A DNA stretch of 64,000 nucleotides from an uncultured bacterium (lineage in GTDB: Bacteria; Desulfobacterota_D; UBA1144; Nemesobacterales; UBA2774), in contig CAWGRW010000009.1 in assembly GCA_963825135.1 (NCBI GenBank), forward strand, positions 1,888,001-1,952,000, read 5' to 3'. The notes under the pieces are model-generated. The model was given only the letters and a program-made list of their open reading frames with translations. It made no database searches and was not told the DNA's origin. This document shows, in pieces, positions 1-64,000 of the stretch. Every line of letters begins with the position of its first letter. Within the stretch, counting starts at the first letter, position 1. A program made the translations under genes and the position numbers.

Positions 1-141
1 GTCTATAGTGTTAAAACCCAGCAGTTTCAGGATTCTCATCTGGAAAGCGAAAGCTCGTGGTGTAATGGAGCACGCCACAAATTCCGGGTGGACATGAGGT
101 GTGACCTGGTGGTACATCAGTATTGGTATAGCATTGTTCAT
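1..141 (-). CDS. Polysaccharide deacetylase (NodB/IcaB-like), N-terminal 47 aa; runs off the window start
   Basis: Not in the ORF track. Manual translation from ATG at 141 gives MNNAIPILMYHQVTPHVHPEFVACSITPRAFAFQMRILKLLGFNTID, with the PILMYH...F..QM..L...GF pattern typical of these deacetylases. Confidence 0.75.
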   Translation of the reverse strand, partial: MNNAIPILMYHQVTPHVHPEFVACSITPRAFAFQMRILKLLGFNTID

Positions 142-315
142 AGTTTATCTAGATAATTAACTGTTGTCGATAGCTAAATTCGGATATATCATTCGAAACT
201 GAGCTAAGTATTATAAATTTCTTCCTAATCTATGTTGTGTGGCCGGATTTGTTATAACCTTTTAACAGAATTATATTACCATTCCACTAAATTGATAATA
301 CGCTCCTATCCCTAA

Positions 316-1459
316 TTAGGATTGTCGAGTCTTCATACCTCTGAATATATTATATATTTTAACGGCCGTATTTTCGATCCGGCGATTCATGTTGTTTCGT
401 CGGATAACAATGTTTTGCATTTCATTGTAATCAGTCGATAAACTTTTCTTATAAGGATCGTCACCTTCAAGAAAGTCGTAGCAGCTCAGGCCGATCGCCG
501 CATAGTGTGTTATCGCATAATAGTGGCACACAATTCCGGGACTATAAGCATTGCTCGGGAGAAAATTGAACGCGCATTGATAACCAAGGGCCTTTCCATC
601 GTATATAAAATTATAAAGACATCCAATGATATGGTTACCGGACGATATTCTCATCAGCTGAATTTCTCCGTTATCGAAACGCGAGGAGATTAATTCTTTA
701 TGGAATTCAACGAAATATTTATTCGCAAAGACCCCGGTATAACCTCGCGCCGCCCATTCTTTCTGGTGGAGTGCAATCAATTCATCTAGAATGACTGATG
801 CTTCTTCTGCGTTTCCGGCAACGGTTATACGAATTTCCCCCATTTTCTCGTACTCCTTGATTGTACGACGAATTTGGTATCTTTTTTTCGGGCTGATCAT
901 GGATAAATAATCGTTATTGTTGCGCCGGACCTTAACCAAATCCACATTATATGATTTTAGATTTTTTACGGTCAAATCGTAGTCGTCACTTAAATCGTCT
1001 TTCATTATTAAATTTGGCTGATAAATCGGGGCGCACTTCGGCAGATAGAGCTCATCCCACTTAATCGGCATTAATTCGAGAAGCGAACCTAACGATATCT
1101 CTACTTCGGGGTCGATCAGTATAGCGTTATACTCGATACTTAATGAATCAATATCTGGAATCAGAGTTATAGTTGAGAGAGAGCCGCCTGATTTTGAAAA
1201 ATTTATGCCGGGTCAAAGTCTTACGGCCTACAAAAAAAGCTATAACTGGCAAGTCATTGCTAAAGCCGGCAATAAGTGTCAAACCGCAGTCTACCGGAAG
1301 GCTTTTTATCCATAGATCCCTCCAGGCCCATGACAGGTAATATGAATGATGGCATCTATTAACTAACGATGCCCAGATCTCTTTTACGCTATCATACTGG
1401 GTAAACGGATTGTATAATTTGAAAACAAGCTTATCTGTTCCGTTAGAATTGTTATTCAT
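316..1459 (-). pseudogene. CelD/BcsL-like GNAT acetyltransferase split by a +1 frameshift near 1170
   Basis: ORF 1148-1480 (W..L...HSYYLSWAW..LW) and ORF 316-1071 (K.RYQIRR, LIALHQKEW, YSPG, YDFLEGDDPYK) are the two halves of one family. The downstream frame stays open upstream through ITLIPDIDSLSIEYNAIL to the junction. Confidence 0.75.
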
Positions 1460-1754
1460 TGCAGAGCCAAAATGTAACAAAAGTTAAGAGTTTGAAGAAG
1501 ATGATGAATATTTATTCCTCATTATATTATTGCTACAGTTCAAGGTTTTTTCAAAGATTTATAATAATACACCTTAATTGCGAAAGATAATTCAAGCTTG
1601 AGTTGCTTATGCATTGGTATATTATTGGGTGTAGGGGAGACGGCTTAAAGCATATTATTACAACCACGGCCTTCCGAATACCGGGGGGCGAAATTATACT
1701 TTGGTTTATAGTTTTGAAAATCACAGCATCATCAAAAGGGCTCAGGGCTGAATA

Positions 1755-3377
1755 ATGTTAATGAATTTGTTATATAAGCACAAGTCATCCTTTACTTATC
1801 TTCTGCTAATTTTTGTAACATTTGTAGCTACAATTTCATTTCTTCCGCTTGATGTGAACGACCCAAATCCTGACTCGGGCATATTTCTATATATGGGACA
1901 GCAAATTCTTAAGGGCGGCACTCTATATCGGGACTTGTGGGATAACAAAGGACCAGTTCTTTACTATATCAATGCGTTAGCGCTGTTTATCAGCCCTGGT
2001 TCTATGTGGGGGCTGTATCTATATGAGTTTCTGTCATTGTTTATCGCTGTAACCTTGGGTTATCTGGTAATGAATAAAGCTTTCGGCAGAATCCCCGCTA
2101 TTGTTGCTTCAATAATATGGCCTTTATCCTTGTTTTATCTAAATAGTTTTGGCGGAGGGAATGTAACAGAGGAATACTCGCTGCCCCTGAGCTTTGCCGC
2201 TTTGTATTTCTATTTGCGTTCCAGGAACTCGAAATCCGGTCTCTTCTATATATTTCTTGTGGGGGTAACGTTCTCGCTATCATTTTTCTTAAGGCCTAAT
2301 AACACCGGAATGCAAGTTACCATTGCCTTGTTAATTTTTTTCTCTGGAATTATAACTCGCAGCTTTTACCTGCTTCTCAAGCAAATATTGGCTTATGCTC
2401 TGGGGACAATAGTCATTATTGCGGCAGTTCTGCTGTATTTCCATTGGATGAATGCACTCGGTGATTTTTACGATTCATTTATCAGATATAATTCCGTTTA
2501 TTCTACTACTACATTGGGGGACAGGATATCATCACTTCTTTTTGGATTGAGATTACTTTCACCGTCCGGTCTTCCGCTGATCGCGATAGCAGCATGGTTT
2601 ATAGCGGTCTTTACCGCTATAAACGGAACGAAGCTGGGGGAGAGCCAAAGGGTATTGATACTTGTATCAGTCATAGGGATACCGGTCGAGTTTCTTCTCT
2701 CCAGTATTTCAAGCTTGATGTTTGATCACTATTATATATGCTGGCTTCCGGTATTCGCGATATTAACCAGCTTCTTTCTCTATGGGCTGATCTCCAATTT
2801 CTCAGACTCGAGCATTATTTTCTGTAAGCGGCAAATCAGATTGAGTCATATATGGGTGTTGGGTTTGCTTGTGGCTATGTCCTGCTTGGCGATTGTGAAA
2901 ATCCCGGATCGTGTTGGGAAATTCATATCGACCAGCAGGCAGAGTAATGTGGTTGTCGAGGGGATCAGGGATAATTTGAAAGATGAGCAATATTTATTGA
3001 TGTGGGGCGCCGCGGCTTATTTTAACCTGGCTACCGGGATGAAGTCGCCTACTCGATATTTCCATCAGCTGCCGTTTTATGTCTGCGGTTATCGTACGGA
3101 AGAAATGATAGAAGAATTCCTGGATGATATAAAACAAAAAAAGCCATTAATCGTTGATACATCTTCTACTGATATATCTTTTGCGCCAATTGATAACAAT
3201 GAAAGGAAAAAATGGGAATATCGAAATTTAGCGGGACATAGAGATGAAAGTTGTAAGAATAGCCCAAAAATGGAAGAATTATTCGAATACATCAACTCCA
3301 GATATACTCCGGTATATACGTTTAAAAAAAATAAATGGAAAATCTATCAATTTGACGATAACAAGGGAAAATCCTGA
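1755..3377 (+). CDS. Multi-pass membrane glycosyltransferase, GT-C fold (ArnT/PMT-like)
   Basis: Many hydrophobic segments; first-loop DSGIFLYMG...LYRDLWDNKGP motif; TEEY motif; soluble C-terminal domain. Confidence 0.7.
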   Translation: MLMNLLYKHKSSFTYLLLIFVTFVATISFLPLDVNDPNPDSGIFLYMGQQILKGGTLYRDLWDNKGPVLYYINALALFISPGSMWGLYLYEFLSLFIAVTLGYLVMNKAFGRIPAIVASIIWPLSLFYLNSFGGGNVTEEYSLPLSFAALYFYLRSRNSKSGLFYIFLVGVTFSLSFFLRPNNTGMQVTIALLIFFSGIITRSFYLLLKQILAYALGTIVIIAAVLLYFHWMNALGDFYDSFIRYNSVYSTTTLGDRISSLLFGLRLLSPSGLPLIAIAAWFIAVFTAINGTKLGESQRVLILVSVIGIPVEFLLSSISSLMFDHYYICWLPVFAILTSFFLYGLISNFSDSSIIFCKRQIRLSHIWVLGLLVAMSCLAIVKIPDRVGKFISTSRQSNVVVEGIRDNLKDEQYLLMWGAAAYFNLATGMKSPTRYFHQLPFYVCGYRTEEMIEEFLDDIKQKKPLIVDTSSTDISFAPIDNNERKKWEYRNLAGHRDESCKNSPKMEELFEYINSRYTPVYTFKKNKWKIYQFDDNKGKS

Positions 3378-3494
3378 TTGAGCAATGAAGAAGCTCTTTA
3401 GAAAAGAGATTGCGATTCGACATCTCAATTGAATCCGCAGAAGATAAAAAACGAACATATGGACAATTTAGTGCTTAGACTTACATCAGACTGA

Positions 3495-4838
3495 GTGAGG
3501 TTAATGAGAATATTCAGATCCATTTTATATTCGGATATTACTTTATCAGTATTCTTAATTATCGCGTTACTGGTATATTCACTGCTTATAGAAAAAAAAT
3601 CACCTGGTCTCATTATTCTTTCTGTTATTTCTTTGTTGTTCGTCAATATCATATTCTGTCTTATCTCCATCAAGGGGATACAAAGGGGTCACGGCAAGTT
3701 AATATCGAAAATATGGATATCCATTTTATCACTTTTCATGTTTTATTTCATTCTGGACCTGACTAGCGGTTATTTTTTATTGCCGCGGCTGGATAATACC
3801 GAAGAACAAAAACTCCCTGATAAAGTCCTTCATCATAAGCTTGCTCATGATGCGACAATAAGCATGATTGCCCCCGATTACAACGCCACTATGAAGACTA
3901 ACAGTATGGGCTTCAGAGCAAGGAACACTCCAGAGAAAGATAATTCGGAGTATCGCATAGTAATGCTTGGGGATTCGTTTACGATGGGAGAAGGCGTCAG
4001 CTATGAAGATAGCTTTTCTAATCTGCTCGAGAACTATTTAAATAAGTCTTCTAAGAGAAAATATGACGTAATTGACTGTGGCGTCGAGAGCTATTCTCCC
4101 ATACTCGAATACCTCCAGCTGAAGGAGGATATCGGCATATTGAAACCGGATATGGTAATAATGAATTTCGACATGTCGGATGTGCTGAACGAGTATGTCT
4201 ACAGGAAAGAAGGAGTCCTTGGTAAAGATTCCGAGCCGATGTCCGTCAATGGATTTCAGGATTTCAATAAAGCGAGGGGAAGTGCTGTAACAAGAGCAGA
4301 AAACTGGGTTTACGGGAATCTTTTCATTACGAGTGCAATATCCGGACTTTTGCGCGAGCATATGGAAAAACCGCTGGATATAAAGAATGTCGATCTTGAA
4401 ACTGCGGTTATGAAGTCGAACAGATTGATGCTCTTACATACGCTCAAGGAACCCGAGTTTGAGGAATTCGGACTCATTATGTCAGAAATCGAGGATAGTA
4501 TCTTGAGGACGAAAAAGTTATGCGATGAACACGGCTCCCAGTTCATTTTATCCACCTATCCCTGGGGGCATCAGGTAAACGACCGTGAATGGATCCCCGG
4601 AAGATATGATTACATATCCAAATCGTCTCAGATCTCGGATAGGACTGTAAATGAATTAGAAAGGTTCTGTGTACAGAACAACATACCATTCTTTAACGCG
4701 TTCCCTTATTTCAGGAATTATAAAGGGGAGGAATTGCTCTACTTCCATCATGATATGCACTGGACGCCCGCGGGTCACAAGTTGATGGCCCGTTACCTCT
4801 ACGAAGCCCTGTCGGTTTACTTTCACAATAACGGATAG
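3495..4838 (+). CDS. Membrane-anchored SGNH/GDSL hydrolase-family protein (possible AlgJ/AlgX-like O-acetylation component)
   Basis: N-terminal TM helices, TNSMGFR, LGDSFTMG (catalytic Ser) and DMHWTPAGH (DxH). Confidence 0.75.
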   Translation: MRLMRIFRSILYSDITLSVFLIIALLVYSLLIEKKSPGLIILSVISLLFVNIIFCLISIKGIQRGHGKLISKIWISILSLFMFYFILDLTSGYFLLPRLDNTEEQKLPDKVLHHKLAHDATISMIAPDYNATMKTNSMGFRARNTPEKDNSEYRIVMLGDSFTMGEGVSYEDSFSNLLENYLNKSSKRKYDVIDCGVESYSPILEYLQLKEDIGILKPDMVIMNFDMSDVLNEYVYRKEGVLGKDSEPMSVNGFQDFNKARGSAVTRAENWVYGNLFITSAISGLLREHMEKPLDIKNVDLETAVMKSNRLMLLHTLKEPEFEEFGLIMSEIEDSILRTKKLCDEHGSQFILSTYPWGHQVNDREWIPGRYDYISKSSQISDRTVNELERFCVQNNIPFFNAFPYFRNYKGEELLYFHHDMHWTPAGHKLMARYLYEALSVYFHNNG

Positions 4839-4901
4839 AAAAAAGAGATGTTAGGCGCTGGATATGCATGGAATATGTGGAGATTACTGGTCTCAGCATG
4901 G

Positions 4902-6431
4902 TCAGTCTGTATTTGATCTCCTGTCTGAAAACTTGCATTTAGTTTTCTGAATCTGCCAAAATACATATGCCCCGAAGCATAGATAAACAACGTACAAAGG
5001 GATAAGAATAATCTGACCGTGCAAGTCTTTATCCAGTAAGCCCTTAAATGAGGACAATGAATAATCGAACAGGGAGAATTGGAATCCGTGCCCCTCTATG
5101 AACCGCGGTATAAGATAACTCGTAATGACATTTCCTGAATCAGGTTTTATATTTAACAATGAGACTGATGCATTTGCATGAAACATTGAGACCGACACGG
5201 ACATTAGAGATATTAAGAAGCTCACTAAAAATAAAGCCAGAAGCACTGCCTTGACCTTCATTCCGGATCGAAAAAAGAAGAGAGAAATGGGGAGGCAAAG
5301 GAAGGGTAGCATTGGGATTAAATAACGTGGCCCCGTAGACAAACCCCCGTCCCAGTAAGTAAATGCCGCGTTCCAGAGAAGAAAATAAAGAGATACCATA
5401 ATAATTACAACAGTAATATTTTTCATCCCTGGGGTCTTCCATAGACCATATAGTGCGAGTGGCGTAGACAAAATCAGCGGCGACAGCCAGAATAGACCCA
5501 TATTTTGAGCGAAGAGCAGTTTGAACATGACACCCAAGTTCGGGAATCCAATACCATAAAACCCTTCGCGATGTTTGGGAAAATTCAAGTTGTATTGGTA
5601 CAAGGATTCGAAGACATTACCTAGAATAACATAGTTGTATATTAACAGGGGTGATATGAATATGAATGCTCCGACCAATGCAGCAAGGAACACCCTGGTT
5701 AACCTCTGACGCTTCCATTCTCTCGCATTGTACAAACCGTAAATGCCAATAACAACCGAAGCCGGTGCAGAGGTAAGTTCTATTACCACCGCCCAAGAGA
5801 GAAGAGCCCCCGATATAAACCCTAATAGTGTATCTCGCCATTTATCTTGAGGTGAATCAAGCAAATAGAATATAGCAGTTAAACCCAAAAAGAGGCACCC
5901 CCCTGCTGAAACATGTGAAAAGAAAGCTGTTGCCCAGCCCCATGCCGGAGTAGCCAGACCGTATGAAAGTGCTCCGAACACTGCTCCACTGAGATCTGAT
6001 CCTAGCTTCAATGCCATGAAATAAATAGCGAGAGCTGTTAATATGGTAATCATTCCGGAAGTAGAGACCGTGCCAAAGTGACCGAGAATGCTATACGCAT
6101 CTGTAAGTTCGTCGTGATTTCCTATCCACCGAACGTTGGGAATAGTCGATCTCAAGAGAAATCTGGCAGCGGCGATGGATGGGATGGCCATAAATGTCAA
6201 ACCGGGGGCTTTATCCATATAGTATTTACCGTTATAAAACGCTATATCAACGGTGTAGGTGTGGAATTTATCTATGGTCAGCGCCCCGTTCTCGATTATT
6301 GAGAGGGCAAGGGCTATACGTGGTACGGAATTATCGTTCCTGACGTCCTGTTGGAAATAAAAGTAGGAGAAAAACAATAATATGACAATCGCTGCCGCTA
6401 TCCTATATTCAGCTCTGTGAACTTTTTTAAT
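4902..6431 (-). CDS. Multi-pass membrane protein, probable GT-C glycosyltransferase; start probably ATT at 6431 (ORF track starts at TTG 6377)
   Basis: Polytopic; YYMDKAPG loop and WDGGLSTGPRYL motifs seen in GT39-like membrane transferases. The frame is open upstream, with GGAG 7 nt before an in-frame ATT. Confidence 0.6.
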   Translation of the reverse strand: MKKVHRAEYRIAAAIVILLFFSYFYFQQDVRNDNSVPRIALALSIIENGALTIDKFHTYTVDIAFYNGKYYMDKAPGLTFMAIPSIAAARFLLRSTIPNVRWIGNHDELTDAYSILGHFGTVSTSGMITILTALAIYFMALKLGSDLSGAVFGALSYGLATPAWGWATAFFSHVSAGGCLFLGLTAIFYLLDSPQDKWRDTLLGFISGALLSWAVVIELTSAPASVVIGIYGLYNAREWKRQRLTRVFLAALVGAFIFISPLLIYNYVILGNVFESLYQYNLNFPKHREGFYGIGFPNLGVMFKLLFAQNMGLFWLSPLILSTPLALYGLWKTPGMKNITVVIIMVSLYFLLWNAAFTYWDGGLSTGPRYLIPMLPFLCLPISLFFFRSGMKVKAVLLALFLVSFLISLMSVSVSMFHANASVSLLNIKPDSGNVITSYLIPRFIEGHGFQFSLFDYSLSSFKGLLDKDLHGQIILIPLYVVYLCFGAYVFWQIQKTKCKFSDRRSNTD

Positions 6432-6600
6432 CGCCGATCTCCATTGAGGATTATTTGCATAATGTAATCATTTTCTCGCCGACGGTTTCTAGAACGATTA
6501 AATCGCCATTTCCAGAAATCACTATTCTTATATAGTGATCTTGTAAAAATTTTTAGTCAATGATATTAACATTTTTTCCATTCGACCTGTTTCCTATTAT

Positions 6601-6825
6601 CGGACTTCCCCCGGTTTAGTAGACATCTACCCACTTCAATGAGAAGCTCTTTCAAATTCATAGGAGCTAGCTGCCCCAGCGAGCTATGACGCATACTTGA
6701 GTTGTAGAAGACCTCGATATAATTAAAGACATCTGACCGGCCTTCATCTTCTTGTTTGGTAGATTCTACGTTTGATACGTTCCGTTTTTAGCTGCTGAAA
6801 AACGACTCCGCGGGTCGTTATAAGC
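6601..6825 (-). mobile_element. Degenerate IS3-family remnant: transposase C-terminus plus right terminal inverted repeat
   Basis: With frameshifts, the minus strand reads AESFFSS-KTERIKRRIYQTR-DEGRSDVFNYIEVFYNSSMRHSSLGQLAP, the IS3 OrfB C-terminal signature. It is followed by TGTCTACTAAACCGGGGGAAGTCC, an IS3-type end. Confidence 0.85.
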
Positions 6826-6936
6826 TATACTAATACATAAAATTCATTTCATGTGTAAAGCATCTAAAATACGTAAGATTGACAAATATCTCGTCTCAAT
6901 AGGGGAAAGATTAGTATGGTATTGAGGCAGAGGTGT

Positions 6937-7920
6937 TTAATTTGCTTGAGTATAGTCAAGATCCGCACCTTCGTGAATAGCGAGACCTATCTGTTCCTTT
7001 CTACCGCTACGACCGTTATACCAGAGATACCAGTTTTTATTATTTTGAATAACAAAAGGCTTATAGACCGCATCGTGGTCCCACGATCCATACATGCCAG
7101 GTTTAATAATAGGGTTTGCGGGGTTTCTTTTCCAATTGCTAACCCCATCCGGTGAATATGCAATACCTATCATAGCATGGTCTGTATCCCGAAAACCGAT
7201 ATAGAACATTACATAGTGGTCTTCAAGAAAGAGTACTTGACCTCCTGTAACCTTGTAACTATCCCATCCTGACCCATTCTCGGATGGCCGAAAGACGGGT
7301 TCGTGATTTTTGGTCCAATTAACTCCATCTGGGCTTGTTGCATGGCCAATTGCATCCGGCTCATACTGCTCCCCGCCAGAGTACCACATCATATATAAGT
7401 GCCTGTTTTCATTCCAGATAACGCTAGGACACATAACTGCGTCTTTCTCCCAGGGCAGCTCGGGGGTGACAACCGGTTTCTTGCTAACCCGAGTCCAGTT
7501 AACTCCGTCAGGGCTAGTTGCATAGCCAATAAATGAGTTTTTTTCAGTCTGTCCTGTATACCACATTTGATATTCGTTTGCACGTTTTAATACTACTGGA
7601 CGATTAACGCTCTCCGCCCATCCCGTAGCATGATCAGGTTCGAGTACTACCGTTGGTGAGCTCCAGTTAATGCCATCTTTGCTCTCAGTTAACGCTATAC
7701 TATCCTTCGGACGCCACGAAAACCACATTCGATATACATCACCTTCTTTAATCACAGAAACATCAAATACAGTACCTAATTTGCCTCCGAATACCGGATT
7801 CCTCTCAAATTTTCTCCAACCGCTGTTTTTTTCATGCGAACAAGACTGAATGAGAATAAAAGTAATGAGAATTATCGGGAGCAGAAGATAAACAAGATGT
7901 TTGATTTTAAGAGTCCTCAT
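6937..7920 (-). CDS. Five-bladed beta-propeller glycoside hydrolase (GH43/32/130-like), probable lipoprotein
   Basis: Repeated MWY.G...IG.A.S.DG.NW blades; N-terminal hydrophobic segment ending IQSC. Confidence 0.75.
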   Translation of the reverse strand: MRTLKIKHLVYLLLPIILITFILIQSCSHEKNSGWRKFERNPVFGGKLGTVFDVSVIKEGDVYRMWFSWRPKDSIALTESKDGINWSSPTVVLEPDHATGWAESVNRPVVLKRANEYQMWYTGQTEKNSFIGYATSPDGVNWTRVSKKPVVTPELPWEKDAVMCPSVIWNENRHLYMMWYSGGEQYEPDAIGHATSPDGVNWTKNHEPVFRPSENGSGWDSYKVTGGQVLFLEDHYVMFYIGFRDTDHAMIGIAYSPDGVSNWKRNPANPIIKPGMYGSWDHDAVYKPFVIQNNKNWYLWYNGRSGRKEQIGLAIHEGADLDYTQAN

Positions 7921-8103
7921 ACTTTAGAAACTCGCTACAATCATGGTGGTGCTTGTATAATTAGTATAGTATTATTCTTCCTGTGCGCTACCTCGACGTC
8001 AAACACGATTTAATAAATTAAAGCCTAAATCATATAACTGTAAATAGAAGATTAAAAATCGCATAGATGATAGCTTTAAATGCTCAATGAGCGTGTTACG
8101 TAA

Positions 8104-9720
8104 GTGATAAAAATAATAACTAATCGATCAATCTATGTATATCTGCTGTTTGCAGTTTTGATATTGATTAATGGAATACTATTTTACCCTAAGTTTGATC
8201 TTGAGCATAAACGAGACTCCGGCGTATTCTTATACATGGGCCAACAAATTCTTAACGGTAATATCCCTTACAGGGACGTTTGGGATCACAAAGGGCCTGT
8301 AATATATTATATCAATGCACTAGGTCTCTTTGTGAGCCAAGGTTCCGAATGGGGTGTAGTTTTTCTCGAGTTTCTTTCGCTGTTCAGTGCTATATCCCTA
8401 GGATATTTAGTTATGGGCAGATCATTCGGAAGAATACCCGCTTTTTTTGCATCCATATTATGGCTCTTTGGTTTGTTTTACTTATTTCGGGATGGAAATT
8501 TAACTGAAGAATATGGACTGCCTCTTAGCTTTGCCACATTGTTTTTTTTCTCACGGTTTATCAATTCTAATTTAAAGCCAATTTATGTTTTTGCTATTGG
8601 TGTTATCTTCTCGATATCATTTTTGTTAAGACCGAATAACATTGGAATGCAGATTGCGGTGATACTACTTATCTTTTTGTCTTATATTTCAGATAGACGA
8701 TTTTATGATTTTATAAAGCTAATTTCTGTTTTTGTTCTCGGTTTTTTTGTTATTACTATACCAGTATTACTCTACTTTCAATGGAATAATGCACTAACCG
8801 AACTTATTGACCAACTTTTTAGATACAATTCTATATATTCCAAGACTACTCTCAGGCATCAAATACACTCTTTTCTCGTCGGAACTACAATACTTTGGCC
8901 TTCGGGGCTTATCATAACTGCCTCGGTCGCATGGATTGTAGGGATTTTAAGTATTGAAAGAAAACTGAATTTGAAAGACATACAACAAGCTTTGACTTAC
9001 GTAGCGCTTATTGGCCTACCGGTTGAATTTATTTTATCTAGCATATCGGGTAGAGTTTATGATCATTACTATATATGTTGGCTACCAATACTGGCGATTT
9101 TAACTTGTTTATTTGCTTTTGGTATTATAAAAAACGTCTCTGACTCAAGAATTAAATTCCTCAAGCTCAATATTAACACTGGCCATATATGGATTTTTGC
9201 ATTTCTAGTCGTATTAACCGCCTATACGATTCCACAATATTATTACCGCTATGAGGAAATCACTCATTTAGATAATCAAGATTGGTCTCACGAAATATCA
9301 ATAATCAGGAAACATCTGAAAGGAGAAAGATATTTACTGATGTGGGGAGCCGAGACATCATTCAACTTTGTTACTCAAATGAAATCACCAACACGTTATA
9401 CATATCAGTTTCCTCTATATACTTGTGGTTATGCTACAAAAAAAATGATAGATGAGTTCCTAAACGATATTTCACAAAAAAAACCGTTAATAGTAGACGC
9501 ATCATCCAACGCTGATAATGGGTCAATTCCACCCATTGATCAGAATGAAAGGATGAAATGGAAATATGTTCCTTTTGCGGGATACAAATATGAGAATCAA
9601 GCTTGCTCGCTATCTCCTGAAATGGAAAAGGTATTTAAATTTATAAACTCGCATTACAAAGTGGTTGATGTAAGTAAGCAAAACGGATGGATTGTTTATA
9701 AATATATTAATGGTGTATAA
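8104..9720 (+). CDS. Multi-pass GT-C-type glycosyltransferase, paralogue of 1755-3377
   Basis: DSGVFLYMGQQIL, RDVWDHKGPV, GNLTEEY, LRPNN, DHYYICWLP and MKSPTRY motifs shared with 1755-3377. Confidence 0.7.
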   Translation: MIKIITNRSIYVYLLFAVLILINGILFYPKFDLEHKRDSGVFLYMGQQILNGNIPYRDVWDHKGPVIYYINALGLFVSQGSEWGVVFLEFLSLFSAISLGYLVMGRSFGRIPAFFASILWLFGLFYLFRDGNLTEEYGLPLSFATLFFFSRFINSNLKPIYVFAIGVIFSISFLLRPNNIGMQIAVILLIFLSYISDRRFYDFIKLISVFVLGFFVITIPVLLYFQWNNALTELIDQLFRYNSIYSKTTLRHQIHSFLVGTTILWPSGLIITASVAWIVGILSIERKLNLKDIQQALTYVALIGLPVEFILSSISGRVYDHYYICWLPILAILTCLFAFGIIKNVSDSRIKFLKLNINTGHIWIFAFLVVLTAYTIPQYYYRYEEITHLDNQDWSHEISIIRKHLKGERYLLMWGAETSFNFVTQMKSPTRYTYQFPLYTCGYATKKMIDEFLNDISQKKPLIVDASSNADNGSIPPIDQNERMKWKYVPFAGYKYENQACSLSPEMEKVFKFINSHYKVVDVSKQNGWIVYKYINGV

Positions 9721-10110
9721 GCATCCCAGCATGGTACACGATTTATAAGTTGACCTTCCCCCCGTGCTTTATTCAACGGCAGGATGTACTGCTCCCTTCT
9801 TGTCAAGCTCAGTTTAAGTTTGAATCATGTATAATTTAAGATGTCCTGATTCATCCTGACGACTTCGCGCAATGTGGTTCGAGGCCTCCTTTGTGCATTT
9901 ACCTTGTTCTTATTCCGTAAGTCTACAATTGCACAGTTACCTTTCTTTTTCGTAATGCAAGTCACACTATTCCCAAAACACACGCCGCAGCAGTAATTTA
10001 CAAATCATTAGAATGAGTTATAATTTGTATATTCCCTTATCTAATAGCGTTTTAGGTAGCAAAAGTTTATTATACTAGGTATTGATGCACAGACGATTTA
10101 GAAGGATCAT

Positions 10111-10854
10111 ATGATGAATAGTCCCCGCCGAATAAAAACCCCTGTCTCAATTGTAATGCCGGTCTATAATGAGGACGAGATTATACAAAAGACGGTATGT
10201 GACTACCATTCGGAAATTGTTGGACAATTACCCGGATCCGAAATGGTTATAGTCGATGATTGCTCAACTGACAGCACCCCTGAGATTCTCGGGAAACTCG
10301 AAAAGGAGTTAGATGGTATAAAAGTTTTAAAACCTGAGAGAAATGGCGGACACGGTAAAGCGCTGCGTTTGGCATATGAAAATGCGAAACTCGGTCTGAT
10401 ATTTCATACTGACAGCGATTATCAGTTCGATCCTAAAGACTTTTGGAAATTGTATGCAGAAATAGAAGACCACGATCTGGTAATAGGTTATAGAGCTACG
10501 CGACATGATCCTCTCCCACGTCTTGTGATTACCAATATCCTGAGAGCATCCAATATGGCCATATTTGGCTTCAATATAAGGGATGCCAATTCTCCATTCA
10601 GATTAATACGAAAAGAGTGCCTGGAGGAATGTCTCAAGGTCATCGACCCTGAAGCGTTTGCTCCGTCCATAATGCTGGCAATCGCTGCCAAGTCTATGGG
10701 TTACAGGGTGAAAGAGATTCCGGTTACTCACCTTCCCCGTCTGACCGGAGAAGTCTCGATTAAAAAGTGGAAGCTCCTAAAGGCCTGTATGCGATCGCTG
10801 TCACAAAACATTGAATTAAAAAAGCGGTTGCGGGATTACTCTGCACTGACGTAG
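10111..10854 (+). CDS. GT2 polyprenol-phosphate glycosyltransferase (DPM1/GtrB-like)
   Basis: SIVMPVYNE, VDDCSTD, NGGHGKA, TDSDYQF, DANSPFRL and EIPV.H.PR..G motifs. Confidence 0.85.
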   Translation: MMNSPRRIKTPVSIVMPVYNEDEIIQKTVCDYHSEIVGQLPGSEMVIVDDCSTDSTPEILGKLEKELDGIKVLKPERNGGHGKALRLAYENAKLGLIFHTDSDYQFDPKDFWKLYAEIEDHDLVIGYRATRHDPLPRLVITNILRASNMAIFGFNIRDANSPFRLIRKECLEECLKVIDPEAFAPSIMLAIAAKSMGYRVKEIPVTHLPRLTGEVSIKKWKLLKACMRSLSQNIELKKRLRDYSALT

Positions 10855-11060
10855 GGAACGTAAGACGTTTATCGCTGTTCTTTATTGCCCACACTATTAA
10901 CGAATACCCTTATCTGAAACTTCTTAAATTCTATCATTGCATAAGAATGTAGCCCGTACAAGTCAGGTTTGCATTGTTTAGATGCCTGTTCTTTTTTCTT
11001 ATCTATGGGATGGGTTGAATCTATGGAATCTGTGTAGATATATAAATTCTGCATTTCAGG

Positions 11061-11711
11061 CTAATTTTTGAAAACTAGGAATTTAAAGCCCAGGAAATTC
11101 CAGCTTATCACAATAGCTATGGCTATGGACGCTCCTATATTGGCCCATAGAATTGGAGATATCCCCCCCAGCGGTCCTATGATGTTAACTATGAAGGATG
11201 CAACACCGACATTTACTAAAAAGCCGATAAATGCAACGATGATAAATTTAATAAATTGTCTTCCCATCCCCTTTCTCTCCTTATTTTCAAATGTCCAATA
11301 CTTATTCCACAAATAGCTATTCACTACCGCAAAAATAAATGAGACCCCTTTAAATAAGGAAAACATGTACCCCTTATCCACGCCTGAAGTCAGGATCAGA
11401 AAGTTTAGAATCCCGAAATCTATAGCGGTATTTGATGCCCCGATCGGTATGAACTTGCCGATTTGAAAGAGCACATTCGATCTGTTGCCGAGATGAAAAA
11501 ACACATACACCCATAACACGACAAACAGAGGGGCAAGTATAAAAACGAGAAGTAAAATTAAATTATATGGAAGATGACGTAAAAGAATTCTGTCCTTGAG
11601 AGCCCCTAAGACCGCTACAGCAAAGAAAGAAACTATAAAACCCAGTATCAATGAGATAATTAGATCAGATCTTTTCATTTCCACATCCGGGCTTTCTATG
11701 AGCGATTTCAA
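11061..11711 (-). CDS. GtrA-family lipid-linked sugar flippase with extra N-terminal TM helices
   Basis: [29 protein letters not shown] and [11 protein letters not shown] motifs. Confidence 0.85.
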
Positions 11712-11931
11712 TAGTTATGTTAGTAGAATTTCGCATTGTGAGAATTATAACCCCGTTATCCACAAAATTTCTTTGCCAATATTATTCTTTATAGAATGAT
11801 CTTATACTATGTTAGTATGTTCGTACAAAATCGACCAGCACACGGCTTTCTAGGCTGAGATTGCAGAATACGAAAAGGCAGAGTATTGTGCTCAATTGGA
11901 TAGTTTGGAGAATAGATAAAGTGGCAGATCG

Positions 11932-12699
11932 ATGACTGAGCCCTTGGCGAAAAAGATAGTTCATGATGCATACGGTAATCCAAAAGTAGTAGCTGGCTAT
12001 CAGGGCAATATAGGGCTATGGAGATCCGAGGAGATACTGATCCGGCGCTTTTTCCCTCGAGAAGGAACATTGCTGGATCTCGGCTGCGGGGCCGGGCGGA
12101 CATCCATCCCACTGGCACAGATGGGTTACGAGGTAGTGGGGATTGATATAAGTGCCGCTATGTTGAGCGCGGCGATACTGGAATCGCAAAGGCTCCACAT
12201 AAAGATTGATTTTCAAGAAATGGATGCCAGGGTCCTGACCTTTGCCGATCAATCATTCGATTGCGCCATTTATTCATTTAACGGACTCGATCACATACCT
12301 GGTTATGCCGGGAAACTCGAGGTGTTGCGGGAAGTCTTCCGTGTGCTGAAGCCCGGAGCCCCCTTTATTTTTTCGGCTCATCGCATATGGAGCCCATTCC
12401 ATCTGAGGAAATTGATTTTGAGCGGTATCAGAATGAGCCTCGGCAGGATTATGCGTTTTAGTATGTTGGAAAAAGAATGGGGTGAGCTCTATGATTTGAA
12501 TGCGGCGGATCCGGAGGAGCGTTACAGCAGCTTCCTGTCTTCCAGAAGATGGAAGCGGGCGCTCCACGCTGCTGGATTTGATCTCGTCTTTTGTCAATCC
12601 CGGTACCGACTGGAGTCACAAAGACTCAGTGGATGGATTAGCAAGAGCCTCAGTAGTGGAAATTTTATGTTCTTCGTAGCTCGCAAGCCCTGCCCATGA
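11932..12699 (+). CDS. Class I SAM-dependent methyltransferase
   Basis: LLDLGCGAGR, GIDIS, DQSFD and RVLKPG motifs. Confidence 0.9.
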   Translation: MTEPLAKKIVHDAYGNPKVVAGYQGNIGLWRSEEILIRRFFPREGTLLDLGCGAGRTSIPLAQMGYEVVGIDISAAMLSAAILESQRLHIKIDFQEMDARVLTFADQSFDCAIYSFNGLDHIPGYAGKLEVLREVFRVLKPGAPFIFSAHRIWSPFHLRKLILSGIRMSLGRIMRFSMLEKEWGELYDLNAADPEERYSSFLSSRRWKRALHAAGFDLVFCQSRYRLESQRLSGWISKSLSSGNFMFFVARKPCP

Positions 12700-12778
12700 G
12701 GTTTCCAGCTCAATCATGATATTTTATCAATGATCGATGCCCGACTTAAATTTACTCCGGATGATAGGGTGGTACGGA

Positions 12779-13720
12779 TCAAGGTAATCTCAGGTGGGCC
12801 ATTGACTCGACAATCTTTTTTGCTCTTCTCGTGAATTTTTGTTTGTAACTTGAGAGTTTGAATAAGGTTGGGTGCTTGTATTTCCATATCCTGAAACGAA
12901 GTGCCTTAAGTAAATCAGCATCTTTAATTCCGTTCCTTGCTAAATATTTTTCAAGCCAGTCGAGATAAAATAGTTCCGCTGAGAGCCATTGGCCTTTTTG
13001 TACAGCGACACTGTAACACGATTCTGGGTGCACTCTGTATAAATCCCAACATGATTCGGACACATATACCGGTGAATTTAGAAATAACTTTGCTTTAAAA
13101 GCCTGATCTTCATGCATACCCGTAAATATTTCTTCAAACCCTCCTATCTCTTCTATAACTCTTTTACGAAACATAGCGTTTGACATTGAAGCCCCTAATA
13201 CATAACCGTATAAATTTAAAATCAGCAGGGTAGGGGGATGGATTACGGTGTTCAGTATTATTGAATTTTTCCGTATCCCGTCGTGCCCGTAGTTATCAAG
13301 CTCCTTATCTTTGTCGTTCCCGGTCCAGCTATACCAGGCTTTAGTATTTCCGTAGACCATGCCTATTTCCGGATGAGATTCCATTATAGAAACTTGTTCT
13401 CGAAGCTTATTCGGCAGCCAGATGTCGTCGGCATCGAGAGTTGCTATGTATTCCCCCCTTGAATTTCGAATTCCCAGATTTCTAGCGGCGCTCAATCCTC
13501 TGTTCGCATGTCCTTCATGCTCGAAGTAAAAAACTTTGTCGGGGTGTCGTTCCTGATAATCAAGCGCAATCTTCGTGCTGCTATCCGTCGAGCCGTCGTC
13601 AACGAGCAGAAGCTCCCAATCGTCATACGTTTGGGCGAATACGCTTTCTAAAGTCTCGGTAATAAACTTTTCTGCGTTGAAAAAACAAATAACGATCGAT
13701 ATAGCGGGTTTCTTAGTCAT
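12779..13720 (-). CDS. Glycosyltransferase family 2
   Basis: SVFAQTY, VDDGSTD, NRGLSAARN, LDADD and ED motifs. Confidence 0.9.
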   Translation of the reverse strand: MTKKPAISIVICFFNAEKFITETLESVFAQTYDDWELLLVDDGSTDSSTKIALDYQERHPDKVFYFEHEGHANRGLSAARNLGIRNSRGEYIATLDADDIWLPNKLREQVSIMESHPEIGMVYGNTKAWYSWTGNDKDKELDNYGHDGIRKNSIILNTVIHPPTLLILNLYGYVLGASMSNAMFRKRVIEEIGGFEEIFTGMHEDQAFKAKLFLNSPVYVSESCWDLYRVHPESCYSVAVQKGQWLSAELFYLDWLEKYLARNGIKDADLLKALRFRIWKYKHPTLFKLSSYKQKFTRRAKKIVESMAHLRLP

Positions 13721-13726
13721 TTTATT

Positions 13727-15055
13727 TCATTCTTCGATTGACCATTTGTGTTCCAATACAAAAAAACATTCGCTCCGGGGAATATTCTCAATACCATAAA
13801 TGATCTCTTCTTCGACCGTGAAATATTCCGCATTAGAAAGATGATAAACCTTTTGTGTTCCGATTAAGAATGTCACATCAACTGCGCATCTGCCGGAAGT
13901 AATTGATACTTTATTAGTTATGCAAGTAATAGTACCTTCATTCGGGAGTGTCTCGGGTATGCCTCCCGAATTATCGCTATCGAGGATTGTGAGGGTTTGG
14001 CCGGTATTAGCATCTTTAATAAAAATGAATACAATCAAATTCCTCACAGGTTTTTCACTTCGGTAACCCACCTTTATTCTTATTCGACTGCTAGGTCGTA
14101 TAGGTTTCCCCGATTCCATGTTATCAATTTGAATAAAAGTGGCCTTAACGCTTCCGTCGCAATTCTTGTCTAGATCACCCCGTTCTTCAAGGGGGATGTA
14201 CTCTCCTCCGCTGACAGATTGTAGGTACTGGTCTACAACTTCTTTCGTGTCTCCGATAGCTTTTAGGCGTCCGTCTTCCAATAAGACCACCCTCTTGCAG
14301 AGCGACAGTATCGCTGCCATGTCATGGGTTACAAAAATAACCGTCCTTCCCTCGGATGAGGCCACCTCGTCCAGCTTCCCGAGGCATTTTTGCTGGAATC
14401 TGGCGTCTCCCACGGCAAGTACCTCGTCAAGTAACAGTATCTCCGGGTCCAGATGAGCAGCTACCGAAAACCCGAGGCGCACGCGCATACCGCTCGAATA
14501 AAATTTAATGGGCGTGTCGATAAAATCTTCGACTCCGGAAAAATCCACAATTTCATTATATTTACGCTCAATTTCACGCTTTTTCATTCCCAGTATTGCG
14601 CCGTTGAGTAATATATTTTCTCTTCCGGTAAGCTCGGGATGAAAGCCTGTCCCTACTTCCAGGAGCGACCCAATACGGCCGTGTATATCAATTCTGCCTT
14701 CAGTCGGTTCGGTTATTCCGGATATTAACTTGAGGAGAGTGCTTTTTCCGGCGCCGTTGCTTCCGATTATCCCGATAATTTCTCCTCTGTTGACGTCGAA
14801 AGTAACATCCTTGAGGGACCATATATAATTGGGTTTGCTGTGGCCGCTTATGCCGGGAAGGCTTCTTTTACTCGGAGGATTCAGTCCGAGGTCCGAACCC
14901 TGTGAACCGTCTTCCCTGTGTTTGCCTCTTTTGAGCCCGGATATGAACCTGGATGCCAGGCTGGTAATGCTTTCCCGCAGCGTATTGTACTTAATTCTTT
15001 CGCCTATCTTGTACTCTTTGCCGATCTTTATGACTTTTATCGCATATTCACTCAT
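13727..15055 (-). CDS. wzt: Polysaccharide ABC transporter ATP-binding subunit with C-terminal Wzt_C-like domain
   Basis: GSNGAGKST, LLEVGTGFHPELTGREN, YSSGM and LLDEVLAVGD; extra C-terminal beta domain. Confidence 0.93.
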   Translation of the reverse strand: MSEYAIKVIKIGKEYKIGERIKYNTLRESITSLASRFISGLKRGKHREDGSQGSDLGLNPPSKRSLPGISGHSKPNYIWSLKDVTFDVNRGEIIGIIGSNGAGKSTLLKLISGITEPTEGRIDIHGRIGSLLEVGTGFHPELTGRENILLNGAILGMKKREIERKYNEIVDFSGVEDFIDTPIKFYSSGMRVRLGFSVAAHLDPEILLLDEVLAVGDARFQQKCLGKLDEVASSEGRTVIFVTHDMAAILSLCKRVVLLEDGRLKAIGDTKEVVDQYLQSVSGGEYIPLEERGDLDKNCDGSVKATFIQIDNMESGKPIRPSSRIRIKVGYRSEKPVRNLIVFIFIKDANTGQTLTILDSDNSGGIPETLPNEGTITCITNKVSITSGRCAVDVTFLIGTQKVYHLSNAEYFTVEEEIIYGIENIPRSECFFVLEHKWSIEE

Positions 15056-15056
15056 A

Positions 15057-15965
15057 TTAGATTATGTCCGCGAATGTTCTTTCCATGCGTCTGAAATAAA
15101 TTAATCCTCCGACCAGCAGTACTATGACAATGATTATGGAAGCGGCTATGAGATACCAGTCCGGGTTCGACTTTCCGAGCAGTGCCCACCTGAACCCTTC
15201 GACGACTCCCGTCATCGGGTTTAACCCGTAAACAAAGCGCCATTTCTCAGGTACCAGACTGCTCGGGTATGCGATAGGCGTAAGGAATAACCAGATTTGC
15301 GTAAGGAAAGGCACAGTATAACGCACATCCCTGTATTTTACGTTAATTGCCGACAACCAGAGGCTAACTGAAAATGTAGCCGCAGTAGCAAGAATTAGAA
15401 AGAACGGTAATGTAACAATAGCCAACGTGGGCGTTATCCTGTAGTAGAACATCATGCCTATCAATACCAGAAAAGCCACACAGAAATCGACCAGCCCGCC
15501 TGATATCGAAGATAAAGGCATAATCAGCCGAGGGAAGTATATTTTTGTTATCAGATTGCTGTTGTTGACGAGACTGTTGCTTGAGTTGGTCACACCATTG
15601 GCAAAGAGCTGCCAAGGCAAAAGTGCTGCATACGAAAATATTGGATACGGTACTCCGTCCGACGGTATCTTTGCAAGGTTCCCGAAGAAAATTGTAAATA
15701 CAACCATTGTCAAAAGGGGTTGCAGAACGGCCCAGACTACCCCCAGAGCGGTTTGTTTGTAACGTACTTTGAGATCCCGCCACGTAAGGAAGTAGATGAG
15801 CTCATGGTATTCCAAGAGCTCGTTCAGTCTCAGAGAAAGTCCTTTGCTGGGTTCACGTACGGCAAAGAGTTTTCCGTGTTTTGAATCTGCCCTATCCTCG
15901 GAATTGTCGGCCGAGACTACTTCGTTTTGATTATTTATCTTTGACGTAACAGTTGTTTTCTCCAT
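15057..15965 (-). CDS. wzm: Polysaccharide ABC transporter permease
   Basis: RDLKVRYKQTALGVVW, LITKIYFPR, YRDV and LNPMTGVVEGFR; 1 bp from wzt. Confidence 0.93.
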   Translation of the reverse strand: MEKTTVTSKINNQNEVVSADNSEDRADSKHGKLFAVREPSKGLSLRLNELLEYHELIYFLTWRDLKVRYKQTALGVVWAVLQPLLTMVVFTIFFGNLAKIPSDGVPYPIFSYAALLPWQLFANGVTNSSNSLVNNSNLITKIYFPRLIMPLSSISGGLVDFCVAFLVLIGMMFYYRITPTLAIVTLPFFLILATAATFSVSLWLSAINVKYRDVRYTVPFLTQIWLFLTPIAYPSSLVPEKWRFVYGLNPMTGVVEGFRWALLGKSNPDWYLIAASIIIVIVLLVGGLIYFRRMERTFADII

Positions 15966-16650
15966 TGATTTGTCGATATTGAGAAATCTGAAATTGTGCT
16001 CGAAAATCCGGTATCGATAGTATTATAATGCTAAAATTCTCCATAAAATGCTAATTCCATTGATGCTTCCTAATTAGCTGATATTATTAGATATTGTTTC
16101 CGAGTGCAAAATTGTCTCAATTAATCGAGAGGGCAACCGACCACTTATCACGGCAACTCCTACACTCTAATGGATATCTTGTATATGAATGTTATTAGTA
16201 TACAATATACTTGTATTTATGTGCCGAGAAAAGCTTGTAGAACATAATCGTATGAATCTCGAACTTCATATTTCAATTAATTTAGACGAAATTTTCATCT
16301 TGAGTGGTTAACTTAAACGCAATTCGAATATATTATTTTTCCGATTTATTATTGATAGCATCCGGATACATTAGAACCCCTTAATGAAGAAAAGTTGAGA
16401 TGTATAGAAATTCGTCGATAACATGACGATCTAATTCTTATCGGAGCTCCCATTTTTATGAGCCCTGCGATACTTCATTGTAGAACGTCGGTTAGGTGTA
16501 TTTTTCTACCAGCTATTACCGAGACCGACCTACGATTCATTTTGAACAACGCAGTCTTAACTTTGACTAATAGGGTAATGAATGCGGGGATATTATCTTA
16601 AAAGTATCGGATGGTTATTGAGACGAGTGTATGAATTCTAAGGTCATAGT

Positions 16651-18153
16651 GTGATATCCGGGATGTACGAATCCGCAATTTCATACGGCGCGGCAGCTAT
16701 ACTTCTTGTCCTTCTGGTTATTCCGCTGTTGCGGCGGCTGGCGTTCTTAATAGGCTATGTCGACCGTCCGGCTGGCCGGAAACGGCATGAGGAAGCGGTG
16801 CCTCCAATCGGCGGGTTGGCGATTTTCCCTATATTTATACTCTTGTTATTTCTCTCAGGGACTGAACCACCAAGCATTTGGATAATTACGGCTCTGGGCA
16901 TAATACTCGCGGTCGGCGCAATAGACGATGGTTTCTCTTTACCAGCTTGGGTTAAATTGATTGTACAGATCGGTGTGGCTCTTTTAATAGTCGTACCCGG
17001 GCACATACGCGTTTATGGACTCGGCGATCTCTTCGGGTTTGGCGATATGGGGATGAGCTGGATGGGAATACCATTCACTGTTATAGCTGTAGTGCTCGTG
17101 ATAAACGCCATCAATCTGATAGACGGCCTTGACGGTCTGGCAGGCGGTTTGGGCCTGATAATTGTATTTTGGTTAGTGGTCAGCAGTATCGTAGCGGGTG
17201 ATTCGAATAACCTTATGGTGACATCTATATTTGCGGGTGCGCTGATTGGTTTTCTAAATTACAACCTCAGGCATAGGTTTCGGGAAAAAGCGAGTGTTTT
17301 TCTTGGTAATTCCGGCAGTCAGGCGTTGGGTTTGACATTGGCCTGGCTTACGATTGAATCCTCTCAAGGGGGAACCGCTATAATCCGGCCGATCTCAGTT
17401 GCTTGGCTCCTGGCTTTGCCGATTTACGATATTTGCGGACAGTTTGCACGTCGCGTGTACCTGGGACGGCATCCATTCGATCCGGACAGGCACCATTTCC
17501 ACCACCACTTTTTGTACGCCGGTTTGTCCGATGGCCAGGCAACCGCAATCATTCTTGCCCTGTCTTTTTTTGCCGGAATAGTGGGAGTGGGCGGACTGTG
17601 GATAGGTATTCCGGAGAGTGTCCTCACTTATGTGTGGATCGTATTCCTCTTCATTCATATCTACATGTCCATGCTTCCTCTCCGCTACCTGGAATTGCTG
17701 CTGCCATTGCGTGGCAAGAGCATCGATAATATCATAGGCCAGTTGATCCTGGAGTCAGGAGCGATAAGCGAAGATCAGCTTCTCGATGCGCTCGAATATC
17801 AGGGGAAATCAGGAGGGAAGATTGGCGAAATTCTGGTTGAGAAGGGATATATCTCGGACTCAAAACTAATTTACTTTTTGAACCTGCAAGTTGTTAGAAA
17901 TGCCAATGCTAATATCGTAAATGTGAATAAGAAAAAAGATTTCCTGCTGGGAGAAATAATGTTGACTTCAAAGATGATAACAAAGAAACAATTAGAAGAA
18001 GGGTTGAACTACCAAAGGACAAAGGGCGGATGGATCGGGCAGGTGTTGTTGAGTATGGGGTATATTTCGGAATCTGAATTGAGAGATTGTTTGGAAAAGC
18101 AGATACAATACAGGTCTGCGGGCCTGGCTTCGGATGTTGACATCGAATTATAA
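16651..18153 (+). CDS. wecA: WecA/MraY-family undecaprenyl-phosphate HexNAc-1-phosphate transferase fused to two C-terminal MshEN-like modules
   Basis: VDRP..RKRH...P.IGGLAI, GAIDD, NAINLIDGLDGLA, VFLGNSGS and DRHHFHH motifs. The tail carries four xxGxxhhxxGhIxxxxLxxxLxxQ repeats. Confidence 0.85.
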   Translation: MISGMYESAISYGAAAILLVLLVIPLLRRLAFLIGYVDRPAGRKRHEEAVPPIGGLAIFPIFILLLFLSGTEPPSIWIITALGIILAVGAIDDGFSLPAWVKLIVQIGVALLIVVPGHIRVYGLGDLFGFGDMGMSWMGIPFTVIAVVLVINAINLIDGLDGLAGGLGLIIVFWLVVSSIVAGDSNNLMVTSIFAGALIGFLNYNLRHRFREKASVFLGNSGSQALGLTLAWLTIESSQGGTAIIRPISVAWLLALPIYDICGQFARRVYLGRHPFDPDRHHFHHHFLYAGLSDGQATAIILALSFFAGIVGVGGLWIGIPESVLTYVWIVFLFIHIYMSMLPLRYLELLLPLRGKSIDNIIGQLILESGAISEDQLLDALEYQGKSGGKIGEILVEKGYISDSKLIYFLNLQVVRNANANIVNVNKKKDFLLGEIMLTSKMITKKQLEEGLNYQRTKGGWIGQVLLSMGYISESELRDCLEKQIQYRSAGLASDVDIEL

Positions 18154-18165
18154 CCGAGGAGCGGT

Positions 18166-19542
18166 CTATTCGTTTTCTCGCTCTGACAACTGGTATTGCA
18201 AACTGTTTGCCAAACCGAGAAGAAAGATAAAGTAGTAGACGTTAGCGGGGATCTGGAAATTGAATTCTGTAACTGCATGAACGAATAGGCCGAACATTCC
18301 GCTCAAGCATCCCAATAGAATGTAATATCGCAGCGGGTCTTTTCGCGGAGAAATCTTTCTTATCTTCCAGATTGCACGTTTATAAAATGATATCAATGCA
18401 AAGAGAACTAAAAAGAAGCCGATGAGGCCGGTTTCGGCCGCAAGCTCCAGATAGTCGTTATGCGCGTGGTCGTACACGTAAGGCCAATACGCATCTTTTT
18501 TATAGAGTGTATATGCTAAACTGAAGGTTCCTAAACCTGTTCCGAACGCAGGAAAATCTTCAATTAGTTTTATTGTGTCTTTCCATATATACGTACGAAG
18601 CGGAAGGGACTCCTCCGTCTCCGAGAATTTTTCTATTACGGGATCCAGTCCGATCCAGAATGAGTAGAGGATAATTATCACAAAAAATACGCCTAGTAAC
18701 CATTTTACCGTACTACTCTTCTTATTCAGGGAAATAAGAAAATATAAGAAAAGTATTGCGGCCGCGAATGAAAATATTGCACCTCGTGATTGAGAGAGTA
18801 TGAGGCTTATGGCGATGAGGGCGGTCACGAACAGCAGGAGTAGATTGCTTGGGGACTGCGTTTTTATGGCTTGTTTCCAGTTGTTTAATTGAAAGTGTTC
18901 TTTAGTGCTGAGATGGATCAAATAGCCCAAAAACACCGGAGTTACCAGGAGCAATAATCCGGCGAAGTGGTTGGGATTGATATAGCTACCGGATGCGGGG
19001 ACGCTTGTTCCGCTAGCGATGTATTGCAGAAGGCCGATGAGTGATTCAATCATTGCCACCGTAAAGACGATCCAGAAGAATCTCTTTATCTGTTTGCTTG
19101 TCCGTATGTAATCTGTCGTAACCAGAAAAAACGCTGCATATGACAAATAAAGAAGCAGTTTTTGATTGGTTACAAAAGGATAAAGACTTATTGTATTAGG
19201 GAGTTTGATTTGACCGCCGAATATATGGTTGAGAGCCTCACTCTTACTCTGCCAAAGCATGAAAGAATGAGGTGACAGTATGCTGAGTATCGAGTCGGGG
19301 AGTCGGATTGACTGAAAGATAATTAGGAAGAAAAACAGCCCCATCGGTACATATAAAGGAGATTGCGGCAGCCGAATTCTTCTCTTGATGATTTTACCCG
19401 TGAGCCAGAATCCGAACGTAAAGAACGCAATGATTTCAAAAAGAGCGACGGACCATGTCTCAACATTGCCAAAAGGTAATGGTGAGAGCAATATTAATAC
19501 TATTCCGCAGCTAATAATAAATGTAATTAGTCTTTCAAGCAT
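18166..19542 (-). CDS. O-antigen ligase family protein (WaaL / O-oligosaccharyltransferase-like)
   Basis: GSYINPNHFAG, LSQSRGA, R..IW, GTGLGTF and HAHNDYLE motifs; polytopic. Confidence 0.88.
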   Translation of the reverse strand: MLERLITFIISCGIVLILLSPLPFGNVETWSVALFEIIAFFTFGFWLTGKIIKRRIRLPQSPLYVPMGLFFFLIIFQSIRLPDSILSILSPHSFMLWQSKSEALNHIFGGQIKLPNTISLYPFVTNQKLLLYLSYAAFFLVTTDYIRTSKQIKRFFWIVFTVAMIESLIGLLQYIASGTSVPASGSYINPNHFAGLLLLVTPVFLGYLIHLSTKEHFQLNNWKQAIKTQSPSNLLLLFVTALIAISLILSQSRGAIFSFAAAILFLYFLISLNKKSSTVKWLLGVFFVIIILYSFWIGLDPVIEKFSETEESLPLRTYIWKDTIKLIEDFPAFGTGLGTFSLAYTLYKKDAYWPYVYDHAHNDYLELAAETGLIGFFLVLFALISFYKRAIWKIRKISPRKDPLRYYILLGCLSGMFGLFVHAVTEFNFQIPANVYYFIFLLGLANSLQYQLSERENE

Positions 19543-19564
19543 ATTTTAGATAATGTAAGCATGT

Positions 19565-20815
19565 TTATTTTTCTTTCTCCAGAGCGACGTTATCGACCCA
19601 CACAATTCCCGAAATGTTATTGCTAAATTTGTCGGTTTTGTGACGTCTTAATTTCAAAACTATGGTGCTGCAGTCCTTAGGAGTTGTAAATGAGAATGTC
19701 ACAAGATGCCAATCCGTTGTACCGCGAACCTGCTCGGACTCAGCGTGAAGATTATTGTTGTTTACGCATTCTGCTTCCCATAGGAGTCCGTTCTTCGTAG
19801 AAATATCTTTACTTTTCATGAGTGATGACAATTTATAATTCGTCTCATCGTCTACAGGTATAAATTGATATAAATGATAAAAATCGACATTTTGCTTTCC
19901 ATCGAATTCGATTTTGATTGAACGGCCGTTATCGGTGTGGTCAATGTTTTCTGAAATTTTTGCTCCTTCCACATTGCCCAGTCTCCAATCAAATCCTGCA
20001 TTTCTAATCTTCTGATTGAAGTCCCCGTTCCATACGCCTTCCCATTTGCCTAATCGGTCGGCCCAGACATTTTTCGCGGTGGGTAGTTCTCTTTCGTTAA
20101 TTAAAAATACGACATATCTGAGAAATATGTCTTCCGGTATTTCACCTATACCCATACTGGATAATTTTTCCCAAGTGACCTTCGCTTCGGAGACCCTGTG
20201 TGTACTAATAAGGAAGTGCAGGTACGCTGGGAGGGCGTTATCAGAAACTGCCTCCCGGACTTTATCCCCGTTTCTGAGTGACTGCCATAAGATTGGAAAT
20301 GCTTTATAACGCCTGTGCCGGTCATAGGCAATTACGGCTCGTAAATTATTGATTAGGACTTCTTCGTCTCCGAGCCTCGATGCGAGCATGCCGGCTGCCC
20401 ACCTGAGGGATACTACACCGGGAGCGAGCTCGGTTGCCTTGTTGAGCGTATATACTGCAAGATCCCTCTTGCGATCCTGCAAAAGGAATTCGGCCAGATA
20501 ATACCAGTAGTTGTAGTCTAAGGGGTTAAGTTCAAGGGCTTTTTTGTAAAGATCGTAGACCCGGCCACGCGGGGCGGACAAATCGTAATTTGCGTAATAT
20601 TCTCCAAGCATGAAATAGAACTGGGAATTTCCGCTCTCGATTCTTATGGCTTCGTTGAAGCCGTTAGGGGGAGGATCCGTCGCGTAAACGTAAGACAGCC
20701 AGTTCTTGGCTGCGCTCCAGGAAAGAAATAGTGTGATGGATATCGTGAGGAGGATATATGTATAAAGGGAAAACCTGGAACCTATTGTAAATTTCATATA
20801 CCCGGAGTTACACAA
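19565..20815 (-). CDS. Membrane-anchored TPR protein with C-terminal carbohydrate-binding-like domain (start may be 20797)
   Basis: N-terminal TM; YKKALELNP/ATELAP TPR-like repeats; WNGDF...GFDW...GTTDW...F.TP...G.VWVDNV jelly-roll pattern. Confidence 0.65.
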   Translation of the reverse strand: MCNSGYMKFTIGSRFSLYTYILLTISITLFLSWSAAKNWLSYVYATDPPPNGFNEAIRIESGNSQFYFMLGEYYANYDLSAPRGRVYDLYKKALELNPLDYNYWYYLAEFLLQDRKRDLAVYTLNKATELAPGVVSLRWAAGMLASRLGDEEVLINNLRAVIAYDRHRRYKAFPILWQSLRNGDKVREAVSDNALPAYLHFLISTHRVSEAKVTWEKLSSMGIGEIPEDIFLRYVVFLINERELPTAKNVWADRLGKWEGVWNGDFNQKIRNAGFDWRLGNVEGAKISENIDHTDNGRSIKIEFDGKQNVDFYHLYQFIPVDDETNYKLSSLMKSKDISTKNGLLWEAECVNNNNLHAESEQVRGTTDWHLVTFSFTTPKDCSTIVLKLRRHKTDKFSNNISGIVWVDNVALEKEK

Positions 20816-20896
20816 TGATGCAGATTTACAGATAAGTCAATTTATCGCAACGAGAATTTGCTATCAACCGGGAAATATCAGTGAGTATCTAATGCG

Positions 20897-23266
20897 CTAA
20901 ACAGATTTACCCAAATCGTCCCGTTTGGTTTTCTCAACGGATTTCGCGGCTGCGAGCTTTTTCTTTTCATCGTCTTCGCCGTAATAGTAGTTGTACGATT
21001 TATAGTAATAACTGTTTTGATTGAGCTCTATGCCGTTGACTATCACTCCCAGGAAATTTGCCTTCAAGCTCCACAGCCTGTCTATCAGCTCCCTTATAGA
21101 GTTCTTGGGTGTTTTGCCTGCCCTTACAACTACCGCGACTCCGTCGACAAGGCTCGAAATGATATGGGAGTCGACAAACCCCAGTGCCGGAGGACCGTCA
21201 ACTATTATATAATCATAGTCGTCCGTTAGAGTTTGAATTAACTCTCTCATACGGTTAGAACCCAAGAGTTCGGCCGGGTTGACGGGTATCGGACCTACGG
21301 GAAGTACATACAAGTTGGGTATCTCCCCCTGTGAAATAACGTCGCTCAAATTCGAATTTCCGGTCAGGAAGCTGCTGAGTCCGTTACCGTTATTGCCGAG
21401 GATAGTTCCGATTCTCGGACGCCTGAGGTCGGCCTCCAGAAGGAGAACTTTGCTTCCTGCCTGAGCGAAAGAAGACGCGAGGTTAATCGACACGGTTGTT
21501 TTTCCTTCTGCCGGGAAGCAGCTCGTGATTAGAATCGAACGGGGCGGCTTGCCGGGAGTGGAAAGGAGAAGAGAAGTCCTGATGGTTCTGAATGATTCGG
21601 CAATATGAGATCTAGGATCAAGTAGAAATAATTTCTCAACAGGTGAATCCAAACTGTCCGTTTGATTGGATTCAAACACTCCTCCGAGGACCGGCAGTTT
21701 GAGCTTGTCCCTCACTTCTTCAGACGTTTTGACCGTATTGTCGAAATACTCCAGGAAAAAGGCCAGGAAAATGCCGCCGCCTATTCCGAGGATACACGCT
21801 ATAAGCAGGTTCAAAGTCACATTGGGTTTAAACGGTATTATCGGAATTTGCGCGTAGTCAACAACTTGTATATTGCTAGCTGTTATGGCCGATGACACTT
21901 CGGTTTCTTTTAGTCTTTGCAAAAGGCTGTTATAAATAGTTTCATTCGATTCAACCCCTCTTTTGAGTATGTTGTATTGAATCGATTTGTCATTTAGTGC
22001 GGAAGCAAGAGTCTTTTGCTTCTGATAACTTTCCCTGAGAGTTTCTTCTTTTTTAAGCGAGGCGTCGTAATCTGATTTGACGGATGAGGCTATGCTGTTT
22101 TGAGCTTCTTCGATTTTTGCTTGCAATTCGGCTACCCTCGCCCCAAGCTCTTTCACCTTCGGATATCCTGATTTAAAAGTCGAGCTCAGCTGGCTGTACT
22201 CCGACTGTGCCCGAGCATGCTCTGCTTTCAGGTTCTGGATATAGGGGTCGTTCATTACCATTGACAATGAGTCTATGTTGCCGTCTAACGCATGCTTATA
22301 AAGTGATTCCTTCTCCAGTCTCGAGGTTTCTGCCTTTGCGAGCGCGTCGTTGAGTTCCGAGAACGTGTGGTAAGTTATGTTCATCTTTTCGTCGAGGGAA
22401 ACAATGTCGTTGCTCTTGGCGAACCCGTTCAATTTCTCTTCGGATAGTTCAAGGTTAGACTGTGCCTGTTCAATCTGTTTTTTAAGGAAATCCCTGCCCT
22501 GTTTTGTAGCGTCCAGTTTCCTGTTCAGGAGCCAGTTGATGAACGTATCGCTTAAAGCATTGACCGCTTCTGCCGCGAGTTTTCGGTCATGTGATACGAA
22601 ACTTACATCGACAAGGCGCGAGTTGCCTACGGGGGTTATCAGGAGCCTGCTGGTAAAAGCATTGATCAAATCGTCTTCTTGACCCGCCTGGGCGATCTCT
22701 TCATCAGCGCCGGATGTCTGCGTCTCCTGCGGTCTCGTGGTTATCTTTTTTATTCCGTTGAGAATGTTATCTATCAGACCGTTAACACTCGACATTGCCC
22801 TGGAAATCAGACTCTGCTTCTTTTTTTCGGGGTTGAAATCCGGGTTCTCCGCCAGATTAAGTTTTTCGACTACTTGTTTTGCCAAAGAGTTGCTTTTTAA
22901 GAGAAGGTACTGAGTTTCATAGAACTCTTCGGATTTGGTCTCGAGTTCGACCACCTGGTCGAAATTCACGACTTTAGGGTTTTCCAGAGAAATTTCGAGC
23001 TTCGCTGTGGCCTTGTATTCGGGCTCCGTCAAGAAAGTCGATATCAGAGTCGATATCAGTACGATGACGAAAAATACAATGATTACTTTCTTTCTCCTGA
23101 GTACCACCTCGATGTAGCGGTGGATAGCGCTTTCTTCATCTACCGGATAAGCCCTCAATATGTCCGGCGTATTAGGATAAGCGCGAAGGGACCTCTCTTC
23201 GTTTTCAGGTACGAGGTTCCGGCCTTTGCCGTCACCGATCATTTTATCTCTATCGTTATTTTCCAT
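20897..23266 (-). CDS. wzc: Polysaccharide co-polymerase / tyrosine autokinase (Wzc/GumC)
   Basis: Two TMs flanking a coiled-coil periplasmic domain; AESFRTIRT, Walker A PAEGKTT, EADLRRP, IVDGPP; C-terminal Tyr cluster YYYKSYNYYY. Confidence 0.93.
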   Translation of the reverse strand: MENNDRDKMIGDGKGRNLVPENEERSLRAYPNTPDILRAYPVDEESAIHRYIEVVLRRKKVIIVFFVIVLISTLISTFLTEPEYKATAKLEISLENPKVVNFDQVVELETKSEEFYETQYLLLKSNSLAKQVVEKLNLAENPDFNPEKKKQSLISRAMSSVNGLIDNILNGIKKITTRPQETQTSGADEEIAQAGQEDDLINAFTSRLLITPVGNSRLVDVSFVSHDRKLAAEAVNALSDTFINWLLNRKLDATKQGRDFLKKQIEQAQSNLELSEEKLNGFAKSNDIVSLDEKMNITYHTFSELNDALAKAETSRLEKESLYKHALDGNIDSLSMVMNDPYIQNLKAEHARAQSEYSQLSSTFKSGYPKVKELGARVAELQAKIEEAQNSIASSVKSDYDASLKKEETLRESYQKQKTLASALNDKSIQYNILKRGVESNETIYNSLLQRLKETEVSSAITASNIQVVDYAQIPIIPFKPNVTLNLLIACILGIGGGIFLAFFLEYFDNTVKTSEEVRDKLKLPVLGGVFESNQTDSLDSPVEKLFLLDPRSHIAESFRTIRTSLLLSTPGKPPRSILITSCFPAEGKTTVSINLASSFAQAGSKVLLLEADLRRPRIGTILGNNGNGLSSFLTGNSNLSDVISQGEIPNLYVLPVGPIPVNPAELLGSNRMRELIQTLTDDYDYIIVDGPPALGFVDSHIISSLVDGVAVVVRAGKTPKNSIRELIDRLWSLKANFLGVIVNGIELNQNSYYYKSYNYYYGEDDEKKKLAAAKSVEKTKRDDLGKSV

Positions 23267-23298
23267 TTGTATACTTCTCTTTTAAGATGAATTTAGCT

Positions 23299-24315
23299 TT
23301 ACTGTACGCCTACGCTAAACGGCGGGAAAAACAATCCGAGCCTAATAGCGTCGAAGAAGCTCTTGATGGCATTTTTGCCTACGACTATTGCGTCCTGGTC
23401 CTTCAAAACTATATCCGCAGAATTGCCCTCTTTAATGCCGTCCAGGTCTACGGCCGTAACCTGCACCTGACCATTTTCTTTCCTCATCAGACTGACATCG
23501 GACGCCTCCGCTGTTTTGGCGAGTCCTCCTGCCGCTGTGATCGCCTGACTGACGGTCATATTGGTTTCCAATGGGATGGTGCCGGGTTTAATTACGGCTC
23601 CGTCAACATATACTACACCTGCTTCCGGTATGTATACAACATCGCCCATATGAATAGGAATATTCAGATCCGATTTGCCCTCGTCAAGCAATTCTCCGAG
23701 ATCAATTTCAACCGCTTTCTTCTGACCTTCCTTGCCCTTTCGCGTAACGTATGCCATTTCGCTTGCATCCGCGTTTAGTCCGCCGGCCATTGCAATAGCG
23801 TCCAGCAGGTTCCCCTTACCCAGCAGTTCATACGTCCCCGGACTCTTTACGCTGCCAATTACAGCTACCCTCTGACTTTTGAATTCTTTAATGGACACGA
23901 CAACATGTGGGTCGTTCATGTATTTTTCCGTCAATTGTTCCTTTATCCTTTCTTCCGCTTCCAAAGCAGTAAGACCGCCGACCTCCACCGTCCCGAGCAG
24001 GGGGAATGAAATCATATTCTTTGAGTTTACCCTCGCCTCCGTATCCAGATCCGGGGCCTCTACGACTTTAATTTCCAGGAGGTCTCCGGGCCCGAGAAGG
24101 TAATCATCGGATGCTGACGAACTAAAGGTTTCCTGAATTAATTTACGGTTTAATTCCTGATTCTCGGTGTTAACCTCCCTTTGTGCCTGTGGAAGGGTAC
24201 GCGTACCCCCTGCGGTCGAGCCGCCGCCGCAGGCGGTGCAAAAGACACCCGCGAGTAAGAGTAAAGCTATCCCTGTTTTGATATAGCGATTCAATTTACA
24301 CCAATACCCCACCAT
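23299..24315 (-). CDS. wza: Polysaccharide export lipoprotein (Wza/OPX family, SLBB repeats)
   Basis: Lipobox-like CTAC; YLLGPGDLL, ISFPLLG.V...GLT, V.G.V..PG.Y and AIAMAGGL repeats. Confidence 0.88.
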   Translation of the reverse strand: MVGYWCKLNRYIKTGIALLLLAGVFCTACGGGSTAGGTRTLPQAQREVNTENQELNRKLIQETFSSSASDDYLLGPGDLLEIKVVEAPDLDTEARVNSKNMISFPLLGTVEVGGLTALEAEERIKEQLTEKYMNDPHVVVSIKEFKSQRVAVIGSVKSPGTYELLGKGNLLDAIAMAGGLNADASEMAYVTRKGKEGQKKAVEIDLGELLDEGKSDLNIPIHMGDVVYIPEAGVVYVDGAVIKPGTIPLETNMTVSQAITAAGGLAKTAEASDVSLMRKENGQVQVTAVDLDGIKEGNSADIVLKDQDAIVVGKNAIKSFFDAIRLGLFFPPFSVGVQ

Positions 24316-24400
24316 AAATCAATTATACATCCTCTCAAGTCGGGAAGTATAATCTTTATAGTAAATCTACGTAATTTCGTATTGCTGTGGATTAAATACC

Positions 24401-25156
24401 CTACTCGGTTCTGAGAACGTTGCTGGCGTTATGATCTCCGCCGCCGCCGCAAAGGGCCCCGCATACAGCACCGGTAACCGCAGCCGCACCGACAGCCGCC
24501 GGAATCAATAACGGAGCCGCTGCTGGTGAACAACACCCCGATTTATTTTCAAATGAATCATAGGGGTTTTGTTTATCAGGACTCGAAGCGGCATCTCCCG
24601 GTTCGAGAGTTTGAGTGTTCATATTGGTCTTGAAATTTGCGTATCCGTCGAATTGAATTGCTGAAGTAACGTTCTCTTTTACGTTGGTTCTGCCGTCGAC
24701 ATACTCAGGCGACCCCGCTTTAACTGCGCTCTCGTCCGGAGGAATTGTATCGGCCGCGGGAGTATCAACCAGGAAACCGCTTTTCGGATTGAAGCAATAG
24801 CAGACCTCTCCCTGGTCGCCCTGAGTCAGTAACAGCCCGGTAAATCCATCCCCTATGGACTGTACTTTGAATACAGATTTCGGCTCAATCACGTATTTGC
24901 CGCCGTTGACGATCAGTGTCGCTTTGCCGTTATCCAATGTATCAATGATCATGTCAGGGTAGATAGGATAGCTCTCGTCCTTTAATGTGACCTCGCTCCC
25001 GTCTATAAGTGTAACCTTTACTTCGTCTGAGACTTTCATGGTTCCGAGAGAAACCTGAGCGTCAAGTGAAGTCTGTGCAAAGACAACAGCGACCGGCTGA
25101 AGAAATAAAAAGCCCGCCACAAAAAACGACAACGTCATCTTCAATGTTCTGGTCAT
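24401..25156 (-). CDS. Secreted Cys-rich hypothetical protein with C-terminal hydrophobic anchor; first gene of the wza-wzc run
   Basis: ATG 25156 follows a long AGGAGAGGAGGG SD. Signal peptide MTRTLK...VFA; C-terminus GCCSPAAAPLLIPAAVGAAAVTGAVCGALCGGGGDHNASNVLRTE. Confidence 0.7.
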   Translation of the reverse strand: MTRTLKMTLSFFVAGFLFLQPVAVVFAQTSLDAQVSLGTMKVSDEVKVTLIDGSEVTLKDESYPIYPDMIIDTLDNGKATLIVNGGKYVIEPKSVFKVQSIGDGFTGLLLTQGDQGEVCYCFNPKSGFLVDTPAADTIPPDESAVKAGSPEYVDGRTNVKENVTSAIQFDGYANFKTNMNTQTLEPGDAASSPDKQNPYDSFENKSGCCSPAAAPLLIPAAVGAAAVTGAVCGALCGGGGDHNASNVLRTE

Positions 25157-25190
25157 GTTTGTAAACCCTCCTCTCCTGAATCTATTATAT

Positions 25191-25219
25191 AGTATAGAAA
25201 TGGGGTTAGATAGAGTCAA
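25191..25219 (-). promoter_or_regulatory. Sigma70-type promoter for the 25156-wza-wzc run
   Basis: TTGACT-17 nt-TATACT on the minus strand, 35 nt upstream of the ATG. Confidence 0.65.
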
Positions 25220-25503
25220 CGAGACTTAAGTAGGTCTTTTATGATAAATAAAGTATGTAGGGCGGCAAAATGCTTCATACTTTAGTATTATTGCAGGCAC
25301 ATACTTGCTATTACAACATACTCCTAACATTACATTATATTTGATTCCCGTTGCCGGCTGGCGTTTAATATGCATACCAATATCCCGGCTCTCGACCGGT
25401 CTCGATCTGATGGCGAATTTATTCCTCTGATTCCGGCCGGGGCGGAATTTAATGAAATTTGTTTCTTTCTTTACTGTTTGAGAGGACACCATATACGACC
25501 CGT

Positions 25504-26790
25504 TTATTTCAGTTTCAGTTCCTGTCTAATCTTTTTAATGTCGTAGTAAGGTTCTCCGCGCTCCCTGGCGAGTTTATAAATATTTTCGAGCTCGATCAAT
25601 ACCAGATTGAGCTTTTTCCTGCCATCGGTTGTTACGGTAGCTTCTCTGGGCGTCAAGCCACTCAGCACGGCTAGCGGCATGTCCACCCATTCGGCGTAGT
25701 ATTCGTCTAATTTCTTGTCCAGCTCCTTTTTACTTTTTACTCCCGGGGGCAGTCTGTGCAGTTTGCCGGCTTCTTTTTTCGTTTTGTCCGCGTATGATTC
25801 GATTCCCTTTATATTGTCTTCAAGGTGTTCTATAAAACCTCTGAGCTCTCTCTCGATCGTCGATTTTGCGGTATTCAGCATTTCAACGGAATAGGAAACT
25901 ATTTTTAACGTATTGTCGTCGAGCTCTAAAGAACCTGCTATATAATTTCCTCCCCCGTTCTCCAGACTGAATACCCTGATCTCTTCGTTAGTCCCGCTTA
26001 TCTGTTTGAATAGCTGTATTCCCTCGAGTTTTTCAAGCGTTTTATTCCTGTCCTTTACTTTGTATGTCGCCGACGCCAGGACTAACTCCTCGCCTTCGGG
26101 CGTAATCAGCCGAAGATTATTTGCAAGATAATCGGCATAGCCGGAGATCTTATAGCCCAGGTCTCTCAGGAATGTCTCTTTATTGCCGCCTTCGTCAAGG
26201 GATTTTGCGTAGAGATCGAATTCTCTGTCGAAATAATCGAGGATGATATTTTTAAACGCTGCCGGATATGCGGATACGATCCCCGAGAAATATGTGTCTG
26301 TCCCCGCCTTGAGGGGCCTTGCCCCTATGATATCCGAGGTCTTAAGCTGCTTAGATGCTGAAGAGTCGCGGATCCTGTATTCTTTGTTAAAGAACAGGTC
26401 CCTTATATCGCAGTATCCGCCCGGCGCTATTTCTATGATTTCGAAAAAACTGTATAGGCTCGCGAGCCACCCCTTTATTATGGATTCTTCCGGATGGGTG
26501 AGAGTTTCTCGCTCCTCATTATAGAATCGCTCTATTACCCTCTCGCCCGTATCGAGCAATCTGAAGTCGTGAAGGAACCAGTCGAAGAACTTCTCGAAAG
26601 TGATATCCCCGATCCGCTCGTCTATGACGTCATCCGCAATAAAGTCGGGGTCGTCCTTCCATATGTAAAAGGCTTCCCCCAGCTGGGACTGTATCTCCGG
26701 GCGCTCGGAATACTCGACCAGCTTCGCGCGGAGATCGCTCCCCGCCTGATCGAATTTGTATTGTGTGATATCGATTACTTTATCTTTCAT
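25504..26790 (-). CDS. Hypothetical protein resembling SEC-C-associated proteins, with C-terminal MbcA/ParS-like WxxxPxxxLxGxTP motif
   Basis: FFDWFLHD, SFFEI and IIGAR patterns; C-terminal WVDMPLAVLSGLTPREA. No SEC-C Cys motif is present. Confidence 0.5.
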   Translation of the reverse strand: MKDKVIDITQYKFDQAGSDLRAKLVEYSERPEIQSQLGEAFYIWKDDPDFIADDVIDERIGDITFEKFFDWFLHDFRLLDTGERVIERFYNEERETLTHPEESIIKGWLASLYSFFEIIEIAPGGYCDIRDLFFNKEYRIRDSSASKQLKTSDIIGARPLKAGTDTYFSGIVSAYPAAFKNIILDYFDREFDLYAKSLDEGGNKETFLRDLGYKISGYADYLANNLRLITPEGEELVLASATYKVKDRNKTLEKLEGIQLFKQISGTNEEIRVFSLENGGGNYIAGSLELDDNTLKIVSYSVEMLNTAKSTIERELRGFIEHLEDNIKGIESYADKTKKEAGKLHRLPPGVKSKKELDKKLDEYYAEWVDMPLAVLSGLTPREATVTTDGRKKLNLVLIELENIYKLARERGEPYYDIKKIRQELKLK

Positions 26791-26796
26791 ATTGAA

Positions 26797-26824
26797 ATTA
26801 TATTTTCGCTCCGCCAGCTGTCAA
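26797..26824 (-). promoter_or_regulatory. Consensus sigma70 promoter, probably leaderless transcript
   Basis: TTGACA-16 nt-TATAAT-6 nt-ATG(26790); no SD possible. Confidence 0.7.
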
Positions 26825-26930
26825 TTGACAAAGGGCCTCCCGGGTCTCAATGAAGGGTCCGAACTATCGTCGGGGGACGCTTTTGGGGCGGTCATTCCCG
26901 GGCCTCGGCAGCATGGTCGCTGTTAACCTT

Positions 26931-27395
26931 TCACTCGGCCTTTCCGAATTCACTTTCCAGGTACCCTCGTCTGAAATCGAATATCTCTCTCAGCTGTCTC
27001 TTCACTAAGAGTTCATGGGCGATATCCCCCACCAGACCGAGGGGCAGGGCGTAATGCACCAGGTCCCGGACCTCGACGCCCCCGCTGATTTCTCTGAAGT
27101 GATGCTCGTGGTGCCAGAACTCGTAAGGGCCCAGGCGCTGGTCGTCCACGAAATATTCGGGCTCTTCCACATGGGTTATCTCCGTAACCCACCTCACGGG
27201 CAGCCCAAAAAACGGTGTAACTGTATATATCAGGATGAGTCCGGGGTATATCCTCCCGGGCGCCTCCGACGTGATCTTAAACCCGAGCCGGGGAGGGGTG
27301 ATTTTCGTCAGGTTAGCCGGATTCGAAAAGAAATCCCAGGCCTCATTTAGAGTTATGGGGATATCAAGAGTTCTCTCTAATACGTGTAATTTCAT
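26931..27395 (-). CDS. SRPBCC family protein
   Basis: AWDFFSNPANL..ITPP, W.TEIT, FVDDQRLGPY..WHHEHHF and IFDFR motifs; likely start MKLHVLE. Confidence 0.85.
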   Translation of the reverse strand: MKLHVLERTLDIPITLNEAWDFFSNPANLTKITPPRLGFKITSEAPGRIYPGLILIYTVTPFFGLPVRWVTEITHVEEPEYFVDDQRLGPYEFWHHEHHFREISGGVEVRDLVHYALPLGLVGDIAHELLVKRQLREIFDFRRGYLESEFGKAE

Positions 27396-27609
27396 ATGGT
27401 TACATGGTCCGTGTCTCAAGGAGAGGGCTCGCCCCGCCCGAGTGCGCCGGATATTCGGTCTCCAATGTCATGGTTACAACGAGTTAGTTTACCGGATGGG
27501 GCAAATTCTGTTTCCGCGATTCTCCCGGAGCGCCTCGTGAGAAAAGTTTATGCCGCTGGATGTAGCTGCTTTTGATAACCGACTTTCCTATGTATAATCC
27601 TCTCTCACT

Positions 27610-28920
27610 GTGAAAATTATCAAAATCAACAGGGGCAATCTGGCGAAGGAAGTAGAGGGTTTACGGAGGGGCTCATCCGTTTCCGACCCCTCGCTCGAAG
27701 CCTCGACCAGGAAAATAGTGGAGGACGTCAGGAAAAACGGGGACAGGGCGCTGTTCAAGTACACTAAGAGGTTCGACAGAGTGGCGCTTACGGGTAAAAC
27801 CGTCAGGGTATCCAAAAAAGAGTTCCGGGATGCCCGCTCGGCCGTCCCGAAAAGACTGATGGAAGACCTTCATAAGGCTGCAAAGCGCATCAGGGATTTT
27901 CACAGGCTCAAACTCCCTTCGGAAAACACGTTCAGGGACACTCTCGGAAACGAGCTCGGCTGGGTGATAAGGCCTATAGAGAGGGCGGGACTGTATGTCC
28001 CCGGAGGGAAGGCTGCATACCCTTCGACGGTGCTAATGACGGCGATACCGGCAAAGGTGGCGGGCGTGAAAGAACTTATGCTTGTCACTCCCTGTCCTGA
28101 CGGTGAAATAAATCCCGCTGTTCTCGCCGCAGCAGAGATTGCGGGCGTCGACTCCGTCTACAAGGTCGGCGGCGCCCAGGCCGTGGCGGCGCTCGCTTAC
28201 GGAACCGGGTCGGTTCCAAGGGTGGATAAGATAGTAGGCCCGGGAAACATTTACGTCGCTATTGCGAAGAAGCTCGTCTTCGGAGTCGTGGATATCGATA
28301 TGATAGCCGGGCCGAGCGAGGTGCTCATCATCGCCGACGGCAGCGCACCCGCCGAATGGGTCGCGGCCGACCTCCTGGCCCAGGCCGAGCACGATGAAAT
28401 GGCCGTTCCCATGGTCGTCACCGATTCACCAGGCTACGCGAAGGAAATAGACAGAGAGGTCTCCCGGCAGCTCCCCAAACTCGAGAGGAGGGCGATTGCC
28501 GGGGTATCCGTGAGGAAGCAGGGAAGGATATTCGTCACCGGCAACCTGGAACAGGCGATAGGTCTTGCGAACATGCTCGCGCCCGAGCACCTCGAGCTTT
28601 GCGTGAAGAAACCGAAATCGATCCTTAAAAAGATAAACCATGCGGGGGCTATATTCCTCGGCTCTATGTCGACCGAGGCTTTCGGAGACTACATAGCGGG
28701 GCCGAGCCACGTTCTGCCCACGGGCGGCGCCGCCAGGTTCTCATCCCCGCTCAGCGTCTACGATTTCCTCCGGATGCCGAGCGTAATCTCCATTTCCAGG
28801 AACGGTTTCGATTCGCTTTCGGATTCCGTCATGAACCTCGCCTACAGTGAAAAGCTCGAGGCCCATGCCCTCTCGGTAGCCGTGAGACTCGACGCCGCCC
28901 GGCGCTCCGGATTATCCTGA
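27610..28920 (+). CDS. hisD: Histidinol dehydrogenase
   Basis: GLYVPGG.AAYPS, GGAQAVAALAYG, GPGNIYV, IDMIAGPSE, QAEHD, APEHL and GDY.AGPSHVLPT. Confidence 0.97.
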   Translation: MKIIKINRGNLAKEVEGLRRGSSVSDPSLEASTRKIVEDVRKNGDRALFKYTKRFDRVALTGKTVRVSKKEFRDARSAVPKRLMEDLHKAAKRIRDFHRLKLPSENTFRDTLGNELGWVIRPIERAGLYVPGGKAAYPSTVLMTAIPAKVAGVKELMLVTPCPDGEINPAVLAAAEIAGVDSVYKVGGAQAVAALAYGTGSVPRVDKIVGPGNIYVAIAKKLVFGVVDIDMIAGPSEVLIIADGSAPAEWVAADLLAQAEHDEMAVPMVVTDSPGYAKEIDREVSRQLPKLERRAIAGVSVRKQGRIFVTGNLEQAIGLANMLAPEHLELCVKKPKSILKKINHAGAIFLGSMSTEAFGDYIAGPSHVLPTGGAARFSSPLSVYDFLRMPSVISISRNGFDSLSDSVMNLAYSEKLEAHALSVAVRLDAARRSGLS

Positions 28921-28959
28921 TCATAAAAGAATGAGAGAATAGTTCTCCCGCTGCTCAAT

Positions 28960-30063
28960 ATGCCGGAAAAAGCAAAGGAAAAGGGAAAATCGAAAGGTAA
29001 GGGCCTTCCGGAATCGAGGGTAAGGGGGGAAATTAGACGCCTTTCGGCTTATTCCGTCCCTAACATTGAGACCCGTATCAAGCTTGACGGCAATGAAAGC
29101 CCGTTTCCGCTCCCCCCCGAAGTCGCCGACAAGGTTTTCGACAGGCTGCGCTCCGTCGATGTCAACAGGTATCCGGACCCCGAAGCAGCGGAACTGCGTA
29201 GACTGATCTCGGGGATAAATGGTTTCCCTCAGGGCGGGATACTCCTGGGTAACGGCTCTGACGAGCTCATCGGCATGCTCATCACCGCGTTTTCAGGCGG
29301 TACCGGAAGAATACTCTATCCCGCTCCCACGTTCTCAATGTACGGCATAAGCGGGCGCGCGCTCGGCACGGAGGTGCTCGAGGCGGAGCTCGACGGTAAT
29401 TTCGATCTCGACATGGACAGGACCGCGGGCCTGATCGATAAAAAAGACCCGGACCTCATTTTCCTCGCCTCCCCGAACAACCCCACGGGCAATGTGTATT
29501 CGGCCGATAAAATACGGAAGATAATAGGTCTTTCGAAGGGCATAGTCGTCATTGACGAGGCGTATTCGGATTTCAGCGGCTACACCTTTTTACCGTTAGT
29601 TAAAAAGCACGAAAACCTTATAATACTCCGCACACTTTCCAAGGTCGGGTTCGCGGGCCTGAGGCTCGGCATACTCTACGGCCGGGAAGACCTCGTTCAC
29701 GAGATAAACAAGGTCAGGTACCCCTACAACATTAACTCGCTCACACAGGGGGCTGCTGAAGTAGTCCTCAGGAACCACGAATTCGTATCCGAGAACATAC
29801 AGCTGATAGTGAGGGAGAGGGACAGGGTGTATAAAATACTTTCCGGGCTGACGGGCGTGGAGCCCTATCCGAGCGACGCCAACTTTATACTCTTCAAGGT
29901 CGGGGACGCCGACTCCGTTTTCAATGCCCTCATAGAGCGGGACGTGCTAATAAGGAATTTCAACAGACCCGGAAGGCTCGAGAACTGCATGCGCGTAACG
30001 ATCGGGACGCCATATGAAAACGACTCTTTTCTGAACGCCCTACGGGATATTCTTTCGCCTTAG
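28960..30063 (+). CDS. hisC: Histidinol-phosphate aminotransferase
   Basis: KLDGNESP, NRYPD, GNGSDE, PNNPTG, DEAY and RTLSK..FAGLRLG; follows hisD. Confidence 0.95.
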   Translation: MPEKAKEKGKSKGKGLPESRVRGEIRRLSAYSVPNIETRIKLDGNESPFPLPPEVADKVFDRLRSVDVNRYPDPEAAELRRLISGINGFPQGGILLGNGSDELIGMLITAFSGGTGRILYPAPTFSMYGISGRALGTEVLEAELDGNFDLDMDRTAGLIDKKDPDLIFLASPNNPTGNVYSADKIRKIIGLSKGIVVIDEAYSDFSGYTFLPLVKKHENLIILRTLSKVGFAGLRLGILYGREDLVHEINKVRYPYNINSLTQGAAEVVLRNHEFVSENIQLIVRERDRVYKILSGLTGVEPYPSDANFILFKVGDADSVFNALIERDVLIRNFNRPGRLENCMRVTIGTPYENDSFLNALRDILSP

Positions 30064-31602
30064 CCTCACAACCGCCGCGAACCCCGCCCAGAACAGCAGG
30101 CATGCCGCGGGAAAGACATCGCCGACTCTCGTGTACAGCGTGAGCCCCCCGTTCATGAGCCCGACCTCGCTTTCGAGGTTAGTTCTGACGAAAATAGGGG
30201 TCTTCGCGACCACTCTTCCAACGGGGTCGATAACTGCGCTTATCCCCGTGTTGGTAGATCTCAGGAGGTACCTCCTGGTCTCGACCGTCCTCGGAATGGA
30301 AATGAACATGTGCTGATAAGGGGCTACCGTCCTTCCGAACCACGCGTCGTTCGTGATGTTGACTATCAGGTTCGCTCCCTTCTCGACAAACCTCCTGCTG
30401 AATGACGGGATTATGTCCTCGTAGCAGATTATGGGCGCGATCCTCGCCCCCTTGTCCTCGATCTCGAACAGGTTGAGCTCTCTGCCGGGGGTGAAGTCCC
30501 CCGAGGCGGGGCTTATATTCTTGAGCGCCGGTATCAGGTTCGTGAACGGCAGATATTCGCCGAATAAAAGGAGCTTGATTTTATGATACCTTCCCATGAT
30601 CACGCCGTCTGAATTGGTGAGGAAAGCTGTGTTGTACATTGTGAGGTTTTCATTCGTCAATACCTCGACATCAGGGTCCTTCGGGGTGAATGACATTCCG
30701 CCCACTATGAAGTATTTCCCGTCCATTCGGGGAACGCCCATTTTGTCTCCGACCAGCAGGTAGGCGGAATCGGTCGGGAACCACGCCTGGATCGCGGTCT
30801 CGGGCCATATGATGAGGTCTGCGGACTTGAGGTCAAGAGACATCTCCTTATGCCTGTCCGTCACCACCTCTTCCTGGCTCTCCGATTTCTCGAGGAAGTC
30901 AAAATTCGCCTGCACCATGCCTATCTTGAGCTTGGGCGCCTCGGCGATCTCCCTGTCGACCACGTCTATCCTCATGTACCCGTAAACGAGAGTCAGCACG
31001 ACGAGCGCGAGCGCGAGCGCTATCTCTCCGGTCGGCAATGGTGATTGCCCGATCGCCCTTTTCAGCACCCTCATGAGCGCGACGTTGACGACGACTATTA
31101 TAAAGCTCAGCGCATAGACGCCGAACAGGTCGAATATCTGGATGACCGGTATATAATCCGCCTGCGAATTTGCGATTCCGTAAGGGAAAAGGAACGGGAA
31201 CAGGTATTCGATCGATGTCCAGACGGCCGCGACGAGGAGGACCGATACGACGCCCGGCTTCCCGAGGAACCCGAGTCTTGTGACTATGTATGAAAATATT
31301 GCGTAAGAGAGACCCGAGAACGCGCTCAGCGCTATTATAAACAGGACGCTCACCGCGATCGGAAACCCCCCGAACCTGCTGAGGGTTCCTATGAGCCAGT
31401 ATGTGCCCGCGAAATTGGATATGAGCCCGGCGAGAAGCCCGAGCTTGAACGCGTCTGACCCCGACTTATTATCTATCGCCCAAAAAAGAGGGATGAGGAG
31501 CACCCAGGCGAGTATCCCCGTGTAGGGGATCATGAACGTGAGCGGGTACAGCACGCCCGTAAGGGCCGCTAAGACGAGGTCGTTCCTGCTTATCCTGTTC
31601 AT
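30040..31602 (-). CDS. lnt: Apolipoprotein N-acyltransferase
   Basis: WPETA, YHKIKLLLFGEYLP, ICYE, TNDAWFG and RSTNTGIS. Likely start MNRISRN; the 3' end overlaps hisC by 24 bp. Confidence 0.95.
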   Translation of the reverse strand: MNRISRNDLVLAALTGVLYPLTFMIPYTGILAWVLLIPLFWAIDNKSGSDAFKLGLLAGLISNFAGTYWLIGTLSRFGGFPIAVSVLFIIALSAFSGLSYAIFSYIVTRLGFLGKPGVVSVLLVAAVWTSIEYLFPFLFPYGIANSQADYIPVIQIFDLFGVYALSFIIVVVNVALMRVLKRAIGQSPLPTGEIALALALVVLTLVYGYMRIDVVDREIAEAPKLKIGMVQANFDFLEKSESQEEVVTDRHKEMSLDLKSADLIIWPETAIQAWFPTDSAYLLVGDKMGVPRMDGKYFIVGGMSFTPKDPDVEVLTNENLTMYNTAFLTNSDGVIMGRYHKIKLLLFGEYLPFTNLIPALKNISPASGDFTPGRELNLFEIEDKGARIAPIICYEDIIPSFSRRFVEKGANLIVNITNDAWFGRTVAPYQHMFISIPRTVETRRYLLRSTNTGISAVIDPVGRVVAKTPIFVRTNLESEVGLMNGGLTLYTRVGDVFPAACLLFWAGFAAVVRLRRKNIP

Positions 31603-31682
31603 GGGGGATAAAAGATACCCAACGCGCATACAATGGAAAGGAAGGTATGGTTCGAGTTTAACTACCTGAGCCGTTTGTTGAA

Positions 31683-32486
31683 TTACGCCTTTTTCTTCTT
31701 CCCGGGCTTTTTGGGGCTTGCGGTCTCTGCCGCCGTTTCGCCTGCTGTATTCAGGGCGTAGAGCTTGTATGCGCCTATAACTATCAGCAGAACCGCCATC
31801 AGCTGAGCTACGGAGAGGCCGGGCACGGGGCTCGGCGTCGTGCTCCTCAGGAACTCTATCAGGAATCTTTCGAGTCCGGCTATGATGAGGTATATGGAAA
31901 AAAGCCACCCGGCGGGCTTTTCCTTTTTTCTTATCTTCCATATGAATACGAACACGACCGACATTATTATTATTTCATATATCTGGGTCGGGTGGACCGG
32001 GACGTTCGTCGGCGGGAGCCCCTTCGGAAAGGCCATTGCCCAGGGCAGGTCCGACGGGACGCCGTAATCGTCCCCCACGAGGAAACAGCCGATCCTTCCT
32101 ATGGCGTATGCGAGAGCGAGGGCAGGGGCGGCGAGGTCGCCTACGACCCACATGCTGAGTTTGTTCCTGTGGGCTATGAACCATACGACGGCAAGCGCGC
32201 CGAAAAACCCGCCGTAATAAGTGAGCCCTCCTCGCGACAGGAGGTTGTTGAGGGGATGGCTCAGAATCTCCGACAGGGGTACGTTCTCGAACACATATAG
32301 CAGCTTCGCCCCGACAATCCCGCCCGCCATCGTCGCGAGGAACATATTCCCCACGAGTTTGTCGTTAAGTCCCTTTCTCCCGGCTTCGAGCGTTATTACC
32401 CAGTACCCGGCGATGAAGCAGAGCGCGATCATCGCTCCGAACGAAGATATTGAGAAGTTCCCGATTTTGACCAGTTCCGGATACAT
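31683..32486 (-). CDS. lgt: Prolipoprotein diacylglyceryl transferase
   Basis: GGLTYYGG, GRIGCFL.GDDYG, HPTQIYE and RFLIEFLR. Confidence 0.93.
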   Translation of the reverse strand: MYPELVKIGNFSISSFGAMIALCFIAGYWVITLEAGRKGLNDKLVGNMFLATMAGGIVGAKLLYVFENVPLSEILSHPLNNLLSRGGLTYYGGFFGALAVVWFIAHRNKLSMWVVGDLAAPALALAYAIGRIGCFLVGDDYGVPSDLPWAMAFPKGLPPTNVPVHPTQIYEIIIMSVVFVFIWKIRKKEKPAGWLFSIYLIIAGLERFLIEFLRSTTPSPVPGLSVAQLMAVLLIVIGAYKLYALNTAGETAAETASPKKPGKKKKA

Positions 32487-32489
32487 ACG

Positions 32490-32639
32490 TTAACCCTTTG
32501 TGCGGTCCTTCAGGCTCTTGGTTTCGGACTCTATCTCTTTTTTAATCCTTGCGTTTGCGGTTACCAGATAAAAAAGCATTGCAAAGAGTATCGAACAGAG
32601 GGCGAGCTGTATCAAAAAGGCGGATGTGAGCGTATTCAT
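32490..32639 (-). CDS. Small single-TM membrane protein (49 aa, CcmD-like architecture)
   Basis: Below the ORF-track cutoff: MNTLTSAFLIQLALCSILFAMLFYLVTANARIKKEIESETKSLKDRTKG. AGAGG SD; stop 3 nt before the lgt ATG. Confidence 0.7.
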   Translation of the reverse strand: MNTLTSAFLIQLALCSILFAMLFYLVTANARIKKEIESETKSLKDRTKG

Positions 32640-32787
32640 TGGCTTCCTCTAATACTTTGAACGGAAGAGCCTATAAGTCAAGTAAATTCGTTTTTCGCCG
32701 GCAATCCAAAAAAAATTATTTCTTAACGCGACTTTAACACATTTTTACTTGAATAGACCAATAAAAAAGGGTAAATTCACTTACCAT

Positions 32788-33387
32788 ATGCTAACCGCCC
32801 CCGTGTTAGTCCTTAACCGCTATTTCGTCCCGGTCACAATCACAAGCGTCAAAAGGGCATTCGTGCTGATGTACAGCGGAGTGGCAAAGGCCGTCGGCTC
32901 CGGTTACGAGACCTTCGATTTTGAGTCCTGGTCGCAGATATCCGCGATGAAGGGGAGTGAGGACGTAATCAGGACCGTAAACGCGGTGATACTCAGCCCC
33001 CGCGTGATAGTGCTCGTAAGGTACGAAGGTGTCATCAGGAAAGAGGCGAAGTTCAACCGTATCAACATATTCAGACGGGACGGCGGTACGTGCCAGTACT
33101 GTGCGCATAAGTACTCCCGCTCGGAGCTGACGATCGACCACGTCGTTCCCCGCTCACAGGGCGGTAGGAGCGTCTGGGATAACGTCGTATGCTGCTGTGT
33201 TGACTGCAACAGGAAAAAGGGCGGCAGGACTCCGGAGCAGGCGCGAATGAGGCTCAAGAGGAGACCGAAGAAACCGCTCTGGGACCCGTTTTCGAACATT
33301 TACATCAAAACCGTGATGTACAAGGAATGGGAGCCGTTTTTGAATTTCGTCGATATCTCGTACTGGAACGTGGAGCTCGAAGAATAA
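32788..33387 (+). CDS. HNH endonuclease (McrA-like, zinc-binding)
   Basis: VLVLN, RRD...CQYC, LTIDHVVPRSQGG, W.NVV..C..CNRKKG; likely start MLTAPVLVLN. Confidence 0.9.
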   Translation: MLTAPVLVLNRYFVPVTITSVKRAFVLMYSGVAKAVGSGYETFDFESWSQISAMKGSEDVIRTVNAVILSPRVIVLVRYEGVIRKEAKFNRINIFRRDGGTCQYCAHKYSRSELTIDHVVPRSQGGRSVWDNVVCCCVDCNRKKGGRTPEQARMRLKRRPKKPLWDPFSNIYIKTVMYKEWEPFLNFVDISYWNVELEE

Positions 33388-33506
33388 CATCCCTGTTTTT
33401 ACCGGAAATCTCGATTAAACTGGCATTTCGTTCCCCCATAGGCTAAATTTATTTTCGATTATTATCGTTCCGATAATCCGTATACTGATTTACAGGGAGG
33501 ACTACG

Positions 33507-34769
33507 ATGGCTTCTAGAATTTTTTTGATGTCGCTCACCGTTTTTTTTACGATCACCGCCTGGGCTTATGCCCAGATCAAGCTTCCGGACGTCACAGGTC
33601 CGATCATCCAGAGGATCCCGATAGTCATACCCGATCTCTCGAGCATAGGGTCCGCGGATCCGAAAGGGAGAGAGTTCGCGGAGGTCGTCAGGAACGACCT
33701 CGAGAACGCGGCTCTTTTTGATGTGAGCACAGGCAGCGGGGCTATCGCGGACGTAAACAACATCAGCTTCCAGTCGTTTTTCGATGCCGGGGCGGACTAT
33801 CTGATCGCGGGGCAGTACCAGTCGAGCGGCGGAAAAATAAAATACGCCGTTCAGCTGTACAACGTCAGGGAGGAAAGGCCTTTACTCGGGAGGTCGTACG
33901 AAGCCACTCCCGGGAAGGTGAGGGAAGCGGCGCACAGGTTCGCGGACCTCGTGATGAAGCAGATTACCGGGAACGACGGGTTTTTCACATCTAGGATAGC
34001 TTTCGTGCTTGGAGGGACCAGGAACAGAAACCTCTTCATAATGGACTACGACGGGGCGAATTTGAATCAGCTCACGAGACACGGCGCTCTTATTATGTCC
34101 CCCGACTGCTCGCCCGACGGCAGCGAGATAATATTCAACTCGGACAAGGTATGGGACCAGGACCTCTACCTGATCACGCTCAGGCCGGCCGTGACCGAGA
34201 AGAGGCTCACCCGCGCCTTCAAGCTGGAGCAGACCGCCGCATGGTCGCCAAGCGGGAATCAGATAGCCTTCAGCGCGAACGGAGACATATACGTCTCCGG
34301 TCCGAGCGGAAAAGGGGCGGTTAACCTGACGAGGAGCAGCGCCATAGACGTTTCTCCGACATGGTCTCCCGACGGGACCAGGATAGCGTTTGTGTCGGAC
34401 AGGGGCGGCAACCCTGCGATATACGTAATGAGCTCAAGCGGAAGCGGGGCTAGGAAGATCAGTTCCGGCGGGTACAGCACAGACCCGTCGTGGTCCCCGA
34501 ATCCCCAGGTCAACAAGATAGCGTTCGTGAAGGTCGAAGGGGGCGGTGCAAACATCTTCACGATCGGTCCCGACGGCTCAGGGGAGCAGAGGCTCACCTC
34601 AGGGTCGAGAAACGAGAACCCCGCCTGGTCTCCCGACGGTCATTACATTGCTTTCAGCTCCTCGCGCAACGGCGCAAAAGACCTTTACATAATGTATATG
34701 AACGGAGAGAACCAGAGGCGTCTCAGCCAGGGAGGGGGTAAAACTTTTCCAACCTGGTGCAGACAATAA
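33507..34769 (+). CDS. tolB: TolB-like periplasmic protein (TolB N-domain plus PD40 propeller)
   Basis: Signal peptide; AHRFAD...ITG..GFF.SRIAF; MDYDGAN; repeated P.WSPDG. Confidence 0.88.
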   Translation: MASRIFLMSLTVFFTITAWAYAQIKLPDVTGPIIQRIPIVIPDLSSIGSADPKGREFAEVVRNDLENAALFDVSTGSGAIADVNNISFQSFFDAGADYLIAGQYQSSGGKIKYAVQLYNVREERPLLGRSYEATPGKVREAAHRFADLVMKQITGNDGFFTSRIAFVLGGTRNRNLFIMDYDGANLNQLTRHGALIMSPDCSPDGSEIIFNSDKVWDQDLYLITLRPAVTEKRLTRAFKLEQTAAWSPSGNQIAFSANGDIYVSGPSGKGAVNLTRSSAIDVSPTWSPDGTRIAFVSDRGGNPAIYVMSSSGSGARKISSGGYSTDPSWSPNPQVNKIAFVKVEGGGANIFTIGPDGSGEQRLTSGSRNENPAWSPDGHYIAFSSSRNGAKDLYIMYMNGENQRRLSQGGGKTFPTWCRQ

Positions 34770-34831
34770 CAGAGCGATCGCTATTCTCCGGCTTGTACAG
34801 GGCGTAACGACATCATTCTGCGGGTGAATTA

Positions 34832-35368
34832 TTGAGACTCTTTATAGCCGCGCTTCTGCCGGAAGAAGTCAAAGCCGTCATTGGCGCATATATAAGGGTA
34901 TTGAAGCTCCGGTGCGAGGGTGTGAAGTGGGAAAACGACGACAAGCTCCACGTTACTCTAAAGTTCCTGGGCAGCGTCGATGACGCCCGTGCGCGGCAGG
35001 TGTCTTTACTTATAGGCGCTCTCGTCCGAAACTATTCCCCGTTCGAAATGAGCGTATCGAATTTCGGCGGCTTCCCCGACCTCGGAAATGCCCGGATTCT
35101 ATATACCGGATTATCCGAAAACCCGGAGCTTTCGTCTCTTCAGAGCAGTATGGACGAGGGGCTCGGGGCCCTCGGGTTTCCGAGGGAAACGCGCAAGTTT
35201 ATCCCCCATGTCACTATAGGCAGGATCAAGAGCAGGCTCGAGATAAAAGAAACCCTGCCGATACACGAAAAATGTAAGTTCACGATAGAAGAGATAGCCG
35301 TCGTCAAAAGCGAGACCAGGCGGGACGGCTCGGTCTACACCCCTCTCCACATATTCCGTCTCCACTGA
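34832..35368 (+). CDS. thpR: RNA 2',3'-cyclic phosphodiesterase (2H family)
   Basis: MRLFIA, LHVTLKFLG, FIPHVTIGR and G.VYTP. Confidence 0.92.
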   Translation: MRLFIAALLPEEVKAVIGAYIRVLKLRCEGVKWENDDKLHVTLKFLGSVDDARARQVSLLIGALVRNYSPFEMSVSNFGGFPDLGNARILYTGLSENPELSSLQSSMDEGLGALGFPRETRKFIPHVTIGRIKSRLEIKETLPIHEKCKFTIEEIAVVKSETRRDGSVYTPLHIFRLH

Positions 35369-35450
35369 CACACAACGTGTGGCGCAGAATCTGCGCTCAT
35401 ATACCATACTTCCCTTCCTCCTTTGCTCAAGCCACCAACCGAAGCCTAAC

Positions 35451-35496
35451 CCCATTCGACCTGAGCGCACACTTAGTGTACAGTCGAAGGGTCGAA
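35451..35496 (+). repeat. REP-like palindrome (CC.TTCG..CTGAGC...GTCGAAG family), copy 1
   Basis: CCCATTCGACCTGAGC-GCACACTTAGTGTACA-GTCGAAGGGTCGAA; related copy at 42912. Confidence 0.6.
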
Positions 35497-35542
35497 AGAC
35501 ATAAATATTCCGCTTGGTAATACAGCAGGATGGGATAAAATC

Positions 35543-36178
35543 ATGATTAGAGAGATTAGTGAGGCTATGGTGCTCTCGAAACCCATGATGAATTCGACAA
35601 AAATCCTGATCGCCGTATGTGTATGGCTCCTGGCGGCGCTCGTTGCCGGGGCGTCGGGCCTCTTCTCCAGGCTCGTTCCTCCATTCCCCCAGGCCGTTCT
35701 GCTCGGACTCGTTATTGCTCAGGTTCTCGTATTCGTGTTTTCCCCAGGTTTCAGGGACTGGTGTCTTTCAGTCGACGTAAGGGCGCTCGTGCTATTCCAC
35801 CTTACACGTTTCGTCGGCATATATTTCCTGATTCTCTACTCGCAGGGCAGGCTCCCCTATGATTTCGCGGTGCGGGGCGGATGGGGGGATATAGCGGCCG
35901 CCGCGTATGCAGTTGTTTTAGTCATTTTCGTCAGGCCCGCGGGAAAGGCCGGCTGGTCCCTCTATCTGCTTTGGAACGCGCTCGGCTTTGCCGACATCCT
36001 GTTAGTTGTTATGACCGTGGCGAGACTCGCGTTCTCGGAGCCGGGCTCGATGGACGAGCTTTTGATGCTCCCGCTTAACCTCCTCCTGACTTTCATTGTC
36101 CCGGTAATCATCTTCACGCATATTGTCATATTCGTGAGGCTCCTTGCGGCAAGAAAGCGCGGATATACGGTTATCTGA
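35543..36178 (+). CDS. Hypothetical membrane protein (start uncertain)
   Basis: About 6 TM segments; H..RFVG..FL...GRLP..FA..GGWGD and WN.LG..D pattern. Confidence 0.6.
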   Translation: MIREISEAMVLSKPMMNSTKILIAVCVWLLAALVAGASGLFSRLVPPFPQAVLLGLVIAQVLVFVFSPGFRDWCLSVDVRALVLFHLTRFVGIYFLILYSQGRLPYDFAVRGGWGDIAAAAYAVVLVIFVRPAGKAGWSLYLLWNALGFADILLVVMTVARLAFSEPGSMDELLMLPLNLLLTFIVPVIIFTHIVIFVRLLAARKRGYTVI

Positions 36179-36201
36179 TACCGATACGTCATTGAAGTTA
36201 T

Positions 36202-37284
36202 TTATTCGGCTTCCCTATTGAGGAGCCTCCGCTTCCGCTCTATACCCCAGCGATATCCTGAGATGGAGCCGTCGCTGCGTATGACACGGTGACACGGTAT
36301 GGCGACCGCGATTTTGTTGGATGCGCAGGCTTTCGCTACGGCGCGCGCGGCTTTCGGCGACCCGATCTTCTCTGCGATCTCCGTATAGCTTGCCGTTGAC
36401 CCCGGGGGGATTTGGCGGAGCGCCTGCCAGACTCGCGTCTGAAAGGCCGTCCCCATCATGTCGAGCGGTAAATCCAGGCCCAGCCTCGGGGCTTCGACAA
36501 ACCCTACGACGCGCGCCACTAGCCTCTCGAACCCTTCGTCGCCGCCGATGAGCTCCGCGTTGTGAAAACGGTCCTGAAACTCCCTTATGAGAGCGCCCGG
36601 TTCGTCACCGAGCGTGATGGCGCAGATTCCCTTCCCGGTGGCCGCGACGAGGATCGCGCCCAAAGAGCATTCACCGACTGCGAAGCGAATAGATTCGCCC
36701 CTCCCGCCCGAACGGAATATAGTAGGCGTCATGCCGAGCATGTCCGTCGCCGCGGAATAAAACCGCCCGCTCGAATTGAACCCCGCGCCGTAGATCGCCC
36801 CGGTCACGCTATCCCTCCGGTTGAGTTCTTCCTTCACGCGCCTCGCGCGGAGTGCACCGGCGTATGCCTTCGGCGTGAGACCGGTCACGGCTTTGAAAAC
36901 GCGGTGGAAATGAAAACGGCTCATGCCGAGAGTATTAGCCAATTCATCGAGACTCAACATTTCGTCCGCTTCCTCCATCAGGCGGCAGGCTTTCACCACG
37001 AGGGCGGTTCGCTCGTCATGGAAAGCTGCCTCATTCGGGCGGCACCTTCTGCAAGGACGGAAGCCCTTCCTTTCCGCCTCTTCGCGTGTCGCATGGAAGC
37101 GGACGTTTTCCCTCCTCGGCAGCCGCGACCCGCACGAAGGCCGGCAGTAGACCCCCGTCGTCAGCACGGAATAGTAGAAAGATCCGTCCGCTCTCCTGTC
37201 GCGGCGCTCCAGCGCCTCCCAGCGGTCATCGTCGTTTAGCAATAACGTCATCACGGAATAGTTTATCGTCATTGTCGAAGACAT
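36202..37284 (-). CDS. ada: Bifunctional transcriptional activator / O6-methylguanine-DNA methyltransferase Ada
   Basis: TTGVYCRPSC...GFRPCRRCRP Zn site, AraC-type HTH and IPCHRV active site; AAGGAGG SD. Confidence 0.96.
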   Translation of the reverse strand: MSSTMTINYSVMTLLLNDDDRWEALERRDRRADGSFYYSVLTTGVYCRPSCGSRLPRRENVRFHATREEAERKGFRPCRRCRPNEAAFHDERTALVVKACRLMEEADEMLSLDELANTLGMSRFHFHRVFKAVTGLTPKAYAGALRARRVKEELNRRDSVTGAIYGAGFNSSGRFYSAATDMLGMTPTIFRSGGRGESIRFAVGECSLGAILVAATGKGICAITLGDEPGALIREFQDRFHNAELIGGDEGFERLVARVVGFVEAPRLGLDLPLDMMGTAFQTRVWQALRQIPPGSTASYTEIAEKIGSPKAARAVAKACASNKIAVAIPCHRVIRSDGSISGYRWGIERKRRLLNREAE

Positions 37285-37349
37285 TACAGGCCTCCTTATT
37301 CATGTGTTTTATAGAGTAGCGACTTCCCAGTTACGCCGCACTCCGCTTC

Positions 37350-37362
37350 TTGCCCCCTAATT
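37350..37362 (-). promoter_or_regulatory. Ada box upstream of ada
   Basis: The minus strand reads AAT-TAGGGG-GCAA, matching the AAT-N6-GCAA A/B-box arrangement. A candidate -10 TACTCT lies at 37313-37318. Confidence 0.6.
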
Positions 37363-37411
37363 CAATATCCTCATGCTTGAAATCCGGCATCGAATCTGTG
37401 AGGATGATTGT

Positions 37412-38110
37412 ATGGGCGGCGACGATAAATTCGGCGGGTTCTGGAAAGAAACGTTTGATTTTTTAAGGGACCTCGAGCTCAACAACCGGAGAGAGTGGTT
37501 CGAATCCAACCGGGGCGTTTTCGAAGACCGTGTTCTCCGGCCGGCCCAGGATTTCGTCGTTGATATGGGAGAGAGGCTCAAAACCATATCCCCGCGGGTA
37601 TCGGCTATCCCCCTGATCGATAAATCGATATTCCGGATGTACAGGGACACGAGGTTCTCCGCGGATAAGACCCCCTATAAGACCCACATCGGACTCCTCT
37701 TTTGGGAGGGCCCGAGGAAAAAGCTCGAGAACCCGAACTATTACGTACAGCTCAATAAATCCTCGATCTTCGTAGGCGCGGGAGAGTACCGTTTCCCCGC
37801 CGATCTGCTCGGACGGTACAGGGACTCCGTGGTCCACCCGAGGCAGGGCGCTGAGCTAAAAAGGATTCTGGACCGGATAACCGCGAACCCGTCATATAAG
37901 ATAGGCGGCCGGCATTATAAGAAAGTCCCGCGGGGTTATGATCCCGGTCACACGAGAGCGGATCTACTGCTCCATAACGGCCTTTATACGTACTATGAGA
38001 GCGCCCTGTCTGACGAGGTGTATTCTCCCCGGTTCGTCGATTACTGTTTCAACATTTTGAGGGAGATGTCCCCGCTCTATAAGTGGCTGACCCGGGTCAA
38101 TCCTATATAA
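37412..38110 (+). CDS. DUF2461 family protein
   Basis: FL..L..NNRREWF, SIFRMYRDTRFSADKTPYK and KKVPRGY. Confidence 0.9.
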   Translation: MGGDDKFGGFWKETFDFLRDLELNNRREWFESNRGVFEDRVLRPAQDFVVDMGERLKTISPRVSAIPLIDKSIFRMYRDTRFSADKTPYKTHIGLLFWEGPRKKLENPNYYVQLNKSSIFVGAGEYRFPADLLGRYRDSVVHPRQGAELKRILDRITANPSYKIGGRHYKKVPRGYDPGHTRADLLLHNGLYTYYESALSDEVYSPRFVDYCFNILREMSPLYKWLTRVNPI

Positions 38111-38145
38111 TATATATAGCGTTATCAAAGATCGGGGAGGTCTCA

Positions 38146-38517
38146 ATGACGGACGAAGAGAGAAAATCGATAGCTACCGAATACCTGAAGAGTCTCGACT
38201 ACGGGAGGGACTTTTTCCACCTCTTCGCGGAAGACGCGGAGGTGTTCTTTCCGAACTGGGGAGTCGCCAGAGGCGCAGTCGAATACAAGAGGCTTTTTTC
38301 GGACCTGGGTGCGCGCGTCGCTGAATTCATACACCACCATGCGTACATAAACTGGATTATTCAGGGTGACATGGTCGTCGCCGAGGGGTCGAGCGAGGGG
38401 AAGCTCAAGACGGGCGAGAGCTGGACCGACAGCAAGTGGTGCGACGTTTTCGAGATCAGGGACGGGAAGATAAAGCGCCTGTACATATACCTCGACCCCG
38501 AGTATTCGAGATATTGA
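38146..38517 (+). CDS. SnoaL-like / NTF2-family protein
   Basis: LFAEDA, GDMVVAEG and WCDVFEIRDGKI.RL.IYLD; GGAGG SD before MTDEERK. Confidence 0.85.
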   Translation: MTDEERKSIATEYLKSLDYGRDFFHLFAEDAEVFFPNWGVARGAVEYKRLFSDLGARVAEFIHHHAYINWIIQGDMVVAEGSSEGKLKTGESWTDSKWCDVFEIRDGKIKRLYIYLDPEYSRY

Positions 38518-38532
38518 CGGGAAACGCCCATA

Positions 38533-38883
38533 ATGAAAATCACGAGAATATACTCGGACCCTTCGGGGGAGTCCCGCTTCGGCGAGATCGAGCTCGTCCT
38601 AGGTGACGCGGGCCCTATCGGAAGGCTTTCCGAAAGGTTCCCCGTGAATTCTATTATCTTCAGGGAAAACGACGCCGGCTACGATTACGACTGGCATAAT
38701 GCCCCCGAGAGGCAGTACATCGTCCTCCTCGACGGCGAGATAGAACTGGAGGTCAGCGACGGAGAGAAAAGGATATTCCGGGGCGGGGACGTGCTGCTTG
38801 TCGAAGACGTGACAGGCAAAGGGCACAGGACCAGAGTCACTAACAACAGGCCGCGAAGGTCTGTTTTCATTACGCTTGAGTAA
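38533..38883 (+). CDS. Cupin-fold hypothetical protein
   Basis: RIYSD..GESRF, WHNAPERQY..LLDG, VSDGE.R.F..GD.LLVED.TGKGH. Confidence 0.8.
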   Translation: MKITRIYSDPSGESRFGEIELVLGDAGPIGRLSERFPVNSIIFRENDAGYDYDWHNAPERQYIVLLDGEIELEVSDGEKRIFRGGDVLLVEDVTGKGHRTRVTNNRPRRSVFITLE

Positions 38884-38909
38884 AGCTCAGAGCTTTCAGA
38901 GAGGTCGAT

Positions 38910-39842
38910 ATGCCGGACAAGATACTCGGGATCCACCACATAACCGCGATCGCTACGAGCGCAAGGAAGAACCACGAATTCTACACTAAAGTCCTCGGTC
39001 TCAGGCTCGTCAAAAAGACGGTCAATTTCGATGACCCCACGACATATCATTTTTATTTTGGAAACGAGCGCGGCGAGCCGGGAACAATACTGACCTTCTT
39101 TCCCTGGGAGGGGATAAGGAGGGGCAGGGCGGGCACGGGTCAGGTGACCGCCGTCTCATTTTCGGTTCCGGAGGGTTCCATGGGCTTCTGGCTCTACCGT
39201 TTCAGACATTATAACGTCACCTACAACAACCCCTCCTCCGTGTTAGGCGACGAGGTCCTCGTTTTCCTCGATCCGGACGGGCTCAAGCTCGAGCTTGTAT
39301 CCGATGCGGGTGACGACCGAAAGGTTTGGGACGCGGACGATGTGCCTCAAGAATTCGGCATCAGGGGATTCCACGGCGCGGCCTTGTCCCTCGAGGGCTA
39401 CGAGGCGACCGCAAAATTACTGACCGAGGTCTTCGGCTACGAGAAGAAGTACGAGAATGTAAACCGCTTCAGGTTCGTGAACCCGAACAGCGCGAATGCC
39501 AATATCGTCGACCTCGTCTGTCTCCCCTCAGGGCAACGCGGCAGTGTTGCCGGGGGAACGGTGCATCACATAGCTTTCAGGACCGCGAACGAGGGGAGCC
39601 AGCTCAGAATCAGGGAGAAGCTTCTTTCATTAGGCCACAACGTAACACCCCAGCTCGACAGGAATTATTTCAAGTCGGTCTATTTCCGCGAGCCCGGCGG
39701 GGTTCTTTTCGAGATAGCGACCGATTCGCCCGGTTTCGCGGTCGACGAGGACCTGGCTAATCTCGGTCGCGGATTGATGCTCCCCGACTGGCTCGAATTC
39801 AGGAGGGGCGAGATAGAAAGCGTCCTCCCTCCGATTGATTAG
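38910..39842 (+). CDS. Ring-cleaving dioxygenase / VOC family (MhqA/MhqO-like)
   Basis: GIHHITA, LVKKTVNFDDP.TYHFYFG, GTVHHIAFR and DRNYFKSVYFREPGGVLFEIATD. Confidence 0.92.
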   Translation: MPDKILGIHHITAIATSARKNHEFYTKVLGLRLVKKTVNFDDPTTYHFYFGNERGEPGTILTFFPWEGIRRGRAGTGQVTAVSFSVPEGSMGFWLYRFRHYNVTYNNPSSVLGDEVLVFLDPDGLKLELVSDAGDDRKVWDADDVPQEFGIRGFHGAALSLEGYEATAKLLTEVFGYEKKYENVNRFRFVNPNSANANIVDLVCLPSGQRGSVAGGTVHHIAFRTANEGSQLRIREKLLSLGHNVTPQLDRNYFKSVYFREPGGVLFEIATDSPGFAVDEDLANLGRGLMLPDWLEFRRGEIESVLPPID

Positions 39843-39850
39843 AGGCAAAT

Positions 39851-40480
39851 ATGAGCATTGTGCCCGCATTCGTTCACATCTACGTCCCTCCCGCCGACAT
39901 AACCATGGATAAAACGCTCCTCCTTCTTCATGGAACGGGGGGCGACGAGGAGAGCCTCATACCTGTCGCGGGCAGGATTCTGCCCGGAGCCGGGATCCTC
40001 AGTCCTCGCGGCAAAGTTCTGGAGAACGGTATGCCCAGGTTCTTCAGGCGGTTCTCGGAAGGGGTGTTCGATCTCGAGGATTTACGTTACAGGACGGACG
40101 AGCTCGCGGAATTCATCATCCGGGCCTCCGAATTTTACTCCATCGACAGGGGCATGCTGACCGCTGTCGGCTATTCAAACGGGGCCAATATAGCGGCGAG
40201 TATTCTTCTCACCCGGTCTGGCATCATCCCGACTGCTGTGCTCTTTCATCCGATGGTCCCTTTCATACCCGAGAGCCTGCCCGACCTCTCCGATACAGAT
40301 ATATTGATTACGGCCGGTAAGAACGACCCGATAGTCAGCCCCGAGGGCACGGAAAACCTGGCAGGGCTCCTCAAGGAAGCCGGAGCCCGAGTGGAGGTGT
40401 TCTGGCAGGAAAACGGGCACAATCTCACACGGGGTGAGATAAACGCCGCCGGAACGTTCCTCTCCGAATCCCGGATATAG
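39851..40480 (+). CDS. Alpha/beta hydrolase (MhqD-like carboxylesterase)
   Basis: LLLHGTGGDE, ENGMPRFFRR, GYSNGANIA, NDP and GH; adjacent to the dioxygenase. Confidence 0.9.
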   Translation: MSIVPAFVHIYVPPADITMDKTLLLLHGTGGDEESLIPVAGRILPGAGILSPRGKVLENGMPRFFRRFSEGVFDLEDLRYRTDELAEFIIRASEFYSIDRGMLTAVGYSNGANIAASILLTRSGIIPTAVLFHPMVPFIPESLPDLSDTDILITAGKNDPIVSPEGTENLAGLLKEAGARVEVFWQENGHNLTRGEINAAGTFLSESRI

Positions 40481-40562
40481 TTTTCATCAACTAAATCTAT
40501 GAAGTAAGATTATTAACTGAGAGGCTATATAAGCCGTCGAATAAGGCAAAGGGAGAGCCCGC

Positions 40563-41228
40563 ATGATCGATTTTTATACGTCCAACACGCCAAACGGGAG
40601 GAAGGTCTCGATAATGCTCGAAGAGACGGAACTTCCTTACAATCTGATCCACCTCCATCTGAGCAAGTTCGAGCAAAGGCAGGACTGGTATCTGAAGATA
40701 AACCCGAACGGCAGGATACCCGCAATAGTCGACCGCGATAACGACGATTTCGCAGTGTTCGAGTCGGGCGCGATACTCATCTACCTCGCCGAGAAAACGG
40801 GGCAATTCCTTCCCACGGACGTAAAGGGGCGATCTACGGTGATACAGTGGCTCATGTTCCAGATGGCCGGCATAGGGCCGATGCAGGGACAGGCTAATGT
40901 TTTCTACAGGTACGCGCCTGAAAAGATAGAATACGCCATAGGCCGTTACCAGCGCGAGACGAAAAGGCTTTACACCGTGCTCGACACTCGTCTCGGGGAT
41001 AGCGAATTCATAGCCGGGGATATTTACTCCATTGCGGATATGGCCGCGTACCCCTGGATTACGCTCCATAACTGGGCCGGGGTGGATATCGACGACCTTA
41101 CGAACCTCAGGAGATGGATGACTGCCGTCAGGCGCCGCCCCGCCGTGACGAGGGGCATGGACGTACCCAAGACAAAAAAGGTCGACGAGGGCGAGGCCGC
41201 GAAGAGGGGCTCGGCGCTTCTGGTCTGA
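40563..41228 (+). CDS. Glutathione S-transferase, YfcG/YghU-like disulfide oxidoreductase
   Basis: [28 protein letters not shown] and QWLMFQM.G.GPM.GQ. Confidence 0.9.
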
Positions 41229-41293
41229 ATCCCGGCTTCGCGCGCCGGTCTCTTCCGCGCTGAAAAATAACATGTGGAAACAGGAGTTGGAGC

Positions 41294-42739
41294 GTGAAGA
41301 ATATTAAAGTCGATGTGGCAATCATAGGCGCCGGTACCGCCGGTATGGTCGCATACAGCGCAGTCAGCAAACATACGGACAAGGTTGCTCTCATAGAAGG
41401 CGGGCGGTACGGCACAACATGTGCGAGGGTCGGCTGCATGCCGAGTAAACTGCTCATTGCAGCGGCAGACGCGGCTCACTCGATCGAGGAAGCCCCCGCG
41501 TTCGGTGTTTTCCCCGGGGGTAAGCCGATAGTCGACGGCGTAAAAGTGATGGAGCGTGTGAGATCCGAGCGCGACCGTTTCGTCAGCTTCGTCCTCGATT
41601 CGATTGAATCGATGCCTTCAGGGAGCAACCTCAAGGGACACGCCCGCTTCATCGACGACAACACTCTCATTGTCGATGACCACACCACTGTAAAGGCCGG
41701 ATCGATCGTTATAGCTACGGGGTCGAGCCCTTCCGTGCTCCCTATGTTTCAGGGTCTCGGGGACAGGCTCGTCGTCAGCGACGACGTGTTTTACTGGCGG
41801 GACCTTCCTACCTCCGTCGTCATCTTCGGGGCCGGTATCATCGGGTTAGAGATCGGTCAGGCTCTCGCGAGGCTCGGCGTAAGGGTCGTGCTATTGAGCA
41901 AGCAGGGACTTCTGGGCCCCCTCAATCACCCCGAGATAAAAGAGTACGCGGGAAAAACGTTCGCCGGCGAGTTCTATATTGATACCGACGCCGAAGTGCT
42001 CGGCGTGGAAAAGAAAGAAGGCGGGGTCGAGGTCCGCTTTAAAGACCTCCGGGGTAAAGAGCGCGTCGAGACGTTCGATTACGCCCTCGCGGCGACAGGG
42101 CGGGTGCCTAACGTCAAAGACCTCGGGCTCGAAAATACGAGCCTCGAGCTCGACAAGAGGGGCGTGCCGGTTTACGACCGATACACGCTCCAGTGCGGCA
42201 AGAGCCCCATATTCATCGCCGGGGACTCCAACGGCGACGTCCCTCTCCTCCATGAAGCGGCTGACGAGGGCGGTATCGCGGGAGAGAACGCTTACCGTTA
42301 CCCCGACGTGAGCGCGGGCAGGAGGAGAAGCCCAATCACGGTCGTATTTACGGAGCCCCAGATGGCCGTAGTCGGCTCCGGATATAACGAGCTTAAGAAA
42401 AAGGAGGGGCTTTGTTTCGTCACGGGTCGGGTTTCGTTCGAGGACCAGGGGAGGAGCAGGGTCATGCTGCGGAATAAGGGACTGCTCCATATATACGCCG
42501 AGTACGGAACGGGCATATTCCTTGGCGCCGAGATGTTCGGCCCCCGCGCCGAGCACATAGGCCAGCTGCTGGCCTGGGCCCATCAATTGAAAATGACCGT
42601 CCCCTGTATGATCGAGATGCCTTTCTATCACCCTGTTGTCGAAGAGGGGCTACGCACGGCGCTGCGGGACGCAAACGGGAAGCTGCACATGGGACGCGCC
42701 CTCGCCGAGAACAGCATGGAATGCGGCCCGGGCACTTAA
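41294..42739 (+). CDS. Dihydrolipoyl dehydrogenase-like pyridine nucleotide-disulfide oxidoreductase
   Basis: GAGTAG, TTCARVGCMPSK, GAGIIGLE, ATGR.PN and FYHPVVEE; C-terminal ECGPG. Confidence 0.88.
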   Translation: MKNIKVDVAIIGAGTAGMVAYSAVSKHTDKVALIEGGRYGTTCARVGCMPSKLLIAAADAAHSIEEAPAFGVFPGGKPIVDGVKVMERVRSERDRFVSFVLDSIESMPSGSNLKGHARFIDDNTLIVDDHTTVKAGSIVIATGSSPSVLPMFQGLGDRLVVSDDVFYWRDLPTSVVIFGAGIIGLEIGQALARLGVRVVLLSKQGLLGPLNHPEIKEYAGKTFAGEFYIDTDAEVLGVEKKEGGVEVRFKDLRGKERVETFDYALAATGRVPNVKDLGLENTSLELDKRGVPVYDRYTLQCGKSPIFIAGDSNGDVPLLHEAADEGGIAGENAYRYPDVSAGRRRSPITVVFTEPQMAVVGSGYNELKKKEGLCFVTGRVSFEDQGRSRVMLRNKGLLHIYAEYGTGIFLGAEMFGPRAEHIGQLLAWAHQLKMTVPCMIEMPFYHPVVEEGLRTALRDANGKLHMGRALAENSMECGPGT

Positions 42740-42911
42740 AGAATGAATGTGAGTAGATTTTAATAACGTCGTCATTGAGAGGACGATTTCGAACGTGTGC
42801 GGAAATCGTTCTTCCTTAGCTAATTGCGAATGTGCCTGTTCATCTATGTTCCGGAGTAACATAATCCATATCAAGCGACCGCGGCATTCCGCAACTCCGC
42901 GGCGACACCCC

Positions 42912-42940
42912 CCCGTTCGCACTGAGCGTGTCGAAGTGCG
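42912..42940 (+). repeat. REP-like palindrome, copy 2
   Basis: CCCGTTCGCACTGAGCGTGTCGAAGTGCG; CGCACT/AGTGCG stem. Confidence 0.6.
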
Positions 42941-42997
42941 CATTCTTTATTTCCCTCCCCCTTTTCCACAGCGGGAGGGTTAAGGGCGGGGGTTAAC

Positions 42998-43069
42998 CTC
43001 GTCATCGACGATTCTAAGTACGTCACGGGCTCGGACCTCGTCATCGACGGCGGCTGGACAACGCTTTAA
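42998..43069 (+). pseudogene. C-terminal relic of a short-chain dehydrogenase/reductase
   Basis: Reads LVIDDSKYVTGSDLVIDGGWTTL-stop, the classical SDR tail (D.S.YVTG..L.IDGG). No upstream body is present. Confidence 0.7.
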
Positions 43070-43136
43070 CGCCCGCTTACGTGGGGGGATGAAAGATTAA
43101 TATTTGTGTATAATAAATTCACGACGGTGCGCATAA

Positions 43137-43634
43137 ATGCCGATTTATGAATTTTACTGCAAGAAATGCAATACGGTCTATAAGTTCTACTCCCGTACGA
43201 TAGATACGACCACTGTCCCAAAATGCCCCGAATGCAAGAGGGTCAAGCTCGAAAGGATGTTTTCTTCCTTCGCAACGCTATCTAAAAAAGATAAAGAAGT
43301 CGGTCCCGGCGCCGGAGTGCCGGATATAGACGAGACTAAGCTCGAGAGGGCTATGGCAATGCTTGAGAAAGAGGCGGAGGGCATGGACGAGAACGACCCC
43401 ACGCAGGCGGCGGACCTCATGAGAAAGCTCACGGACGCGGCGGGTATTTCGCTCGGAGAAGGGATGGAAGAAGCCCTCGCCCGCATGGAAAGGGGCGAGG
43501 ACCCGGATAAGATTGAGGAAGACCTGGGCGGCCTGCTCGGAGAAGACTCGTTTCAATTCGAAAACAAAAAGAAAAAGGGCTCAGGGAAAGCTGCACCGAA
43601 ACCCAGGATAGACGAGACCCTCTATGAGCTCTGA
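43137..43634 (+). CDS. FmdB-family zinc-ribbon protein
   Basis: MPIYEFYCKKC...CPEC...LERMFS.F; DENDP and RME.GEDP motifs. Confidence 0.85.
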   Translation: MPIYEFYCKKCNTVYKFYSRTIDTTTVPKCPECKRVKLERMFSSFATLSKKDKEVGPGAGVPDIDETKLERAMAMLEKEAEGMDENDPTQAADLMRKLTDAAGISLGEGMEEALARMERGEDPDKIEEDLGGLLGEDSFQFENKKKKGSGKAAPKPRIDETLYEL

Positions 43635-43661
43635 TCCTGCAATTTGCCAGGAGAAAATAGC

Positions 43662-45365
43662 ATGAAAAAATTATTGAGGGTTTTTCTCCCGGTAATTCTC
43701 ATCTCATTTCTATCGTTCGGCTGCGCCGGAAATAAATCAGCTACCTCCACCAAGACGCCGGCCGCGCCCCCGATTTATCAGGACACGTCGGACTTTGAAA
43801 AACCTCCCTGCTCGACCGGCGAAATAAAAATAAAGGAGGGCTCTCTCTGCGGCAATCGGGTTATGACGTCGGAAGGGAAAGCGGTGAACGCGTATCTCGG
43901 CATTCCGTTTGCCGAGTCCGCGGGAGGGCAGAACCGCTGGCGTCCCCCCGTCCCCAAGACGGCGTGGAACGGGACGTTAAATGCTACACGCATGGGGCCT
44001 TCATGCCCTCAGGTTACGCCGGTCACGACTCCCCAGAGTGAGGATTGTCTCAGTGTAAATGTCTGGACTCCCGCCGACGCTTCCGCATCTCCGCGGGCCG
44101 TCATGGTGTTTATTTACGGCGGAGCGTTTGTTTACGGCTCTAACGCCAACCCCCGTTACGACGGTGCGTACACCGCCGCCTACGGGGACGTCGTCGTCGT
44201 GAATATGAACTACAGGCTGGGCGCATTCGGCTTTCTGTCAGGCATTAGGGACAAGAAAACGGGCGAGGAGATTAACGGCAACTTCGGTATACTCGATCAG
44301 ATTCTCGCGCTAAAATGGGTGCGCGATAATATCGGCGCCTTCGGCGGAGACCCGGATAAGGTAACCATCTACGGCGAGAGCGCGGGCGCCATGAGCGTAG
44401 GGCTCCATATGTTGTCGTCCCCCGGCTCGGAGCCGCTCTTCCGGGCGGGCATAATGGAGAGCAACCCGCTCGGGCTTCCTTACAAGAGCCTGAAACAGTC
44501 TCATTCGATAGCTAAGGAATTTGCTTCCAATCTCGGCTGCCCGGTTGACGATATAGGGTGCATGAGGTCGAAGCTGCCCGAGGTGGTGCTGGACGCGCAG
44601 TCGCAGCGAGACCTCGTCTGGCCCGCGCTCCTCCACGGCATAGGCGATATGCTTGTCTGGGCGCCCGTGATCGACGGGGATGTATTGACGGAGCAGCCGC
44701 TCGAAGCCGCCTTGAAGGGCAAACTGACCAAGCCGGTTATTATAGGCACAAACGCGAACGAGGCTCTGATATTCGTAGAGAAGGCGAAATCCGGGCTCGG
44801 CTGGAAAACCGTATCCGATTTTGATTACCGTCTTACGATGGATTTCATTCTTCGGGACGGAGAGTTAAGAAAGAAAATATACAAGAAGTATCCGCCGAAC
44901 GGGAAGGACAACACGGATCTTATCTCCAGGGTGCTTTCGGAATACCTTTTCGCGTGCCCGAGTCTGGACGCGGTATCGCATGCCTCCCGTCAAACCTGGT
45001 CATATCGGTTTCACCACATACCGTCCTTCAACATCTGGACCCAGTTTCCGGCCTGCGCGGACGCTGTCTGCCATTCGGTGGAGCTGCCGTTCGTATTCCA
45101 CACGGCCGAGAACGCAGGCCGGACCTTCACCGCGGAGGAGAACGGGCTTTCCAATCTGATGGTCGGCTACTGGACGGATTTTGCAAAGAATTTGAATCCG
45201 GACGGGGGAGCGGCCATGTGGCCTGAATTCGGTCCCGGTTCAAAGAACCTCGTATTTATAACCCCTGTAAATGATATTCAAGCCAAACCTGACACCACTT
45301 CCGATTGCGGGTTCTGGGACGGCGTTGGTTATAATCTGCGCGATTCTTTCTGGGGATTGTTCTAG
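43662..45365 (+). CDS. Type-B carboxylesterase/lipase, lipoprotein
   Basis: Lipobox SFGC; YLGIPFA, SEDCL..NVW.P, NYRLG.FGF, FGGDP.KVTIYGESAG and CHSVEL. Confidence 0.92.
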   Translation: MKKLLRVFLPVILISFLSFGCAGNKSATSTKTPAAPPIYQDTSDFEKPPCSTGEIKIKEGSLCGNRVMTSEGKAVNAYLGIPFAESAGGQNRWRPPVPKTAWNGTLNATRMGPSCPQVTPVTTPQSEDCLSVNVWTPADASASPRAVMVFIYGGAFVYGSNANPRYDGAYTAAYGDVVVVNMNYRLGAFGFLSGIRDKKTGEEINGNFGILDQILALKWVRDNIGAFGGDPDKVTIYGESAGAMSVGLHMLSSPGSEPLFRAGIMESNPLGLPYKSLKQSHSIAKEFASNLGCPVDDIGCMRSKLPEVVLDAQSQRDLVWPALLHGIGDMLVWAPVIDGDVLTEQPLEAALKGKLTKPVIIGTNANEALIFVEKAKSGLGWKTVSDFDYRLTMDFILRDGELRKKIYKKYPPNGKDNTDLISRVLSEYLFACPSLDAVSHASRQTWSYRFHHIPSFNIWTQFPACADAVCHSVELPFVFHTAENAGRTFTAEENGLSNLMVGYWTDFAKNLNPDGGAAMWPEFGPGSKNLVFITPVNDIQAKPDTTSDCGFWDGVGYNLRDSFWGLF

Positions 45366-45499
45366 AGACCCGGGATGAATAATCTGTCACCGGTTCTATA
45401 TTGACCGGCCCCGATTCTATCTTGCGGTTATTCGCTCAAAGCAGTAGAATTTGCTGACCGTCCCGTCGAAGTCTCGCAGAGGTTTCGGACCGTGCTGTT

Positions 45500-46763
45500 A
45501 TGAAGCTTCTTACAGTTTATTTGATATGTGTATCTCGTATTCGCCGGGGCGCTCTCTGCCCGGGCCGGGGAAGATTCCGGCAAGGAACCGGGCTCCTTCT
45601 TCTCAGACCTTTCTACGCGTGAGCATCTTACCGGAAGCTGGGACGGCTTGAGAGACAGGCTCAACGAATGGGGGCTCACTCCCACGGCCGGCTACAGCGC
45701 CTCTCTGCTCGGGAACCCTGCGGGAGGAATAAGAAAGGGGATAAAGTACGCGGGACTCCTCGACGTCTATCTCGATTTCGACCTCGAAAAGCTGCTCGCG
45801 ATAAGGGATACAAAGCTCGTCGTCTCGGGCGCTTGGGCGTTCGGCGAGAACCTGAGCGGGGGTGACATCGGTAATTACTTCACGGTTTCGAACGACTACA
45901 ACGGCAAGGTAGTAAAGCTTTACCAGTTCTATATTGAGACCGGGCTATGTAAGGACAAGTTGACGGTCGCGCTCGGGCGCATGGGCATAGGGGACGATTT
46001 CGCGGCCGCTGATGTATTTTACCTCTACGTGAACTCTGCGGTTGATACCAACCCGATAAGCCTTCAGTACAATATCCCGGCTTTCCTTAGTAACCCGGAC
46101 GCGGCGCTCGGCGCGCGTATCAGTGTAAAACCGTTAGACGAATTTTATCTGGCCGCGGGTGTATATAACGCCGCCCCCGTATCCGGAGGCAATTCCGGCG
46201 TTTCTATCAAAACGGATTTCACGTTCGGCGACGGTGTGATTCTGATAAGCGAAGCGGGTTACACGCCCGGGAGGAAGGAAGGTTCGGCGGGGCTCCCGGG
46301 GGAATATAAAATCGGCGCTTACTACGACACGGGCGATTTCGATGAGCTTTCGGACGATGAGAATAAGCGTAACGGGAATTACGGCTTTTATATGATCGCG
46401 GATCAGATGGTCTACCGCGAGCCCGGGGACGGCGGTCAGGGCATGACGCTCTGGGCGGCCTCGACGTTCGCTCCGGAGGAGGGAATCAATCTGTTCCCGC
46501 TTTTTCTCTCCGGAGGTTTCTCGTACGAGGGTCTGTTGCCGGGCAGGAATAACGACACGGCCGGTTTCGGTTTCGCATACGGCAAGGTCAGCCGGGATCT
46601 GGACAACGGGGACTATGAAATCGGCATCGAGGGCACCTACATATACCAGGTTACGCCCTGGCTCGGCTTACAGCCTGACGTACAGCTTATAGTACATCCC
46701 GGTGGGGACGCGGGCATACCGGACGCCCTCGTCGCGGGGATGCAGATATCCGTCGATATTTAG
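45500..46763 (+). CDS. OprB-like carbohydrate-selective porin; signal peptide appears frameshifted (continuous ORF 45528-46763)
   Basis: LTGSWDGLR..L...G, LPGEYKIGAYY, DQMVY, GLLPGR.ND..G and LQPDVQ...HPGG. Confidence 0.85.
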
Positions 46764-46827
46764 GATCGATCGTTATATACTGCGGCGGGAATTCCGGGAA
46801 CCCTCATCGGCGGCGTAAACGATCCCG

Positions 46828-47634
46828 TCAATTGTTTCCCGGCTTGAATACATCTTTAAGGAATTCCTTCATCTGCGCCCACGACTTTACGTCCGCTTCC
46901 TTGTTGTAGGCGATCGGCAGATTGTTTTCCTGGCCCAGCCTGTCCGCATCCGGGTTCGTGAAGCTGTGCTTTGCCCCTGGATAGACGACTATTTCGTAGT
47001 CTGCGTGAGCAGCGTCCATCTCCCGCTTAAAAGCGTCTACCTGCTCCTCAGGCACGAAGGTATCGTCGCCTCCCGTAAACACCAGGATCTTTGTCTTTAC
47101 CGTGTCCGGTGAGGCATCGGACATGGGGCTCAGGTTCCCGTGGAAGCTGACGACTCCGTCGAGGTCCGCCCCGGTGCGCGCCATGTGGAGTACGACAGCC
47201 CCGCCAAAGCAGTAACCTATCGCCGCAATTTCTTCCGGATTCACGGTTTTCTGCTGCTTCAGCAGCGCGAGCGCCGCATTGAACCTCTTCTCGCCTATCC
47301 CCATGTTATTCATGACTTCGGTCACGAACTTTTGAGCGTCCTCGGGGTGCTCGCTGTTTTTTCCGTCCCCGTACATATCCACGGCGAGGGCGGTGTATCC
47401 GAGCCCCGCGAGCATGTCCGCTCTCTTCCTGACGTAATCGTTAAGCCCCCACCATTCGTGGACTACGAGGACCCCGGGTCTTTTCCCTTTGATGCTATCG
47501 TCGTACGCGATGTATCCCTTGAGAGCCGTCCCGTCCGCCTTGTACTCGACTGTTTCACCTACAATCTTCGAATAGGACTGAGACGTAAGGAATGCGCATA
47601 GAATCAGGAGCGTATAGCCGAGCGTTCTCATCAT
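46828..47634 (-). CDS. Dienelactone hydrolase family, secreted
   Basis: PGVLVVHEWWGLN, GYCFGG, SFHG and YPGAKHSFTNP; start MMRTLG with GGGGG SD and signal peptide. Confidence 0.92.
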   Translation of the reverse strand: MMRTLGYTLLILCAFLTSQSYSKIVGETVEYKADGTALKGYIAYDDSIKGKRPGVLVVHEWWGLNDYVRKRADMLAGLGYTALAVDMYGDGKNSEHPEDAQKFVTEVMNNMGIGEKRFNAALALLKQQKTVNPEEIAAIGYCFGGAVVLHMARTGADLDGVVSFHGNLSPMSDASPDTVKTKILVFTGGDDTFVPEEQVDAFKREMDAAHADYEIVVYPGAKHSFTNPDADRLGQENNLPIAYNKEADVKSWAQMKEFLKDVFKPGNN

Positions 47635-47743
47635 ATTCCCCCCCTGTGGTATTGTATTACATTCATAAATGATGGGAATACGGATGTCAACAAATTTATC
47701 CCGAAATGACATTATTCCGGGACGCTTATAAACGGAGGATCCC

Positions 47744-49255
47744 TTGACAGGCAAGCTTGCGCTGACCTTTGTGGCGATGGGGATAGGGGTGCTGGTAATC
47801 GCGGTCGACATAGCCGCGATAAACGTCGCGCTCCCGGCGGTCGAGAAGGCTTTCCGCACCGATGTCGATACCATCGAATGGGTCGTTAACGGGTACGTGC
47901 TGATGTTCGGGGTGTTGATGGTAACGTGCGGGAGGCTGGCCGACACCTTCGGACGAAGGAGGATATTCTTTCTGGGTCTGATTATCTTCGGACTGGCTTC
48001 GCTCATCGGCGGGCTGTCGGACTCCGCCGGCATCCTGATCGGGGCAAGGGTGATTCAGGGGGCAGGGGCGGCTTTGTTGTGGCCCTCGATTCTCGGAATC
48101 ATATACTCCTCCGTTTCAGACAGTCAGAAGGGCATTGCCGTGGGTCTTATTCTCGGAGCTGCCGGAGTGGGTAACGCCGCGGGTCCTCTCCTGGGCGGAG
48201 TCTTGACAGAATACGCGTCCTGGCGCTGGGTGCTTTACGTGAACGTGCCGTTGTCCCTCGCCGCCGGCATTCTCACTTATCTGGCGGTGGATAAACAGCC
48301 CGTCGGGGGCGGCAACAAGTATGTCGATTATCCGGGAATAGCTGCGGTTTCAATTTCGCTTGTATCGCTCATGTATGCATTAAACCAGTCCGATTCATGG
48401 GGATGGGGATCGTATAAAACGATTTCCCTCCTGGTGTTATTCGCCGTAGTCATGCTCCTTTTTATCCGGATCGAGAGAAGGACGGAAGAGGCGCTGATAC
48501 CGAAAGACGTCATGTCCAACCTCCCGTTCATGCTCGCGGCTACGATAATGTTTACCGTGATACCCGCCTTTTTCAGCCTCCTCCTGTACATGCCGCAGTA
48601 TTATGAAAAGTTCTTCGATTATTCGCCCCTCCGGGCGGGTGCGTCCCTTGTCCCGATGCTGCTTACGTTTGCCGTATTAGCCCCGATTTCCGGGAAAATA
48701 TACAATCATTTAGGTCCCCGGTTATCTATATTCATCGGAATGTCTTTGACCCTGGTCGGGACCGTCGGCATCATCGTTTTCGGGTTTGGCGGCGGTTATT
48801 ACGGTTTTCTGCCGGGGTTGATTATTTCCGGGGCCGGATTCGGATTTGCCATACCTTCGATAACCACAGCAGCCGTCGGGTATGTTCGGGAATCGAGGGC
48901 CAGCCTCGCCGGAGGCATCGTATACATGTTTCAGCTGGTCGGAGGAGCGCTCGGCCTTGCCATAGTCACCACTATATTCACGGCTGCGGCCAGGAAAGAC
49001 GTGACGGATAGTCTGACCGGTTACGGGCTCCGCCTGTCCGAGGAGCATCAAACCAGCATCCTCGGCTTTATGATCGGAAGCGGGAGCAAACAGGCGCTGC
49101 TTGACGATTTTGGTCAGGCGGCGTTTAACGACACATTTCATCATGTATACAATGCGTACACCTCGGGCATTAGATACGGTCTGGGGTTTGCGGCCTTTGT
49201 CGTGGCAATAGGGGCCGTCCTGACTTTTTTCATCGGTGTAAAGAAGGCCGCGTGA
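47744..49255 (+). CDS. MFS transporter, DHA2 (14-TM) type
   Basis: D...INVALP, WVVNGY, GRLADTFGRRR, GPLLGG.LT...SWRW..YVNVP. Confidence 0.92.
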   Translation: MTGKLALTFVAMGIGVLVIAVDIAAINVALPAVEKAFRTDVDTIEWVVNGYVLMFGVLMVTCGRLADTFGRRRIFFLGLIIFGLASLIGGLSDSAGILIGARVIQGAGAALLWPSILGIIYSSVSDSQKGIAVGLILGAAGVGNAAGPLLGGVLTEYASWRWVLYVNVPLSLAAGILTYLAVDKQPVGGGNKYVDYPGIAAVSISLVSLMYALNQSDSWGWGSYKTISLLVLFAVVMLLFIRIERRTEEALIPKDVMSNLPFMLAATIMFTVIPAFFSLLLYMPQYYEKFFDYSPLRAGASLVPMLLTFAVLAPISGKIYNHLGPRLSIFIGMSLTLVGTVGIIVFGFGGGYYGFLPGLIISGAGFGFAIPSITTAAVGYVRESRASLAGGIVYMFQLVGGALGLAIVTTIFTAAARKDVTDSLTGYGLRLSEEHQTSILGFMIGSGSKQALLDDFGQAAFNDTFHHVYNAYTSGIRYGLGFAAFVVAIGAVLTFFIGVKKAA

Positions 49256-49395
49256 TTCAGCCGGTTTCCCGCATTACAGGCACCGAGGAAATTCTGATTG
49301 TGAAAGTCATGTATTTTAGTTAATCTTAATATAGAAAGAAGTTCGCCATCAATATTCGCTAATGCCTGTGAGTTCTTAAGGCTTGGATTCCCCGA

Positions 49396-52300
49396 TTGAA
49401 TAAATATAGAAAAATATCTTTATTTCTGGGCGGCGGAGTCGGGATAGTAGTAATTCTGGCTGTCCTGTCTCTATTGCTTGTAAAAAGGCTTGTGAGCCCG
49501 GAGCGCGTAAGAGCGGAGCTTGTTTCTTATCTCTCTTTGAAGATAGGCGGGGACGTCGAATTCAAGGACGTGGAAATAAAATTCTTTCCCGGACCGCATG
49601 TGGTGCTTAGAGGAGGGGTGTTCTCCATCCCGGGGAGGGCGGAAGGGAGCTTCGAAAGCCTGGTCGTCTATCCCAGGGTATTACCCCTGTTGAGGGGCGG
49701 AGTGGAAGTCGCGAGGCTCAAGGTAATCAGGCCTGAAATTAAGCTGCTCATGCACGAGCCCCGGGCGGAGGAAGTCCCGGAGGCCGACGACTCATTTTCG
49801 TTCGGAGCACTGAGGGATGACTTCAAAGGGGCGCTCGATAACCTGGCTATACACGGTAAGGGGCTTAATGCGGAGATAGAGAACGGCACGCTTATATTAC
49901 AGAAAGACTCCGCGCCGGTTTTAAGCTTCAGCGGCATGAACGCCGATCTCTCGCTGCCGGACGATAAGCTGAGGATGAGGGTGAGGAGCGCATCCAATCT
50001 CTGGGACTCGTTCGACTTCAGGGCATGGATAGACGTGAAAAACTATCAGGGTTCGGGGACTTTGGCCGTCAGGGGCGGAAAGCCTCACAGGTTCATGGAC
50101 TTTTATCTTCCGGATAAAAAGATCGTATCCGACTCCGCCGTGAATTTGGCTCTCAGGTTCGACACAAGGGACTTAAAGGTGTTTCACTCCTCAATAGAAG
50201 CATCGGTCCCTAAATTGATATTGACGGGCGGCGGTGAAGAGCTCGCTCTGAGTGCTTCGGCGATAGACGCCGACATTTATTTCGATGAAGCGAAGCAGGT
50301 GTTCACGCTGAAAAGCGCCAAGCTTGTCAATCCGGGGCTCGACCTGAGCGGAGAATATATCGTTGACAAAAATACATCCGAAGTGAGCCTGTCTCTTCTC
50401 GGGAAGAACGTGGATGTGGTTTCGGTCAGAGACGGCGCGCTTTTCATAGCGGGTGAGCATAAAGTGACCGATGCCATATTCGAGGTCGTGAGGGGCGGGA
50501 CGGCGCCCGAAATCAAGCTCGACGCAAAGGCCACTTCGTTCAGAGGCTTATGGAAGAAGGGGAAATTCAGGATAGAGGGCGACATGGTGGACGGCGAGAT
50601 ATACATACCCGTCGCCGAGTTCGACATCGTTGAAGCGAACGGACACGCCGTGATCGCCGACGGCATGCTGAAAGGGACGAATCTCTCGGGCAGGCTCGGG
50701 AATTCGAAGGGGCATGACGGGACACTGCTTTTAGGAATCGCCGGGCCCGACGGGCCATTCAATCTCGATATCATGATCGATGCCGACCCGTCTCAGGTAC
50801 CCGCCGTTCTCGACCAGTTCGTTCATGAAGAGAGTTTTAACAAAGAGATGCGCCTTATAAAAAACGTTCGGGGTACCGCTAAGGGGCGACTAGTAATCGG
50901 CGATACGAAGAAATCTCCTCAGGCGAAAGTCAGCGTGTCCGGATACGAGTTCACCGCGGATTATGAGCGCTTTCCAAATCCGATTGCGCTGAAGGGGGAC
51001 TCGTTCGATTATGAAAATAAGAAAATAGTTGTTAAGAACGTCGATATCAAGACCGGTAAATCGGGCGCCTCTGTATCGTCGGGCTCATACGAATGGAAGG
51101 ATAATTCGTATTTCAGCGTCTCGGCGGCCGACGCCAGCGTCGATATCGGAGAGTTCTACCCCTGGCTGGCATCCGTTAACTCGCTGAAGCCCGGACTGAA
51201 AGATATCGAGTCTGCGGAGGGGACGGCCTTTTTCAAGGAGTTCGAATTCTCGGGCCCCGCTTCAAATCCCGCCGATTGGAAAATAAGCGGAAACGGCGAC
51301 CTGAAGGCGGTCAAGCTCAAACTCAAAGGCTATGACGAATGGATAAACGTAGCCGGCGCCGATGTGGAATCGACACCCGGGCATCTTTCCATATCCAATA
51401 CCGGGGTGTCTCTGGGAAACAGCACGTTGAGCGTGGATATTTCCCTGAACGACTACTTGACGGACCTCCTCGAGCTGAGGCTGAATTTCGCGGGAACGGT
51501 AGAGCCCCGTGCGATGGACGTGTTATCCGCATATATCAAACTGCCCGAGGAGCTGATTTTTCATAGTCCGCTCTCGGTGACCGATTCGTCCCTGGTTTAC
51601 CGAAGCGACGGTGCAACACCCGACGGAACAAACCGGAATACTTCCGCTTCTTTACAAAATAGCGGGCAAAAATTCGATCTGGACATGAACATCGAAACGA
51701 AGAATCTCGAGTGGCTGGATTCGCCAAAAGATGCCCCCGCTAATCCGCAACCACCTCCGGCGAATGGTCCGTGGAATTCACCCGTAAAGGGGACGGTAAA
51801 CCTCAAATCCGATAACTTCACGTTCAAGAAGCTGAATTGGGACTCCCTCGACACGGTTATAACATTCCTCGGTCAGGGGATCGATATAGACGTCAACAGC
51901 GCCAGTTTATGCGGTATTTCCACGCCCGGGCTACTTCAGGTATACCCCCCGGGGATCAAGTTCGACTTCAAACCCGCCGCAAGCGGCGGAGAGCTCGCCT
52001 CGGTCATTAAATGTCTCCTCGATAAGGCAGGGATCATATCGGGCGATCTCGATCTCCAGGCCGACATATCTTCAGACGGTAGCGGGCGCGATATATATAA
52101 CAATCTTGTAGGAGAGATGGAGCTTGATTCACGGAAGGGACGCATAGAGAAATACGGCGGTCTTGCAAAGTTTTTTACAATGCTCAACTTCGGCGAGTTG
52201 TTCCGGGGCCAGGGCCCTGATTTCGAAAAAGAAGGGTTCCCCTACGATAAGCTTACGGCCAAAGCGGACGTAAAGGAGGGAAAGGTGTTGATCAAGGAAG

Positions 52301-52671
52301 CTATTATGGACGGTCCTTCGATCAAGGTCGTATGCGAGGGGTCTATCGATATCGCAAACAAGAAGCTCGATCTGCAGCTCCTCGTGATTCCCGTTATGGC
52401 CGTGGATTCCGTAATTGACAAGATACCTCTCGTGAGTTACGTCTTCGGAAAAAACTTCGTCTCTATCCCGATAAAGGTTACCGGGGACATATCCCACCCC
52501 GATGTGTCGATGATATCTCCCACAGCGGTCAGCTTCGGGCTGCTGGGACTCATAAAGCAGACCCTCAATATACCCGTCACGATATTCAAACCCGTAAGCA
52601 GGAATGAGAAAAAAGAGGATGTGAAAGAAGAGGGTGAATCAAGCGGCCGGGCTGACGATAAAACTGAATGA
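49396..52671 (+). CDS. AsmA-like (YhdP/TamB-type) envelope bridge protein
   Basis: N-terminal TM anchor, long beta-rich body and C-terminal G.IDI....LDL...V....VIDKIP...V.G...HPDV. Confidence 0.75.
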   Translation: MNKYRKISLFLGGGVGIVVILAVLSLLLVKRLVSPERVRAELVSYLSLKIGGDVEFKDVEIKFFPGPHVVLRGGVFSIPGRAEGSFESLVVYPRVLPLLRGGVEVARLKVIRPEIKLLMHEPRAEEVPEADDSFSFGALRDDFKGALDNLAIHGKGLNAEIENGTLILQKDSAPVLSFSGMNADLSLPDDKLRMRVRSASNLWDSFDFRAWIDVKNYQGSGTLAVRGGKPHRFMDFYLPDKKIVSDSAVNLALRFDTRDLKVFHSSIEASVPKLILTGGGEELALSASAIDADIYFDEAKQVFTLKSAKLVNPGLDLSGEYIVDKNTSEVSLSLLGKNVDVVSVRDGALFIAGEHKVTDAIFEVVRGGTAPEIKLDAKATSFRGLWKKGKFRIEGDMVDGEIYIPVAEFDIVEANGHAVIADGMLKGTNLSGRLGNSKGHDGTLLLGIAGPDGPFNLDIMIDADPSQVPAVLDQFVHEESFNKEMRLIKNVRGTAKGRLVIGDTKKSPQAKVSVSGYEFTADYERFPNPIALKGDSFDYENKKIVVKNVDIKTGKSGASVSSGSYEWKDNSYFSVSAADASVDIGEFYPWLASVNSLKPGLKDIESAEGTAFFKEFEFSGPASNPADWKISGNGDLKAVKLKLKGYDEWINVAGADVESTPGHLSISNTGVSLGNSTLSVDISLNDYLTDLLELRLNFAGTVEPRAMDVLSAYIKLPEELIFHSPLSVTDSSLVYRSDGATPDGTNRNTSASLQNSGQKFDLDMNIETKNLEWLDSPKDAPANPQPPPANGPWNSPVKGTVNLKSDNFTFKKLNWDSLDTVITFLGQGIDIDVNSASLCGISTPGLLQVYPPGIKFDFKPAASGGELASVIKCLLDKAGIISGDLDLQADISSDGSGRDIYNNLVGEMELDSRKGRIEKYGGLAKFFTMLNFGELFRGQGPDFEKEGFPYDKLTAKADVKEGKVLIKEAIMDGPSIKVVCEGSIDIANKKLDLQLLVIPVMAVDSVIDKIPLVSYVFGKNFVSIPIKVTGDISHPDVSMISPTAVSFGLLGLIKQTLNIPVTIFKPVSRNEKKEDVKEEGESSGRADDKTE

Positions 52672-52758
52672 CCCTGCCGGCCAGGCCATTAGATGCTCCG
52701 TCCTTAAACCGCGGCAGCCTTCCCGAGGGTGGCTGAATGTTATCCCAGGCGGGGTTCA

Positions 52759-53187
52759 TCACTTATTTCTAAGTATGTCCCTTATCTCCGCAAGCAGTTT
52801 CTCTTCGTTCGAGGGCTCGGGAGGCGGAGGGGGAGCGGTCTCTTTGTGGAGCTTCAGCCTGTTGACATTCCTCACGAGAATAAATACCGCGAACGCTACT
52901 ATCAGGAAGCTGATTATCGTATTGATAAATTTCCCGTAGTTCACCGTAACAGCGCCCGCTTTCGCGGCATCCGAAAGCGCGGGGTAGGGCCCGAGAGGCG
53001 TCCCTTCCTTGAGCACGAAAAAGAGGTTCGAGAAATCCACGTTGCCCAGGGCAAGCCCTATGGGGGGCATTATTATATCGTTTACCAGGGACTGCACTAT
53101 CGTCCCGAAAGCTGCCCCGATAATTATGCCGACCGCCATGTCTACTACGTTCCCCCGCATCGCAAATTCTCTAAATTCTTTAAGCAT
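52759..53187 (-). CDS. mscL: Large-conductance mechanosensitive channel
   Basis: [28 protein letters not shown]...LLAEIRDIL. Confidence 0.97.
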
Positions 53188-53330
53188 TATTGATCTCCGC
53201 TGCGCAAAAACTGGTTCAAGTATCTCATATAAGATTTCTAATATCAATCGTTTATTTACTGACTGCAATCGTATTGGACTCGGGACCGGCACGCGGATAA
53301 AATATCTGTGATCAGGGGTCTCCATCCGTC

Positions 53331-53609
53331 ATGGGAAATAAAAAAAGAGTAGAGATAACATACTGCGCGCAGTGCCGCTGGCTATTGAGGGCTTCCTGGA
53401 TGGCACAGGAGCTCCTGACCACATTCGACCTCGAGATCGGGGAAGTGGCGCTCGTACCGGGGACAGGCGGAATTTTCGAGGTAAAGGTCGGTGACGAGCT
53501 CGTCTGGTCAAGGAAGGACAGGGGCAGGTTTCCAGATATCAAGGAGCTCAAGCAGCTTGTGCGGGACCGCGTGGCTCCCGGGAGGGACCTCGGACACACG
53601 GACGGGTAA
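53331..53609 (+). CDS. SelT/SelW/SelH (Rdx) family protein, Cys form
   Basis: ITYCAQCRWLLRA.WMAQELL.TF, GGIFEV and ELKQLVRD...LGH. Confidence 0.92.
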   Translation: MGNKKRVEITYCAQCRWLLRASWMAQELLTTFDLEIGEVALVPGTGGIFEVKVGDELVWSRKDRGRFPDIKELKQLVRDRVAPGRDLGHTDG

Positions 53610-53727
53610 TTTTACAAATATGGCCTGACGCAAGCGGCGGCAACTGATTTGCTTCCCCCGGATATATTGTTCTCGTTCTTTTCGGGCGGGGGCTTTATTG
53701 TTACCGGGGTGTGTATAATATTTCTCC

Positions 53728-54435
53728 ATGCCGGTCTACCTTCTGGACGAGTCCCTGGTCTTTCCTCATCCGGACCATGCGGAGCCGAACGGTCTTCTTG
53801 CGATCGGGGGGGATTTGAGCGTCCCGAGGCTTCTCCTCGCTTACAGAAACGGCATCTTCCCCTGGTACTCTGAAAACAACCCTATCCTGTGGTTTTCCCC
53901 CGACCCCCGCCTTGTACTGTCTTTTCACGAATTGCACCTGTCGAGAAAATTAAAGAAAACTATAAAATCCGGTATGTTCGAGGTACTGTTCGATACGTCT
54001 TTCAAAGAGGTTATCAGGAATTGCTCGGCGGTCAGCCGGACCGGACAATCCGGGACGTGGATTACCGAAGACATGATCGACGCCTACACGGCTCTCTACG
54101 ACCGCGGATACGCCCACTCCGTTGAAACCTATCTGGACGGCAAGCTTGTCGGAGGGCTCTACGGAGTCGCGCTGGGAGGGGCGTTCTTTGGAGAATCGAT
54201 GTTTCATCATATAAGCGATTCATCGAAGGTCGCTCTGTATTATCTGGTGGAGAGGCTCAAGGAATCGGGCTACGATTTCATCGACTCCCAGGTGCCGAAC
54301 GACCATATGAGATGGATGGGCGGGAAAGAGGTCAGCAGGGAGCGCTACCTGTCCATGCTCGGTGAGGCAACCAAGAAACAAACGCCCCCCGGGAAGTGGA
54401 ACGACAGCCGGGAATTGAAGCTGGAGAGGCTCTAG
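53728..54435 (+). CDS. aat: Leucyl/phenylalanyl-tRNA-protein transferase
   Basis: GLLAIGGDLS..RLLLAY.NGIFPW, SPDPR, TWIT, AHSVE and FFGESMF. Confidence 0.96.
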   Translation: MPVYLLDESLVFPHPDHAEPNGLLAIGGDLSVPRLLLAYRNGIFPWYSENNPILWFSPDPRLVLSFHELHLSRKLKKTIKSGMFEVLFDTSFKEVIRNCSAVSRTGQSGTWITEDMIDAYTALYDRGYAHSVETYLDGKLVGGLYGVALGGAFFGESMFHHISDSSKVALYYLVERLKESGYDFIDSQVPNDHMRWMGGKEVSRERYLSMLGEATKKQTPPGKWNDSRELKLERL

Positions 54436-54496
54436 TTAGCTGTCTTTAGCATTTGTCCCGCGCGGAGAATATGAATCATTATGTCAGGAGGATAAT

Positions 54497-55132
54497 ATGA
54501 AATCGATTTTATGCTACGGAGATTCGATCACATGGGGCTACAACCCTTCAGACGGCACGAGGTTCCCGTTCGGTGAGCGGTGGCCCGGGATACTTCAGAC
54601 GGAGCTCGGTGAGTCCTACAGGGTGATAGAGGAATCGGTCCCGGGCAGGACGACAAACTGGGACAGCCCCTATCTCGCGGAAAGGAACGGCAGGAAGTCC
54701 CTTCCGCTGGTTCTGGAGAGCCATTTGCCGATCGATCTCTTTATTTTAATGCTCGGCACGAACGACCTTTGGAAGGCACTAAACCTTTCCGCCTCCGATA
54801 TAGCCGCCTCATGCATGTCGCTCATATGGACGGTGCAGAAGGCCATGGCGGGGCCCGGGTTCGGTGTTCCTGAAATCCTATTGATCGCCCCTCAGCCCCT
54901 GGGCCCCCTCTCCCCTTTCATGAAATTTTATTTCGAAGGCCGGGCGGCCGTTTCAAGAGGGCTCGCCAAAGAATACAGGAAGGCCGCGGATACCGCCGGC
55001 TGTCACTTCCTGGACGCGTCGAAATACGTGAAGTCGAGCAGGGTCGACGGGGTTCACCTTGACGCCCCAGAACAGAAGAAGCTCGCGGCGGGAGTAAAAA
55101 AATCCGTGCTGTCGATACTGGGCGGAAAGTAG
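54497..55132 (+). CDS. SGNH/GDSL hydrolase (arylesterase-like)
   Basis: ILCYGDSITWG, RWPG, GRTT, MLGTND and DGVHL. Confidence 0.92.
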   Translation: MKSILCYGDSITWGYNPSDGTRFPFGERWPGILQTELGESYRVIEESVPGRTTNWDSPYLAERNGRKSLPLVLESHLPIDLFILMLGTNDLWKALNLSASDIAASCMSLIWTVQKAMAGPGFGVPEILLIAPQPLGPLSPFMKFYFEGRAAVSRGLAKEYRKAADTAGCHFLDASKYVKSSRVDGVHLDAPEQKKLAAGVKKSVLSILGGK

Positions 55133-55157
55133 CGGCTGCGGGCGCGTGTGACTAAAA

Positions 55158-55185
55158 TTGAAAATTACCGGGCGGCATGTATAAT
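55158..55185 (+). promoter_or_regulatory. Sigma70-type promoter for 55273
   Basis: TTGAAA-16 nt-TATAAT. Confidence 0.55.
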
Positions 55186-55272
55186 GAAGTCCGTTTTAAT
55201 ATCGTAACGCTGGCCTGAATAATAAAAATCCAAAATCAGCGAACCTGTTTAATACGCGTAAGGAGGCTTTGA

Positions 55273-55731
55273 ATGAGCGATTGGAAGGTTGTAAATCACG
55301 GACACCCGGATATTAAACCCTCTAAGGGTAGAAGGGCTATATTCATAGGCAGGTATCAGCCATACCACATGGGGCATGTGAGTCTGGTAAAGCAGAAGCT
55401 CGATAAGGGAGTCCCCTGCCTTATCATGGTCAGGGATATCCCGCCCGACCCACAGAACCCGTTTACCACGGAGCAGACAGTCGACATGATCAGAAAGTAT
55501 CACGCGAGCAAGGGGGACGACGTCGTGGTCCTGGTGATTCCGGATATCGAGTCCGTAAACTGGGGCAGGGGAGTGGGCTACGAGATGAACGAATTCTTCC
55601 CGCCCGAGGATATAGGGTTTATCTCCGCGACAAAAATCAGAAACGCGATATCCGAAGGCAATGACGACTGGCGCGCCCTCGTCGACGAATCCATTCAGGG
55701 GGATGTGGTCAAATACCTGAAGGGAGAGTAG
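55273..55731 (+). CDS. HxGH nucleotidyltransferase (cytidylyltransferase / NMN adenylyltransferase-like)
   Basis: FIGRYQPYHMGH, NPFT and ISATKIR motifs; AAGGAGG SD. Confidence 0.8.
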   Translation: MSDWKVVNHGHPDIKPSKGRRAIFIGRYQPYHMGHVSLVKQKLDKGVPCLIMVRDIPPDPQNPFTTEQTVDMIRKYHASKGDDVVVLVIPDIESVNWGRGVGYEMNEFFPPEDIGFISATKIRNAISEGNDDWRALVDESIQGDVVKYLKGE

Positions 55732-55780
55732 CTTGAGCCCCCTAAAGCCTTTATATTAATGAAAGTTATCGAATAAATTC

Positions 55781-55822
55781 ACCGGAGGGACGGCTTTCCG
55801 GCCGCCCTCTCCGGTTTAATTT
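55781..55822 (+). terminator. Probable intrinsic terminator
   Basis: ACCGGAGGGACGGC-TTTCCG-GCCGCCCTCTCCGGT hairpin followed by TTAATTT. Confidence 0.6.
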
Positions 55823-55937
55823 CTATCCGAGCTGATCCATATCCCGCCGATTACGACTTTTTTTGAAATTTCCATACCCGACACCCGTATACGAAATCGT
55901 GATTATAATTAGTTAATACTGATAAGAGAAGGTTCTC

Positions 55938-56261
55938 ATGGAATCGCCTCAAAACCGCGAAAAGGAATTCGATAACTTTCATCAATTTTATGCGTCTTAT
56001 CTCTCCGAGCACGGCGACGCTGCGAACAGGCGCCTCCATTTTGCGGGGTGTGTTATCGTGCTGATAGTCGTGCTTACGGCCATACTCGCCCGGATGTGGG
56101 TACTCCTGATACTCGCCCCTGTCTTCGGTTACGGACTCGCGTGGGCTGGACACTATTTTATTGAAAAAAATAAGCCCGCGACTTTCAGGTATCCGTTATG
56201 GAGCCTGATGGGCGACTGGGCCATGTTCAAGGACATTATTACAGGAAAAATGAAGCTTTAG
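55938..56261 (+). CDS. DUF962 / Mpo1-like protein
   Basis: FY..YLSEH....NRRLHF.G, GYG.AW.GHYFIEKNKPATFRYP.WSL.GD. Confidence 0.9.
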   Translation: MESPQNREKEFDNFHQFYASYLSEHGDAANRRLHFAGCVIVLIVVLTAILARMWVLLILAPVFGYGLAWAGHYFIEKNKPATFRYPLWSLMGDWAMFKDIITGKMKL

Positions 56262-56375
56262 TCCCAGCGCGCCCCAAGGCCTTACTTCCAATTAATTTAC
56301 GATTTATCGCCCCTGATAAGTTTCCAATTGAGCCTGGTCTGGGTAAAATGATAGAAGCTCTGACGGTTCGCTTTT

Positions 56376-57122
56376 ATGCCTAGACTCCTCGTCTTTCAAC
56401 ACGTGGCGCACGAAATTCTGGGGACCCTCGATCCGGTTTTGAAGGATTCAGGGTTCAGGATCAAGTACGTCAATTTCGAGCGGCATCCCCACTTCGTGCC
56501 CGGTCTCGAGGGTTATGACGGTCTGATAGTGCTGGGGGGGCCGATGAACGTGGACGAGGTCGATAAATACCCGTTTCTCGAACGGGAAGTGCACTCGATT
56601 CGTAAAGCCCTTGGAAGCGGTATGCCCGTATTGGGAATATGCCTGGGCTCCCAGCTCATCGCAAAAGCGCTCGGGGCCAGGGTGTATAAAAATGAGGAGA
56701 AGGAAATAGGCTGGTATGACCTTTCCCCCACGGGGGCGGGCGGCAGGGACCCTCTTATCTCGCACTTCTCCGGGACCGAGAAAATTTTCCAGTGGCACGG
56801 CGATACCTTCGATATCCCTCCCGGCGCCGAGCTTTTAGCGTCTTCACCTCTATGCAGGAATCAGGCTTTCCGCTACGGGGAAAACGTTTACGGGCTCCAG
56901 TTCCACCTCGAGGTCGACGAGCCGATGGTCGAGCGATGGCTCCGCATTCCGGAGAATAAAAAAGAGATAGAGGAATTAAACGGGAAAATCGACCCCGACG
57001 GTATAAAGCGGGAAACGCCGGAATACATGCCCCGACTCAAGGAATTGAGCGACAGGGCGTTTGCGGAATTCATCAGGTTCTTCGGTTTTAATAAAAAACG
57101 GAAGAGCCTCCCTTCGAGATAA
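56376..57122 (+). CDS. Type 1 glutamine amidotransferase
   Basis: LGGPM, LGICLGSQL, FQWHGDTF and GLQFHLE. Confidence 0.9.
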   Translation: MPRLLVFQHVAHEILGTLDPVLKDSGFRIKYVNFERHPHFVPGLEGYDGLIVLGGPMNVDEVDKYPFLEREVHSIRKALGSGMPVLGICLGSQLIAKALGARVYKNEEKEIGWYDLSPTGAGGRDPLISHFSGTEKIFQWHGDTFDIPPGAELLASSPLCRNQAFRYGENVYGLQFHLEVDEPMVERWLRIPENKKEIEELNGKIDPDGIKRETPEYMPRLKELSDRAFAEFIRFFGFNKKRKSLPSR

Positions 57123-57131
57123 TCCGGCTCT

Positions 57132-59573
57132 TCATTTTTCATTCGAGTTGTTCGTCTTTTTTAAAGCCTGCTGCTTTCCGAACTTCCTGTAATCCTCGGC
57201 GTACTCCCTCAGCTTCTTGTCGACGAGGTAGCTTATGCTCCCCCTCTTGAACTTCCCTCCGGCCCCCCTTGTCCCGGCTTCTTTACCCGTCATTATCTCA
57301 ATTGCCTGATCGATCGTCTCGACCGGGTATATATGGAATTTCCCCGATTTGACCGATTGCACGATCTCCCTTTTGAGCATGAGGTTCTTTACGTTCTGGT
57401 ACGGTATCACGACCCCCTGCTCTCCGGTAACGCCCTTGGCCTTACAAACGTCATAGTACCCCTCTACCTTTTCGTTTACGCCCCCTATGGGCTGTATCTG
57501 CCCCTTCTGATTCACGGAGCCCGTAATCGCCAGACCCTGTTTTATCGGGATCCCGGATAGGCTCGACAGCAGCACTATCAGCTCCGCGGCCGATGCGCTG
57601 TCCCCGTCTATCGTTTCATAGCTCTGCTCGAAACCGATGCTGGCCGAGAGGCTGAGGGGCTTGTTCTGGGCGTATCTGGCCCCAATGTAGCCGCTCAGAA
57701 TCAGCACCCCTTTATCGTGAATATTCCCGCTCATTCTGGCTTTCCTCTCGATGTTTACGACGCCTTCGGTCCCCATGAACGTTTCGCAGGTTATACGCGA
57801 CGGCTTGCCGAAGGCGTAATCCCCCATGTTATAGACGGCGAGCCCGTTTATTTGCCCCGTCACCATGCCCTCGACATCGACGAGCAGTACCCCCTTTGCT
57901 ATTAACTCCTGTATCTTTTCCTCCACCATGTTCGATCTGTAGATTTTTTCCTCGATAGCCTTCTCCACGTGCTCGCGTTTTGTAAGGCCTTCCCCGCCGC
58001 CCTGCTTCGCCCAGTAGTCGGCCTCTTTCAGTATTTTCGTTATCGAGCCCAGCTGTACCGACAGCTTGCTCTGATCCCCGGAGAGCCTGGATGAATATTC
58101 GATCATAGTTTCGAGCCCGCTCCTGTCAAACGGGTTAAGCCCGTCCCTGTCGCAGATGGATTTGATGAAGCAGGAGTAATGCGATACCGTTTCGTCGGTC
58201 CTGTCCACGACCGAGTCGAAATCGGCTTTCACCTTAAATAGCTTCCTGAAGTCCTCGTCATAGGCGTAGAGCATCTGATAGAGGTAGGAGCTTCCGGCTA
58301 TTATCACCTTGATGTCGAGCTTAATAGGCTCCGGTCTCAGTCCGACCGTGCTCGAATATCCGAACTGCTGATAGAGGTCCTCTATCCTGAGCTCCTGGTT
58401 CTCTATGGCCTTTTTGAGGGAGTCCCACACGAACGGGAATTTGAACATATCGAGCACCTCGAGCACGATATACCCCCCGTTCGCCTTTGCGAGTGAGCCC
58501 GGGCGTATCATCGTAAAATCCGTGAACAGCGCCCCGAACCTCGCCTCTTTCTCTATGGAGCCGAACAGGTTCGGATAAGTAGGGTGCGACTCGAATATCA
58601 CCGGGGCCCCTTCCGTGAGAGAGTTATCGATGAACACGTTCACCTTGTATTCGGTAAAAGTCGGGGGCTGCTGCTGCGGTGTCCTGAAGGCCAGGGCCAT
58701 CCCGCCCGCCTGCATGTTCTTGTCCGGGAGAAAGTTGTCTATGTTCTCGAGTATATGTTTCTGGAGCTGATCGAAATAATCGATTATTTCCGGAAGTACT
58801 TTATATTTCTCGCTCAGACTTTCGATGAGGTCGCGTACGGCGAAGAGCGCTACCCTTTTCTCAAGCTCCTTTAACTTCTCCCCGGCCTCGCTTTCGATCT
58901 TACGCGCGGTTTTTAACGCTTCCGCGACTTCGTTGTCCGTCTTTTCTTTTTTTTCCATTAATTCTTTCTTTGTAGCGTCGTCGAAGGCGCTGTATTGCTC
59001 CTGAGAGACCGGCTTCCCTTCGACGAGCGGGATCGTAATTATCCCCGTCGGGGAAAACTGAATCTGTATGTTGTTCTCGGCGGCTTTTTTCTGAAGCTCC
59101 TCGAAGAGGACGTTCTTCTTCCTCTGGAACTCGTTCATGATGCTTTGCTTTTGCTCTTCAAACTCCTTACTCTCGAATGCCCTCGGTATATCCGTTTTCA
59201 GGATGTGAAGGAAATCGTCCATGTCCTTTTTTAAGAGTTTGGCTTTCCCCGTCGGCAGCTCTATAGCCCTGGGCTCATTAGGGTCCTGAAAGTTATAGAC
59301 GTAACACCAGTCTTTCGGTGTCGGCTTGCCTTTGGCCACTCTCGCCAGAATGGTCTCTATCGTAGTGGATTTTCCCACGCCGGTCGGCCCGACGAGGAAA
59401 ATATTGTACTCCGAATAATCCATCCCGATGCCGAATTCTATCGCTTCGACCGCCCTTTTCTGACCTATGAAATCCGTACAGGGCGGGAGGTCTTCAGTCG
59501 TCGCGATGTTGAGCTTGCCGAGGTCGCAATACCGGTAAACCTGGGAGGCCTTTAATTCCTGAACCTTTCTCAT
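57132..59573 (-). CDS. Lon-like S16 protease (LonC/AAA_32 type)
   Basis: FIGQKRA, GPTGVGKST, DWCYVYNF, ANGGY, GQINGL, EQSY..IDGDSAS (Ser) and IGGVNEK (Lys). Confidence 0.92.
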   Translation of the reverse strand: MRKVQELKASQVYRYCDLGKLNIATTEDLPPCTDFIGQKRAVEAIEFGIGMDYSEYNIFLVGPTGVGKSTTIETILARVAKGKPTPKDWCYVYNFQDPNEPRAIELPTGKAKLLKKDMDDFLHILKTDIPRAFESKEFEEQKQSIMNEFQRKKNVLFEELQKKAAENNIQIQFSPTGIITIPLVEGKPVSQEQYSAFDDATKKELMEKKEKTDNEVAEALKTARKIESEAGEKLKELEKRVALFAVRDLIESLSEKYKVLPEIIDYFDQLQKHILENIDNFLPDKNMQAGGMALAFRTPQQQPPTFTEYKVNVFIDNSLTEGAPVIFESHPTYPNLFGSIEKEARFGALFTDFTMIRPGSLAKANGGYIVLEVLDMFKFPFVWDSLKKAIENQELRIEDLYQQFGYSSTVGLRPEPIKLDIKVIIAGSSYLYQMLYAYDEDFRKLFKVKADFDSVVDRTDETVSHYSCFIKSICDRDGLNPFDRSGLETMIEYSSRLSGDQSKLSVQLGSITKILKEADYWAKQGGGEGLTKREHVEKAIEEKIYRSNMVEEKIQELIAKGVLLVDVEGMVTGQINGLAVYNMGDYAFGKPSRITCETFMGTEGVVNIERKARMSGNIHDKGVLILSGYIGARYAQNKPLSLSASIGFEQSYETIDGDSASAAELIVLLSSLSGIPIKQGLAITGSVNQKGQIQPIGGVNEKVEGYYDVCKAKGVTGEQGVVIPYQNVKNLMLKREIVQSVKSGKFHIYPVETIDQAIEIMTGKEAGTRGAGGKFKRGSISYLVDKKLREYAEDYRKFGKQQALKKTNNSNEK

Positions 59574-59972
59574 CCATATTCCCCTTTGTTGAGGTTATCT
59601 TTGTGTGTGAATCGTAATCCGATACCTGTATGAAATACTACCATCCCGCAAAGTCCCAATCAAAGTAAAGGCAATTCAGATCTGCGGCCGGGAAAAGCCG
59701 GATTATTCCTTATTTACGGGAAAGAGTAAACCTTATTAAACTCTATCGCCCGGACTCCGCTATCCGGGTCCGGGCCCCGCGCGAAATCAGGTTCATCATC
59801 TCCTGTGTAAAGACGGCCCGGCACTCTGAATTACCGCATCGCGGGAAATGCGCTCAAATGGTCTGATCGGTGATTCCTTTTAAAATCTATCTTTTTGTTT
59901 ATCATTATCCCCTGTTTATCAATTTTAGCCCGCCGGAATGCGGAGCACATATAACCGAACAGGGAGAATCGA

Positions 59973-60971
59973 TTGAAACGTTTTGCCGCGCTCACGATTC
60001 TGATATTGGCTATTATCTTTCAGTCGTGCGCATCGCCCGGCTCCCGATACGGCGGGGAGACCGGGAGAGGGCCGCTCTTCCCGGTGGAGAGAGACTTTAA
60101 ATGGGGCTTTATTGACGGAAAAGGGGACCTGGTAATACCGTACAAATATGAAGGCGCGGTAGATTTTTCGGAGGACCGGGCGCTTGTGAAAGTTGACGGG
60201 AGATGGGGCTATATAAACGAGTTCGATATAATGGTCATCACCCCTCAGTTCGAGGAGGCGCAGAAATTCTCGGAGGGACTCGCTCAGGTCAAGATCGACG
60301 GACGTTACGGATATATAGACAGCGTCGGTAAAATAGTTTCCGAGCCTCAGTTTGAGAAAACCGAGCCCTTTTCAGAGGGGCTTGCGAGCGTGAAAATTAA
60401 CGGTTTGTGGGGCTACATTAATAAACGAGGGAAAATGGTGATCGAGCCCGGTTATGGAAGGGCGTTCAGTTTTTCCGACGGATATGCGCTGATAGTCGTC
60501 GACGGTGAGGGCGGATATATAAAGAAAAACGGGGATGTCTTCATCAAGCCCCGGTATGAATGGGCAGAGGGGTATTCAGACGGGCTCGCGTGCGTTGTGC
60601 TTGATGGTAAATACGTGTATCTGGATAAATTCGGCGAAGTAAAATTGAAAACGGATTTTGAAGGGGCGAGACATTTCACGGAGGGCGCCGCCGCGATAAC
60701 GAGAAACGGAAGGCAGGGATTTATCAACAAGAGCGGACTCCTCATAGTCCAGCCGGAGTACGATGAAGTCGGCGATTTCTCCGAAGGACTCGCGACGATT
60801 AAACAGGACGGCGTTTGGGGGTTCGTCAACAAGAGGGGCGAGGTCGTGATAAAGCCCCGGTTCCAGACTGCCGTAAGCTTCTCACAGGGCCTCGCAATCG
60901 TGGAGCTCGGCAACGGCGACTGGGGTTACATAGACAAGAAAGGGAATTTCGTATGGAGATCCTCTGAATGA
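59973..60971 (+). CDS. WG-repeat lipoprotein
   Basis: Lipobox FQSC; tandem FSEGLA.V..DG.WGYI repeats. Confidence 0.9.
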   Translation: MKRFAALTILILAIIFQSCASPGSRYGGETGRGPLFPVERDFKWGFIDGKGDLVIPYKYEGAVDFSEDRALVKVDGRWGYINEFDIMVITPQFEEAQKFSEGLAQVKIDGRYGYIDSVGKIVSEPQFEKTEPFSEGLASVKINGLWGYINKRGKMVIEPGYGRAFSFSDGYALIVVDGEGGYIKKNGDVFIKPRYEWAEGYSDGLACVVLDGKYVYLDKFGEVKLKTDFEGARHFTEGAAAITRNGRQGFINKSGLLIVQPEYDEVGDFSEGLATIKQDGVWGFVNKRGEVVIKPRFQTAVSFSQGLAIVELGNGDWGYIDKKGNFVWRSSE

Positions 60972-60993
60972 GCCTCTGTAAGCACGCCGTTTT

Positions 60994-61935
60994 TTAACCC
61001 GCGCCGATTTTTTGCGCCTTTTCTTCGGCGGCCTCTAGATGCTCGGTTGAGTTTTGAGCGGGTCTCAGGAGTCCTCCCGTGGAGCCCAGTATCAGGGCGA
61101 TGCCCAGCAGGGTGGTAATCTGGAATACATGCTGCCAGATGAGAAGGTCGTACCCTGCCGAGAACCCGACCCTGATAAAACCGGCCGAGGCGACAGCGGG
61201 GGCTTCGCCGATCGAGAAGGCCTTGGTCATTGCGAGCTGGCCTATGGTCCCGAATACCCCCATGCCGGCCAGCATCAGCAGATTCGCCGGCTTCTCCATA
61301 AACGAAAGGTTAAAATCCTTCCCGAGCACCAATATCAGGAGAAGACATACCGCCGCTGCGGTACCGGAGAAGTGCGCGACTATCGTCCTCGGATCGATAT
61401 CCCTCAACTTTCGCAGGAGTATCATGACGATTGCGCCCGTGAGGGCGGCGAAGAGCGCCGCGAGGCCGGCGGTGATATGATCCGTCATGTGGGCGTGCTC
61501 GACGAGTATGACGCCGGTCATCCCGAGAACAATCGAGATCCAAACCCTTTTGCCGGTTGCCTCTCCGAGTAAAATCCCGGCCAGAATAGCTACCCATAGC
61601 GGCCTTGACTCCGTTATAACCGCGACGTCGGAAATGGGAAGCTCAGTCAGGGCGTAAAACGTGGCTATCATCGCAGCGCAGCCCACCAGGCTCCTCAGCC
61701 ATAAAAGCGGTCTATTGAGCAGGAACGGTTTTAAGCCCGCGCGCCGTGTGAGAAATAGCGATATCGCGAACGACATCAGCATTCTCAGGAATGCCAGAAT
61801 AAGCCAGTCGCACTCGCTTCCGAGGGCGTGTATCAGGGCCCCCATGGTGGCGAAGTCGAACCCGCCCACTATCATCCATAAGATCGCCTTATTGTTCCTG
61901 GTGGAGAGAGGCCCCAGGTTCTCAATGATTTTCAT
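60994..61935 (-). CDS. DMT/EamA family transporter
   Basis: About 10 TM segments; LRSLVG, LLGE and GQLAMTKAF. Confidence 0.88.
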   Translation of the reverse strand: MKIIENLGPLSTRNNKAILWMIVGGFDFATMGALIHALGSECDWLILAFLRMLMSFAISLFLTRRAGLKPFLLNRPLLWLRSLVGCAAMIATFYALTELPISDVAVITESRPLWVAILAGILLGEATGKRVWISIVLGMTGVILVEHAHMTDHITAGLAALFAALTGAIVMILLRKLRDIDPRTIVAHFSGTAAAVCLLLILVLGKDFNLSFMEKPANLLMLAGMGVFGTIGQLAMTKAFSIGEAPAVASAGFIRVGFSAGYDLLIWQHVFQITTLLGIALILGSTGGLLRPAQNSTEHLEAAEEKAQKIGAG

Positions 61936-62087
61936 TTATTCTCTTGTGTGGGCGGGAGCCTGTTCCGTCCGGGCGCGACCCTTCCCCGCTCCCTCCGTAA
62001 TCATACGGACAGGCTTGACAGCCTATGCGGATAATATAACCGATCACCGGGACTCGATCCGGGGTCCTTCCATAATGTCTTCTTGTT

Positions 62088-62888
62088 TTACAGGAGGTTG
62101 TCGTGGTCATTGAGAAATCTCATGACTATCCGGTTGAACTCGTCTGGTTTCTCGATGGGCGGCACGTGCCCGCAGTTTTTAAGAATAGCAAGGGTGGAAT
62201 TTTCAATCTCCTCTCTCAGTATCCTCGAGTATTTGACCGGTACGAGTATGTCTTCCTCTCCCGCAATGATAAGGGTAGGGGCTTTAATCTCCGACACGCG
62301 CTCGCGCAGATCGTGCCTCATGCTCGCCTTTGAGAGGCTCACGACTGATTTTACGGGGTTTATGGCCAGATTCATTTCCTTAAGCGCCATCATCCTTTCC
62401 AGATTCTTTTTCGTAAACTCCTCAGAAAAGAGATAGGGCAGGGCTACGTCATACCTTAGTCCGCCCCCGCCGGCCTCCGCCGATTTGATCCACGAGGTTA
62501 TTATCAGTTCGAGGAGCGTATCCACGTAGGAGCATGTATCGACCAGTACGAGCGCTCCCGTCTTTTCCGGATATCGCAACGCGAAGTGCTGAGCGATCAT
62601 GCCCCCGTTCGAAAGCCCTATTATATGCGCTCTCGGTATCTCCAGCTTTTCCAGCAGGAGGCTGAGGTCCTCCGCGTGCATCTCCTGCGAATATTCCATG
62701 TCGGGCCTGTCCGACCCCCCCTGACCCCTGCAGTCGTACCTGACCATCCTGTAATTCCTGCCGAAGGGTTCGACCTGGAGCAGCCAGCCGTTGAGGTCCA
62801 TGGTCAGGCCGTTTATGAATACGACGGGCGGCCCTGAGCCCGATATCTCGTATTGCAGCTCTATGGAGTCTATCCTTACTCTAGGCAT
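62088..62888 (-). CDS. Alpha/beta hydrolase (enol-lactonase-like)
   Basis: RYDCRGQG.S, GLSNGG, PTLIIAGEED and GHVPPIEKPDEF. Confidence 0.9.
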   Translation of the reverse strand: MPRVRIDSIELQYEISGSGPPVVFINGLTMDLNGWLLQVEPFGRNYRMVRYDCRGQGGSDRPDMEYSQEMHAEDLSLLLEKLEIPRAHIIGLSNGGMIAQHFALRYPEKTGALVLVDTCSYVDTLLELIITSWIKSAEAGGGGLRYDVALPYLFSEEFTKKNLERMMALKEMNLAINPVKSVVSLSKASMRHDLRERVSEIKAPTLIIAGEEDILVPVKYSRILREEIENSTLAILKNCGHVPPIEKPDEFNRIVMRFLNDHDNLL

Positions 62889-63708
62889 CCTTCCTGAGCG
62901 TCTCCTGAGCGTCGCTGAAAAGACCCCTCAGATCCCTGATTACATAGTCGGGTTTAATCTCGGAGTGTTTTATATCTTCTTCGGAGGTGGAGCCGGAAAG
63001 GGCGAGTATCGTAGATATGCCTGCGTTCCTGCCCCCAGCAATATCGGTGTCCAGACGGTCTCCGATGATCGCGAACCTGTCTCTGTCCCTGTGGAGGTGC
63101 TCGGCGAGAGCCACTTCATACATGATGATCTCGGGCTTTCCGGCGACGACCGCTTTCTTCCCGCAGGCGGTCTCTATCGACGCGAGCATCGCCCCGGTCG
63201 CCGGTATCAGACCTTCCGGGGAAGGGTAGGCGGGGTCGCGGTTCGTGGCGAAGAATTTAGCCCCGTTGCGTATTGCGAGCGCCGCGAGCTTCATTTCCTC
63301 ATAATGGAAATCGGGGTGCCCTCCGACTATGACGAAGTCCGCTCGTTTGGCTTCCTCTCCGTCCACGATAGCAAGTCCGGTAAGACCGATTTCTTCCTTC
63401 AGGGAACCGCTCCCGACGACGTACGCCTTCTTCTCTCTTATGTCCCCGAATGAATTCCTGATATGGTACGCTATAGCCATTCCCGACGTGACCACGTCTC
63501 CTGGGCTTACGGGGATCCCCATGCCCCGCAGCTTTTCCGAATATCCCGACGCCGTCATTCTCGGGTCGTTGGTCAAAAAAATTACTATCTTTCCGATTTT
63601 CTTAAGGAGGTTCAATGTTTGAACTGAGCCTTCTGTCGGTTCCTCGCCCACGTAGACCACCCCGTCGAGGTCAATTAGAAAACAGTCGAATCGTTCAGCG
63701 AGAATCAT
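62881..63708 (-). CDS. HAD-IIA family hydrolase (NagD-like)
   Basis: DLDGVVY, FLTND, ATNRD, GKP and IGDRLDTDIAG. Confidence 0.92.
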   Translation of the reverse strand: MILAERFDCFLIDLDGVVYVGEEPTEGSVQTLNLLKKIGKIVIFLTNDPRMTASGYSEKLRGMGIPVSPGDVVTSGMAIAYHIRNSFGDIREKKAYVVGSGSLKEEIGLTGLAIVDGEEAKRADFVIVGGHPDFHYEEMKLAALAIRNGAKFFATNRDPAYPSPEGLIPATGAMLASIETACGKKAVVAGKPEIIMYEVALAEHLHRDRDRFAIIGDRLDTDIAGGRNAGISTILALSGSTSEEDIKHSEIKPDYVIRDLRGLFSDAQETLRKDA

Positions 63709-63768
63709 TAGGGTTATTGAGAGGGTGCATCCTGGCGCCCGGACCGGGGTCTTTACATGCGGGTGAAA

Positions 63769-63999
63769 TCAACCCCAGATATGCTTTTTAAGCTCTTCCT
63801 GTTTATCGTCTCCGGATTCTTTTTTAAAGAGCGAAACCACCCTCGATTGGTCGTCCTGTGCTATCTCTACCCCGATCAGGCCTAGGACGTCCACGGCCGC
63901 CTGCCTGTAGCCCTCATAGTACTCCTCCACTTCTCCCGAAGCCCTTACGGTCTTGGAGTCGAGAAAAAGCGCAATTGCCGCGAACTCCGGCAGGACGTC
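63769..63999 (-). CDS. Hypothetical protein, C-terminal part (runs off the window end)
   Basis: Open frame ...DVLPEFAAIALFLDSKTVRASGEVEEYYEGYRQAAVDVLGLIG...LKKHIWG-stop, with codon usage like its neighbours. Confidence 0.6.
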   Translation of the reverse strand, partial: DVLPEFAAIALFLDSKTVRASGEVEEYYEGYRQAAVDVLGLIGVEIAQDDQSRVVSLFKKESGDDKQEELKKHIWG

Positions 64000-64000
64000 G

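What the first reader, a model, noticed from the sequence alone, without database searches (positions are those of the whole stretch)
17731..18102. Initiating glycosyltransferase fused to two MshEN-like modules: candidate second-messenger gate on the first step of glycan synthesis
Seen: after the last TM helix come two 53-aa units with exact 24-5-24 spacing. Unit 1 is IIGQLILESGAISEDQLLDALEYQ-GKSGG-KIGEILVEKGYISDSKLIYFLNLQ (17731-17889). Unit 2 is LLGEIMLTSKMITKKQLEEGLNYQ-RTKGG-WIGQVLLSMGYISESELRDCLEKQ (17944-18102). Established: MshEN (RLGxxhhxxGhhxxxxLxxxLxxQ twice) binds c-di-GMP in MshE/PilB ATPases and occurs on some GT2 proteins; known c-di-GMP control of EPS acts mainly on synthases and co-polymerases (BcsA PilZ, Alg44, PelD). 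I do not know of a characterised WecA-MshEN fusion. All four leading Arg positions are replaced (I, K, L, W), so the ligand may differ, binding may be weak, or the tail may be a protein-interaction module. Inference: allosteric control of Und-P commitment.
Basis: partly seen in the sequence, partly recalled or inferred. Interest (0 to 1): 0.85.

Follow-up and report, generated by a model that had tools for sequence, protein, structure and literature searches.

The report
Sugar-priming enzyme with portable c-di-GMP tail
A membrane enzyme that starts a surface polysaccharide carries a tail predicted to bind the biofilm signal c-di-GMP, and relatives carry the same tail on a completely unrelated starter enzyme at the same gene position, which suggests an untested switch on the first step of the pathway.

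Summary
Observation confirmed. ORF 16651-18153 is an 11-helix WecA-type phosphoglycosyl transferase (PGT) with two cytoplasmic 53-residue MshEN_N units (NF053729, 105.9 bits, cut-off 38). It is no chimera: 20 protein clusters carry it.

PilF GSPII-B has Lys/Leu there and binds c-di-GMP at 6 nM. Gly3, Leu17 and Gln24 are invariant in 30 of 30 sequences scored per unit.

New here: the same tail sits on an unrelated monotopic PGT (Bac_transf) at the same locus slot in sister Dadabacteria genomes. Of 120 genomes, 14 have the monotopic form and 5 the WecA form. Trees indicate the monotopic fusion is ancestral, a Micavibrio-like WecA domain replaced it, and the new allele is scattered over the host tree. 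All 21 WecA-lineage sequences carry Asp-to-Asn at a Mg-ligand position, a change that activates DPAGT1 fivefold. Independent WecA-PilZ fusions with intact motifs occur in Desulfocapsaceae.

Best reading: a c-di-GMP gate on the first committed step of glycan synthesis, working by a fold-independent mechanism (0.55). Binding and gating are untested. I found no description in ten literature searches, but one key survey of monotopic PGT fusions could not be read.

The parts
16651..18153 (+). Whole ORF: WecA-type polytopic PGT fused to (MshEN_N)2, 500 aa (496 from the ATG at 16663)
16654..17673 (+). Catalytic membrane domain, 11 predicted membrane helices; PF00953 at aa 78-237; D92/D93, K102, N152, DGLDG 158-162 and HHFHHH 281-286 present
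17308..17310 (+). N220 in FLGNSGS, aligned to the Asp of the MraY VFMGD motif; Asn in 21 of 21 WecA-MshEN-lineage sequences, Asp in 97 of the 99 other hits
17491..17508 (+). HHFHHH motif in the cytoplasmic loop before the last two helices; fixes the tail as cytoplasmic
17677..17730 (+). Juxtamembrane helix and fusion junction (…RGKSIDN); the monotopic form joins at the same I-D-x position
17731..17889 (+). MshEN_N unit 1 (24-5-24)
17890..17943 (+). 18-aa variable linker, low model confidence
17944..18102 (+). MshEN_N unit 2 (24-5-24; Gly10 of the first half replaced by Lys)
12779..15965 (-). Divergent operon: Wzm-like ABC-2 permease (15057-15965), Wzt-like ATPase (13727-15055), GT2 (12779-13720)
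18166..19542 (-). Wzy_C / O-antigen-ligase-like gene, convergent with the fusion
19565..20815 (-). TPR plus CBM-like protein
20897..23266 (-). Wzc-like co-polymerase / tyrosine kinase
23299..24315 (-). Wza-like export protein
24401..25219 (-). 272-aa protein without a Pfam or NCBIfam match, conserved in the locus

Best explanation
The protein is the initiating PGT of the Wzm/Wzt + Wza/Wzc polysaccharide locus, and its cytoplasmic tandem MshEN_N tail is a c-di-GMP receptor that switches the enzyme on. Step 1 (shown in sequence; activity inferred): the 11-helix domain transfers a HexNAc-1-phosphate to undecaprenyl phosphate. Step 2 (strongly predicted, not measured; about 0.8): each four-helix unit binds one c-di-GMP through Leu/Ile clusters, Gly3 backbone amides and Gln24, with a hydrophobic or Lys residue stacking where MshE has Arg. 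Step 3 (inferred): binding relieves a brake set by the unliganded tail, or drives tail-mediated assembly of the active enzyme. The same tail serves two unrelated folds, so the coupling is probably fold-independent (steric occlusion at the membrane face, or self-association) and not a fitted allosteric pocket. History (inferred from trees): a small monotopic PGT gained one and then two MshEN_N units; in one family a Micavibrio-like WecA domain replaced the catalytic part and kept the tail; the new allele then replaced the old one at the same slot in several lineages. The first sugar can change while the control stays.
For: Motif: Gly3, Leu17 and Gln24 are invariant in all four half-motifs of 30 distinct sequences per unit. 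Ligand-contact columns are 95-97% conserved against 64-71% for non-key columns. Arg-free precedent at 6 nM (PMC11731258); isolated MshEN_N binds at 0.35 uM (PMC5013675). Topology: 11 helices, Lys/Arg-rich loops after helices 1, 7, 9 and 11. Ligand supply: 5 GGDEF domains, all with GHxxGD and GGEEF/GGDEF/SGDEF/GGDEI/GGDEI, and 2 HD-GYP motifs in G000. Tail on both PGT superfamilies. Same slot in 11 of 11 intact family-f1 loci examined, the window included. WecA-form tails group with f1 monotopic-form tails 100/100 against f7 monotopic tails. The WecA domain nests among Micavibrio-like sequences (SH-aLRT 99). A Wzc tree rejects monophyly of WecA-form carriers (AU p 3.7e-6). Catalytic residues are kept in both forms. 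Convergence: 6 of the 80 loci hold WecA-PilZ; 5 of 6 pass the Pfam cut-off and all 6 keep RxxxR and (D/N)xSxxG. MshEN activation of a glycosyltransferase is established for NfrB (PMC8669469).
Against: No binding or activity data. PilF GSPII-A shows that a near-consensus MshEN can fail to bind when an N-capped helix 1 blocks the pocket (PMC12002112). In the WecA form Ser357 is invariant (20 of 20) and the model starts helix 1 at 358, so unit 1 may be capped, though not in the GSPII-A register. Position 2 of unit 1's second half is Thr in 6 of 18 WecA-form sequences, and Gly10 of unit 2's first half is not conserved. A tail that works on two unrelated folds fits a docking or localisation role as well as catalytic gating. 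GGDEF genes are in 23 of 24 family-f1 relatives, with or without the fusion, so co-occurrence is uninformative. The direction (activation) rests on analogy only. The monotopic-form model is of low confidence (pLDDT 62.7) and neither model shows where the tail docks.
Confidence: 0.55

Rival explanations
1. The tail binds c-di-GMP but does not change catalytic rate. It controls where and with whom the PGT works, for example docking to Wzc, the Wzt ATPase or a local diguanylate cyclase.
For: The tail was kept across two unrelated catalytic folds while the neighbouring export genes stayed the same. NfrB is served by a directly interacting cyclase (PMC8669469).
Against: No partner was identified. 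Family-f7 single-unit fusions sit in a different gene order (L114), so no fixed neighbour is required.
Confidence: 0.22
2. The tail binds no nucleotide and is a stable protein-interaction pad, like PilF GSPII-A.
For: GSPII-A precedent (PMC12002112). Possible Ser357 helix cap on unit 1 of the WecA form. No Arg at any leading position in the window's protein.
Against: The ligand-contact residues, including surface Gln24 and Gly3, are the best-conserved columns in both units and both forms. There is no C-terminal subdomain to lock the pocket. Asp/Glu at position -2 matches the 6 nM binder GSPII-B.
Confidence: 0.12
3. The WecA domain is a pseudo-enzyme (Asp220Asn) and the protein is a membrane-anchored c-di-GMP receptor or sink.
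For: Asn replaces a near-universal Asp in 21 of 21 lineage members against Asp in 97 of 99 other hits. G000 has one other small monotopic PGT about 280 kb away that could prime in trans.
Against: Asp252Asn raises human DPAGT1 activity fivefold, whereas Asp252Ala lowers it to 7% (PMC6218659; the positional equivalence rests on the MraY alignment and on recall of the DPAGT1 motif). All other catalytic motifs are intact. The gene occupies the slot of a monotopic PGT whose KFRSM and LDELPQ motifs are intact in 28 of 28 sequences.
Confidence: 0.06
4. The ligand is another cyclic dinucleotide (c-di-AMP or 3'3'-cGAMP).
For: Leading Arg residues are replaced. G000 has 5 DAC domains. MshE binds cGAMP weakly, KD 330 uM (PMC5013675).
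Against: Base choice is made by the Gly3 backbone amides, which exclude adenine in MshE, and Gly3 is invariant. All 5 GGDEF domains have Asp, not Ser, at the position that marks cGAMP-forming Hypr enzymes (criterion recalled).
Confidence: 0.04
5. The fusion is an assembly chimera or annotation artefact.
For: One contig end in a relative (L115, genome G009, 7% contamination) does look mosaic.
Against: 20 protein clusters from JGI, ENA, Logan and NCBI sources carry WecA plus tail at 58-100% identity with a conserved junction, and it is intact in 5 genomes.
Confidence: 0.01

Closest known systems
E. coli NfrB (GT2-MshEN; PMC8669469, passages read)
   Same: A glycan-synthesis enzyme in the inner membrane with a cytoplasmic MshEN that binds c-di-GMP (KD about 1 uM) and is needed for function.
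   Different: NfrB is a processive synthase with a full MshEN (N and C subdomains). Here the enzyme is an Und-P-priming PGT of a Wzm/Wzt-Wza/Wzc locus with two bare MshEN_N units and no leading Arg in the window's protein.
V. cholerae MshE N-terminal domain (PDB 5htl; PMC5013675) and T. thermophilus PilF GSPII-B (PDB 8pdk; PMC11731258)
   Same: 53-residue 24-5-24 four-helix unit, 0.5-1.0 A rmsd in the models. GSPII-B shares the Arg-free leading positions and the acidic residue at -2.
   Different: Those sit N-terminal to secretion ATPases and have a C-terminal subdomain. Here they are C-terminal, tandem, and on a transferase.
Methylobacillus EpsG (MshEN_N-AAA_31, Wzc-type kinase; PMC5013675 Suppl. 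Table 4, TIGR03029)
   Same: A bare MshEN_N in a Wza/Wzc-type polysaccharide pathway.
   Different: It sits on the chain-length kinase, not on the priming enzyme, and has one unit.
WecA / MraY / DPAGT1 polytopic PGT family (PF00953)
   Same: Fold, 11 helices, DD, NxxNxxDGxDG and HHH motifs.
   Different: Asn for the FxGD Asp, a 145-aa cytoplasmic tail, and a score below the ECA WecA cut-off (TIGR02380, 209 against 326).
Regulated monotopic PGTs: M. xanthus EpsZ-EpsW, S. aureus CapM, S. enterica WbaP DUF (PMC12802240, PMC10942596, passages read)
   Same: Post-translational control at the initiating PGT to ration Und-P.
   Different: Control is by a response regulator, Tyr phosphorylation or UMP sensing. 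None uses a fused second-messenger receptor.

Membership tests
MshEN_N c-di-GMP receptor | Two 24-residue motifs with a 5-residue spacer | tested here: met
   both units
MshEN_N c-di-GMP receptor | Curated profile above cut-off | tested here: met
   NF053729 105.9 bits against 38; units 63 and 57.6 bits singly
MshEN_N c-di-GMP receptor | Gly3, Leu17, Leu21, Gln24 and a hydrophobic residue 2 | tested here: met
   all four halves in the window; Gly3, Leu17, Gln24 invariant in 30 of 30 per unit; Leu21 is Ile in one sequence per unit; residue 2 is Thr in 6 of 18 for one half
MshEN_N c-di-GMP receptor | Arg at position 1 (2016 consensus) | tested here: not met
   I, K, L, W
MshEN_N c-di-GMP receptor | R/K/L or a large hydrophobic residue at position 1 (2024 extended consensus) | tested here: met
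   K and L literally; I and W only by the paper's general statement on large hydrophobic residues
MshEN_N c-di-GMP receptor | Gly10 turn in each half | tested here: inconclusive
   3 of 4 halves; Lys/Asn/Arg in unit 2's first half
MshEN_N c-di-GMP receptor | Four-helix fold | tested here: met
MshEN_N c-di-GMP receptor | Pocket not blocked by an N-capped helix 1 | tested here: inconclusive
   no S/T/D at -5 as in GSPII-A, but invariant Ser at -4 in WecA-form unit 1
MshEN_N c-di-GMP receptor | Measured c-di-GMP binding | not testable with these tools
   needs ITC or DRaCALA
Full MshEN / GSPII domain (PF05157) | Alpha/beta C-terminal subdomain | tested here: not met
   no PF05157 hit and an all-helical tail
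Polytopic PGT (WecA/MraY, PF00953) | Pfam domain and MraY/DPAGT1 fold | tested here: met
Polytopic PGT (WecA/MraY, PF00953) | DD, Lys, NxxNxxDGxDG and HHH motifs | tested here: met
Polytopic PGT (WecA/MraY, PF00953) | Asp in F(M/L)GD | tested here: not met
   Asn220; the same change activates DPAGT1
Polytopic PGT (WecA/MraY, PF00953) | Transferase activity and donor sugar | not testable with these tools
   needs an enzyme assay
Enterobacterial WecA (TIGR02380) | Score above the curated cut-off | tested here: not met
   209.3 against 326.05
NfrB-type c-di-GMP-activated GT2 synthase | GT2 domain with DxD/TED/QxxRW | tested here: not met
   no GT2 match; NF008411 covers the tail only, 32.6 bits against 1170
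Monotopic PGT (relatives at the same slot) | PF02397, KFRSM, DE dyad, PglC fold | tested here: met
   applies to the relatives, not to the window's protein

The most novel reading that the evidence does not exclude
Initiating PGTs are a general, undescribed point of direct c-di-GMP control over Wzx/Wzy- and ABC-type glycan synthesis. In Dadabacteria the MshEN tail is a plug-in switch that gates either of the two unrelated PGT superfamilies and survived their exchange; other lineages reached the same solution with PilZ. The Asn220 change may have tuned the captured WecA for life under a brake.
Probability: 0.45. Interest if true: 0.88.

Novelty: new variant of a known kind. Interest (0 to 1): 0.73.

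Why it matters
A 2025 paper on PGT regulation says that post-translational control of Wzx/Wzy pathways is incompletely understood, and that c-di-GMP control is well characterised for synthase-dependent systems (PMC12802240, introduction passage). Priming draws on the small Und-P pool shared with peptidoglycan. A fused receptor on the priming enzyme would be a direct route from the biofilm signal to that decision.

The system is easy to test. The tail is a soluble domain of about 135 aa, and nature supplies one sensor on two unrelated enzymes (an 11-helix PGT and a PglC-like monotopic PGT) plus one- and two-unit variants. That separates ligand sensing from the mechanism of coupling. It also predicts a natural Arg-free, possibly high-affinity c-di-GMP receptor.

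Tried and rejected
Other ligand because Arg is missing: rejected. Chimera: rejected. Periplasmic tail: disfavoured by the helix count and loop charges; no dedicated topology predictor was available.

WecA-MshEN outside this lineage: none among the 120 hits listed (of 736), the 80 loci kept (of 551; only L026 and L027 carry the unit), or the 120 hits listed (of 140). These searches are capped and favour close relatives, so distant independent fusions are not excluded. Among the best 150 of 88,004 representatives, my unit HMM found P0133 and P0141 among the 149 scanned; P0130, already in the query, was not rescanned.

ESM Atlas: no cluster with the fused architecture among the rows shown; uninformative for small clusters. 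No Rfam match in the window. The promoter and terminator scan was near chance. GGDEF co-occurrence is uninformative. No EAL domain was found in G000 (94% complete). No complex prediction was run, as I claim no specific partner.

Monophyly of the f1 monotopic tails is neither shown nor rejected (50/10), so 'nested within' cannot be told from 'sister to'.

Papers not held: O'Toole 2021 PNAS on monotopic PGT networks, O'Toole 2021 BST, and a WecA VFMGD-motif paper that I recall reporting a more active D217N (recalled only). The first may list an MshEN fusion of the monotopic form.

Full report
OBSERVATION. NCBIfam's c-di-GMP motif model NF053729 scores 105.9 bits against a cut-off of 38, with two stretches; Pfam gives PF00953 at aa 78-237. 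The tail hits PilF and MshE in the PDB by sequence. An AlphaFold model from a 22-row alignment (pLDDT 78.4) matches MraY and DPAGT1 for the membrane part, and MshE 5htl at 0.8 A over 54 columns for the tail. The fusion is not an artefact: of the 120 hits listed, 18 clusters longer than 420 aa and two N-terminally short ones carry the tail at 58-100% identity. One is named Candidatus Dadabacteria by its source.

TOPOLOGY. The model has 11 membrane helices. Lys/Arg-rich loops follow helices 1, 7, 9 and 11. The HHFHHH loop lies between helices 9 and 10, so two more helices return the C-terminus to the catalytic, cytoplasmic side. This is prediction, not measurement.

IS IT A C-DI-GMP SITE? I read parts 1-3 of 7 of PMC5013675 and parts 2 and 4 of its supplement. 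Guanine is recognised by the backbone amides of Gly3 and residue 4. Arg1 only stacks, and mutating the charged residues changed affinity at most fivefold. Isolated MshEN_N binds at 0.35 uM; c-di-AMP does not bind. PMC11731258 (part 1 and passages) shows that PilF GSPII-B, with Lys and Leu in place of both Arg, binds at 6 nM, and that restoring Arg weakens it 25- and 4-fold; the authors call a hydrophobic first residue a predictor of very high affinity. In 30 distinct sequences per unit, Gly3, Leu17 and Gln24 are invariant in all four halves, and contact columns are 95-97% conserved against 64-71% elsewhere (identical rows merged, one frameshifted unit 2 and one contig-end fragment left out). 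Against: GSPII-A has a near-consensus motif and does not bind, because a capped helix and the C-subdomain block the pocket (PMC12002112, abstract and sections 8 and 11). The WecA form has an invariant Ser at -4 of unit 1, where the model starts helix 1. Gly10 of unit 2's first half is replaced, and one contact position is Thr in 6 of 18. G000 encodes 5 GGDEF domains with canonical GHxxGD, 2 HD-GYP motifs, 2 PilZ domains, no EAL found, and 5 DAC domains.

THE TAIL IS SHARED BY TWO UNRELATED ENZYMES. Searching 41 related genomes showed ORFs of 354-385 aa that match only the tail. Their N-terminal part is Bac_transf (PF02397), a PglC-like monotopic PGT, followed by the same tandem unit. A low-confidence model (pLDDT 62.7) matches PglC, WbaP, MshE and PilF GSPII-B. 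KFRSM and LDELPQ are intact in 28 of 28 such proteins. Across 120 genomes of the phylum, 22 matched the tail profile at 1e-15. Nineteen are PGT fusions: 5 WecA form (all family f1) and 14 monotopic form (9 in f1; 5 in f7, three of these with a single unit). Three are other MshEN proteins. Many of these genomes are incomplete. In 11 of 11 intact f1 loci examined (10 plus the window) the fusion sits between wzm-wzt on one side and Wzy_C, TPR-CBM, wzc and wza on the other, whichever enzyme it carries. One locus has two inserted genes, and the f7 locus L114 has another order. G009 has flanks 85-88% identical to the window in DNA but carries the monotopic gene, with only the tail alignable (68%).

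HISTORY. With four f7-type monotopic tails as outgroup, WecA-form and f1 monotopic-form tails form one clade (100/100) and the WecA-form tails are monophyletic (100/99) (43 rows, near-duplicates, one frameshifted row and one mosaic row left out). The WecA domain falls inside a clade of tail-less Micavibrio-like sequences (SH-aLRT 99; quick tree, 80 rows, 7 short or redundant loci left out), its nearest tail-less hits being up to 59% identical. A Wzc tree of 11 loci places WecA-form carriers at three separate points and rejects their monophyly (AU p 3.7e-6). The simplest reading: monotopic fusion first, one capture of a foreign WecA domain at the I-D-x junction, then whole-gene replacement at the slot. 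Differential loss from an ancestor with both genes is not excluded. Either way the tail outlived a change of catalytic fold, which indicates selection on the tail's link to priming as such.

CATALYTIC STATE. The DD, Lys102, Asn152, DGLDG and HHH motifs are intact. The Asp of F(M/L)GD is Asn in 21 of 21 lineage members and Asp in 97 of the 99 other hits; one of the other two had no motif match and one a spurious match. It aligns with MraY VFMGD. In DPAGT1, Asp252Asn raises activity fivefold and Asp252Ala cuts it to 7% (PMC6218659, passages); the equivalence to Asp252 is partly recalled. So the change need not kill the enzyme. It arose once, so its link to the tail cannot be tested statistically. 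G000 has one other PF00953 gene (369 aa, the length of MraY in relatives) and one small monotopic PGT about 280 kb away; the fusion is the only PGT in this locus.

CONVERGENCE. Six of the 80 loci, mostly Desulfocapsaceae and including Desulfosediminicola flagellatus, hold WecA with a C-terminal PilZ domain. Five pass the Pfam cut-off and all six keep RxxxR and (D/N)xSxxG. They form a distant clade. P0141 joins two MshEN half-motifs, VanZ and a monotopic PGT. Earlier AI notes from this scan report further WecA-PilZ, monotopic-PGT-PilZ and WecA-degenerate-GGDEF fusions; these are unchecked leads.

MECHANISM. Shown: architecture, conservation, synteny. Strongly predicted: cytoplasmic tail and c-di-GMP binding (about 0.8). 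Inferred: gating. Precedent favours activation: NfrB needs both ligand binding and its GT site (PMC8669469, passages), and a triple-Leu MshE mutant that cannot bind is constitutively active, which suggests the unliganded domain is a brake. A fitted allosteric pocket cannot be shared by an 11-helix PGT and a PglC fold, so occlusion at the membrane face or tail-driven assembly is more likely; dimerisation has been proposed as the activation route for large monotopic PGTs (PMC12802240, passages). I give 0.55 to gating of activity, 0.22 to ligand-controlled docking only, 0.12 to a ligand-free pad, 0.06 to a pseudo-enzyme, 0.04 to another ligand and 0.01 to artefact.

NOVELTY. Supplementary Table 4 of PMC5013675 lists MshEN with GT2 and with a Wzc-type kinase but with no PGT. 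Ten literature searches gave no PGT-MshEN or PGT-PilZ paper in their listings: the three papers with MshEN and WecA are NfrB papers, and none of the 30 listed of 76 contains MshEN. PMC11626204 has no occurrence of c-di-GMP, MshE or PilZ in its main text; passages of PMC10942596 and bioRxiv 814665 show none either. Their supplements were not read. The library lacks most subscription papers, and the main monotopic-PGT network paper was not held. The parts are known families; the architecture, the control point and the swap are not described in what I could read. Verdict: new variant of a known kind, interest 0.73.

Noticed in passing
L065:1607-3079, L066:9914-11410, L071:2549-4051, L079:9941-11443, L092:9944-11443, L099:9126-10718: WecA-PilZ fusions with intact RxxxR and (D/N)xSxxG motifs in Desulfocapsaceae/Desulfobulbaceae, one in a cultured strain with a complete genome.
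   Followed up: partly
L115:6900-7648 (G009:C16, contig end): Mosaic: start of the monotopic gene, then a frameshifted WecA 3' part, then a monotopic-type tail. Either a relic of the swap or an assembly chimera (7% contamination).
   Followed up: partly
P0141: Two MshEN half-motifs with a long spacer, then VanZ, then a monotopic PGT. P0249 and P0261 are monotopic PGTs with a long hydrophobic C-terminal extension that looks VanZ-like by eye (not scanned).
   Followed up: partly
L055:9929-11482, L062:9965-11500: Nitrosomonas and Accumulibacter WecA with a soluble C-terminal domain containing repeated DRR motifs; no Pfam match for the tail.
   Followed up: no
L073, L074, L080, L089, L093, L098, L101, L103; also L081, L083, L084, L091, L096: WecA with an extra C-terminal soluble domain of about 130-170 aa (Desulfobacterales, Syntrophobacteraceae, Myxococcota); no Pfam match above cut-off in the 7 of 13 scanned. 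Another possible regulatory tail.
   Followed up: no
L054, L056-L061, L063, L064, L068, L075, L082: WecA with an additional C-terminal multi-helix membrane domain, mainly Desulfuromonadales.
   Followed up: no
L130:1303-2415 (G041): The two MshEN units are nearly identical, suggesting recent duplication or conversion; f7 also has single-unit forms (L018, L133, L134).
   Followed up: partly
L017 / L109 (G007): The second half of unit 2 is broken by a frameshift; sequencing error or decay.
   Followed up: no
L107:11644-13925 (G013): Two genes inserted between the PGT and wzm; they look like a FIST-type protein and a sensor partner (recalled, untested).
   Followed up: no
P0132, P0139, P0140, P0150, P0154: Proteins with two monotopic PGT domains in tandem.
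   Followed up: no
G000:C9:1631653, 1343510, 608571: Other MshEN motifs in the genome: a PilB-like ATPase (Gln in place of the first Arg), a protein with a receiver-like C-terminus, and a long protein with a DnaJ-like segment (labels by eye).
   Followed up: no
G000: Five DAC domains, no EAL domain found, two HD-GYP motifs.
   Followed up: no
window 24401-25219 and 25504-26790: Two ORFs without a Pfam match, conserved beside wza in the f1 loci examined.
   Followed up: no
window 1-26000: The polysaccharide region has GC 0.35-0.47 against 0.50-0.57 downstream; the WecA part is 0.50 and the tail 0.42.
   Followed up: no
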